From: Podarcis gaigeae
Taxonomy: Eukaryota
NCBI GenBank assembly: GCA_964106915.2
Contig: OZ066927.1
DNA length: 64,000 bases
Direction: 5' to 3' (one strand)
Positions 1-64,000 of the stretch are shown in pieces. The position numbers and the translations under genes were made by a program. Each line of letters opens with the position of its first letter. The first letter of the stretch is position 1. The notes beneath the pieces were generated by a model that was given only the letters and a program-made list of their open reading frames with translations, had not been told where the DNA came from and made no database searches.

Positions 1-1999
1 GGCAGGGCGAGAGCAGCAGCTCCTCAAGTGACCTCGTGGCGCTGGGCCCAAGTGGCAGAGAGGAGGAGGGAGGAAAAGGGCAGCTTGCTGGCCTCCCTAG
101 AGATGGCATGGGGGTGGGGAGAGCTATGCCAAGCGGACACTTGAGGGATCCCCACCTAAGCCTTGCCAGCGACGGGCTCCTACTCCCTTCCAGCGTCCAG
201 TGTGCAGCCTCCCAGGCGACAATTTCTGAATGTCCCCTCTCATTTCCCGCACCCACACTCTTAGCAGGGCACAGACCACCACTGAAGGCAAAGGCAGGAG
301 GATAGGGTATGCTGGCAGGTCAAAAGGATTGCCCTCTGCGAAGAGGAAGCTCAAGGGAAGGAAGGAAGCAGGCATGGAGGTCCCACAGCAGTTGTGGTTG
401 ACCCCTCTTGCCCTATTCTCTTCTTGGTTGCAAGGCTCACAGGGGAAGTCCCTTTTAGCCTAGCCAACCTCACAAGGTTGCTGTGAGGATGAAAAGAGGG
501 AACTCCACGACCACCGTGGAATTGTCTCTGCCTGGAGAAAGACGGGTACAGGAGTATTTATCAGCGTCCACAGCCCAACAGCAGCCACTGGCCCCAACAG
601 ACCCCTTCACCAGAGCCTCCTCCCAGGACACTTTCAGCCTGTACATTCCAGGGGCTGAAGCCTCCACTCCCAATGTTCAATTGCAAAAAAAGGGGACATG
701 CAATTCCCCCCTCCCCAGAAGACAGCTGAAGAGAATTGCAGGGCATTTTGCCATGGAAACAGGGGCTTAAGTGTAAGGGGACACCAGCTCCTGCCCCGAG
801 AATTGGCACTGTGCCAGCGGTGGGGGCAATTCGCAGACAGAACGTCACTGCCAGGCAGAGAGGAGAGGGAGGTGCCCCTCCCTGGGGGCTCCAGCCTTAG
901 CAAGGAGAGGCTCTTCTGGTCCCCCAGCCCCTTGCTGAATGCAGCACAAGCCCTCAACTGGGCAGCTGGGGCCGGCCCCAGGTCTTCAAGGAAGGGACTC
1001 CCCTCTTCCCAGATCCCTTTGCCTTCTTCCTGGGAGTGCCTCAGAACCCCAAGCTAGTTGTTGCCTGCCCCACGCCTGGCTGTGCACCAGGCCCTGGCTC
1101 CCTGCCCTATTTTCCCCCAAACAAACAGGATTCCCCTTCGCAGGGCCTCTTGCCTTGGCTGCTGCCCGCAGGTGCCAGCACCACAAACCTGCTCAGCCTG
1201 CCCTAGGAAGGAGCCAGGAGCCACAACGGGCACTTAGGGGGTACAGCAGCACAGGCCAGGGCAGGAAGGAAGAAGCATGACCCACAGAGGACTGACACCC
1301 CACTCCTTAGCTCCAGTCCTGGACCTTAGGCTGTGCAGGACTGAGCCCTGGTCCATTCCAGTTGTGCCAGGGGCAAAACATTCCTCACAGATGAACAAAA
1401 GGAATTTCACTGAACAGCTTCTTTCCTGCCTCCAGAATCAAAGGCCCAGTGACAGAGAGAGCCCACTTCTGCATAACTACCTCCTCCATGTGCCCCTGCC
1501 CCAGGGGTCTTGGGTCTTCTGCAGAGTATTCGACCCCTCCACCCCAGCCCAACTGAGCCTGAGCTCCAGTCTGCTGCACAGCACCTCCCCTCACTGGGCT
1601 CTCAGGATCTGACCAGGACTGGAAGGGCAGGATTCTCTGCAGAAGCTCAGCACCCGGAACGGAAGACTCTGTTGCCATGTCATCCGCCAGCACCCACATC
1701 CAGCTCCAAGGGATAGTTCAACCCCCAGAAATCGCAGCAGGGAAAGGTTGTTACCACATGTGCAAGGTTAGAGTGCCTGGCTCTCATAGCCTGGGCGGTG
1801 GAGGCCTTGAGTTGGCGAGGGAGGAAGTGGTGAAGGGGCAATTGCAACCAGGAGCTGGCAAATGGCAAGCAGCCTGGATTGATCCTCATGCGAGGAAGAA
1901 GACCAAAGTGTGATAGAAGTTTATAAAAGCTGTGCATAGCGTGGGGGAAAGTGGGTAGAGCAAGTTTTGCTCCCTTCTCAACACTAGAACTCATGCATG

Positions 2000-2350
2000 G
2001 ACATCCAATAAAGCTGACTGTTGGAAGGTTCAAGACTGATAAAGTCATTCTTCACGAAATTTAACTATGGAACTCATAGCCACAAGATGCAGTGATGGCC
2101 ATCAACTTGGATGGCTTTAAAAAAGGATTGGGCAAATTCAAGGAGGAGAGGGAAATCAATGACTACAAGCAGGATGGCTATGCTCTGCCTCCACAGTTGG
2201 AAACCACAGGAGGAGAGAGTTGCCCTTGTGCTCAGGTCCTGCTTGCAAGTTTCCCAGAAGGGGCACCTGATTGCAGGACGTTCACTGTTCACTGCGAGAA
2301 CAGAAAACTGAAATAGATGGGCCCCATTTGGCTTGATCCAGCATGTTCTT
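2000..2350 (+). mobile_element. Degenerate CR1-type LINE 3' fragment
   Basis: ggttcaagactgataaag...gtgatggccatcaacttggatggctttaaaaaaggattgggcaaattc is a typical CR1 ORF2 end/3'UTR. A related copy sits at about 12500-12870. Confidence 0.55.
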
Positions 2351-4082
2351 CTTACGTTCTTAGCTCCAAAGAAACAGCTTGTTTTGTCCCCCGAAGATGC
2401 TCTAGCAGGCCAAGCCCCTGTCCTGCCCCCCAACCAAGCTTCACTCTGGAGTCAGGGCTCATCAAGACTGTGCCATGTTTTCTAGGCACAGGTCCACACT
2501 TTCTAGGTCCATGTGGTTTTTTGAGTGTGTTTCACCGCTTCCCCTGGGAAAACCCACTGTTTACTGCTGAATTGGAACAAATGGTAATCAGTTTTTCCAC
2601 GGATTCCCTTTTGCTCCAATTCAGCGGTTTTTCCAAGGGTAGCGGCAACACATATATATAAAATCACTTGGACACGGACCTAGAAAGTGCAGGCCTGTGG
2701 CAGGAAAGTGTGGTGCAGAAGGAAGTCTGGGTGAGCCCTAAAGCAGCTGGTGAGCTCAGCAAGTGAGGAAGCCTCTGAGTCTCCCTCTAAGGCAGCCATA
2801 TGAACAGGAGAGGAAGTGGGAATGGGGTGCTGCACCTCCCTGTCAACATGTCAAGTGCTTTCAACAGAGCCAGCCCCAAAAGAGCTGGACTCATCTCCCC
2901 CTGGAGCAAGAGATCCAATCCATCCTGAGTGCCAGTCCCACCCTGCAGTCAGCCCTGCCTTAGGTGGGCTTCAGTGAAGCTCATCAGCCCCGTTCAATCT
3001 CATATGCTTTGTCAATGCTGGTCAATGCCACGTCTTCCCACTCCAGTCAAGTGTGAAATGATTTAAGAGTTGCAGGGCAGCAAACAGCGTGGCATGAAAT
3101 CCCACCGGATGAGAACAAGGGGTGCCTCAAGGTAGGCAAACAGCCCCAGGGCACACAGTGTCCGATCCCACATGCAGGTGAAGTGCAAACAGCCTCAGGG
3201 GGCAGGCTGTGCTTTTGACCTTTCCAAATCTGCCCAGAAGATGATGCAACTGGCAACTCCATGCCTGATGCCAAGCAAAGCTTGCATTAGTCGTGCATCA
3301 ACACAGGGCAGCTGGGCCCACCACCACCTCCAAGATACGAGGCTCCTGGGGCAAAGAGAGCCAACCAGCCACCCGCAAAAAGTCACTTTTCAAGAGGCAG
3401 CAACAAATGCCCTTTTGTAAGGCGCACAAACGTCACCTTTCCACCTGTAGGGAGTTTAACTGAAGCACATTCAACTAGAAAGGACAAGGAAAAAGGTAGA
3501 GCAGCCTGCTGCCACTGGAGCCACATTCTACCTTCAGCACATCAAGCAACACCTCCCACCCAAGACAGCCAGCTCCACTGCAGAGCACATGAAAATATTC
3601 TGCCAAAGGCCTACAAAAAACTCAATGCAACTCCTGAAAGCAAATTGAACTATAGGCTGTAGGAGAAGGAAAACCAGTCATATGACACCATAGTCGCTGG
3701 CCAATCCCACCTGGGCAAACATTGGTTCCTCATCCCAATCTCAGCTAGCTCTGAACACCCAACAGACTTTCCCAGGTGGAGTTTCCAGCTCGCCCACCAC
3801 AGCCAAGCACCCTGCCTCTATTGTTAGCACCTCTCAGTGCCTCCATGCATGGAAAAGAGCCCCTCCCCCAGACCCCTGCAATGAGGAGAGCAGCAGATCT
3901 GCCTCAAACCCAGCAAGGCTCTTAGCTTCAGCATTTGTTTCATGGCTTAAATATCTCCCTTCTAAAGGCAGGAGCACCACACCTGGCCTTCTTCTTTACT
4001 CCTTCCAAGCCTTCTTTACTCCTTCAAGGGCTGCTCCCTCCCTCCCTTAGCCCATTTCAGCTTCCCTTCAGGCATCACTCAC

Positions 4083-4262
4083 CGGGCCCAAGTTGAGGAA
4101 TCCATGCTTCTTGGCCAGCCGCTCCGCTTCCTGTGGCCCAGCAGGGACTAGGACGGCCCAGGTGTTGGTGTAGACGTGCTGGCCAAGCACTTCTCTGGCC
4201 AGGAGAGCTAGGGCCCCAATCAGAGTCCACAACAACAGCAGCCTGGGTGGCCTCAGATCCAT
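4083..4262 (-). CDS. FURIN: Furin, first coding exon (signal peptide and start of propeptide); the remaining exons lie left of the window
   Basis: Translates MDLRPPRLLLLWTLIGALALLAREVLGQHVYTNTWAVLVPAGPQEAERLAKKHGFLNLGP, matching the furin N-terminus (..VFTNTWAV..RKHGFLNLG). Donor GTGAGT follows 4083. Acceptor ctctccccag precedes 4417, so the whole exon is 4083-4417. I found no further furin exon in 1-4082. Confidence 0.93.
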
Positions 4263-6598
4263 GAAAGCCGGGAAAGGGGGGAGCCCAGGGAGCACCTCAA
4301 AGCAGGCCCTCACTCTGCCGCCCAGCAAGGCCCCAGTCAGTCCGAGGCACCATCAGGGCTAGCGGTCAGGAGAGGGAGAGCAGGAGGCAAACCTCGAGGG
4401 TGTCACCTGTGCAGCACCTGGGGAGAGAAAAGGAGAGATTCAGATCCTGGACAGAGACTAGCAAAAGGCCAGGATGATGAGGAGGAGCCACACACAGACC
4501 TGCTCATGGGCACCTCAGCACAGGCTTGATGTGCCACCACCCCAAAGGTCTGTCCCACACCCCAGAATGCAGAGAAGTGTGGCAAGTAAGCTGTTCCTGC
4601 ACCCAGCATGCTGAGATCCCTTCCCAGAGCTCTTTGCCCCCCAATGACCATCAGGTGCCTCCTCCTCCTCCCCTCCCTTAACCCTCCCCAGGAAAAGGGC
4701 CCTGCTCCCAAGAGCTGAAGAGGCTGCTTGTTCAGGAGGGGCGGGGAATGTCCAGGGCTCTTTTGGCCAAACAGGCACTCATCCACTTGGGTGGCCTAGC
4801 AGGGCTGAAAACTCCAGTGGGAGGCTCCTGGGCCAGGCTGGCCCCGGGGGCAAACTGACAAAAAGAGCTCCCCTGCCTACTTCACAGGCCTTGAGCGAAG
4901 AGAGGGGCTGGGCTGCAGCTGAACTACCTGGGAGTGACCCAAGGAAGCCACGCTTGGCTCAAAAGACGTTTTAGGGAAAGTTTCAAGGCCGGGAGGCTCT
5001 GACTCGGGTTCTTGAGCAGCCAAGAAGGGATCAGCCCCCCACACCCATTGCTGAGGCAGCTTAAACCCTCCTCAAACAGAGGCTCTGGAATTCTATGAGG
5101 GGGCGAAGAATGTGCAATTAGACTTTGGCAAACTGTATTTGCATATGGTTATCGGCAACTGTGAACTGTCCTGGGATGATTATTTTTAATTGAAGGGGTA
5201 TAAAATATCTTAAGCAGATACTTGCAGAATGTGGAAATTTGCAGTTCCGCATTTCCCACACTTCTTTGGAAAGCTACTGGGAAGGCAGAGGTGGGGCTTA
5301 TGGAGACACAAGATAAACAGGGGTCAACAAGTTTGCAGAGATGGGCAGGGACCAACAAGGCCCACAAATTACCTCCTCAGAATCCCTCCTGCAACACTTG
5401 GGGAAACTCAAAGCTCTATCTAGCCCTGGGCTGTCACCCCAGTTCCACCTCCCTATGCTGCTCTGTCAACCTTCTGCACCAAGGCAGGCAGAACGCAAAT
5501 TGCTCCACTCACCTCCCAGGGACACAGAAAGCAGGGGAATATCAAAAAGGCACACTTGATAGAGGGTAGGTGGGCGGAGGAACAAGAAGAACCTGGGACT
5601 CAGGACCACTGTGAGGCCAGCCATGCAGCAGACAGAGACTACAAAGCACTCCATTGTTGGCTTAGCAATAAGGAACTTAGACTTTGGAACAGAACCTGAA
5701 GGATCATTTGCTCTCTGCAAGGCCAGAGTCTCCTCTCTTCCATGTCACCCAACCTATACATGACCAGAAGTGACCCAAGGTGGGACGGATCAGAGGTGAG
5801 CTTCCCTACTACCAGTTATGAAGCTGCTGCCACCACCAGAGTCAAGCCTTTGGTTCGCCTAGCTCAATATGGCTTCCTCCAATGGGCAGGGTCTCAGGCA
5901 CAGAGGATGGTCTTTCCCAACAGCACTGGCCACCTGCTTCTATTCCTTGGAGATGCTGCTGGGAACTGAACCCAGGAGATTCTTCAGGCACAGCAGCTGG
6001 TCTGCCCCTGAAGGAGAATCCAGTCCCCTGAGATCACAGTCTCAAGCAGGCTTGGCCGCTCCCCGCAGATGGCACCCAGTTCCTAACACATACACCCAGT
6101 GCCATCAGCTGTGCTCCTGGGTCCTTTTATGACCTGGCCTTTCTAGGTCGGTCTGTGGCCAGGGCCGCTCTGCCACTTCTAAAATCCTGACAATAACACT
6201 TGTTCATTGAGACAATGCTGCAAAACGAGGGGCCCTCAAGACACTGCTAAACAACTCCCATATGGCTAAGAGGAGGGACACAGATGTTGCCCTGCATGCG
6301 TCACTCTATGGGAACAAGCTTATTCCTTTAACTGAGGGGCCCAGAGGGATAGGGGAACAGAAGCAGCTCCTGTGGTTCAATGCCAGGAAGTTTTGAAATG
6401 CCATAAAGAGGAGAGGTAGTGGCAGCTGCATGCCAGGCCAGGCAGGAGGAGATGGAAGAGTCTGTCTGAATGGAAAACCAGAGGAGTTTCCATCCCCAGG
6501 CAACAAGGCAGCAGAAGAGTGTCTTTTACAGCAGGAAGGGAAGGGAGTTAACCCTTAGAGGTATGCAAACCCAAACTCATGACACACCACAAAAGCCT

Positions 6599-6690
6599 CA
6601 TCTTCTTTGGCGATCACTTGTAGCCGAGTAAAATTGTCTTCCATGAAAACGGTCTTAACAAGAAGTTTGTAAGTAACTGTTGAGGCCAAA
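6599..6690 (-). mobile_element. Short LINE 3'-end fragment (RTE-like)
   Basis: tctttggcgatcacttgtagccgagtaaaattgtcttccatg resembles a common lacertid LINE tail; family assignment is from memory. Confidence 0.4.
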
Positions 6691-7349
6691 GCCTCATACC
6701 ATGACCCAGAGAGAAAGTGGCTTAGGGACTTTCATCCTGTGACCTCTTTGGGCACAGCAACAAACTGGGCAGAAAACCAGAGGCCCAACAACCACGCTGT
6801 GTCCACAGGCAGCTGAAGAAAGAGCACCGGGGTGGGAGAACGGTTGACATCTTCCCTCCAGAGCCAGTTGGAGAGCTTCTCCAGGCAGACTCAGGTACAC
6901 CTGGCTAAATCCCTCCCACTCCCGCCTCAGCCTCCAGCACACTCTGATTCCCCTGAAGACACAGACCCACACACACCAGCTTGCCCCTGGAACATCAGCT
7001 GAGCCTTCTAGCCCCAGGGAGACTGCAAGCAGGCAGAATCCAGGCGCTCTTGCGACAGCACACCTACAGAGGGAAGGGCTGGGGAAAAGAGCACCCAGAA
7101 GTGACGAGGACTATGACAGCATCGACTCATTTCCTTAGAAGCGGGAGGACAGTGCAGCTGGACAGAAAGCAGTCAGCCTTGCCAGCTCAGCCGGCAGCCG
7201 CCATCGCCACCTTCCCGGTGGAAGCTAAGCGGTGGCCTTGTATCCCACCCTCCCACCCTAGGACAACTCCAGAGTAGCCAGGTCCCCCGTATGGTACCCC
7301 AAGATATTGGCAACCCACTTCTCTCTGCTTATTAAATGGGGGTCCAATC

Positions 7350-8700
7350 CGTGGGACCCTTCTCCCGTTTCATAGGGGGTGGGGAAGTGGTCCGGGGGAA
7401 CTTTCTCGGGGCAGCCGAGCCGTCGCTTCCGTCGGGAAGGCCACGTCCACGCCGACTTCTGCCTGGCCCCCCAGCGCAGCGCAGCTGGCCGCCCAGGCTT
7501 GTCTGGCAGGCAGGGTGACTCACGCCTCCCCTCGCCGCGGTTAAAGACGGAAAGCCGGAGGAGACGGCGAGGGAGGAAAACAAGCCACGCCAAAGAGGGG
7601 AGGTTGCCCTTGGGGGTTCCTGCCGCCGACAGGCCCGGCTGAAGACGGCCTGGGGAATGTGCCATGCCTCGAGTGGGCATTGCTCGGGGAGGCCGGCAAG
7701 GGCCAAGCGCCACCTGCGCCGCCTCCCGGGGACCTCAGACTACTCGGCTTCAAGCGTCACGGCCGCGCCGTGGGGAAAGACCTGGCCGAGCCCTTCTCCA
7801 GTCAGGGCCGTCGGGGAAGCTTCCCTCGGGAAGGGCCCAGGCGGGTCGAGCGAGAAAAACCCCGTCCCGTCGCCTCCAGGGGGACGGGCAGCAGCAACAA
7901 CAGGGCGGACGAACCGACTGCTAGATAGCTCGCTTCCCCCACCCCAGGCCCCTGCCCGAAACACCGGCCGCTGCCTTACCGGGCCGCCGCCGGCTGTTCC
8001 TCTCCTCCGAAGGGCTCCTGCGTCTGGCAGCGCCCGCCCGCCCCGTCTGGCCCCTTTATGGGCGGCGGCAGGAGCAGCGTCACCTAGACGGGAGGGAAGG
8101 ACCGGGAAGCCCAGCCCGGAGGAGCCCCCGCCCCGCGGGCAGCAGCAGGAGGCGGAGGCGCAGCGCTTGTTTACTCCCAGGAACCGCCGGACGGACCGGA
8201 GAGGGGGCGGCCCTCCACGGCTCCTCCTCCCGACGAGGGGCACCGAGAGCGCAGGCGAAAAGGCAGGCAGGGAAGCGGGCGGGCGCCCCCGGATGCCGTC
8301 ACTCCCGACTGCAGCAGCGAGCAGGAGAGGCGGGCCTTCTTTGGGCCCCCTGCCCGCTTGCCCGAAAGGAGGAAGCGCCCCCCGAGCGGGCGGACGAGCC
8401 GAGAAAAGGAACCTGGAAGCGCCTTTGGGCCGCCCCATCTGTCAGCAGCCACGGCAATTCCAAGGCCGGCCCTTCGCCTGTGCCAAGGCTGCGGCTCTTC
8501 GCCTTGCTTGGCCTGGCCTGACCGCGGCTCCCGGGCTTGGCCCGAACGCTTCCCGTGCATGAAGCGAGTGAGCGGTCCTCTCCGGAGCGCTGAGCAACTG
8601 GCCTCCCGAGCAGGTCACCGGAATCCTGCGCAGCAGCAGCAGCAGCGCCGGCCTCGGCCGCCGATTTTGTGTGCCCTGCGAGGGCAGTTGTTTGTTACTT
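7350..8700 (-). promoter_or_regulatory. CpG island, probable FURIN GC-rich promoter(s) and non-coding first exon(s)
   Basis: Very CpG- and GC-rich, with GGGCGG boxes. Strong minus-strand donors at 7980 (CCG|GTAAGG) and 7524 (GGC|GTGAGT), about 3-3.6 kb upstream of the first coding exon. Confidence 0.7.
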
Positions 8701-11700
8701 TTATGCTTTTACTGCCAGGGAGATGACGAAGTGCTTGTGCCAAAACAACTTGGCTGCCCTGGGCTCGCTTATCCCCCCAGAAACGTCAGACGAGCCCTGC
8801 TGTGTCAGATCAGACCCGCATCTAGCCCAGCAGGTGAACCTTCTTTCCTCTCCCTCCCTTGGCAGGTAGATGCCCGTTCCTTCCCCATCCGGTCCCCTGT
8901 GGTTCGTCTTCCTTCAACCAGAAATCAGATGGGTGGGACGGGGAAGCTCAATTGCACTTCTCATGGCTCCACCTTTTTGTTAACTTTCAGACCTCCGTGG
9001 GTTTTCTAGTTTGAAGTGGCAACAGTTAATTTGTGCCTAGTTGGCACTTCTAGAGCTGCCAGCACGAGGGAGCCCCCCTTGTTATGGCCGCCCCCCACGG
9101 GTGGGCAAGCAGAGAGATGCTCCAGAGATGCTGGAGGGTGGCGGTCTCATCAGGCACCCCCTCACATACGTTTGTGGCCTAAAATGTGATGTCCAGAAGC
9201 AAAGCACAGAGTTCTAAGCGGAAAGTGGCACAGAGCAGAGAGCTGGTTTCTGCTGGGAGTCAGTGCTAGTCCTGTTGTGCTCAAAGGAAGGGGGCCAAAG
9301 GATCCTAGCCCTCCTCCCTTGCAAAACTGGCAGGCCTGAGAAAATGAAGGTGGCTGCAGTCCTAGGCTTAGTTTATGTCCATAATTTATATCCTGCATCT
9401 TCAGCATTCCTAGAATTCTAAGGGACTAGTAAGAATCAAAAAGCACAATTTAAATAAAACATTAGAAAGTAAAACACCAAAATAATTCAACAAACTGAAA
9501 AAAACAACTGTTAGTTTAAATAAATGGTAAAATCAAACACTTCTGCCACCTCCAATATGCCAGCTCAAATGAGAATCGGATCCTATCAGTGTTCTTAACT
9601 GGAGTTGTGATGCTGTTTTGGTTGATCTGCTGTATGTACTGTATTTTGCATTTGTTGCACCATGCTTTTACAATATATGTTAATGTTGTAGCAGTCTAGG
9701 AAAACCAACACGCTTTTGCCAGTTCTCTAAAAGACAGCAATGAGGTATCCATGTGGACCACCATGGGGAGGGTCTACCAAAGTGAGAAGCCGCCACAGAA
9801 AAGGCTCTTCCCTGTTGCCATCTGCCACATTTTGGGTGGTGGAGGCACCCAGGGAAAGGCCTCAGGTGCCCAACTCAGTGGGCGGATGGATTGATACAGG
9901 TAAAGGTGGTCCAACAAATGACTGGGTTCAGATAAGACATGTCAGGGTTTAAAGAGCCCTTTGAATTGGCTCAGAAACTCACTGGGAGCTATTTCAACAT
10001 TGGAAAGGTTTGCATTCTTCGCTCATTTCCTGTCAGCAATCCAAGCAGCAGGGGCGTTCCAAATTGTCTTCAATGGCAGCCCCATGCACATTGCAGTAAT
10101 CAAACCACAGCCAGGGCATGGACAGCTCTGACTAACTACCTTGTCCAGGGCGGGTTGCTATTAGTGTATTGGCCTTGGCTGATAGGCAACCCTTTGTGCC
10201 ACCGAGGCTACTTAAGCCTCAAGAAATAAACAGCAATCTCCCAACTATGCACCTTATCACTTAGATACTGTTTTCAAAGGGGCTTCAGTTTATTGTGAGG
10301 ACATGCAAAGCCCCTTTCAAAGCAATTTGCAGGCACAGGTGATGGGTGGCGCCTGCAAGCCCTCTTGTGTCTGATCCAGGTTGCTGCCTGCCCCCTCCTA
10401 CTTGACACAGTATATGAGGGTACACCAAGCTATGGCCCTTCCTGGTATCTTAAAACATGGACACATCGCAGGCAGACACTGCAACATTGCAGCCTTATTC
10501 TGTCAGATCTCTTTCCTAATCACTCTTAAGATCACTTTGAGCTTTAAGTGGGATGGGCTCAGAAGCTAGACCTCTGCAGCCACAACCAAGGAACTACCCA
10601 TGACTCTTACTTCCATCACCCAGAGGTGAGAGACACCCTCAGCCTCCAGGAGGCATCTTACGTGAGCTGCTCCTCACAGTGCACAGGAAATCAAGCAGGT
10701 AGCTTTGCTGTCACTAAAATACCAAGCAGGCAGGAAACCTCTTACATTAACCAGAATTGGGGTCAGCTTAGTTACTGGAAATTACTGATAATTTTGTTTC
10801 ATAACCCAAATGCTGATTCAAGGTGGTTTTCAGGGGAAAACAGAGATATGCATCTGAAACCCAAGAGGTCCCAGGATTTCCTGCTAATGAAGCAAGTTCT
10901 CAGTGTGCAGAAAGCAGGCCCTGCTAAGCACGGCTCCCCTGCTCCCCACCCCATCCCCTGGAAATGGTCCTTCCTAAAGCTGGCAAAGAGGCATCCCTTC
11001 TCCCCCCCCCAAAAAAAAAGAGGCAGCAGCATCCATTTCCCCACCACTGAAAAGCTCTTGGCTCTTGCACGTTCTCCACATATTGGTAGCAAAGGCTATA
11101 AACAGCTCCAGTATTTGGGCCCTCCTACAGAAAGCAATCACACAGGCAGGCATCCCCTGAAAAGAATTGCTTAGCTTATTCACAAATGCCACACTGAGCC
11201 TCACTAGGTAGCCTTAATCATGATGCTGTCAGCTTGGTACTTCATCTGTAAAATGAGAGCAATGGTGAAGCCATCTTTGAATTTGTAAACTGAATTTTGG
11301 ACAACTGGCACCAAAGTACTTTACAAATTCAAATTGCTCCAAAACTGATTAAAAGGAGCAGCTAGTAAATTCCTCTGCTTACCACCGATTATTGAATGGG
11401 TACAAGGAAAGGACTATAGAACAGCATACTGAGAAAGAAACCCCACACAACACCACACTGCCAACATCCTGCATATTCCCAGGCAAACCTGAACAAGATG
11501 TCTGCACACCTCTGCGTGCTCTCAGGTGCTCAGGTTTCAGCTTCCCTCTGTGGCATCATCATCCCTGCACTTTGGTAGCTGCCAGCTGTTTTTCCTGGAG
11601 CAGGAGACTCCTGGCTGAGCACTCGGCCTGACTTGAGGAAATAATGCCTCCTTGTGGAGAAATAGCTGAGAAGGTGGATTTTTTCTTCATTCAATAATGT

Positions 11701-12499
11701 ATGTAAAACAGAGAGAACAAATGAAAATTAAAAGATTAAAAACAAAACTGTAACAGACACATAGAATGAGTACAGCTGCACATGGAATAAAATAAAGTTA
11801 ATGGATGAGAAGTTCCAGTAAAGCTGAGTCAGATTTGTCAGGCTTGTGATAAGGGTTGCTGGGATGCTGAGCTGAACAGCAGCATGAGACGATGCAGGAT
11901 TATCCCAGGCTCCAAACCCTGCCATAGCTAACCCTAACCCTTCTCACCACAAAGCTACAGGGTTGAGGAACAAACTCTGCCAACATGAATTCCGAGAGGC
12001 AATTTCTCAGATTCCCTTTGCTCAGTCTTATCTACTGCTTCATGCATGAACTCACAAATCTCCACAGACGTGGAAGCTCATTCATTTCTGCGAAACCTAC
12101 CAGGATGTATTAGATCATGAGAGGCTCCACTCCCATCTTCACCAGTTTTGTGAATTGCAGCTTTGTTCGGGTGTTAAAGCTTGAACCTTGGCAGAAGAGC
12201 TTGACATATGGATCTGCCAATGTGTGTATGTGTCGGAGATAGTTACAACCACTTTGACCACACTCACCACTGGCACTTGGAAGAACCCAGTGAAAAGGCA
12301 ACACAGTCCTCAGGCCACAAAAGACTAACCACCTCGGCTCCAGAGCCGTCTTTCCCAGAGCCGTCTTTCCTCCAGGTCTTTTGGCCTATCACTCCCATCA
12401 TCCTTGGACCATTGTTCATGCTGCCTGGGCCTGATTCGAGCTATAATTTAAAAATATATATCTGGAAGGCACCAGGTGGGGGAACACACTTATAGAGAG

Positions 12500-12870
12500 T
12501 CAAATGGAAACAGTTTTCTCCCTCACACAATGCTAGAACTCTCTGGGCCATCCAACAGAGCTGAACATTGAGAAATTCAGTTACCACTTCATACAGTTAA
12601 ACATACTTAAACACACACACAAGAGGTAGTGATGGTCACCAACCTGGATGGCTTTAAGAGGAGATTAGATACATTCATGGAAGATAGGGCCACCAATTGG
12701 CTACTAACCACAGTGGCTCTTTTACCAACAGTACCAGAAGTGGTGTGCCTCTGAACACCAGTTGATGGGATGATGTCCTGCTAGCAGGCTTCCCAGAGGC
12801 ACCTGGCTGGCCACTCTGGTAACTGGCTTCCGGACTAGATGGGGCCTCTTTGGTCAGATACAGCCAGCCT
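12500..12870 (+). mobile_element. Degenerate CR1-type LINE 3' fragment
   Basis: gtgatggtcaccaacctggatggctttaagaggagattagatacattcatggaagatagg; similar to the 2000-2350 copy. Confidence 0.55.
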
Positions 12871-15326
12871 CTTCCATGCAAACAGGAGTGCCTTTCAGGG
12901 GGGGGCATGACAGAGGGGAACAAACACTGGGAGGAGCAACTTCCACAGAGATCTTTGCCCCATGGCCAGAAGCCAAATTGTACAAAACATCAAAGGGTCA
13001 GATTTGGAATCCAAAGGTGAACAGAACAGGAACCAGACACTAGGAACCCTGAGGTGGGAGTCAGCAGAGCACCATCTATGGGGGACCCAGTACACAATGG
13101 TACCCCAGGCCACCACCTCCCACTGGTATACCACAACCCAATCCCTACATTCTCATGAGTCAGGAAAGAAAGCCATTTTCAAATTATTTTACTTTTCTTA
13201 CATTACACTGGGGCTTTTCTGACATGCCTCCAACCACCAGCAGTACCCACGATTTTTAATAAACATTCAGTCTAAAGAAGAGTCCAACAAAACTTATGTC
13301 ATAACTTTTGATTGCCCTAATAAAAACACTATCCTGTTGTTCTTCTGATCCAATGCAGCAGCACACACTTCATAAACACTTTACACCTTTATTTTTCTGG
13401 ACTTTTCAATTGCAAAATCATGTATCATCCCCCTAAAGTTTATTTGTCTTGCTAGTTTACTCTCAAAAGACAAAGCACACAAAACAGCCAGGTGACCTAA
13501 CTGTTCCTGCCTAGTGTGTGGTTTGAACTAGACATTCCCCAAACACATACTTTGGACTTGTCAATCCGCCTAGCAGTGCTGGCTCTGTCCCTGGGATGCA
13601 TGTCCTTGATTATTATGCTTTGCCCCTTCCACAAACTTGTACCTTCTTCCTTGTGCACAACAAAGTCTGGATCAGGCCAAAAGGGGCCCATCTGGTCCAG
13701 CATTTTGTTCTCACAATGGCTAGGCGTATGCCTGTGGGAAGCCCGGAAGCAGGACCCCAGCACAAGATCCCTCTCCCCACCTGTGGTTTCCAGCAACTGG
13801 TATTCAGAAACATTACTGCCTCTGGCTGTGTAGGCAAAGCAGAGAGTTTGTTATAAAGGGAAAGATAAATGTTCTCTCTCAAACAGCATGTCCTAATTTT
13901 ACTACCCAAGCTCACTCTCAGAGATAGGGAAGGGCCTGGCCCCACAACTCACTGTTCATAATGTTGTTTGTCCTGCTCTAACACGGCTTCTGATTGGCTC
14001 CAGCAAATCTCACAAGATATCTAGACAATAGAGGCACAGATAATGTCCATAAATATCCTCAAGCATAATCTACAATTTAGCCTCCATTTCTTTTCCATGC
14101 AGCAATGGGAATGTAGCCTAACCTGCCTCCATCACAGATCTCTGGACCCTAATAAACTGTACCATTTCCCCTAACTGACCTTCTAATACTTGGGCCTGAA
14201 ATGAAGGGGAGTGAGGCATGTAAGGAGTGAGGGAAAAGGTGCTGGGAGATTGAGAGACTATGGAGCAAGCTCCCAGGCCACAACAAGACTCCCAACTAAG
14301 AAAAGCTTACTGTACCTCGCATTTCCACATCATGTCAAGCAACATGTCAAGTAACCTGAAGATACACAGCCATTATGCTGGTGGAACAGCTGCTCTAGCA
14401 AGTGCTCAGCTGGGAGAGAAAGCCCAACTCCAGAAAATGCAAAAGCAAACTCCAGAAAATGTTAAAAGAACTGGCGTCCCTAACATCCCTGACACAGCAC
14501 ACCAACCAGAGATGATGGCCTAGTCTCCATGTGATATGAAGAAATACCATAGCTTTGCATGAACAAGAGAGCATGCAAGTGAGTGCATGAAGCAAAACTC
14601 CCAGCTTCTTATTCCTCCCTTAATCCTGCTGCCACTATCATGTTACCCTAATTGAAACCATAGTTTGGTTTAGCATTAAACCATAAGCTCAGGTTCAGAT
14701 GTATCTCCCAGTGGCTATGGCCAGTGTTAGTAACTAAAATATGAAAGCTAGGAGCTAAACGGCACCTTAAACCTAGGTTATGGGCACAACAACGGAATGT
14801 CTAGGCTCCCTTTTTTATAACAAGAATGCAAAGCTGAAAATGAATGAACCGCAGTTAAAATATTATATTATGTTCATTTTTGACATGGTCTAGTCCTTCC
14901 CCTGCTGACCCCCCTAATATTCTTAAGAGGATCTCTTCTTCAGTCTTCAGAGAGTAGTTGGAAGTGGGGATGCAGAAAAAGGTGCTCCTTTCCTTCCACT
15001 CTGTAGTTTTAATCTGAAATCTTAGACACAGACAGTACTGCACCCAGAAACTGCTCGCACTAATGAAATTCCCTGTCGCAAAATGCGCCTAGAACAATGG
15101 GAGTTTCCAACACTGGCTAGTGGCTTATCTGAACAGCAGTACCAAATGAAGGAACTCTGTGGTTTAGTCCACAAAGCAGAAACAAACAAGTTCAGGATGT
15201 TGCTGATTCTAATTCACCTGGGGGAATTTTCATCAGTTGAAAAGGATGTTGTCAGCACAGCTATGGAGAAACATGAGCAAATGCACACACCGGTTCCTGT
15301 GGAAATTCAATTACCCCAAGGGAAAG

Positions 15327-15793
15327 AGAAACCAGTAGGAGAACACTTCAATCTCCCAGGACATTCTATACAAGATCTCAAAGTAGTTGTTCTATTACAA
15401 AGGAATTTCAGAAATAGACTGGAAAGAGAAGCTGCTGAATTGCAACTTATTACCAAACTTAAAACCATGGAGAGACCTGGTCTGAACAGAGACATTGGAT
15501 TCTTATCTCATTATATATGACAAAGCCATTTTTCACCTTCTCACCCCTTGCTTTTTCCTGTAAGACCTATTGCAGTCGTTAAGAGTCCTCAACAGGCTCA
15601 TCACAGCTATCTGCCAATCACCCATTCCCACCACCCTTCTGAGTAATACCCCTCCCCACCTTCTCACTATATAGAAGGGTCTGGTGACTTCTGTTTCTGT
15701 GTATCTGAAGAAGTGTGCATGCACACGAAAGCTCATACCTAGAATTAACTTAGTTGGTCTTTAAGGTGCTACTGGAAGGAATTTTTTGTTTTG
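15327..15793 (+). mobile_element. 5'-truncated Penelope-like retroelement (GIY-YIG endonuclease C-terminus plus terminal-repeat region)
   Basis: Encodes ..KPVGEHFNLPGHSIQDLKVVVLLQRNFRNRLEREAAELQLITKLKTMERPGLNRDIGFLSHYI*, the PLE GIY-YIG C-terminal pattern. Flanked by an exact 12-bp direct repeat CCCAAGGGAAAG (15315-15326 and 15794-15805). Confidence 0.88.
15701..15738 (+). ncRNA. Minimal type I hammerhead ribozyme motif (PLE-associated)
   Basis: GTAT-CTGAAGA-A-GTGTG-catg-CACAC-GAAA-GCTC-ATAC: CUGANGA and GAAA core boxes, stem I GUAU/AUAC, stem II GUGUG/CACAC, very short stem III, and a UC cleavage site. Confidence 0.8.
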
Positions 15794-16629
15794 CCCAAGG
15801 GAAAGCATGCATTATGCATGGCATATGCTGGCTGGTAAGGTCTGGCATGTCCCCATGGTCCCTCAGGAGGCAACACTGCACCAGGGTGGGACTCCACCTG
15901 ACACCCTGGTCCACAAATGTATCTCGAGGGAAGTGGAAGGGTCAGAACTCAGGAGTCAAGCGGGAAATGAGTACAACAGCACTAACCCAACTTGTGTACC
16001 CAAGCAGGTGGTATCCAGAGGCATGTTGCCACCAATACTAAAGGTAGTGCAGAGCCATTATGGCTTGTAGCCAATGGACTCAGTCTCTGTGTAGTTTGAG
16101 ATTAATAAGAAGCTGATCAGGAAAGCCCTAGGGGGATTCAGGTGTGCCGGGTTACATTAAATGAATTCCATCCTTTGGTACTAAAGCAGGTTGCTGAGAA
16201 GTTCTGTGTATCATGTCTGAGGAACCCTGCAGAACAGGTGAGGTGCCTCAGGACTGGGAACAGGCAGCTGTTGCTCCGAATTTGATCCCTCAAGAGGACC
16301 CTGTCTAGTCAGTCCTTGCTGACTCCTCCTCTGCAGACCAATAGGTTTCCCCAGCCACACTACCATCACCACACCTGGATTAAATTTCAACTTGTTTGTC
16401 CTGGCCCATACCACAACTGCCTCTTCCAGATGGCCTCTCTGGAACCAGGAAGTGGAAAATGGAAGCAGAGCAAGTTATATGCACACTGATGACGTTGCAG
16501 CCCAAACCTTAGTCACAAGTAACAATAGTTCCACTTTGCTCTGCCCTCAGACCACACCTGGGGCTATGGCGGATATACAGACAGACTGGAGCAGGTTCAG
16601 AAGAGAGCAAGAAACATGTTCTGAGATGT

Positions 16630-16930
16630 ATAGGGAAGAAGCCCTATGAGGGAATGTTGAAGAGATTGACCATGTTTAGGCTGGAAAACAAAATGGGTGG
16701 GGAACATGACTGCACTCCTCATGGACCTGAAGGGCTGCTACACAGAAGAGGGCAGAAATGCATCTAATGGGGCTAAAGGGGAGGTTTCGGTTTAACACTA
16801 GGAATAACTTCTTAAGAGAGCAGAGACAAAAGAAACAATGGCTCTGGAAGGGATCACTGGGTGGGTGAGCTCCTCTCCCTCCATGTAAGTATTGCGTGGG
16901 CAACCACCTGCTGCAGGAGCTTCTAGTTCT
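16630..16930 (+). mobile_element. CR1-type LINE ORF2 3' fragment
   Basis: ccctatgagggaatgttgaagagattgaccatgtttaggctggaaaa...ggaggtttcggtttaacactaggaataacttctta resembles the CR1 reverse-transcriptase C-terminal region; degenerate. Confidence 0.5.
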
Positions 16931-18039
16931 GGTGTTCTCTAGATCGAGGAGTGGGTGGGAACACACGGCCAGCAAGACACACACACACCCCTGTAATAAA
17001 AAAATTAAGGTCTTTTATATATATAATAAATGTTCATAAGTGTACTAACCAAGCATGTACAATATGTGGACCACATGTCTGGAGCAGCACAGGAAGACTG
17101 CCCTGAAACCATTTTAACTCCCAAACTGACCAAATGTTTTCTCTGCAAGGAGGGAGGGGGTGAGAGAACCTTCCCATTGTCTCAGGAATTGGGAAATCAC
17201 CATCTCAAAGGAATGGCCAGACTACCAGGAAAGTCAATCAGATAAGGCATTGTCAGATAACTGTGGCAGTCTGGAAAAAACAACATTCAAATTTCTGTTG
17301 TAGACCACCTTTTCTGTGATGTAGGTGTTTGTGGGGGTTACACCCCTTCAGTGATGTATGTATGATGTATGGAGGCGAGGTCTTGAGGTCTATTGTAAGG
17401 GCAGGCATACCTTCTTTCTGGGTCCTCCTCCTTTCTCCTGCCTGTGAGGGGAGCACCCTGTTGCAACAGTTCAATAAAGATCAGGCTTACTATCTGATTT
17501 GCTTCTATATATTCTCTGGTTGGCCTGTTATTTTCTCCTACCGATGGAAAACCTACAATGGACTCTTTAAGGGCTCTTGTGTCCCCCATAAGGGAATAAG
17601 GGCAGATTTTGCTTATTACACCCTTCTGATTTTTCTAACACAGATCTTATTAAATTATTATTATTTTTTAAAAAAATAAAGGTACTTTTGGGGTGGGTTA
17701 AAAACGTTTATTATTAATAGCACTTATTAGTGGCTTTATTTAAAGAAGTATCAAAGCGGTTTCACAATTTAATTTCATACTATTATTTAATAGCCTTGCA
17801 AATACAAAAGCAAAAAGTGCTCATAGTTCTGCCCCGCCCCGCGCCCTCACGAAGGCTGGACTGGTTGAGAGTGGCTCACGACACCCCTGCAGTGCAGGCC
17901 AAGATGAATACTGGCCTGGAGGGCGAAAGGGCCCCTTTCAGGAAAACGAAGCGGGGGCAGGAAGCTGAAAAATGGGTCACTGGACGAGGGGAAGCGGGGG
18001 AAGGGGGAGAGGAAGGCGCTGCTCAGCAAGACCTTTTTC

Positions 18040-18331
18040 CCCCGGTGTGGAGGCGGAGCGATTACGGCCCATCCGCGCGTACGTAGAGCCAGGGCGGCGC
18101 TTAAGGAGCGTCTACCACGCTACGGCGGAAGCTCCTAGTCGGGGGGGGGGTCAGGCGACAGCGGAAGTGACGTCTAAACTTGTGTGCTGACATGCGTAGT
18201 GGCGTCCCACCTGGCTTCCGATTCCGGTTTGTTCTGGACAGAGCTTCCGGCAAGAGCTTGGCGTCTGTATTTGTGTGCCTGGTTCAGTGAGGGCTCCTTT
18301 CGACAGACCCTGAGGAGGAGACACCGCCGCC
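18040..18331 (+). promoter_or_regulatory. MFAP1 CpG-island promoter / 5'UTR with composite ETS-CRE motif
   Basis: GCGGAAGTGACGTC at 18161-18174, further CTTCCG ETS cores, CpG-rich, and Kozak ccgccgccATG. Confidence 0.65.
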
Positions 18332-21300
18332 ATGTCGGGCTCCAGCAGCGCCCTCATGAAGCAGCCCCCGATCCAGTCGACGGCGGGGGCCGTCCCCGTC
18401 CGCAACGAGAAGGGTGAGGCGTCCTGGGGCGGGGAGCGGGGCATAGGGGGAATCATACGTATCCTGGACGATGGGGGGGGGGCTGAGCTCTTCTCCCCCC
18501 TGGGGCAGGAGTTGCGGGGGGGGGGGGGCGCCCTGGGGCAGGCTCAGTTTCTCCCCTCCTGACCTCTCGCTCCACTTCCAGGGGAGATCTCGATGGAAAA
18601 GGTGAAAGTAAAACGCTACGTCTCGGGGAAGCGGCCAGATTATGCCCCCATGGAGTCCTCGGACGAGGAGGACGAGGAGTTCCAGTTCATCAAGAAGGCC
18701 AAGGAACAGGAGCTGGAACCGGAGGAGCAAGAGGAAGAGCTGGCCAGCGACCCCCGTTTGCGCCGCCTGCAGAACCGCATCTCAGAGGATGTGGAGGAGA
18801 GGTGAGGGGCAGCAGAGGGTTGAGGGCAGAGTTGCTTGGGAGGTTGCGCTTGGCATGAAGTGGAAGAGGACAATCTGTGGGGGAAAGGCTGTGATCACTT
18901 GACATAGCAGAGGTGTTTTGTGAGCTGCGTGCCATTTTGTCACGTTAAAAGTGGGTTAGTGTAAGTAGAGCTTTATTTGTCTCATGAAGCACCTGCCCAA
19001 ACAGTGTTCTTGTGTCACATTCTATATTGCTTTCCTTGATCTGCTTGTTTTATTTTCTTTGATCATATTTTGTGAGTATTGCAATTATAAAAACCAGTAA
19101 AAAATATTACAAAAAGGTGGGTGTCTGTGTTCTAGGCTGGCAAGGCATCGTAAGATTGTGGAACCAGAAGTGATAGGGGAGAGTGACTCAGAAGTGGAAG
19201 GAGAGGCCTGGCATGTGGAGAGAGAGGACACCAGTGAGGAGGAAGAGGAGGAGATTGACGATGAGGTATGAGCAGGCCTGAGGAGCTACATTTTCCAGTC
19301 TTGGTGTTGGGTTCTGAATCTTGGGTGGAAATGTGTGTAGTTGGTCTCCTTTATAATGTTTTTATTTTGAAATCTTTAAGATGATATATTAATTTCCTGT
19401 TAAAGCATTCCTGTTTCGTTTGTATATTTTATATATGACATTTATTTTGGATGTTCTAATGTAGGATGTAAACCGCTTTTTTTAAAAAAATGATAAAGCA
19501 GTATAGAAGTGAAATGATGATGATGAAGTTTACAAGAGACTCCTTGCTCTTCAAGGATATGGGCACTTTCCCCAGTTCTACTTGGGAGATGCTGATGGGG
19601 ACCATTGAGCTATGGCCCTTTTCCAGATATGAACATATGAAAACTGCTTCATACTGTGTGGGCACATTGGTCTATCTAGCTCAGTAGATCTACAGTGACT
19701 GGCAGCAGTTCTCCAGGGGCTTAGATAGGGGCCTCTCCCAGCCTTACTTGGAGATGTTGGGGATTGAACCTGGGACTGCATTTATGCAGATGCTGTACCA
19801 CTGAGCCCTTCTTTCTTGATAGGAAATTGAACGTCGCCGTTGCATGATGCGGCAGCGTGCACAGGAACGTAAGAATGAGGAGCTGGAAGTCATGGAGGTG
19901 GAAGATGAGGGCCGTTCTGGAGAGGAGTCCGAATCAGAGTCCGAGTATGAGGAGTACACAGATAGTGAGGATGAGACTGAGCCACGCCTGAAACCTGTCT
20001 TCATCCGCAAGCAAGTGCCATCAGTCCTGGGCAGGGGGGGGGGAGGCTGGTTTCTAAAGCACAGTTGGTAGTTAAGAGCCTTCGTGTCAGAGCTTCCTGG
20101 CTTGGGCTACTTTCAGGGTTTCCTTCTGTTGACAACACATAAATGCAAGTCTGCGGGATGCTTCTTAGGAGGTTATGACAAGGGAGGCGATTGGTTCTAG
20201 TGAGCAGACAGTTTGGCTTGGGGGGTGGTTTGAGTTGATCTCCAATGTCTTCTGCAGGAAGGACAGAGTCACAGTCCAGGAGCGAGAGGCCGAAGCACTG
20301 AAACAGAAGGAACTGGAGCAGGAGGCCAAGCGAATGGCTGAAGAGAGGCGCAAGTACACCCTGAAGGTATTGTTAGGAAAGGCAGGTCCATGGGTTTCAG
20401 GGTTAGAGGAGCCTGAGTACCCCAAGACACTCACCCTCTGTTAACTTGCTGTAGATTGTTGAAGAAGAAACCAAGAAAGAGTTGGAGGAGAACAGGCGCT
20501 CCTTGGCAGCCCTCGATGCTCTGGACACCGATGATGAGAATGATGAGGAAGAGTATGAGGCCTGGAAAGTGCGGGAGTTGAAGCGCATCAAGCGGGACCG
20601 AGAGGAGCGTGAGGCGTAAGTAAAATAGGATGTGGCACAGTCCACTTGAGGAGGGAGAGGTCTTCTGGGTTGCTCCAGTCAGGAAGAAGAGGTTGCTCGG
20701 GTGTGGGTCTGATCTTGCTGGTATCCATTGCCCAGCTGACGGAGTCTTCTGCAGTGAGCAGAAAGTTGGGGAGTGGACATCCGTAATTGAAGTGGAATGG
20801 ATTTAGATCCATCCACACTTCTGGAGAGGGATGTTTACAGAGATCTCCTGTGCAGAATCAAGTGTCTGGAGTGAAGGATATGTTCTGCTTCACACAGGTT
20901 AGAGAAAGAGAAAGCAGAAATTGAACGAGTGCGGAATCTGACTGAGGAGGAACGACGGGCTGAGCTCCGAGCCAACGGCAAGGTCATTACCAACAAGGCG
21001 GTGAAGGGCAAATACAAGTTCCTGCAGAAGTACTACCATCGGGGGGCCTTCTTCATGGTGAGTTCCCAGTCAAAGCCCTGTCATTGAATACACAGCAAGA
21101 ACTCAATGTGCACTGGAAAGGAAAGGAGAGTGCTATCCAGGATATAGCCGCCATGGGGAGAGGGGGGCTGAATTAGATCACTTCTCTCAAGGAGTCCCTG
21201 AACAGTGGTGTTCTTTTCTGTTTAGGCTATACTATGCAGACCTTTTCTCCCAAGGCCAGCCTAGGGATGCTTGGTAGAATAAGGGTGGAGAGGCTGCTGT

Positions 21301-21783
21301 GAGCAAACATGTCTTTACCTACCTGCTGTGCTCTTTGTTCTCTAGGATGAAGATGAGGATGTATACAAGAGGGACTTCAGTGCTCCAACTCTGGAGGACC
21401 ACTTCAACAAGACCATCTTACCCAAAGTCATGCAGGTACATGAGAAGGAGGGGGTTCTGTTGTTTGGGCTCAGAGCCTCAACTAGCTTTGGCTTGCTGGT
21501 GTTGTATGCATGTTCCCCCTCCAACCAGAATTCCAGAAGGGTTGAAGTAAAGTGAATTCTCTTTGAAGCTTCTCCATTTATTAAACTCTTTCCTCTGCAG
21601 GTGAAGAATTTTGGGCGCTCTGGACGAACAAAGTACACCCACTTGGTAGACCAAGATACAACCTCTTTTGACTCTGCATGGGGGCAGGAGAGTGCACAAA
21701 ATACCAAGTTCTTCAAGCAGAAGGCAGCTGGTGTGAGGGATGTCTTTGAGAGACCCTCTGCCAAGAAGCGGAAGGTTACCTGA
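18332..21783 (+). CDS. MFAP1: Microfibrillar-associated protein 1 (spliceosome B-complex factor), 9 exons
   Basis: Exons 18332-18413, 18582-18801, 19136-19265, 19823-20010, 20258-20366, 20455-20615, 20898-21057, 21346-21435, 21601-21783. Phases are consistent. Peptides [49 protein letters not shown] and [21 protein letters not shown] match MFAP1. AATAAA at 22182. Confidence 0.97.
19630..19808 (-). mobile_element. tRNA-derived squamate SINE (Squam3-like) in MFAP1 intron 3
   Basis: ggggattgaacctgggac...gatgctgtaccactgagc is a reversed tRNA-like head. Similar copies at about 31230-31360 and 34180-34365. Confidence 0.65.
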
Positions 21784-23066
21784 GTCATCAAGAATAATTT
21801 GGGGCACTGTTAGGATCTTGCTGGATCAGTTTTGCCCTGTTTCTGTGGCATGGGACTATAGATTATCAAAGGCCTGGACCCACTTTTTCTGTCATCTTTG
21901 GATGGAGGATTTGACTCATAACCATAACCCGTTTTTAAGGAATTAGCACCAGCTCAGCAGGCTCATCGTTTCCCTTGAGGTATGCCAGCTCCCTCTACAG
22001 CCTTTTTTAGTTTTGGGAGGCATTTGCCTATTGTAAATATTTCTCATTCTCTTTAGAGGCACTGTAGGGCGGGGGGAGAGAAAAGCAAGGTGACACCTGT
22101 ATTAAATGTATTTCTTACCAAGTTGCTGTTGTGGTAATGTTCTAACAAGTAGGGATCCTGTTGTGGCAGATGTGATGCTCTAATAAAATAGTCAGACCCA
22201 CTTCTAGTAGAGAGGGGGCTTGGCAGTGCTGTGTGAGAAACACATTTTGGAACCTCTCTGGCTTATGGGCAGAATTAGGCTCCACACTCATAGGACATCG
22301 GTGCGGGATGTAAAAGCTATGAAAGCACAAACAGAAGCTTCAAGTTCTTTCTAGGTACAGCTTCCCTTTGGTGCTGTTTAAATTGGCAACAACTGGATAT
22401 GGCCCAGCACCCCAGTGTGCAAGATGCAAGTTTTTAAATCATCTAGGTATAGTTTCCTGAAAAAATTCAAAACTGGCCTCCTGTTCCCACAAACCCGTTC
22501 ATTTTTCTGAGTTCCATCTAAAGGATTGCCGATAGTAACTTAGGAAAATTCCAGTACTGGTACTCAAAAATAATGGCTATGAGGAATTAAGGGCCCACCG
22601 TATAGTTTACAATGCAACTCTGCCTACCCAAACTGGAAAGGGGGGGGGGAGCTGCCCACTGGTTGATTTCTCTTCATGTCTCCTGCATGTCACTCCACTG
22701 TTTCTCCTTGTCTGGAAAAGAACACCCAAGGGCTTTAAAAGTCTGAATTTTAGATTGAATTTTGCAAGTTGTTGTTTTAATGTTGTTTAACAAAAGGATC
22801 CCTGAATGAAAATAGGGCACCACTTTACCACCACTAGTCCTTCAGTCAGCTGAGGACCACCCTGGGATCTTCAGATGAAGGGCAGTATACAAATGATGAT
22901 GATAATAATAAACATCTTATAAACCACATTAACAGCAACTTCAAAAAAATTGGATTATTTATTCCAGCAGCTTTAAAATATCATATGCAAAGAACAAGTG
23001 CAGAACAGGCCAAAGAGAGGCTATCTCCTTCCCTTGCTCCCCAAAAGTCCATCTAGCAGGTGGCTC

Positions 23067-26000
23067 TCAGTTGGTGAGGGTAATCAGTGCTTCCACCACA
23101 TTCCCCATGTGTTCTCGCAAGCTGCGTTCTGCTGCTGCCCTGGATATTTCCATCTCGTTCATCTGTAAGGAAAAGAAGAAGATTCTTTACCAAGAGGAAA
23201 CAACTAAAATGGCCTGTAGTGACATCAGAAAGCAGCCTCTGTCAATGCTGAGCCATCACCCAAGCGGTCCAATCAACACTGCTAGACTCACAATCAACTC
23301 CAAATCTTCTTTCTTGATTGTGACTTTGGCCAGTTCTTTTTCCCTGAAGCGGAAGGAAAGAAAGAGGAATTAGGACTCTTATCCTGCTCCACTTTCTAGT
23401 AATATAATGCCACCCCGTCCCCACTCTAAGTGCTCTGATAGGGCAGAATAGGAACTACACATAATAAAAACACAGCTCTGGCTTTCTGCAACCAAGCACC
23501 GCTTCACTGGTGTGAAACAGCTCCCCCCATTAATGTCAAGTGCAGCAAAACAAGCCTAACACCTAAACAGTTTTAGAATATGGAAATGTGTCCTTAAACA
23601 GCAGTTTAGCATGTAGACACCATTTCACTGTGGTGTGATGTTCATAAAAAAACTGCTACCTCCAAGCTTGTCATGGTTTTTAATGTTTTAATGCTGTAAA
23701 TCCACCCTAGGAACTTCAGGTGAAGGGTTGATAATAAATTAGCGATAATAGTATGCATGCACATCTGGCTCTGAATTATGTTTACACATTCTGTGTCACC
23801 TCTGCAGCTCTGGTTGAAGCAAACAAGGCTGCTCTCCCTTAGCAGGAGATGTAAACAGGGCACTCACCGCTCCTGCTTTGCTTTTTGCTCTCTGGATCTT
23901 CGATCTCCAATCACTGACATTGCCTAAACAAGAGAAAGCAAATTAAACACACACCCTCAGACTTTAATAATAGCCAGACCAAAATCTTGTACCTTAAAGA
24001 GCAACCAAATTATCTCACAGTGGCACTGTGGGTTAAACCACAGAGCCTAGGACTTGCCAATCAAGGTCGGCAGTTCGAATCCCCGCGATGGGGTGAGCTC
24101 CCATTGTTTGGTCCCAGCTTCTGCCAACCTAGCAGTTCAAAAGCACCGTAAAGTGCAAGTAGATAAATAGGTACCGCTCCGGTGGGACGGTAAATGGCGT
24201 TTCCGTGCGCTGCTCTGGTTCGCCAGAAGTGGCTTAGTCATGCTGGCCACATGACCCGGAAGCTGTACGCTGGCTCCCTCGGCCAATAAAGCAAGATGAG
24301 CACCACAACCCCAGAGTCGGTCACGACTGGACCTAATAGTCAGGGGTCCCTTTACCTTTTATGAGCTTTTATGTAACACAAGTATAGAGAAAAAACAACC
24401 AGATGGCAGTGAAATTCAAAAAATGTAGACAAATGGCAATGAAGTACAGTTTACTTAATTTAATACACTTAACTGGGGTGATGATAGGCCTGGGTGATGT
24501 ATCACTACATTGCCCAGGACTGGTTTGAGGGCCAGAGTGCAATGGTGCCTTCACCTGGCAGTATATCAATGTTTGGTTGGTGATACATTGCGATATTGAA
24601 AAGCTGATCTCTCCCAGCCCTAGATGATGGAGCCCAAATAATTCTAGGTAGTCAAAATCAAGCAGTCTACGAAAACTCCAATCTATTCTTTTCTAATTGG
24701 GTGGATGGGCAACAGAATGGATGATGAGATTCAGTGCATGTCAATTCACAATGATACACTTTTGGGTAGAAGTCTGGCTGTGAACTACCCTGAAAATTAG
24801 GCTCCCTGTCACTGAAAAGACCTTGTGCTCCTGATCACTGAACCGCTGCTGTTGAGGTATGTAAAAAGAAATTGGTGCAGGGAGTTTCTAAGCTCAATGT
24901 GCACCTGAAAAAACACAAGTCTCATGGTTATGCAAAAGTTCCCTGTGGAAGAAATTTCCACACCTAGAAAATGTGGATATTCTACAATGCAAATTTGAAT
25001 TGTATTTTTTTAATGTTGACTGCAAGGAATGTTAGGGAAAGGGGTTGAAGCAGATGGTTCAGATAATAATTTGCTGGTGCATCAATTCCTTTTACACATC
25101 ACAGGTACTGTGTTAAGGCAGTCACAAGTACTGATTCACAAATAAAGCACAGGAGGGCTATTTTTAATCATTTATATTAAAATATTTTTCAAACCAGCTT
25201 ACAACAAGTAGTACAACAAAATACCAATTAAAAATAGTGTGAGAAGTATAAACAACAACAGCACTGAAACAAGCAAAATAAACTTCAAAACAGCAGGGAT
25301 CAAATCAAAAAGTCCTAGATTAAAATGACCATCCTTGAGAATGTTAAGGGAAAGGGTGTGGATCTCCCTAGGTAGAGAATTTCACAGCTGTGGTACCACC
25401 ATCAGGAAGCACAAGAGTTTCTCCTTGTTTCTCTTTGCAACAGCCTGATGGAATGGCAGCTGCTACATGGCAGATGCAGGAAGCAAGGCTGTTTCATCCT
25501 CTCTGGTAAGAGACCAGTGCCATTTACCTCTTTCTCTCTATCCCAGCTGATCATTATGAGTACTACTATGTAGAATTGGTGCCTACTTGTCTTCTTGCTT
25601 AATTTTATTCCTGTTTGCAATGTGCCTCTTAGACTGTAAACCTGCTGGCAAGGACATCCAACGAAACTACTGGGGCGGGGAGTCTCTTGTCTTAAACCTT
25701 GGGCAGGCTCACAGAAGTGAAAGCAACTCTTAAGAACAGAAGTAGGGAAAAACAATTTTCTCTGGTGGGCCAAATAAAAAAATGGCCACACTCACCCCAG
25801 CGTCTGCCTACCTGTCAATCACCTGATGCCATATGACATCGGGTGGATCTGAACCTGCCAGATATCTGCCATGCCCTCTTACAAATGCGATGGAAGAAAA
25901 GGCCCGCACAAGACTGGCATGAGGCGTTTTGCTGTCTGAGGAGGCGAAACAATGGGCTCCCACCCAGAGCACCTCGGGAAAGCCAAATAGTTCCAGCCCC

Positions 26001-26451
26001 AAAGACAAAGGACACCGCAAGCAAAAGTCCCCAAACCGGCAGTAAGAGAGAAATAGCAGCAAGGTGGCAGGGCAGGCGATGCTTGACACGGGCGGTCCAG
26101 CCATGCTTGCAGGGGCCTCGGGCAGCCTCCACACGTGCAGGGTTCCCCGTTCCCACGTACGGCGCTGGGGCTCCAAGGGGCCCTTCGGCAGCGGTCCAGT
26201 CCAGCCGGCTCCGCCCCGCCCGCAGTCACCATGACAACCAGAGCCCCCCAACGCGGCCAAACGCATGCGCTCATCACCGTTTCCAAGTTGGAGCTCTGGA
26301 TCTCTTTTTCCTCCGCGTAGTCGGTGACGCGCTCGAGGTCGGCCGCTCCGCTGTCGTGCTTCCGCGGCTTCTCGGCTGGTCGCTCTCCGCTGCCTGCCGA
26401 GCCATTGGGCTCCGCTTCTAACTCCAGCTCGACATCCCCTTCAGCCGCCAT
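23067..26451 (-). CDS. HYPK: Huntingtin-interacting protein K (NatA-associated), 4 exons
   Basis: Exons 26451-26278, 23923-23868, 23343-23292, 23162-23067. Protein MAAEGDVELELE..KHDSGAADLERVTDYAEEKEIQSSNLETAMSVIGDRRSREQKAKQEREKELAKVTIKKEDLELIMNEMEISRAAAERSLREHMGNVVEALITLTN. Minus-strand AATAAA at 22958-22963. Confidence 0.97.
24017..24360 (+). mobile_element. Sauria/Squam1-type SINE in HYPK intron 1
   Basis: gtggcactgtgggttaaaccacagagcctagg...ggggtccctttacctttt; near-identical to the copy at 35809-36159. Confidence 0.9.
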
Positions 26452-26454
26452 CGC

Positions 26455-26600
26455 TCCGTCTGCCTTCCGCACTCGTCACGTGGTAAGTCGCGCTTCCGGA
26501 AGCAGCGGGAAAAGGAGAAAGCGACACTAATATAGAGATCAGCGCAAGAGCCTAGAGCGCCAATACCCGACGCTACCATAGAGAGTGGAATGTAGACTGG
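26455..26600 (-). promoter_or_regulatory. HYPK promoter/5'UTR
   Basis: CpG-rich; GTCACGTGG E-box (about 26475) and CTTCCGGAAG palindromic ETS site (about 26493-26502). Confidence 0.55.
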
Positions 26601-26977
26601 CGAGCCAAACATCTGCAGGTGGAGCTTCCAGGTTCCTTTTGACCTTCTTGCCCCCACCCCAATAGCTGCTCAGAGAAAGCACTATAGAAACCTAGCAGTT
26701 ATAAATAGGCGTGGTGGGCGGAGGACAGAAAACAGAACGAGAGCAACAAAAGCAAAGGGCTCTACTCCTTTGGAGTTCTCATAGGAAAAATGTGGCTTTC
26801 ACAAGATTTTCAAACACTAAAAAGTACCGTGTCAGTGCAGCCCATTGTCTCTTTATTGTGTGGGGAACCGTGGCTGAGAATGACATTCCTGCAGTGTAGA
26901 CTACTGCAATGTATGCTGTACCTTAGATTGCAGGTATTGAACAACAACCCTGCAATGTAGCTCAGGATTATTTCTTC

Positions 26978-26978
26978 A

Positions 26979-27015
<37 letters not shown>
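26978..27015. repeat. (TTA)n microsatellite
   Basis: About 12 perfect TTA units. Confidence 0.95.
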
Positions 27016-27018
<3 letters not shown>

Positions 27019-28633
27019 TCTCTTGGTAGTTTTTATTTAAAGAAAATGCAGATTTAGCAACTGTGGAATTGATCACAGGAATGGCCCTGAGGGAAGAGGT
27101 GAATCACTGTTCCCACATTTTTGCAACAAAATCCTTCCCACTTCCTATATTTTATCTTGCAAGGAGAAAGCAACTGTGAGAGTGATTTTGATAGCAAAAC
27201 AGAGCTAGAGAGAAAGCCTTCACCCCTGGCTCCCCTGGGATCATGTTTGCAAATCTTCTCTGAGTTAAACACGTGCTTTCTTTGAGCACCTCATTACTAA
27301 CTGCTTTCCCCTTTGCACCTTGTTCCCCACCCCTGATATCCCGTGAGATTGGAGGAAAGGTCAAGCTAGTTCCTTGACCCTCCTCCTTGCAGCCCAAATC
27401 CAGAAGCCAACTGTATGCTATTCATCCAATGGACAGTCATTTTTAAATGCTTACAAACTAAAGCTAAAATAAACAGCACCCCATTTATTGGAAACAAGAC
27501 TGAAAGAGCAGACAAGCCTCCATTTTCTGGGAAGGGGACACAAACATTGCTGCCCAGTTCCAGCTATGATAAAAGCCTGGATTTTTGTATTGCTGCTCAC
27601 ATTTTTGTCCAGGGCCCCCCAAAAAGAAACAGTCAGCATTTAACCCTGAAACTGAACAACCTGCATCAGTCTAAATGTTAGGGACAGGTATTTCTATACA
27701 CCAGTTATGGCGGGCAGCAGGCATGGAGATAAACTGCCACATACTTCCAAACACAACGTTAAGAAAAAGCAAAGTGTCTTGTGCCACCTTAAAAATTAAC
27801 CAGTGTAAGCCTTTGTGGGCCTACAGGTCATGTCATCAGTGTTGTCCTGAGTTACCTTGGAAGGGCAAGCATGTGGGTGGAATTGTAAACAGTGAGGTCA
27901 AAAGGAAAAGCAGAAAAGTACACATGGTGGACCTCTTGTGGATGTGGACTGAAAGTCCATCTAGTCTAGAATCCTGTTCTCACAGTGACCAACCAGATGT
28001 CCCTATAGGAAGCCTACAAGCAGGGCCAGAGTGCAATAGCAGCACTCTCTGCATTTGTGATTCCTATGAACTGGCATTCAGAGGCATATAAGAGAGTACA
28101 GGTAGAACACAACTATTGTGGCTAGTAGCCATTGTTAGCTTTTTCCTTTTTTAATTTATCCAATAATTTTATTTTAAAGCTATCCACATTGGTGGTCATC
28201 ATTACATATTGTGGTAGCAAATACCGTCATTAAACTATCCACAGTGTGAAGTGCTTCTCTTTGTCTCTCCTGAATCTCCCACCATCCAGTTCCATTGGAC
28301 GGGCCCCAGTGAGCTCTTAGTATTACGAGACAGAGAGAAAATATCTATCTGCTTTCTTCACAGGACAGCAGGCCTGGAAAGAATAAGAGGCAGAGTGTGG
28401 GTAAGGTGGGATGTGCCTAATGTCACAGGGGAGGCAGTGTTTGTTAGGTGGAGGGAATTATTATGCCATAGCAGAGAGCTGAGAGATTAGGCAGTTCATG
28501 GGGAAGGAAAGATCAGAGGGTGTGGTAGTGGCTGGGTGAGGACAGATCCCAGGGGAAAGCAGGCTGAGCCTTTCAGTGGTACCTGGGGCCTCTCCGTAGC
28601 ACATCAATGGGAAGGGCACAGGAAGGGAGTCCG

Positions 28634-29028
28634 CAGAGCCATCTTTCCCATAGGGCTTAGTGGTGTGTCGCGCCAGGGCGCCAGCCACTCAGGGGTGCCC
28701 CAGCAAGTGGGGGAGCTGCGCGGCTTTGCCAGCAGCCTCCCCTTTTCCTGAATGCCCACTAGCTGTGCCCCGCCAACCATAAGGCTGGCGGGCATGCAGC
28801 TTCCCTCCCAAGCCTCCTTAGGAGGAGAGTGATCCCCGCAGAGGCTTAGGATGGAAGCTGTGCCCCACCAACCATATCGCTCTCCCGCAGCGGCATGGGG
28901 GAGAGTTGTGCCCCCCCCCGATGGCTGGCAGTGCGCAGCTACGGCCACCCCAACACTATCCATGGTAATTTGGGGGGTGCTGGGCGGATATTTGCACCCC
29001 AGCGCCGCATCTGCTAAAGACGGCCCTG
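28634..29028. mobile_element. Non-autonomous hAT-type DNA transposon (MITE)
   Basis: Terminal inverted repeats CAGAGCCATCTTT / AAAGACGGCCCTG; 8-bp target duplication GGAGTCCG / GGAGTCAG. Confidence 0.75.
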
Positions 29029-29357
29029 GGAGTCAGATACCCACCCACACTTCCTTGCAACAGCTAGGGTGTGGAAATCATTCTCTAGGACTGGATAAGC
29101 AGGATGATAGAGCAATTGTCATTCTTGTGGCCTCCCCACCTTGTTTCACAGGGATTAGACATCTGGCAAATCCCCAAATGTCAGGTTCTCACCTGTTTGT
29201 CTTCAAGGTGACCCAAGCCTGTTTGTTGCTTTAGAGTTGTTTGTATCATTAATTATTATATTTATTTATATCCTGCATTTGCCCCCGACCAGGATTCAAG
29301 GTGACTTGCACAAATTAATACAACACAGGTAAAATACAGAAAGCTAAAAATATATAC

Positions 29358-29505
29358 GCCCTGATTGCTTAGTTGGTTAGAATTTGGTGCGAATAATGCC
29401 AAGGTTGCAGGTTTGATCCTTGTATGGAACAGCTGCATATTCCAGCATTGCAGGGGGTTGGGCAAGATAATCCTCATGGTCCCTTCCAATTCTACAATTC
29501 TATGA
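29358..29505 (+). mobile_element. tRNA-headed SINE with CR1-like tail
   Basis: tRNA-like head (gcttagttggttaga...ggttgcaggtttgatcc) and tail ggtcccttccaattctacaattctatga; reversed relative at about 46770-46895. Confidence 0.65.
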
Positions 29506-29599
29506 TCATCATTAAAAAGCAACTAAACTCCAATAGAAGTAAAACAATATAAAGAACAAAACTATTAATAAAAACAGTAAAAATAAACAACGGTATTAA

Positions 29600-30420
29600 A
29601 AGACCTTTCCTTCAAAACCCCCACAAAACAAGTCAGTTCCCCAAGGCCTGTCGGAATAAAACAGTCTTCACCTGCTGGCAAAGGAAAAGGTGGGAGCCAT
29701 TCTAGCTTCTCCAGGAAGTTCATGGGAGCAGCCATCAAGAAGGCTCTGTGTTGCCACAAAGCATGCCTGTGAGGTTGGCAGGACTGAGAGAAGGGTCTTC
29801 CCTGAAGGCCTCGGAGCACAGGCAGGTTTGTATGGAAGAATATGGTCTTTCAAATAGGGCTTTATTGGTCACAAGCAACACTTTGAATTGTGCCTGGAAA
29901 CAAAATGGTAACCAGCGGAGCTGTTGCAACAAGGGAGTCATATGGTTCCTATAACCTGCCCCAGTCAACAGTCTATCAGGGGTCAGCAAACCTTTTCAGC
30001 GGGGGGGCGGTCCACTGTCTCTCAGACCTTGTGGGGGACCAGACTATATTTTTGCGGGGGAAATGAACGAATTTCTATGCTCCACAAATAACCCAGAGAT
30101 GCATTTTAAATAAAAGCACACATTCTACTCATGTAAAAACACCAGGCAGGCCCCACAAATAACCCAGAGTTGCATTTTAAATAAAAGGACACATTCTACT
30201 AAGTAAAACCGGCTGATTCCCAGACCGTCTGCAGGCCGGATTTAGAAGGCAATTGGCCAGATCTGGCCCCTGGGCCTTAGTTTGCCTATCCATGGTCTAG
30301 CTTCACCATTTTGGACCAGTTGAAGTTTCTGGGCACTTTTCAAAGGCAGCCCCACACAGGGTATGTTAACAGTAATCCAAACAGGATGCAACTGAAGTGT
30401 GCGCCACTATGGCCAGATCA
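29600..30420 (-). mobile_element. L2/CR1-clade LINE ORF2 3' fragment, interrupted by a MITE
   Basis: Minus-strand peptide RNHMTPLLQQLRWLPFCFQAQFKVLLVTNKAL is typical of the L2 ORF2 C-terminus. Confidence 0.7.
29977..30294. mobile_element. hAT-like MITE nested in the L2 fragment
   Basis: Ends CAGGGGTCAGCAAAC / GTTTGCCTATCCATG; internal direct repeat of about 58 bp (about 30081-30140 and 30151-30208). Confidence 0.7.
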
Positions 30421-30814
30421 GTTTTAGTTCCCCGATGGAAGCCCTGCCCAGTCTCTGGCAGCCAAAAGAGGCCAGTAGTCCTGCATGGCTGAAGGCTGGT
30501 GGAGTCCTCTGCCTGCCTGCCTACCTGCCTGCCACCCTCCCTGCCCTTGGAGCAGGTTCACAGAGCCTCCCTTGCCTGGCAAGGCCCTGGTGAGGGAGCC
30601 TCTGTGGCTGCTACTTTGCTCCCTGGGGGGACCTGAGGTGAGAAGGCTCCTGTCCCTTCCATCTTGCAACAACAGCCTGAGATTCACCTAACCCAACGGA
30701 ACGGCTAAGCTCTCTATTTCTGCCGGGTAAGAGGGTTAAAGAGGCAGATTTGGCTCCTGACATAATCAGGCAGAAAGGCAAGTGGAGGGGAAAGGAGCAC
30801 CATCCCCCCACCCC

Positions 30815-30900
30815 AGGAAGGCCAATCGCTGGTCCCAAGGATCAAAGGTGGAGGCAGCGGGTTGCCAGTTGGCCAATCTCAGCCTCTCAGCTAATTGGCT
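30815..30900 (+). promoter_or_regulatory. Putative SERINC4 promoter (CCAAT boxes)
   Basis: GCCAATC at about 30821, GGCCAATC at about 30871 and ATTGG at about 30894, directly upstream of the predicted first exon. Confidence 0.5.
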
Positions 30901-30993
30901 TTCTCTCTGCAACCGCTTTCTGGAGAGCAGGCTCCACCTGGTCCCAGGGATGTGCTGCTGAGCAAAGGGCTGGGCCCACGGAGCCAGGAGCGG

Positions 30994-33900
30994 ATGACTG
31001 GGGGACGAGGGCAGGACGTCCAGCCGTTCCCTTGGGGAGCTGGGGGCACCGGGAACAGAGGAGGAGGGATGGTGCCAGGCTACTGCAAGGCCCAGGTAAG
31101 CAGAGGGGAGGCTTCAAGACTTGTCAGCTCTGGGGTCTGGCCAAGGGCTGGCCCAAGAGGCCCCCAAGGGAGGGAACAGCCAGAACAGGCGATGCCAGCT
31201 TGAACACGAGCTGCTTCTTCTACCCCTGGGCCACACTGACTGGCAGCACCTCACCAGGGTATCAGACAGGGGGCATTCCTAGCCTTTCCTGGAGATGCCG
31301 TGGGTATCAAACCAAGGACCTTCTGCATGCCAAGCAGGTGCTCTGCCACTGAGCCACAGTGGACCTTCTGCTGTGCCTGCAAGGCCCAAACTCAGGCCAG
31401 AGTACCAGCAACCTCTCCTCAGGCGAGGAAGCCTCTAGCCACAGCCAACGTTGGGGAAAGCAAACTAGCCATTTGCCCAGCAGCCCACTTGGCCCTTGCC
31501 CTCAGCTCCAGGACCAGGGAAGGATCAGGCCTCCCACGGAGGTTCAGAGGATAAAGGCTTGTGAGCCTCAGCCTTGACAATCAACACAATTAAATGAAAG
31601 ATAATTGGACTCCAATGAGAAAAAAGCACACATGCAGAGGGTTCTTGGGATGATGCATGTGTGGCCGGGGGGGAGGGGGTTGGGTCGCCCTTCTTGCCTT
31701 GTTCACACAGTCTGCCCAGCACTGTTCCCCAGTGCTCAGGGGGACTTCCAGAAGGGGTTTTCTGTTGCAAACAGGTCCTGCAGGGCTGGTTTTCAGATGC
31801 ATGCAGTTGGCACGTGGCCTTCCACACATCTTGTTTATTCAACCGTGGATTTTCACTGTTACCCCGCTTGCCATCCACATCAGAGGGTGGAGCCTGGCAG
31901 AATTAATTCAGTTGGTGGCTTTTTTGCCCCTCCTCTGTATCGCTGACAGCACAGAAGGAGGCATAGCTGTCAACCTTCCCTTTTTTGCGGGAATTTCCCT
32001 TATTCCAGCGTCGTTTCCCACTGCTATCCTGGATTGTTAGATATCCCGTAGACAGGTGAGGCTGCTAATCCCTTATTTTCAAATCTGAAAGTTGACAGCT
32101 ATGAGAAGAAGGCAAGAGGGCAAACTTGGCTAGCCCAGTTAGTTGTCGTGTTTCACAAAGCACAAACTGGGGGCCTGTTGGCAGAAGGGGGAGCGATATC
32201 TCTTGGTTCTTTTTTTAATACTTGGGGAAGTGCTATATTGATCTGCTGTTTGGTTTTGTGTGGCTGGGACCAAGTAGCAGTATTTTTTTAAAAAATATGG
32301 CTAATCTTATCTATACAATCCTGTAACCATTAACAGGACAGCTATGCAGTCTCTTCCCCCATCCCTCCCAAAGTGCAACATCAATGAAAGACTGAAGTTC
32401 TTTTTTAAAAAAATAAATTTTATTGGTTTTACAAAAATTTTAAAATTCATTATATATCATCTCCTAGAATTCCTTTATCTTTTTACAATTCCACCACATA
32501 TAATAAAAGGTGCTATGACTGAAGTTCTAAGGAGGAGGTTTTGTGCATGAAATTCAGATTAAACTTTTTAAAAGAGAAAGTCTGGTGTATGTACTGTGAT
32601 TAGTCTGAAGAGGTAATTCCCCACAATGACTTGATATCACAAGTTCCTCTCATCAGGCCGCTGAAATTCAAATGCACCTTCAGCATTGTAGTCATTACTG
32701 GGAATGAACATCTTCTGTCTGTTACTGGTGTATCTGGAACAAAATAGCTTAACTTGTGCTCTGGAGAGGAGCTGATGAATGCAGGGTTTATGTGTGTGAT
32801 AGAGGCCACCCACCAAAACATCAGTCAGCACCACACACATGAGAAACTACCCCTCCCCACCCTTCAAAAAAAAAAACCCACAACAACTCTGTGCCAAGAA
32901 ATTTCCACACCAGACAGAGACAGCGGATGTTTAACAGGCTGTTTCTACTTATCGGATTTCCCAGAGGAAGGGGAAATCCGGATTAAATTTAAATTTAAAA
33001 AATGTGGGCTGGGATTTTGATGGTGGTGATGTTGTATAAACAATTTAGAAAACTTGTGTGCCTGAGCAGCATCGTTTTCCATAATGAATTCCTGCCTGGA
33101 AGGAGCCTCCATAGGGATGCTACCCCATAACCTGGTGCCAGCTCTTGCCTCTAGAAGCTCAGGATTCATGCACTCATCCATCTGCTTTCTAAACTGATAC
33201 ACTTTTCTCCTCTGACATGTTCCTTGGACCCTCCCCTTCCAGGTATCTACAATCCCTTCCTCATAGGAGCTGTCTTGATTCCTTTTGCAGTCACAATATC
33301 AAGGCCAGAGACAGTCCTGGGTGCTTTTGCAGGTCGTTAGCCTCCCAGGAATGGGACATGAGCACCTTCTTTGTGTTGAGTAGCTTCTTGGAAGCAGAGC
33401 GCCAGTTTCCCTCTAGGTGTGGCACCCCTGCCTCTCTTTTAGCAGGAATCCAAGTGGGTGTTTCTCTAAGATGCCAGTTGGTGCCTGGAGGGGTCCTCTC
33501 CATAAAATCTCCTTAAGCTGATGGGCAGCAGTTTCAGGCCCCTGGCTCTGGGCACATGGAGAATTAAGCTCCCCATCTTGAGGTGATATCCCAGTTGGTT
33601 TGAGGAACACATTCCATTCAAACTCTTTCCCAGGTGTGCTTCTTGACCGAGGAGGGTGAAAGGTGTTCAAGGAGCTTCCTGAGGCAGGCCAAAAATGTGG
33701 CCAACTAGCAAAGGTGGTCCCCTACCTTGCAATGCATCCCTAACTTCATTGGCCCAACTGCAGATCATGGGGAGGGGCTCTGCCCAGCTCAGGTGGGAGG
33801 AGGGGATGGATGCTGTGCCTGTGTCAATTAGGAGTGACTCTAATCCCTCTCTAAGGTTCTTGGTGGTCAGATGGACTCTGAGAACACAGCTGGGCAGGAT

Positions 33901-36900
33901 GCTCAGGTGCAGAGCTAGGAGTGGGTGGGAGGCTTTGGCTGGCTCCTCTTTGGGGCCATTCCCTTATGGGATCCAAGTGTTGCTGTGCTAGACCCAGAGA
34001 AAGAATAAGAAATGCAACAGCTGCAGAACTGGTCAGAAGCAGCAGACAGAGAACTCAGTGACGCAGGAGCTTTGGAGTCTCTGGAAAGTGGGCTAATGAG
34101 AAGGTTGTTGGCATCCAAAGGTGTCCTGCAGAGTGATAATAAGGCAATGCAAGCAAGTTAAAACAATGAGCCTTAGGAGTGTCAGGAGCCATCTTCTACT
34201 GAATCAGACTATCCAGCTCAGCACTGTCTACACTGGCTGGCAGCAATAGCTCTCCAGTCTTCATTCATCGGCCTTCCCAGCCGTACCTGGAGAAGCTGCT
34301 TGAGATTGAACCTGGAACCTTCTACATGCCAAGCAGATGCTCTGCCATCGAGCCACAGCCCTTCCTGGTCTTAAAGTGTGCCATTCGGCAGTGATCCCTG
34401 CTTGGTATACAAACTCATCTTCCTGTATGTGCTCATTGAGATTTACCTTTAAAGTATTGCACTGTCAGTTGGACTTATTGACAGTGCCAGAGCAATCCTC
34501 CTGGGCACACGTGAACTCCAGATTACAGGGAAGCCTGTGGAGTCAGCCTGGCAAGCCCATCTCTGCTCACAGATCGGTGCCTATTATGCTACTTCCATAG
34601 CAGACTGCTCAGCTGGCACGTCTCAGTGACAGGAATGTGCCCTCCCTTTCTAACCTATTGTGTGTTCCACAGTCTCAGGATGGGTGGCACAAAACCCTCT
34701 GAGGGCACAGAAACATTGCAACCCACGGCTGGTTTTCCCACAAGGGAGAAACCATGCATGAATTGTTTTCTTTATTAACTGCAATTGTATAACTGTTCCA
34801 TAAGAGGAGCTGCTCTAAAGTACAGTGTAGAACAGCAAAAAAAAATTACCATTAAGAACTAAAACACCATCTTAGAAATTCTGTGTCACTGCCAGTTCTT
34901 GACCCACAGCTGGCCCCATGAGCTGGGTAGCTTGTTTTGCATATTCTGTCCTTCTGTCCGGCTGAACCAGAGACTGGTGGGTTGGTGGAAGCACGTTGGA
35001 CCCTGAATTTGACACCTGCCCCTCTCCAGCAGCAACAGATGGCACCTGAGCTTCCTAATCCCCTTAATCCCACCTCTTGCAGGCTGTGCCCCTCACTCAC
35101 TGCTCAAGGACCTGCTCAGGGACAGCCTTGTGGGTGGGCCAAGCCTAGGGAGTGACCCAGGACAATCTGGCTGCCCAGCCCCTCATCCATGCAGGCAACA
35201 GACCCCAGCTGCTTTCTGCTGGCAGAGGCTTGGGGTGAAAGGTCCAGTGAGATGGAAGAGGCAGGGAGTCCAGCTTATTGTGGGTAGGGAGGCAGAGGGT
35301 TGCTGGGCATGCAGAGAGGGCCTAAGTAGGTAACACTCAACTTCCCTCTCCCCTGCTCAGATTTGCTGCTGCTGCGGCCCAGCCCCTTGCACCTTGTGCT
35401 GCCCCTGCTGCCCCGGCATCAAGGTCTCGACAGGGACCCGGCTCCTCTACATGCTCTTCCACATCCTGGCCTGTGCCAGCTGCTGCTTCATGCTCTCCCG
35501 CACTGTGGCCGAAGCCATCAAGGAGAACGTGAGTGAGTGAGTGAGAAGCCACTGCCACCGCCATTGGGAGCCTCCTCCACCTGCACCTGGAGACTCATTG
35601 GGGCGGGGGGGGGGAGGGAGGACAACTGGCCACTATTCTGAGAAAATAATCTCCAAGTGGCAGGGAGGGGCTGAAATGACCAGCTTCCTCTTATTAATTC
35701 ACTTCCCTTTTTAAAATGCTATTACTCTAGTTCCATTTAAAAAGAGAAGAAAACAGAGGGTGGGCTCTGCAAAGCAAACATTTTAATTCCACACTAAATA
35801 GTGGCACAGGGACACGGGTGGCGCTGTGGGTTAAACCACAGAGCCTAGGACTTGCCGATCAGAAGGTTGGTGGTTCGAATCCTTGTGACGGGGTGAGCTC
35901 CTGTTGCTCGGTCCCTGCTCCTGCCAACCTAGCAGTTCGAAAGCACGTCAAAGTGCAAGTAGATAAACAGGTACCGCTCTGGCGGGAAGGTAAACGGCAT
36001 TTCCGTGCACTGCTCTGGTTCGCCAGAAGCAGCTTAGTCATGCTGGCTACGTGACCCGGAAGCTGTACACCGGCTCCCCCGGCCAGTAAAGCGAGATGAG
36101 CGCCGCAACCCCAGAGTCGGCCACGACTGGACCTAATGGTCAGGGGTCCCTTTACCTTTTAAATTGCGGCACAATGGTTAGCATGTTGGACTCGGACCAG
36201 GAATACAAGGGTTCAAATCCCTACTTGGCCATGAAGCTCACTGGGTATGATTTGGGGGGGGGGCAGTCCCCACATCTCAGCCTATCTTCCCTCGCAGGGT
36301 TTTTGTGGGGATTAAAAGAGATGGGAAATAGTCATGCATGTTGCCTTGAGCTCCTTGGAGTGGCACAAAGTGGGATATAAATGCAATCAATCAATCAATC
36401 AAGGGTTCCAGTGTGGAAGTTCTGGCAATGCTTCCCCCCACCCCGGGTCTCTCTCCCTTCCTCCCACAGGTGCCTTTCTATGCAGTGCTGTGTGAACACC
36501 TTCCTGGGGGCAGTGACTGTGACATCCTGGTGGGCTACTCAGCCGTCTACAGGGTCTGCTTTGGCACTGCCTGCTTCTACCTGGGCCAGGCAGCCTTCTT
36601 GGTCAACATCAAGTCCAGCAGCAACGTCCGCGCCCTCTTGCACAATGGGTGAGGAGAAGGGAGGTCCTGACCCAGACCTGGACTGTTACGGAGGAGCAGG
36701 CAGAGGAAGCCACAGGCTCGTCCATCCAAGGGCCACCCTGGTTATTCACCGCCTCTTTGGGGTCTGTTGCAGGTTCTGGTTCCTGAAGCTCCTCATCCTT
36801 GTGGGGCTCTGCGCAGCCGCCTTCTTCATCCAAGACCAGCGCTTCCTCCGAGGTAAGGAAAATAGAAGAGCAGCCCACTTGGCTGCTGGATCAGGCTGGT

Positions 36901-39900
36901 GGCTCTGCAACTTGCTCTTGCCAAGCACCCCACCCCTCCTCACTGTAGGGACAGCCCTCCAGGTAGGGGTGGAGGAAGGCAGCCATTTCCCTTCTTTACC
37001 AGCCTCGTTTCCATTCTGCTGCAGTTCAGTTTCCACCAAATACGACGTAATTTGTCTTGCTGCCTGCTGTTCGATGTAGGTTAAAATTATGTGACGTGAG
37101 TAACTGTTTGGGTGGCTTACATACATTTCAAGGTGAAATAAATATCAAAAGAATGTAAGGAAAGAAAGAAACACTTATCATTCTTTGTCATCTGCAGACT
37201 TGAAAACTACAACAGGAACATATATGGACCCTTTTTGCTTGACAGATTTCTGAACAGGCAAAATGGAGCCATTCCCTCATCCTTTTCTGTTTCTGTCAGA
37301 ATCAGCATCCCTCCCTCTGGTGGGGCTTACTGATAATCCTCTGAGGGGACTCATAGGAGGTGGAGATGGCCACCAGCTTTGAAAGATTGCTTTAAAAGAT
37401 TAGACAAACTCATGGAGGCAGCTGTGCTTCTGAATACCAGTTCCTGGAAAGCACAGAAAGAAAGGGAGTTCATGTGCTCAAATCCTGTTTGCTGGTTTCC
37501 CATTGAGGCATGTTGTTGGCCACCATGAGAAGAGGATGCTGGACTAGATGGGCCCTCATTGGCCTGATTGAGCAGGCTCTTGTTTCCATGATCCTGCTCC
37601 TCAACCAAAAAAGGCTTCTCTTTGAGGGATCTAAGCCAGAAGAGCCTCTTTCCTGGCTAGAACTGAGCTGGCTTTCCAGAGGGGAAACAGCCTGGCAGGA
37701 CAGCCAGAGGTGGCACTTGGCTTCTTTGGTCCCCCTGACCACCACCCACGTCTGTCCTCCTTTGGCCCTTGCAGCCTGGCACTTGGTTGGTGTCTGCGGA
37801 GGCTTTGCCTTCATCCTGGTCCAGCTGGTGCTGATCACAGCCTTTGCTCACACCTGGAACAAGAACTGGTGAGTCTCCCTTCTGGATGGAATGGGTTGGG
37901 GCACCTTCCTGGACCACAAGGGGGCCGGAGAAGGGAGGGAGCTGGCCTCAGGTCGGTGCTCCAAACAAGCTTTTCCCTCGTTCTCTCACAGGCTGACAGG
38001 CGCCTCCACGGACAAGCGTTGGTACCTGGCTATCTTCCTGGCCACACTGGGCTTCTACACCATAGCCTCCACCGCTTACACTTTCCTGTACAAATTCTAC
38101 ACCCACCCAGGCGGCTGTTTCCTCAACAAGGGGCTGCTGGCCTTCAACGGTGCCCTGTGCCTCCTCATGTCCTTCATCTCCATCACCCCCTGCGTCCGCC
38201 TGCGTGAGTAATGGCATGTGTGGATTTTACAGCACAGGGTGGTATTGGAGGGACGGGGGCTCGCAGCCTTCGGTGGCCTGCAACAAGTGAAGTGTAGAGC
38301 ACTCTCAGGGCTTAATTGCCCAAAGAAGCACTGAACTAGTGCCCTCTTCTCCCTGGAAGTTCCTCTCCCAAGGATGTTGAGTTCGAGGTGGTTTCCTTAG
38401 AGGGGTGGGTGCTAGGAGGGTAAATTTTTTAAATCAAATACTCACCTAAGAGACCAGGCTTCTAGGTACACAACAAGGTGAAGCAGAAAGAATAGGTCCA
38501 GGTGCAAAAGGTGGACCCTGTCACAGGGAGCTCAGCAAGGAAGGGGATCAGAGAGCCAGAGGCCTGTGATGTTTCCAGCAACTGGAAGGGTCAAGAGGAG
38601 GCTTATATACTCTGCCTCCTAAAGCACACCCTAACTACAGCTTCTGGCAGTGAGGGAGCATCAGGAATCATGTACACACAAGTAGACCAAAGACTCTGGG
38701 CCGATAGATACAGACTGCATTTTCACTCTTTATTGTTGGGATGGGGATGTTTTTTGAGGACACCGATAACCCTTTATTTCCCTTGCACCTGCCTGCTCCC
38801 AGGACAGCCAAGCTCCAGCCCCTTACAGGCCTCCATCATCTGCTGCTACGTCATGTACCTGACCTTCTCTGCCCTGTCCAGCCGGCCACCAGAGAAAGGT
38901 CTGTGTCAGCTCTGAGCCTTTGCCTTCTGGGGAGATCCACGGGGGTGAGGCAGGCCCTCAATCAGCTAATGGCATTTTCCTCCTCCTCTCCCACAGTGCA
39001 GTACAAGGGGCAGAATCTCACCATTTGCTTCCCCAGTGTGAGCAAGGATGGGATGCAGACTGAGGACACAACGGTGGCTATCCTGGGGGCTGGGGTCATG
39101 TACGCCTGCGTCCTCTTTGCCTGGTGGGTACCTGCCTATGTGTCCCCAGAGGTCTCAGATCCCAAGCCAAGGATTGACCCCAGCTTGCCAGAGTGGGCCA
39201 GAGGAGGGGTCTGGGAATAAGGGAACTGCACTGCCACCCATTCCTGTTACAAGATAATAGACTGGTGGAGAATGCAGACAAGTTACACACCGGTCACATT
39301 GGACTTCTGGGGTAATGCCCTCAGGCTGCCCACCAAGTGATTCTTTCCTCAAAGCAATTTGGGGCAGCCCTGACAGGGAGGAGCAGAGCCCGCCTGCTGG
39401 ACTCCTGGCATACTGGGATGGATTCTGTGTCAGAGAAACAGGACAGGCTGTCCATCCCATCCTGTGGTCAGCTTGTATACAATGGCTGGGTAGAGGATGG
39501 GCTGTGCTCAGGAAGGGCTTCTGCTGCTGATTTGCTCATCCTTGTCCTCCTCCTCCTGCAGCAATGAAGCATCAATGCTCGCTGAGCTGTTTGGACCTCT
39601 GTGGATGGTCAGGATCTACAGCTTTGAGTTTAAGGTGGGTTCCAGGAAAGGGTCCAGTGTGGGGCAGAAACCCTCTTGAGAGGCAGCTGCTGATCTTCAA
39701 TGCTTTCCCCCCTAACCTCCAGCTCCTGAAACGATTCTCCATTGCCCAAGAGGATTCTCTGCTCTTTTATCATTTATTTGTTATTTAGCATTTCAAGTTG
39801 CAACCATTGTATGTGTTTGGGCAGAAAAGCAGGCAATAAAATGAATGTCTCAGTGTCTGAGGCCTGCTTCTTGGGATACTGCCTGTGTTCAAGTTCTAAT

Positions 39901-41244
39901 GTCCAAATGCACAATCTGCTTTGTTCCCACAATGTATATCTCATGGATTTCCCCTGCAAAACACTGGCAGGGGTGGGCCCAATCCTAGCCTGGTTACCAC
40001 TTCCAAATACAACCAGGGTAGGATTCCCCCTTTTTCAGCTAGAGGGGAAAAGCCAGCACCCTCTGTAACTGATACTAGGCTCCCTCTTTGTTTCCTGGGA
40101 AGTCAGGACTCCACAGACCACCCTCAGGATGGGGATGGAGAGCCTCCGGACTTCCAGATGTTGCTGGACTGCAACTCCCATTCTCTTCTCCCCATCCCCA
40201 ACCCCCTGGGGCCAGTCAGGCTGAGGCTGATGGGAGCTGAAGAGCCAGGTGTCCCCTATGACCACCATCGTGACTTAAGGGTTGGGTGAGGGTGTCACCC
40301 TGGCAGTTGCCAGCTGTGTTTCCATTGTGAGCTAAGGGGCAGCCAGGTGGCAAGAGGTTGCATGAGCAGTGGATGACCCATCCTGTTCTCTTTGCAGAAG
40401 GCGTCCTGTTTCTTCTGTTGCCCTGATAAGATGGAAGAGGAGGTAGCAGGTGAGTGCAATGGAGCCCCAGCAGCATCATAAGCCACTTGGGCCTTCCAGT
40501 GCCCCCCAACCCCATCCACTGTTGGGGTGCAAGGCAGGTATCTTAGGTATACATAGCAGGAGGAGCAATCTTTGGGGACACTCCTTATCTATGCTCTCCT
40601 AAATCTTTCCCCCAGATGCTCAAATAAGGGACAGGGGATGTGTACAGGACTCCCCAACAATGGGACACCCCATAAGAGTCAGGATAGCTGGTCATTCAAC
40701 CAGACACTGCTATTGGTGCAGAGCAGGGCTTTGGATCCCTGAGCTGTGTGAGCAGGAGGGCCCTTTTTCACCCCTGGCCTAGGGCAGAGAGGTGAGCAGG
40801 AAGGGTCCCCAGTGGAGCAGCAGATTGTGCACGGCGACCCTGTGGTCTACAGCTACTCCACCTTCCACTTTGTCTTCTTCCTGGCCTCACTGTACGTCAT
40901 GATGACTCTCACCAACTGGTTCAGGTAGGAACAAGGTGCCTGGTTCAGGTAGGAACAAGGGGAGTGGCAAAAGTGGGGGGGGGGGCAGCTTTGGAGCTTG
41001 CAATGCGACCTGTCTCTGCTCTCTTTGCAGTTATGAAAATGCGGTGCTAGAGACCACCTTCACTCATGGCAGCTGGTCCACCTTCTGGGTTAAGGTCTCT
41101 TCTGGCTGGGCCTGTGTCCTCCTCTACCTCTGGCTTCTGCTGGGCCCGCTCTGCCTCCCAGGCTCGCGCCAACGCAACAACACCCCCTTGCGTGTCTTGC
41201 GGCGTCAGCGGCGCAACCTTCACCGCATCAGTGTTGCTACGTAG
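30994..41244 (+). CDS. SERINC4: Serine incorporator 4 (about 512 aa), 12 exons
   Basis: Exons 30994-31095 (start least certain; alternative ATG 31069), 35361-35528, 36470-36648, 36773-36852, 37775-37868, 37992-38203, 38803-38898, 38997-39123, 39562-39634, 40398-40449, 40783-40924, 41031-41244. Total 1539 nt, in frame. SERINC motifs [59 protein letters not shown] at 41939. Lies between HYPK and SERF2 on the opposite strand, as for SERINC4. Confidence 0.93.
31962..32103. mobile_element. 142-bp MITE
   Basis: Perfect 13-bp inverted ends CATAGCTGTCAAC / GTTGACAGCTATG; flanking repeat AGAAGGAGG / AGAAGAAGG. Confidence 0.8.
35809..36159 (+). mobile_element. Full-length Sauria/Squam1-type SINE in SERINC4 intron 2
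   Basis: gggacacgggtggcgctgtgggttaaaccacagag...ggggtccctttacc; 14-bp target duplication TAAATAGTGGCACA / TAAATTGCGGCACA. Confidence 0.92.
36165..36400 (+). mobile_element. Older tRNA-derived (MIR-like) SINE
   Basis: A/B-box-like head (ggcacaatggttag...ggttcaaatccc) and (AATC)n tail; reversed relative at about 49325-49545. Confidence 0.6.
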
Positions 41245-44115
41245 CTGCTGCTGCCGCCACTGCCAAAAGGGCCTGGAGGCTCTTTTGCTTTTGCCACAGC
41301 CTGCCGTGGGCTTAGCCGCCTGCCACGATCACCAAAGGCCGGTGCCAAGAGACCCACCTGGTGCCAAGAGACCAGGCCTGGTCCGATGACTGCCTGCCAC
41401 TGGGTGCTGCATGTGAAGGCCGCCCACGATGCCACGTCCCGGTGCTGGCCACAGCATGCCTTGCCCCAGCGGGTACCTTTAATGTGAACGAGCCAGCAGA
41501 GTGGGGGCTCAGAGGAGGCAGGTGCTTTAATGGAAGGAGAGGATAAGGGTGGTGCTGATTGTCCCCCAGTGTTGGTTGCAAGGCTGGACAAAATACGAGG
41601 CAGAGCTCCAAGTGGCGAAGTCCCACTAATATGGACCAGAGAACTCCAGAGAGGAGGAGGAGGAAGGTGCACACAAAGAATCAGACACAGGAACACAGCG
41701 CCTCTCCCCAGTTCTCAGCCATTATCAGACACTGCAAGGTCTCGACAGTGAGCAACATCTGACCTGTAGTGGGGGGGGTGAGGGGGGCCTCCTGCTGTGG
41801 CACTTCTTCCCATGTGTACAGGTGTGGAAGGATAATCCTGCCAAATGGGGGGAGGAGGGTCCTGCCACGGTGCTGATTAACAAGGAGAGACAGACCCAAA
41901 GGGCTGGTGCTCATTGTGGACGTTGTATTTGCTCTGCCAATAAAATCTTGTTCAACTGTGATGCTGCTGGGTGCATTGATAGATTATGGGGCCCATCCTG
42001 CTCTCCTGAATCCTAATGGCTGCTCATGGACCTGCTTCCCCCACCGCTACTTCTTTCCTTCCGTATGAATTGCCCAGCCTTAGAACTCACAGCAGTGTAG
42101 CTGAGGCTAATGCGCCAACTTGGCAGGGTGGTTGTTGTTAGGCAGGACCTTTTAGTGTCGGGGGTGGGAGGATAGTAGAGGCTGGGCTTGCAAGACTCAG
42201 CTGAGAAAATGATGGAGCAAGCCCAGCATTGAAACAGCCTTCTCTCTCTGCTGGCTCCACCTGTGGTTCCTATTCCCAGTTGTAGCTGGAGAGGCCATCA
42301 GCGACTGAACCTGGACCTTCTGGTGCCTGCAAAGCCCATGTCAGTCCTTCCTGCAAGTGTTCCCACAAAGCATCACCTGGGAGGACTCTGTCCCACAGCC
42401 AGAGAACTCTTGAATTGGAACTTTGGTTTCTCTTTGCTCCTCAGGGGCAGGGGAGGAATGGGGAAGAGGCTAGTGCCACTCTTTATGCCAAAATTCCCCC
42501 CATCCTCTTTATCCCAAAGCACTGCAGGGAGACCTCCTATGGCCAAACATACTGTGGGTGTGGGTGGCACTGCCTCAACTGAGGCTGCGCAAGTTGCTGA
42601 CAGTTGGGAGATCTTGGGTTATTTCCCTGGGAGAGGAACTTTTGTTTAGAGTATCTCACCCAGGGCAGGTGAAGAGGGGTTAGAACATCCTCCCTAGGTG
42701 TGGATGGGGAATGCTCTGCCTTGCAAATCTGGGGGATCCTGCCTGGTTTGGGTCAGCTGCAATAGGAGAAGAATCAGAGGACAGACTCATCCAGGCCAGC
42801 ATTTGGGACAGGCTATGGCAACCTGACAAGAGCCAACAGAGCATAGTCTCTCCGTGGGGAAACTATGATCCCTGCAGTCATGGTAATCCAACTCCCTGCC
42901 CAGGTTCTTCTTCAAGGTCCGTTGCCTCTGAGGCAGAGTTCACATTTTGGGAGCCACTGGATGGGCAAGATCCAGTTCTGTGGGATGAAACCAGCCTGAG
43001 CCCCTTCCATTCCTTGTCAAGCAAACAGGTGATGCAAGGCCAGTTGGGGAGGGCACTGTGAAATCCAGTACGCAAGGTACTCCTGTGCCTGTGGGATGCA
43101 GCAGGTCTGAGATTGGGTCTCTCCTGATGACCAGACACAAGGCTGACCTCCCTCTCCCCCAGAGATAATCAGGGTCTGTGCAACTCCTGGAAGGAGGCTG
43201 GCCACAGAAAGGGAGAGCCAGAGAAAGCAACTACAGCTGACCAGGCCTGGGTACAGTCAGTAATGGGCTAGGTCCCGATTTTAACTCAACTGGTAAATAG
43301 AGCAAGGCAGGCACCGCACCAAACTGAGTGGGAAGAGCAACTATTCAAAATATGGCCAGGAAGTCTAACTCAGCTCTATTTAATTTTAAAAGGGAGGATT
43401 CTTCATCTTTTATGGAAGAAGGCTTTGCTCTAAGAAAGCCAGTTCAAGAAAGTGACATCACTTCATTGGAGGTAATTTAAAGCCACCAACATAATGCCTA
43501 AAATAAATGTTGGTTTACAGTCTAGAGGAGATCAACTTTAAACCACAGGATGCCAGCATGGCTAAGTAAGAAGGCTGTAAAAGGCAAGAAGGGATACAGG
43601 AGAGATGACCACAGTCACACCCTGCCTGCATCTGAGCTTACACAGACATCTCTCTGGGCATAGGGTGCTGGACTGGACCCCTGACCCAAAGAGGCAATCC
43701 TGGGTTTTTATGGGAGCCCTGGTATCAGGTGGTCACTGACTCTTGTCTGAATCGGTCCTGAAGAGTAACTACCTTGGCTTGCCCCAGCTGGGTTCTAGCA
43801 TTATAACAGAGGAGAAAAACCTATCTCTAAAAAGCCCCAAATGTTGCAACCTTGCCTCTTAAGGGATTTGCTGTAACCACTGGATTGTTTTGATTGCTCT
43901 TTCTGAACCTTTCCAGCTCTACTATTTTCTTTTCAAAGGTGTGAAGAGGCACCAGGCAAAGTCTCTCCTGTTTCTTGGGCTTTAGGGTAAAGGCTGTGTT
44001 TATGTAATTTTATATTCTTAGTCTGCCTGCTTTGGATGGCTTATTGGCTCGTGGCCTGATCTCACAGCTGTAGGGTCTCTGCATTGTTTTTAAGCATGTT
44101 GTTGTTGTTTTAAAT

Positions 44116-44389
44116 CGGGGTGGCCAACTCCCACGAGACTGCGATCTACTCACAGAGTTAAAAACTGGTAGTGATCTACCGCCCTTTTGGGGGTTGGGGG
44201 TTCAGGTCAAAGTTGTTGAGCTTTTTTGGGAAGGAAAATGGCCCATTTTTTAGGGGTGCAGGGCACAAAAGTTGATTTTTTTTTTTTAGGGAAGCCAAAG
44301 TTGTTGAGCTTCTTTTGAGGGTCCAGTGATCTACCTCAGACGTTCAGTGATCTATCGGTAGATCACGATCTACTTGCTGGACGTGCCTG
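44116..44389. mobile_element. hAT-type MITE
   Basis: Exact 8-bp target duplication TTTTAAAT (44108-44115 and 44390-44397); ends CGGGGTGGCCAAC / GCTGGACGTGCCTG; repeated GATCTAC subterminal motifs. Confidence 0.75.
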
Positions 44390-44933
44390 TTTTAAATCAT
44401 GACTGTCTAGACGTTTTTATGAATTGTTAAGTCAGTTTAAATGCTGTTTATGCCCCAAAGGTGGCAGACAAACCTTTTAAAAAATCAACATAAGAAAATC
44501 TTCCATGAAGCTACAAGTCAGGACTGTCTCCCATAGGCACCTCATCCTTACACTGTGCCAAATCTCAGCTTCTAGCTGTTGGTGATAGGATAGGCCCATG
44601 AACACTGTACAAGGCTGCAAACCACATAAACACACACACGGGCACAGTGGATAAATTGCTCCATCTCACTTCAGTGCAGCTGACCTGGCCCATCTCATTT
44701 CTTGCAGTAATTTTTTCAGCCTGGACAAATGGGTAAAACTACTTTAATGAAGTATCTTTATTCTAGCATTTGCCAGCTCCCACCAGGCTGGGGCTCCTCC
44801 TTTCTTCTCCAGCCTCAGCAGGAGGTGGTCTAGTGGCCCCCATAATGCCACTGTGGCTATAAGCAGGAGTGTGAGCGGTTGAGGGAGAATGAAAGGGAGC
44901 CACCACCTGGGCAGGCCCCCTCAGGGCTCTTGC

Positions 44934-46105
44934 CTACTTTGGCTGCTGCTGCTGAGTCTCTTCCTTCTTCTCCTTGGCAGCCTTCTGCTTCTGCTGCATG
45001 ATTTCTGAATCTCTGGGGAGAGAAAAACAGGCAAGGCAGTCAGGCTGTGGCCACTGAGTCCGGAAGGCGGACCTGGGCCTGAGGGCAGGTGCTGGGCTGC
45101 TGGCAAATAAAGGTAGGGCAAGGGCTGCCTCAGTCGCCACTGGGCCTGAGAGAAGGGGCTGTCACTCTGGCCTCTGAGGGCTTTGACAAGGGGCTAGGCT
45201 AGGATTTGAGTGGAAAGTAAGAGCAGGGATGGAGAAGCAGCAATAACCAGCCATAGCCAGTGGCGGAACCTCAGGCACAGCCGCAAGGATGTAGTGCGGG
45301 GGGGGGGCAGCTTCCCCCCTAAATCAACCAAAATCAATATAAATCTGATGTTCCCTCCCAACAAAAGCCTCCCCCCCCCCAACAAAAATCCTGGCGACAC
45401 CTGTGACTGGCAGCCTTAGCCCTCAACAGCAATGCCATGGAGGAGTCTTGAGACACCTTAAAGACAAACAGACTGAGAAGGGCATCCAAAGAAGCGGATG
45501 CCAGGAGCCCCGGAAAGCTTGTGCCACGAGAAGCCTCGTCCCTATCAGACAACAGGATGATGCCCACCGCTCACCGCCAGGGGCGGAAGAAATAGGAAAA
45601 GCAGGAAGGGTGGGGAGGCAGCCAACCGTTCCTGGCTCTTGTCCCGGCCAGGTCTTTTATGCTAAGGAGGAGGCGCCGCCTCCGGGCTCGAGGCCCGGCC
45701 CAGAAAAATACCCAGCCCGACCTTGTTCCCCTCCCGCCCGGCGCTCACCGTTGCTTGCGGGCGGCGGCGGAGAGGCCGTCGTCGCGGCGCTTGCCCTTGT
45801 CAGCGTTCTTCTTCATGTTCTTGCTGCGCGCCAGTTCGCGCTGGTTGCCCCCTGCACCGCGGAGAAAGGTAGTGCACGTGTAAGCGCGGCGGGGGCCGGT
45901 CAGGCGGGGCCCCGGGGGCCACTGCGGGCCGCCGAGCCTTGACGGGCGGGGGGAAAGGGCGGCAGAGGCGGAACTCCCCCCGCCTTGAGCAAGTCAAGGA
46001 GGCAACGGGACCTTCCAGCCCATATCCTCCCCCACCCACCGGAGGGTAATAAGGGGGCGCGAGACCGGACCGGGAGGAGGGGGGGGAGTCCCGCTTACGC
46101 GTCAT
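44934..46105 (-). CDS. SERF2: Small EDRK-rich factor 2 (62 aa), 3 exons
   Basis: Exons 46105-46099 (ATGACGC), 45851-45749, 45012-44934. Protein [62 protein letters not shown]. Minus-strand AATAAA at 44757-44762. Confidence 0.96.
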
Positions 46106-46420
46106 GGCTCCGCTTCGCTCGAGTCCCCGAGGCAGCTACGGCCACAGCCCTGCCCTGCTCCGCCCCCGTCGCCTGATTGGCCAATCCGCACAGAGGCCAG
46201 GAGGCTATTAGCCCGCCAGCGCCAAGAGGCGGCTACTGGACCAGGCGGACCATTCAGCGATTGGCTGCAGGGGAGGACGGCCAGAAATGAAGGCGGGGCA
46301 TCATGGAGGGCAACAGGCGCAACGTGGCGGTCTTGAAGCCCCTCCCCTGCGCCGCGAATGGCTGTGGAGCCAAGAGTGGCGGGGCCCGTAGGAGCTCCGC
46401 CCTCTCCTCTCCAGTCCTGG
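46106..46420 (-). promoter_or_regulatory. SERF2 CpG-island promoter
   Basis: GC box (ctccgcccc), palindromic double CCAAT GATTGGCCAATC (about 46175-46186), another GATTGG at about 46259. Confidence 0.6.
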
Positions 46421-47269
46421 GCACGGAGTTAGTGCTAGCAGTGGCAAGATTGACGGCCAAGCTCGCCCAGCAGAGGTGGTGCCGCGCGGGTTCCGTCCCC
46501 GTGGGATGGAGGCAGGACCGGCTCGATCATGGGTCAAAGCGAAGCCATTGTCTCAGACGGCAACAGATCCCAAAGCCCTTGTTTCTGATGTAGATATTCA
46601 CTCACCCCCCCTTCTTACTTGGCACTATTATGCGCTTCGCCTCAGGCACCAAAATGTATTGGGCCAGCCCTGGATGGAGCAGAGGGTCAGAGGGGGGCTT
46701 CCCAGCTGCTGCTCTGTCAAGGGGTCAGGAAAGGCTCACTCTGCAAGGAGTCAAGTTCTTTACCATACAATCATAGAGCTGGAATGGATCCTGGGGGTCA
46801 TCGGTCCAACCCCTCTGCAATGCAAGAATATGCAGCTCATCGAACCTGCAACCTTGGCGTTATAGGTGCCACACTCTAAGCAACTGAGTTATCCCTGGAT
46901 TATTCTGGGGCAGTGGTGGCAGGAGAGGAGTGGAACATGTTTTCAGTACCTGGTTAGGGTGCAGCCTCAATCACAGATTGGCCAAGTCAGGATGGCTCTT
47001 GTGCACCAAAACCCCTCTCTCAAAGCCCAGACCTTATGTAGGAAGCGCAGCGGCAGAGGAGATTTGGACTCACCATTGTCTGCCCTTCCTCACACACACG
47101 CCAAGGGAATCCTCATTAAATAACCAACATTGTCTAATCTCCCTGTGAGCAAATCAGGATCAATGCTCCATAAATGGATTGCCTGGCAGCACTGCCTTCT
47201 CTTCCTCAGGAACCAACTCCCCAGCTCCAACTTTCTCTCTCTATATATAGAATTTTCATTTATGACAAA

Positions 47270-47640
47270 CATTTCAAACAGAATCATCTTTACATATCAT
47301 ATTTTGACTTTCCACCCCCTCTTTCTCTTTTCCTTATATTTACTCTATTTTCCTGCATACCCGAATCTAAATCTATTTTATATTTTATTTCCATCCATTT
47401 TATGTATGTTTTCAATACTGCACATTTTTACATTAATCCTGCTAATGTTTTAATTCGTTTACAATGAGTTTGTAATTCAATAAAATTGTATTGTAATTCA
47501 ATAAAAGATTTTCATTCCCCTTTAAAGACTTTGTTATCTTGATTTCTTATTCTTCCATTAGGTTTTGCCATTTCTGCATATTCCATTAGTTTCTGCAACC
47601 ATTCTTCTTTTGAGGGGACATTGCCAGCTCTTTGCCCTCA
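47270..47640 (-). mobile_element. L1/Tx1-like LINE 3' fragment
   Basis: Minus strand reads ..PSKEEWLQKLMEYAEMAK.., resembling the C-terminus of squamate L1-clade ORF2; AT-rich 3' region. Confidence 0.5.
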
Positions 47641-49245
47641 GCAGCAACACCAGGAAGACTTCCTCCTGCAGGCAAGGCTCTTTCTTTGACTGCCCACCTG
47701 TGGAACTCCTGACTGCTTCAAAGAAGGCTGCCCACTACATTTGAGCACCAGGGCCTCTGCTAGGCTCCATTTCACCCAGACATGCCTGTTGTTGAGGATG
47801 AAGCTGTTCCTTTGTCCCATCTTCATCAGAGACTAGACACTTTTAGGCCAAGCACCCAAAAAAGAGTAGTTGAGTTGCTCTGCAGCCTACATCCCTTGCA
47901 TGAACTCACTACCGGGGTGACCCAGCACCTAAAGGTGCTCCTCTCTGAAAAACCAGGCCATAAGAGAGTCCTCCTGAGAGTTCTTAGAGGGAGGTGGGAA
48001 ATGTTGTTCCTAACTGAAACTGCAAGTACACACACAACCCTCTATGAAAATCCAGTTGCTCAGAGGTTATCTGCCTTCTACAATTTAGGGGATACTTTTA
48101 GGACAGAAGAGAAGTTATTCCTACTCTCCTACAAAGAAGGAGGACCTTCTCTGTACTTGACCTGCTACAGCTCATGAGTGAGGCTGCCACAAGAGAGGTG
48201 ATGGTGACTGGTGGTAAATATTGTGTGTGCAGTCAGAACACAGACAATTTCAACAGCAGCAAGAAGAAGAAGAAGAAGAAGAAGAACCCTGCCAAGGGAA
48301 ACCAGGCAACTGGGATATCAGAATGGCCCTTGGTGGATCTTCACAGCAATAAGGAACCCTTGAAGTACATGGCCCTTATGGTGCACATAGATGTACATCC
48401 TTGGGGGGGGGGGCAAGGCTGCTCTCCATACAACCAATTTTCACTCTTTTCAGCCAAACTGCAAAGTGCTGCCTGGCTGGCCCTTGTGGCAGTCATGAAG
48501 CCCCTCCTTTGCCCAGACTTGTGTTTCAAAGAGGTATGGGAGAAGAACACAACACAGTAAGAGTGGTGTTTGTCTGCTTTTAGAAAAGGGAGAATAATCA
48601 TGCCAGAAGCAGAGCACCCCACCCCACAATGCAGAAAACCCTTTGCCATTCCGTGCAGGGAGCTGTATGTCTGTCCACACCCTGGAATTTGTTCTCCTCC
48701 TCAGTTCAACACTAGGAACAAGCCAGTCTTTGGGATGAATGAGACATGTATTCCAAGGTGGCTTCCCTGCAGATTGGCAGGGAAATGAATAGAGCACAGA
48801 AGAAAATATAAGCAGCAAGCTGGGTTGCAGGGCAACATCCAGCCTCAGAGTATCCAGCTTCAGCAGATCTTCCCACCCTTTCACAATGACAGCCTTCCTT
48901 TACACTTAGGGAACATCATCATCAAAGGTGTCAATGAGAGCCAGCCACTTGACTTTGGGTGCCATGTTTCATTCTTGGATAAACGTCGCTTGCAAACCTC
49001 TCAATTGCTGCTGCTGGTGGTGGTGGTGGTGGTAGAGAAAAAGGAGGAGGAATAATTCCTTTTGGGACTTAGAGCCACACAGTTCCATAGCAGCTGTGGG
49101 TCTGCCCCATCCCAGGAGAAACAAGTGGGCACACACAACAAATATTTGGCCCTGACACCCCTCAGAAGTCCTTGCTGTTGGAGAAGGTGGAACTTCATAT
49201 TTCTGCAAGGCTTTCTACGGTCAACCCAGGAAAAGAAGCAGCCAC

Positions 49246-52200
49246 TCAGCTTGGCTGGGGAGCAGGAGCATCTGTCTGCAAAAGATGGCAGTGAGGAGAC
49301 ACATGAGCCTTCACAGCCTCACAATTTCTTATTTATCCCTTACATTTTTTCCACCTTTCCTCCAAGGAGCTCAAGGTGGCATACATCTCCCCATTTTATT
49401 CTCACAACAACCCTGTAAGGTAGATTAGGCTTGGAGGCAGTGACTGGCCAAAGGTCACCCAATAAGATTAATGGCTGAGTGGGGATTTGAACCTTGGTCT
49501 CCCAGGCCCTAGTCAGCACTCTAACCACTACACCACACTGGCCAGACAACATGCCCACAAAGGCAGCTGCCACAAGGCCACCGGAACATTCTTGGGAACC
49601 AAAACCAGCAGCAGCAGCAGCACCCAGGATAAAGGGGCTGGAAAGCACCTGCTAAGTGACAAGGACCCTCAATCCTTTGCCTTAACTAGGCCGTGATAAC
49701 AAACCTGAGCACTGTGAGCAATGGTGGGTGTTGCCATGTCTTCCGGAGTGGCCCCTCCTGGGCCAGGACATTCCATCTGCCCCCTCTGCCGCCTTGCTAG
49801 TTTGGAGAGCTCAGCATGGATAGCCTAGAGACAGCCAAAGTCATTTTAATCCTTCTGGGGAGCAAATGGTTAATACACTCGGAAGGCGGGGGGGGGATCA
49901 CCTCCAGTGCCCCCTGAGCACCCTTCCTCCAGTGGTAGGAATATGATGTCATCTCAGTGTGAGCTGAGCAAAAGGGGAGATGCCAGTCACAAGTGCCGCA
50001 AGTGGCAGAGGATGAAGCTGGCCCAGCAAAGATGGACCTTCCCCACCGCCTCTGTCTTTGCCCCTAGCATGTCCTGTTGCCTCACCTTGGTAGTTGGCTC
50101 CAGCTGCAGTGCCCTCTTCAGAACGGCGGTGGCTGCCTGGTCTTCTCCCCGCTCTGACAACAGCTAAATAGCACAGAGAGAGTGACAGAGATGGGGTGGT
50201 ATATGAACTGGGTAGGGGTGGGGAAGCCTGCCCTTGTCCACCTCTTTCTCTGGCTGTTCTCTGTAGCTGTTCCTTGCCCCTCCCTCATGCCTTCTCTCAC
50301 CTCTTGTGGTCACAACTCCCTTTCCCCCCACTTCAATCCAGACACAGCATTAGGTCAATATTGTGGAACAGGGACCTTTGCCACCCCCCTCCACCCCAGT
50401 CTGGATCTCAGCCAGCTGTACAGCCTTCAGCATGCCGTTCCCTAGCCAAGTTCTTCCCTCCTGGCCCTGGAGCCGCTGAGGGGCTGGGAGGCGTTTCCCT
50501 CATCACCTTCCCTTTCCTGTAAAGTGCCTTGATGTTCTCTGGGTCAAGCTGTATAACTTCATTGCAGGATGCCAGGGCCTCATCCAAAAGCTTCAGTTTC
50601 AGCTGGGCGGCTGCACAGTTGTTGAGGCATTTGACCCGATGGTCATGCAGCTCCTCTTCCTCCTCCTGGCTTGGGCAGTCTAGAGAGAAACCCACATAGG
50701 TGCAGCGTCACCCCCAGCCATAAAGTGCAGCTGGGGCTGAGCCCCAGAACTGGGCTTCTGCAGTAGGGATGGGTCAAGTGTGCCTTTGCGGGAGAGCACC
50801 TCTGGGACAGGGTTCCTCTCCCTTTTCATCCAAAGTGCCCAGATTTGGGCTCATGGCACTATTTCCAGGCAAGCTGCCGGTCAGCTCTAATTGAACCTGT
50901 GCCAACCCCATGTTTCCAACAGGCACCCACATGGCTGTGTTGGGAGGGCTTCATCCCAAGCCCTCAGAACAGTGCCTCACCTGTCCCTGGCAAGGAGAGG
51001 ACATGCAAAGCCTGCTGGTAGGAGTGCAGGGCCTGCTGGTAGTCCCCCCGCTCAAAGTGGAAGTTGCCCCACTCCCGCTTCTGGTTGCCCAGGCTGAGGC
51101 GCTCCATGGTGGGCAACAGCAACAGGTCCGGGCTGTCCTGCACGTGCAGCAGAGTCACCTCATACAGCAACGTGGCATCTTTGGGAATATCTGGCTCTCT
51201 GCAGGAGGAGGGGGAGGAGAGGCCTCTGAGAACACACAGCTCTCTTCCCCCACCAAGGGCCCAGATGTTGCCCCCCTCCCTGTCCACCAGTCACAGTGCA
51301 GTGCAATGATGGATGACTACCTGCCCAGGTGACCATAGGCACAAGCAGGGCCAGCAAGGAAAAGGGCTATTTCACCCAGCTGCATGGAGAGGACGCCAAG
51401 GTCCAAAGCCTAGGGAGACAAAAAGGAGACAAGGACCTGACCCGAAGTGCCCCCCCAAACACACACAAACAAACATATATCCTGCTGTCACACCTCTCAG
51501 CACCAGTACATGCAAGAGTACATTGGCTTGGGTGCAATAGCCATTCTCACATGGTCTGCATTGGCCTCTGCTGTAATGGCGCACAGGTAGAAAAGGTGAG
51601 ATCCTATGTAGAGGGAGGGCCCTGTAAGCATGAGTTTGGGGGTGGCTGCAAAGCTGCTAGTCCTTTCCACTGAAACAGAACAGAAGCAGAATGGCGGCAA
51701 GATCCCCCCCATTGGTGGCATTCAGTTGCTCAAGCAACGGAGAGAAATGGGGGCTCAGAATGGGCTGCCAGGCAAAGCCAGGGGGGCAAGGAACAAGGAA
51801 GGTTGCAGCCTTCCCACACCTCACCTGTATTGCCTCCCCCTGGCCGATGACAAAGGTGAGCTTTTGGTCCTTTTCCACCAGGCTGTGGTCCTCCAGGATT
51901 CCCAGCATCTTCACAGTAACCTCTTGGCCCAGTTGTGGCCAGCTGCCTCCCTCTGGACTGCTCTTCACCAGCCACTTCCGTAGGGACTTGTCCTCTGGAG
52001 GGTGGAAAGGGGAGAATCAGTTCAACTACAGGTGGAGGTGTTTGCCTGAGGAAGTGTGTGGAACTCCAACTGCCCAGGTGCAGAGGAAGGAGGGCCAAGG
52101 GAGTGCTGGAGGATGAGGAAGTTACAGCCCCTCTCTCACAACACAACCTGCTCTGGCCAAATGGAGGGGCCTTTTCTCCTCGCCATGAGGTACTGCAGTG

Positions 52201-53203
52201 TCCCACCCGCCCAGTTACCTCCAAATGGTCCTGGGCCAGGGTCTGATTTACGCATAGGTGAAGTACACCACAGTTTAGGGCTTCAGGTGATGAAGGCCTC
52301 CAAATGCAAAAAAAGGACTAGTTTGTTTTCATTTGCCTTCTCTGTCCTGATATCTACACAAGAACAAAACATTTATTTCTCTCTTCTGCCTTCACAATCT
52401 GTTAGACAAATATACTTTTGGGGGAAGGGGTAGAACAATGGGGCCTCTCAAACTTGGCAGAGCTGAGGGCATCAGAAGGTCTTAATGTGGTTCCCCACAC
52501 CCACCAGTATTTCTCCTGCCTGGGGGGGAAATCCACGTCCCCAGAACTTTAAGCATTTGCATTTTATTATGCTGCCTTCGCTTATCCTCTTATTACTTTT
52601 GATGCACCACCACACATTCTGTGGGGTGCTGAGGTGGGCATCAGTCAAGCCACTCCTCATTCTGATGCACCTCTAGAATCCCAAGGGTGTGACGGCTGAG
52701 GCGGGAGCAGGGGGTTTTCTGGCTAAGAGGCAGCGAACCCAGCAACCATCTCCTGCCCCCAGGGGCTTTTGGCTGTGGCGCTTGTTAGCCAGCGATGTCA
52801 CCCCGTCCCCCAATGACTGGCAGCAAAGAGGATCCTGTAGGGTCTGAGAGGCCGAGCTGCCCTATTGCCTCCAAGGCCCTCTGGGCAGCAGCGGGACCCT
52901 CCATCTCCTGGCCTGAGAGCCCCCTGAGCCCCGGGCCTCACCTCGGAGGTCCTCCCAGCCGTCAGCCGCAAAGAGTGCTGCAAAGCCGCCTCTTTCTCCT
53001 CCCAGCAAGCGCTCCAGCCGCTGGTAAAAGGCTCGCTCCTGAAGCTGGGGCGGGGGCTCCTGGATGATAGTGTGGGGCAGCAGGAAATGGACCCTCCGTC
53101 CAAGGTGGGGGCTGCCTCCCTCCAGCAGCACCGGCCCCAGGCTGGCGCCCGCCCCTTCGCCTTCCTCCTCCTCCTCGCCCTGAAACATCTTGACCAGGAA
53201 CAT
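49246..53203 (-). CDS. FKBP8 (FKBP38)-like immunophilin paralogue: FKBP domain plus 3 TPRs, about 379 aa (possibly the orthologue of fish fkbp16)
   Basis: Exons 53203-52942 (Kozak cccaccATG), 51994-51825, 51409-51321, 51198-50981, 50679-50507, 50163-50086, 49824-49705, and a tentative last exon 49275-49246. All junctions are GT-AG and in phase. Peptides GQEVTVKMLGILED, IQALDLGVLSMQLGE, AYGHLGREPDIP, KREWGN, VKCLNNCAAAQLKL, NIKALYRKGK and IHAELSKL are colinear with FKBP8. Confidence 0.88.
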
Positions 53204-55200
53204 GGTGGGCAGCTCCTCCGTCCTCGGAAGGGGCTTCCCGGAGCGAGGGGCTTTGCCGGCAGCCGCGCATCAGGATCTCGAGGGATTTGTTTCCCCGCCT
53301 TGCATGCGACGGTTGGAGCAGGCCGGCAGCGGCAGAAGCGAGAGGCCGCTTAGCCGTCTCTCCTTACCTCAGTCTACACTGAGCGCCTGTAATTCAATTA
53401 GAGAGTAAGCACCCTACGCCCCAGCTGCGCTCAGGCTTACTTCCAAGGAGGATCTGGGCGTCAGGCTGCGGCTGGGTTTAGCAGGGATCAGCAGGACCCC
53501 CTCCCACATCTCAAGCGGGGCCCCTCCCTTTGGGCTGCCTTAATAAACCCAAGTAAATGCCTTCGCGTCTATAACAGAAGAGGCGGCGAGCAGCAACCCG
53601 CTGTTCACCCAGACGCGACGGAAAAGGGGTTTTCCTCTTATACTACGCAAGGCCCCAAAGACTTGCCCTAAGAGGGAAGACCTCTCGTGGATGAATGGGT
53701 TCCTCCCCATCTCCTGACAGGCTAGATTCTGAGAGCACGAGGTTGGCTTTTCCCTCCCTCCCAATTCTCTCATGTATGAACAGACCACCCAGAAGCAGAA
53801 ATGCCAACCTCAATAAAAAATTGGGGGAGCAGGTAAGCCCCGCTCGCATAATTGATCACATGATGCGGTGCATGCACACTATTTGAATAGCAGTGCCCAT
53901 CAACTGTGGGGGACGGTGGCCCCCGCAAATATTTTGGGGGGCGCTGAACACCCCTCGGCGCCTAGGAGGTGGCTCCTATGCCCAGAAGTAAACGTCTATG
54001 AAGCCGCTCAACCGAAGAGGCGCATCCGACAGTCTTAGCGGTTGTTAGGGGATGCTGCTCCGTCCCAGATTATTGCCCGGTGACCTGCGGGGCTCTAAGA
54101 GGCTTAGTGGAGAATCCCAAGAAGCACGTGGCCCCGCTGCACGTGGCCATGCGTCCGGGGTCGGCTGCGGCGGGGGGCTTTGGAGTAGATGCGAGGCCCG
54201 GGGCCAAAGTGAGGCCCAGCCCAGGGATCTCCGGTCTGGGGGACCGGCGACAATGTCTGGGGGACCGGCTCCCCCGACGCCCTGGGGACCGGCCATTCTT
54301 CCTCGGGGCAAACTGTTGAGGGGCTTGGTGGGTAATCGGCGGCGCCCTTCTTCTGGACGGGACGGCAGACTAAAGCTCAGACGTCTCTTCTTGCTCCGGG
54401 CCTTCCCCACGCCTCAAACGGAGGCAGGTCTGGCCAGGCATCCCGGGCTGGGCACGCGCACCGGTTTGTGGAGCAGCAGCGGCTGCCGAGCAAGGAGCAG
54501 CGGCTCCGCCCCGCCGTCGAGCCCAAGTCCCGCCCAGGCGCCGCCGCCACAGCCGCTCACTCCAGCGATGCCGCGGCGGGCGACGGAGCGCCTTTCCTAC
54601 CGCCCCGGCTCGCGGGGCGCCCGCCTCAGCCTCTTCCACGTGAAACTGACCGACTCGGCCCTCCAGGCCTTGCTCGCTTACCAACGGTGTCAGGTAACGG
54701 GCTGGACTGAAAGCGATTGCCGGACGGCCGGTCACTTGGCGGAAGGGGTGGTCTCACTGCCCGCTTTTTTTCTGCAGGTGGCGGCGCCTCGTCCCGTGAT
54801 CGCCTTCCAGGGCAGCCAAGGGGTGAGGATATTTCCCAGCGCCGTGCATTGGGCAGATGTCCTGTCGGGTCCCATCGCTGGGGCTGGGCAACGGAGGGGT
54901 GCCGTGGCCGTTGCTATCGCCGTGGGCGCCGCCTGCTTGCTAACGAGCTCCCCGCGGCTTTCTGCAAGGCGGCTAACGAGTCTCGCGCGAGCGGCAGACC
55001 GAGCCTGGCTGCGGCCTCCTCCCCGCGGAATGCTCTGCTGTCTTGGCGTTTGAATGGGGCAGCCCGCCCCGTCGAAAGTCGCTTCTTTTTCGGGCTGAAA
55101 GTCCCCTTTAGTAGCAACGGAAGAGGGAAAGAGACGGGGCGGGCAGGAGCCGCGCCTTCGCTGCTCTGTACGGGGAGCCCCGCCCACTCCCTTCTTGAAC
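52700..55200. promoter_or_regulatory. CpG island / candidate bidirectional promoter for the FKBP8-like gene and ELL3
   Basis: Divergent start codons at 53203 (-) and 54568 (+); CpG-rich; tandem GCACGTGGCC E-boxes at 54124-54133 and 54139-54148; minus-strand donor GAG|GTAAGG at 53368 suggests a non-coding first exon. Confidence 0.6.
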
Positions 55201-58200
55201 AGGGCCAAGACTGAACGCTGGAAATGCACTGCCCCACAGTGTTTTTCACCTAGGCAGAGCCAGGCCCCACAGCCACAGAAACAGCCCCCAACCACATGTC
55301 TAGGGTCAGGCCCTGCTCCTGAGGCAAAGGGGCCAGACCAGATCCCCCCTCTTCTCTTTCTATGCTGTCCAGTATCTGAAGGTGCCCTGCGGTGCCACTG
55401 CCGGCCGTCGTGACCCACGGACGTTCCGCTTCACCTTCTACCTCTCACGCTATACGAAGGAGCAGCCGCAGGCCAGCTTTGATTGTGTCCGCCAGGCCAG
55501 TACCAGGTGAGCTGGCCCAGCCCAAAGGCTGTTTCCCTGGGAGGGTGGGAATGGGGGAGAGAGGCTTCCCTGAACATTGCTCTTCTTTGCCCAGGTGGCT
55601 AGAGGGCAGAGGAGCCATCCAGGAGAAGATCACCATCTGTGCCATGGTTGTGGAGGCCTCCCAGTCCAGATGGGGGGTAGAGAGGTCGACCTGCCATAGG
55701 GCAGCAGCTGCGTTCCCAAACCCAGGTGAGGAGAGAGGGACAAGGGGCAGTAAGGGGTTCTTGGATAGGAGCTGAAGGGGGAATTGGCACAAATTGCCAC
55801 CACCTCTCTCCCCTACCCACTTCCTGAAAGGAATAATTTGTGAGTGCTGCCATTCAAAGATCTCTGGTTCTAACCTAGAATGTATATATCCTAAGAAGCA
55901 GTGGAACTTGTTTTAAAACCACCTAGCAAACTGTTTTTACTAACGTGTGATCATAATGGAAGTTTAGTTTGGTATCTTAACGAAAACCTTATAACTAGTA
56001 TAAAGCTACCCTGGATTTATGAAATCCTTCCATGTGTGAACCACCTCGAGATCTTTGGATTAAGGGTGGTATACAAATTTAATAAGTGGATCTGAAGTGC
56101 AACATCCAAATTTCAGCTCAGTTGCTATAGACAATCACTGCAATTAGCATTGGGGAGGGGGTTGAGCTACTGACAGCCAAGGCTGGCTCTATTCCCTCAC
56201 TCCCTTTGCCTTGACTTTCTACTTTTCTGCACTGTAGAGACTGGCGCCCTCCTCCCAAGGAAAGCAGCCTCAGAGAGCCCCAGTGGGAAAGGCAATGAAA
56301 GCAGTCCCACAGCCAATGAGCCCCCATGGCCACCAGCGCAGGTGCTGGAAGAAAGCGACCAGAGGGCTAAGAGGCTGTTGGGCTTGTTGGAGAGGCCACA
56401 GCTGCAGGCTGAGGTAGGTCTGGGAAAGGCTACTGGGCTTCCTCACCTTGCTGGAGCCTCCCTCACCACCCCTTTACCCCACAGATGGGGCAGCTGAGCT
56501 CCCCAGAAAGAAGTTACAGCTTGAAAGAAGACCGTCTGCAACCTAGAAAGGAGGCCTGGACAGGTGCTCTGCAGCAGCACCAGGAAGCATCTGAGCACTT
56601 GCACAGGTAGAGCAATGAGTCTGGGAGTTAGACTACTGGGGAGGGATAGGGGATCCTTGTGGTCTTAGTCCTCATTCTCTCTCTCTCCCTCCCTCTCTAG
56701 CATAATCCTGTCTCTTTATGTGTGGGTGCACAGTTGTTTCCACTATTCTGCTCTCACATGGTCAGCTTTTAACAGCTCTCCTTCCACTTCTGCAGGAAAG
56801 AAGCCCAGCAAACTTTGGCCAAGCCCTTCCCAAGCCCTCCATCTGAAAAGTTTGCTCCTTCTCGAGGTGGTAGTCCTTTAAGAGCGGTGAGTCCTGCAAC
56901 AGTGGTGCTTTAATTCAGAGCAGTAGCAGCGACAGCCGATGATGCCATGGCAAGGCTGTGGTTGCATCACCCCCTCTGGGCAGCCTCTCTAATTCCCAGG
57001 CATTGCAGGCTCCTGTGGGCACAGGGGGAGGGGGAGACTTTCTTGTCTTCCATTTCTGCTGTTCGAATTTGCCTGCCTGTGTGTGTCTGCTACTGCATGG
57101 TGGTTTTCAGTTGGTCTTCCTGCCTAGAGGGAACCATCATTATCCTGTTGTTCCTAGTATCCACTTGGCAGATTAGAATTTAAGAGAGGGCTTATCATTT
57201 GCCATACTCAGACACAGTGCTTTAAAGTGGACTGTGCCTGGAAAGAGTGAAGTGTGGATATTATTTTTCAGAGACTACAACCTCTCCGAGCTGCACTTGG
57301 CCCAAGATCCAGGAGATGGCAGGGGCCTCACTTTACAGGAGCCGAGAGCAGCTGGTGGGGACGCAAAATGCAGCCTGCAGCAGCAGTGAAAAGCAGGGCC
57401 CAGACCGATTGCAGCAACATCATAGGAGAGGTTCAGAGCTCGGATGAGGAACCTGAAGCAGGAAGTCATAGAGCACCAGAGGTCGAGTGGCCAGGGGAGG
57501 AGGAGAGGCAGGCAGGTGAGGAGTCTGGCAGATGCACTCCCAGCACAAACATCAAATATGATGGCAACTGGAACCTCTGCAATCTGCTCCTGACCTTGAG
57601 CAAAATGGAAAGCTCAGCCTTCCCAGTTAGGCAGAATGGTTTAAACCAGGAGGTACTTGTACTGTCAATTTGGGCCTAAAAAGCTGTTTAGAAGCACCTT
57701 CCCAATCTTCCTAACCTTCCCGGTGTTTTGGACTGCAGAGCAGTTGGGCTGATTGGAGGTGTAGACCAAAATATCCAGATGGAATGAGCCTGGGAAAGCA
57801 TTGAGCAACACACACTGGTGGGAGATGTTGGTGTCCAATGCCAGGCTGCAGGGCGACTGCTGCCACCACAATGACTCAGCTTTTCCTTTCCCCCTCCCCA
57901 GACCATGCCAGCACCTCAGAGGAAAACCTCAAGTACTACTTGTAAGTATTTAGCTGTACTGCACACAAGGCAAGGGCATTTTTCATAGGCCTCAGCCATT
58001 TGGGAACCAGCATCATTTTCACTGGTGCCCAGCCTTGTTGTACATTTGGTGTGGGGATCTCATGCCTAGGGACCAAATGGAGGTTCTGGAAGACTGTCTA
58101 TGCTGGAAGACAGTCCTTGGAACCAGAAAAAGTTCTACTCCTGATGTGGGAGATGGATTGGAGAGGTGGCTGCTGCTGTTGGCCTTCCCCGCCTTGGGTC

Positions 58201-58779
58201 AAATTCCCCAAGGGAGGAGGCTCTCCCTTTCCATCTTCTGACTCACATAATGTGTCTTTTGAAACTAGGAAATATGTCCCCATTTGCTCAGTAAAGCAGT
58301 ACCGAGCCTACCAGGAGGACTTCAGTGCAGACTACACTACATACCGCCACCTCCATGCCAGGATTGGGAGTGTGAGCAGGAGGTTTGCCCAGCTGGGCAC
58401 AAGGCTTAGGCGAATGCAGCAAGGAACCAAGGAGTACAAGGTAACAACATTCCAGGGAACAAAAGGGAAGTGACCTTCCCTGCCTGGTCCTGGGCTGAAC
58501 TAGCTCTCTTGGGTTACAGGTCCTAGAAGATCAGATTTTGCAAGAATACAGGCACTTCAAAAAGGTGAGTAACCCAGGCTGGCATCAGGGATGGGGGTGC
58601 TTTCTTTCCCCCTGGTGGCTGAACTCTTTCCTTCTCTGCAGGTGTATCCTAACTACCAAGAAGAAAAGAGGCACTGCGAGTACCTGCACCACAAGCTCTC
58701 CCACATCAAGGCTCAAATCCTAAACTTTGAGCAGAATGTCCCTCCGGCTGGGCAGAGGGGCTGTGGCGAGAGGAGATGA
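54568..58779 (+). CDS. ELL3: RNA polymerase II elongation factor ELL3 (about 487 aa), 12 exons
   Basis: Exons 54568-54693, 54778-54822, 55373-55506, 55595-55725, 56238-56413, 56485-56606, 56796-56886, 57272-57515, 57902-57941, 58269-58440, 58520-58564, 58642-58779. Total 1464 nt, in frame. ELL N-domain (SLFHVKLTDSALQAL, PVIAFQGSQGYLKVP, GAIQEKITICA) and occludin-homology C-domain (YRHLHARIGSVSRRFAQL, EEKRHCEYLHHKLSHIK). Adjacent to PDIA3, as for ELL3. The middle exons are less certain. Confidence 0.88.
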
Positions 58780-60048
58780 GGAGGGCAGCATCACCTACAA
58801 CTCCTCACAGCAAGCACAGGGGGGGCTCTAGTGTTTCACGGCAACTGCTTGCTCTTGGAGTGAGCTTTGTACAGCTTAAGAACAGGCCCAGCTTACAGTA
58901 TGTTCCTCTTATGTTTTGGTCCAAGTCTGCTCTGCAACATCTTGCTAGCTGAAAGCAATTTGAAAAGAAACACTTAAAGCAGGGCGAGGGTGCTTCCTTT
59001 TCCCCATCCTTCTGTAGCAACTTGTTTGTGGCAGCCTAAAGTTACTTCAAGCTATCCACAACCAGAGCAGCCATCTTTGGCTTGAAACAAAGCTGTGCTT
59101 TAGAATTGTTTCATAATCAGCAAGTATATTCTTGTGCCTTAGATTGGAAAAACTGGAGGGTGGGTAGTCTTGCATTTTTATGCTAACACTTAGCCAGTTG
59201 ACATTTGTTCAGACACTCACACCCAAGGCAGTAGGAACTTTGCTAGAAACCTTTTCTTCAAGGAAGGTTCTTCAAACCTTTCTTCTTCAAGGAATACTTT
59301 AATCTTGCTTGGCTTATGCTGCTTTGTTTTCAAAGTTTCTAGTGGCTGCAGAGACAGGTCTTTGTCAACACAGGCTTAAAGCTTGGCACTTACCACATCT
59401 CTCAGAGACTCTCCACATGAGAAGTTATACAAAAAATTGCATTTTGTGAAGATCGTTTAAACAGACATGACATCTCCCTTCACTTCGTATCAATCAGTTA
59501 TGTTATCAATCTGCTACATGTTCATTTGACAATGCTGCTTAGGTTCCTCTGCAGAGCTAGGCTATCCCAAGCTAAAATCAACATGCAAACTTCTCAAGGA
59601 CAGCTGAGTTGTTCAGTAACTTCTATGGAGAACAAAAGTTATCTGGCAGAGTAGCCTCCCAAGTTAGCAAAGTACCAGAAACAGGTAAATGTATCCCGCT
59701 CAAACAGACAGGGAGAAGTTTTTCCCCTTCCAACATCACAGAAAGGCAACTTGGGGCCTAAGGGGGTCATTTATTGATTCACTTCTTCAAATGTACAAAA
59801 AATTAGAAAACAAACCCTCCCCCTCCCCACCCACAAATATCAGCCAGTCCAGGGCATTCAAGGCCAGTGCAGTTAAGAGATGAGGGGGCAGGAAATTAAA
59901 CAGAACAGCAGCAGCAGCTGGGTCCCCTCTGCTCAATGTGGCTTCACTTTCCAACAGCTTAGACTGCCCCACAGGGCCCCACCTCCAGGAGTGGCCATGG
60001 GCTCTTCTGCAGACAAGGGCGATGATGACACCAAGCCCCCCTCCCCGC

Positions 60049-62832
<2,784 letters not shown>

Positions 62833-63343
62833 CTGCAAAAGCAATAACAAAACTTTTTTTGTGATAGCCCAAGATAATCAGGAGTCACAGCGCACCTGTC
62901 CTCTTCAAGGCATGCGTGAAGGCAAGCAAATAATTTTAATTAATTAAGAGCCAATTTCGGAAGTACCTTGGCTCAGGCAGAGGTGGTGATGTGTTCAAGT
63001 CAAAGCAGTCCCAAATTCTATAGCTAAAGGATCAAGTGTGCTTAGAGCAGCCTCAAAGAGCCACCAAAGTGATCAATGACTGGCCAAGGGCAGAAGTGTC
63101 ACTGCCCAGTCTCCTTCCATAAGTTATTCACTGCTGATGGGGGACCTCCACAGCTTATACTATTGCTGGCTTCTTGCCCCCACTCTTCCTAGGGAGGGGG
63201 ATGTTCACATGCTGGAACTGCTGCAGCCCTTCTGTTTGGGCTATAGAGCAGCCACAAGAGGCATGGCCTCTGGCACAGACATATGAGTCCACTAGATCAA
63301 GACAAAGTGTCCTGCTCCCAGTGGTCAACCAGCTGCTCCAGTG

Positions 63344-63836
63344 CAAATGTTTTCAACCTTTTTGAGTCCACTGCTCCCTTGACCAACTATATTCTTTCTG
63401 TGACACCCCTGTGGGACTCAGGAGCCCAGTTATGTCACCCCTTGCCTGCAGAGCTGGCAGCCTCTCACACTTTTCAAATATCCTCCTTCACAGAGTGTTT
63501 TCTCAGCCTCTTCTCCTCTTCTTTGAGTTCTCTGGGCAGGTCTCTGAGCTGCCTCCCTTGACCCACAGGGGCCTAGGACTTGTCTGTTCATTCCCAACAG
63601 CAAGGGCTGGCAAACTGGCTGGCTAGGCTCCCTCACCTGCTTGCTTGCTTACTTACTACGAGGCCACCTCAGCTTCTGGCAACTAGCAGAGCTTGTAGCC
63701 AAGGATGCTGCAACAAACAGTCACACAAGCCTTTGGGAGGCAGAGACATGAGAGGGCATCAGAGGAGGGAGGGAGGCACCCTGACCATCATTCAAGGCAC
63801 CCCAGGGTACCGTGGCACACTGGTTTAAAACCACTG
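63344..63836. mobile_element. hAT-type MITE in a PDIA3 intron
   Basis: Ends CAAATGTTTTCAACC / GGTTTAAAACCACTG; imperfect 8-bp flanks CTCCAGTG / CCCCAGCG. Confidence 0.6.
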
Positions 63837-64000
63837 CCCCAGCGGGAAGCCAGCAAGCAGGACCCAACTGCAGCATCAGCAGTGATCTCCCCACCTATGA
63901 TTCCCAGCAACTGGCAGGTCAGGCACATATTGCCTGTGACAGTGGGGTCAGAACATATCAGTGGCTCCAACCTCACTCATTTAACTTTCCCAGGATAGTC

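What the first reader, a model, noticed from the sequence alone, without database searches (positions are those of the whole stretch)
49246..53203. Intact FKBP8/FKBP38 paralogue between SERF2 and ELL3, with no counterpart known at the human locus
Seen: seven firm in-phase exons with no stops or frameshifts encode an acidic N-terminus, an FKBP domain, three TPRs and the IHAELSKL helix, colinear with FKBP8. Known: in human, SERF2 and ELL3 have no such protein-coding gene between them, and FKBP8 itself neighbours ELL on 19p13. Inference: ELL3 plus this gene is the whole-genome-duplication sister of the ELL/FKBP8 pair, kept in reptiles (perhaps fish fkbp16) and lost in placental mammals, so it is probably functionally uncharacterised.
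Basis: partly seen in the sequence, partly recalled or inferred. Interest (0 to 1): 0.8.

Follow-up and report, generated by a model that had tools for sequence, protein, structure and literature searches.

The report
Lizard fkbp16 without its membrane anchor
This is the wall-lizard copy of fkbp16, a sister gene of the chaperone helper FKBP8 that is named in fish, sits in many non-mammal genome annotations and seems unstudied; in lizards it has lost its membrane anchor, and from sharks to birds it carries a short motif typical of proteins that bind protein phosphatase 1.

Summary
Confirmed: an intact 8-exon minus-strand gene (53203-49246, 379 aa), 375/379 identical to RefSeq 'FKBP8-like' of Podarcis raffonei, so already in annotations. 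It is the orthologue of fish fkbp16: same ELL-gene-SERF order as zebrafish, and a 100/100 clade from sharks to birds, sister to vertebrate FKBP8. All seven introns match FKBP8, eel FKBP8 also neighbours an ELL gene, and dN/dS is 0.08-0.31. No mammal appeared among the 120 best relatives; the human locus was not examined. No paper on animal fkbp16 was found. Added here: (1) The tail anchor is gone. Turtles have two acceptors in the last exon; the anchor-exon acceptor reads TG instead of AG in lacertids and gecko, with a decayed remnant at 49226-49162. Birds apparently lost the anchor separately. (2) An RVxF (PP1-docking) match occurs in 98/101 fkbp16 proteins (7 expected) and not in the two full-length vertebrate FKBP8 tested. 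(3) FKBP8's client-binding leucines and H7e motif are missing, but the EEVD clamp is kept. Best guess, untested: a soluble scaffold bringing PP1 to Hsp70/Hsp90 complexes. Splicing was not tested with reads. A first-reader note on this window had flagged the anchor loss.

The parts
52942..53203 (-). Coding exon 1: start codon, short acidic stretch, RVxF-like motif, fkbp16-specific helical segment
53084..53098 (-). Codons for RRVHF (aa 36-40), a match to the short RVxF PP1-docking consensus; function inferred
   Evidence: 98/101 fkbp16 against 7.2 expected; consensus from PMC4794898
51825..51994 (-). Coding exon 2, FKBP domain
51321..51409 (-). Coding exon 3, FKBP domain
50981..51198 (-). Coding exon 4, end of FKBP domain and TPR1
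50507..50679 (-). Coding exon 5, TPR2 and start of TPR3 with clamp residues K297/R301
50086..50163 (-). Coding exon 6, TPR3
49705..49824 (-). Coding exon 7, helix 7 (IHAELSKL) then a disordered linker; no H7e Y-x-x-M motif
49246..49275 (-). Last coding exon (9 aa plus stop), homologous to the turtle's short soluble-form exon
49227..49228 (-). Dead second splice acceptor: TG where turtle has AG; TG also in P. raffonei and gecko
49162..49226 (-). Decayed remnant of the transmembrane-tail exon (stops in register, internal deletion), now presumably 3' UTR
   Evidence: (p about 0.006 against shuffles for the whole last-exon region, 0.018 for the TM exon alone)
53001..55500 (.). CpG-rich region between the divergent fkbp16 and ELL3 starts; probable shared promoter (inferred)
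   Evidence: CpG observed/expected 0.58-1.0 against about 0.15 in the gene body
54568..58750 (+). Neighbour ELL3 (right end approximate)
44934..45858 (-). Neighbour SERF2 (later exons; limits approximate)

Best explanation
What it is (shown, about 0.97): the lizard orthologue of fkbp16, a sister of FKBP8 born by duplication in the early vertebrate lineage (probably whole-genome duplication, about 0.8) and kept under purifying selection. How it is made (well supported by sequence, about 0.85): the ancestral gene ended in a tail-anchor exon. Turtles have a second, upstream acceptor that gives a short soluble ending. In squamates the anchor-exon acceptor changed from AG to TG, so only the soluble ending remains; birds lost the anchor separately. 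How it works (inferred, about 0.45): a cytosolic scaffold. The TPR clamp holds the C-terminal EEVD of Hsp70/Hsp90, and the flexible N-terminal RVxF docks protein phosphatase 1, bringing PP1 to chaperone-bound clients. It does not do FKBP8's job of folding ABC transporters, because the client-contacting leucines and the H7e helix motif are gone.
For: Synteny ELL-gene-SERF in zebrafish, turtle, hawk and P. raffonei. Tree: fkbp16 clade 100/100, sister to FKBP8 100/99, invertebrates outside; the AU test rejects grouping the amniote copies with FKBP8, p 4e-63. Seven intron positions and phases are the same in lizard, turtle, zebrafish fkbp16 and eel FKBP8. dN/dS is 0.08, 0.20, 0.18 and 0.31 against P. 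raffonei, gecko, turtle and hawk. Hydrophobic tail: 0/12 squamates, 0/23 birds, 4/10 turtle and alligator models, 19/20 amphibians, 35/36 fish, 12/12 FKBP8-type. Acceptor CCAG in turtle, CCTG in two lacertids and gecko; gecko still reads WKWLCG in register behind it. RVxF in 98/101 against 7.2 expected, 0/2 vertebrate FKBP8, 1/10 invertebrates; teleosts keep K-x-V-R-F but not the Leu-Pro after it; the motif lies in coil with pLDDT about 62 next to a disordered start. Clamp residues R215, N219, N267, K297 and R301 are kept; K308/R312 are needed for Hsp90 binding in FKBP8 (PMC13470449). FKBP8 L97 and L162 are Leu in 12/12 FKBP8-type proteins but Thr in 86/89 non-squamate fkbp16 at the first and Leu in only 1/101 at the second; here they are R87 and S152.
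Against: No binding was tested. The short RVxF consensus occurs by chance in about 25% of proteins, and the lizard motif does not meet the stricter extended consensus (PMC4794898). The 101 sequences are related, so the count is not 101 independent events. FKBP8 without H7e fails to bind Hsp90 (PMC13470449), and the H7e Y-x-x-M motif is absent in 101/101 fkbp16 (82), so stable Hsp90 binding is uncertain. Only three vertebrate FKBP8 sequences were in the tree, one partial; human residue numbers came from the PDB alignment. Alligator DNA could not be fetched, so its anchor rests on the RefSeq model.
Confidence: 0.55

Rival explanations
1. Same gene and same anchor loss, but the N-terminal V-x-F segment is structural: it and the two helices after it fold back on the FKBP domain (the Leu-Pro could sit in the isomerase pocket). 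The protein is an EEVD-binding co-chaperone with its own clients and no PP1 link.
For: AlphaFold gives residues 54-79 as confident helices (pLDDT about 90) and 41-50 at 76. The lizard motif misses the strict consensus. The surface that contacts clients in FKBP8 is changed in exactly this region.
Against: The basic residue, Val and Phe are kept from shark to bird while Leu-Pro is lost in teleosts. The motif itself has low pLDDT and no secondary structure. Model contacts could not be inspected.
Confidence: 0.25
2. A redundant, soluble stand-in for FKBP8 that folds the same membrane-protein clients with Hsp90.
For: Same fold (TM 0.92 by target, rmsd 2.1 to 5MGX), clamp kept, and FKBP8 without its anchor keeps about 64% of its activity (PMC13470449).
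Against: Three of five client-cluster positions are polar here (E84, R87, S152); L97K nearly abolishes FKBP8 function; the H7e motif is absent; the stem branch of fkbp16 is long, 0.68 against 0.26 for FKBP8.
Confidence: 0.1
3. The lizard protein is still membrane-anchored through another last exon, such as the hydrophobic-looking stretch in intron 7 below 49649.
For: A CAG acceptor-like site and hydrophobic frames exist there. No reads were laid.
Against: That stretch is not similar to the turtle anchor exon (p 0.21-0.27); the true remnant lies after the stop at 49246; five of the eight lacertid models have the same 379-aa length and two more visibly share the short ending; 0/12 squamate models have a tail.
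Confidence: 0.05
4. The gene is decaying in lizards, on the way to the loss inferred for mammals; anchor loss is part of the decay.
For: Gecko exon 7 has an early stop; no snake copy appeared in the hit list; this genome has a private R-to-W change at residue 95.
Against: dN/dS 0.08-0.20 within squamates; open frame in all lizard families sampled; RVxF and clamp kept.
Confidence: 0.04
5. On origin only: a local or segmental duplication in the early vertebrate lineage rather than a whole-genome duplication.
For: Orientation to the ELL gene differs between the pairs; amphioxus FKBP8 lies beside thioredoxin-domain genes, with no ELL within 10 kb; no cyclostome data.
Against: Timing fits; both paralogues neighbour an ELL-family gene; 5q/15q/19p paralogy with ELL2/ELL3/ELL is established knowledge (from memory, not tested here).
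Confidence: 0.15

Closest known systems
fkbp16 (FKBP prolyl isomerase 16) of zebrafish, sharks and coelacanth
   Same: Orthologue: same neighbours and order, same seven introns, same clade (49), 54% identity over the core, same RVxF-like motif and changed client surface.
   Different: Fish and amphibian proteins end in a tail anchor; the lizard's does not. The lizard N-terminus is about 100 aa shorter than the zebrafish one.
FKBP8/FKBP38 (PDB 5MGX; PMC13470449)
   Same: FKBP domain, three TPRs, helix 7, EEVD clamp, identical intron pattern, neighbour of an ELL gene; about 45% identity.
   Different: No tail anchor, no H7e motif, client cluster polar at three of five positions, added RVxF-like motif and N-terminal helices, head-to-head rather than tandem with the ELL gene.
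RefSeq 'FKBP8-like' models of lacertids (XP_053220232.1, XP_028562470.2, XP_033023558.1)
   Same: The same gene, 366-375 of 379 residues identical.
   Different: Only automatic names; a few substitutions, W95 being seen only in this genome among the full-length models compared.
FKBP51/FKBP52 and other soluble TPR immunophilins
   Same: Soluble FKBP plus TPR architecture with an EEVD clamp.
   Different: One FKBP domain only, 25-29% identity and poorer structural fit; they keep an extended helix 7.
FKBPL
   Same: Soluble FKBP-like TPR protein; an FKBPL cluster ranks sixth in the Atlas feature search.
   Different: Human FKBPL is listed among MHC class III genes (PMC1309616) and zebrafish has a separately identified fkbpl candidate (PMC4415967). 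No FKBPL sequence was available for the tree, so its relation was not tested.

Membership tests
fkbp16 orthologue group | Groups with named fish fkbp16 to the exclusion of FKBP8 | tested here: met
   100/100; AU p 4e-63 against grouping with FKBP8
fkbp16 orthologue group | Lies between ELL3 (divergent) and SERF2 | tested here: met
fkbp16 orthologue group | Shared intron positions and phases | tested here: met
fkbp16 orthologue group | C-terminal tail anchor as in fish and amphibian members (ancestral trait, not used here to define orthology) | tested here: not met
FKBP8/FKBP38 orthologues | Falls inside the FKBP8 clade | tested here: not met
FKBP8/FKBP38 orthologues | Tail anchor | tested here: not met
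FKBP8/FKBP38 orthologues | Hydrophobic client cluster 94/96/97/158/162 | tested here: not met
   E84, L86, R87, L148, S152
FKBP8/FKBP38 orthologues | H7e extension with Y-x-x-M motif | tested here: not met
   0/101 fkbp16 against 8/12 FKBP8-type plus cobra
FKBP8/FKBP38 orthologues | Calcium/calmodulin-activated isomerase activity | not testable with these tools
   needs an enzyme assay
TPR carboxylate-clamp co-chaperones of Hsp70/Hsp90 | Three TPRs with the five clamp residues | tested here: met
   R215, N219, N267, K297, R301
TPR carboxylate-clamp co-chaperones of Hsp70/Hsp90 | Actual binding to Hsp70 or Hsp90 | not testable with these tools
   H7e loss makes it uncertain
PP1-interacting proteins with RVxF | Short consensus [RK]x0-1[VI]{P}[FW], conserved in position | tested here: met
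   98/101, expected 7.2
PP1-interacting proteins with RVxF | Extended consensus with two leading basic residues | tested here: not met
   lizard reads G-R-R-V-H-F; pattern from PMC4794898, compared by eye
PP1-interacting proteins with RVxF | Motif in an accessible, unfolded region | tested here: inconclusive
   coil, pLDDT about 62
PP1-interacting proteins with RVxF | Motif-dependent PP1 binding | not testable with these tools
   no complex prediction or assay available
Vertebrate whole-genome-duplication paralogues | Duplication after the invertebrate split and before the jawed-vertebrate radiation | tested here: met
Vertebrate whole-genome-duplication paralogues | Paralogous neighbours over a larger block, traced to one ancestral linkage group | tested here: inconclusive
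   ELL beside both; only 10 kb flanks; amphioxus lacks ELL nearby
Genes lost in mammals | No orthologue or only a remnant at the mammalian locus | tested here: inconclusive
   no mammal in the best 120 of 168 (24) nor among the 30 proteins looked up by name; no mammalian locus fetched

The most novel reading that the evidence does not exclude
fkbp16 is an unrecognised PP1-targeting subunit built on an immunophilin: it links PP1 to Hsp70/Hsp90 client complexes in all jawed vertebrates except mammals, is membrane-tethered in fish and amphibians, switchable by alternative splicing in turtles, and was made permanently cytosolic twice, in squamates and in birds.
Probability: 0.35. Interest if true: 0.65.

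Novelty: new member of a known kind. Interest (0 to 1): 0.4.

Why it matters
As a gene discovery it is modest: the model is already in RefSeq for this genus and the orthologue is named in fish. Its value is that the family appears unstudied (ten literature searches gave no paper on animal fkbp16) while being testable in zebrafish, Xenopus and chicken. It offers a natural experiment on FKBP8: a sister that lacks the client-binding surface described in 2026 and carries a candidate PP1 site, with the anchor lost twice and the lizard loss traceable to one splice-site change. It also warns that many database entries named 'FKBP8' in fish, frogs and reptiles are this paralogue, which can mislead comparative work.

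Tried and rejected
They had been inside the earlier run search and were in the unmasked window used as a local BLAST subject; later scripts masked or avoided them in every alignment. The run search listed only small-share, possibly RNA runs from related species: inconclusive. The word search with exon 4 gave one fragment, so the single big search was used. The joined spliced model was sent to no search tool: exons were searched by reference, the RefSeq proteins P0170 and P0002 stood in for full-length searches, and the joined model was used only inside local scripts. A search for mammalian ELL3 proteins, meant to reach a non-human mammalian locus, returned four lizards only. Look-ups for alligator, Hemicordylus and Sceloporus loci found nothing on record. 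The intron-7 hydrophobic stretch was rejected as the anchor remnant. No anchor remnant is recognisable in hawk (p 0.18) or tinamou. An Atlas search of residues 28-90 gave nothing above 0.82. The main text of Kuraku and Kuratani 2011 (PMC3296468) does not mention FKBP, and its supplements are not held.
Full report
Observation. The minus strand holds eight coding exons from 53203 to 49246, all with GT-AG introns, giving 1140 nt and 379 aa with no internal stop. Exons 2-3 score weakly to FKBP_C and exons 4-6 to TPR families. FKBP8 is the best natural match among solved structures for exon 4 and for the full-length relative. The model, built before any database look-up, proved 375/379 identical without gaps to RefSeq XP_053220232.1 of Podarcis raffonei, with identical exon lengths; that cluster also holds P. 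muralis, P. lilfordi, Lacerta agilis and Zootoca vivipara models. The window is therefore almost certainly a wall lizard, and the gene is already in automatic annotations as 'FKBP8-like'.

Identity. A full-length search from the Sceloporus relative ranked lizards, then turtles, alligator, birds, amphibians, sharks and bony fish, the fish and sharks often named 'FKBP prolyl isomerase 16'. Zebrafish fkbp16 lies between a divergent ELL gene and a SERF gene, the order seen here; so do the turtle and hawk copies. In a 47-protein tree the window protein sits in a 100/100 fkbp16 clade that largely follows the species tree, sister to vertebrate FKBP8 (100/99), with invertebrate FKBP8-type proteins outside. 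Forcing the amniote copies together with FKBP8 is rejected (p-AU 4e-63). King cobra has a true FKBP8, so squamates carry that gene too. All seven introns match in position and phase among lizard, turtle, zebrafish fkbp16 and eel FKBP8. dN/dS over the core is 0.08 against P. raffonei, 0.20 gecko, 0.18 turtle and 0.31 hawk (dS near 1 for the distant pairs, so these are rough).

Origin and loss. Eel FKBP8 is followed by an ELL gene in tandem, so both paralogues neighbour an ELL-family gene and the timing fits the early vertebrate genome duplications. Against a clean case, the orientation differs and amphioxus FKBP8 lies head-to-head with thioredoxin-domain genes, with no ELL within 10 kb; PDIA3 is the next gene beyond ELL3 here, which may or may not be related. 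I put whole-genome origin at about 0.8. No mammal is among the 120 best of 168 relatives, a list that reaches down to fish, and every short fkbp16-type representative from the exhaustive search has a lizard, turtle, bird or fish best hit. A mammalian copy could still hide in a 50% cluster or among the 48 unlisted hits, and no mammalian locus was fetched. The human locus was not examined.

The anchor. FKBP8 and fish and amphibian fkbp16 end in a tail anchor; none of 12 squamate and 23 bird models does, while some turtle models and the alligator model do. Turtle DNA explains this: its last exon has two acceptors about 60 nt apart, the first giving a 13-residue soluble ending, the second the anchor. 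The lizard's last exon aligns to the first; behind its stop the second acceptor reads TG instead of AG and is followed by a decayed anchor exon at 49226-49162 (p about 0.006 against shuffles; best match in both directions). In register, the Trp codon of the conserved PWK is a stop in both lacertids, while gecko, with the same TG, still reads WKWLCG. One change in the squamate ancestor is the simplest reading, from two lineages only. Birds use a different donor phase at intron 7 and show no remnant; since turtles and alligator keep the anchor, theirs is a separate loss on the accepted reptile tree (established knowledge). An uninterrupted 366-aa bird-type product on a 1788-nt sequencing-run contig, ending without anchor, indicates a spliced transcript in birds (inference). 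For lizards no reads could be laid. The lead that the anchor is missing was also in note s1-701582; I had seen it and tested it here.

Function. The AlphaFold model (mean pLDDT 86) superposes on FKBP8 bound to the Hsp90 MEEVD peptide (rmsd 2.1) and adds two confident helices at 54-79. The clamp residues are kept, including the equivalents of K308/R312 that FKBP8 needs for Hsp90 binding. But the client-contacting cluster of FKBP8 described in PMC13470449 (L94, I96, L97, L158, L162) reads E, L, R, L, S here. Positions 97 and 162 are Leu in all 12 FKBP8-type proteins from amphioxus to eel and are almost always Thr and Ser/Thr in fkbp16 (position 97 varies in squamates). The H7e motif, whose deletion abolishes Hsp90 binding by FKBP8, is absent from all 101 fkbp16 proteins. 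So fkbp16 left FKBP8's job early. What it gained is a basic-x-Val-x-Phe motif at one position in 98 of 101 sequences from sharks to birds (7.2 expected from shuffles; 0/2 vertebrate FKBP8, 1/10 invertebrates). This matches the short RVxF consensus for PP1 docking but not the stricter one, and the short one is common by chance (PMC4794898); the argument is its conservation in an otherwise variable, partly disordered region. My best mechanism is a soluble scaffold that docks PP1 and grips Hsp70/Hsp90 tails (about 0.45); the main rival is a structural role for the motif (about 0.25). Both are inference; nothing was assayed. Isomerase activity was not assessed.

Novelty. Searches of the held literature for fkbp16, its full names, 'FKBP8-like' and combinations found no paper on the animal gene; the library lacks most subscription journals. 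The gene is a new member of a named but apparently unstudied family, already auto-annotated. The anchor-loss mechanism and the RVxF lead are what this work adds. Interest 0.4.

Limits set by the operators. The joined spliced protein was not submitted to any search tool; that step was left out and database proteins were used instead. No contig taken for human was fetched.

Noticed in passing
one search hit list: No snake or tuatara fkbp16 among the 120 best relatives, although king cobra FKBP8 is in the collection; snakes may have lost the gene.
   Followed up: no
L008:3285-6001 and 13455-13527: In Gekko kuhli no ELL3 is called or found by tblastn in the 2.7 kb between the PDIA3-like gene and fkbp16, no SERF2 within 6 kb downstream, and fkbp16 exon 7 has an early stop.
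   Followed up: partly
L007:2633-7006 and L009:1631-5113: ELL3 exons are present by tblastn in hawk and tinamou beside fkbp16 but no gene is called there.
   Followed up: partly
P0196, P0227: Two bird models join fkbp16 with SERF2 (one is named SERF2, one carries the SERF domain), hinting at read-through transcripts or merged annotation; both genes are on the same strand, 0.5 kb apart in hawk.
   Followed up: no
window 51971-51973 (codon 95, approximate): Trp at residue 95 where all five full-length lacertid models compared have Arg, at the start of the FKBP domain.
   Followed up: partly
window 52219-52255, minus strand: Matches the alternative first coding exon of P. raffonei isoform X2 (304 aa), which would skip the RVxF-like motif; a donor-like site lies at 52219.
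   Followed up: partly
window 53368, minus strand: Strong donor-like site upstream of the start codon; possible untranslated first exon.
   Followed up: no
window about 49430-49540: SINE-like insertion in intron 7, by resemblance recalled from memory; not tested.
   Followed up: no
L009:9514-11089: An Arf/Ras-family gene is called between fkbp16 and the Serinc gene in tinamou, where SERF2 was not found.
   Followed up: no
P0122: One unnamed invertebrate FKBP8-type protein also has an RVxF match in its N-terminus; chance or an older origin of the motif.
   Followed up: no
names: Several proteins named plain 'FKBP8' (Anolis carolinensis, Pogona, Caretta, alligator, Xenopus, Esox) fall in the fkbp16 clade.
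   Followed up: yes
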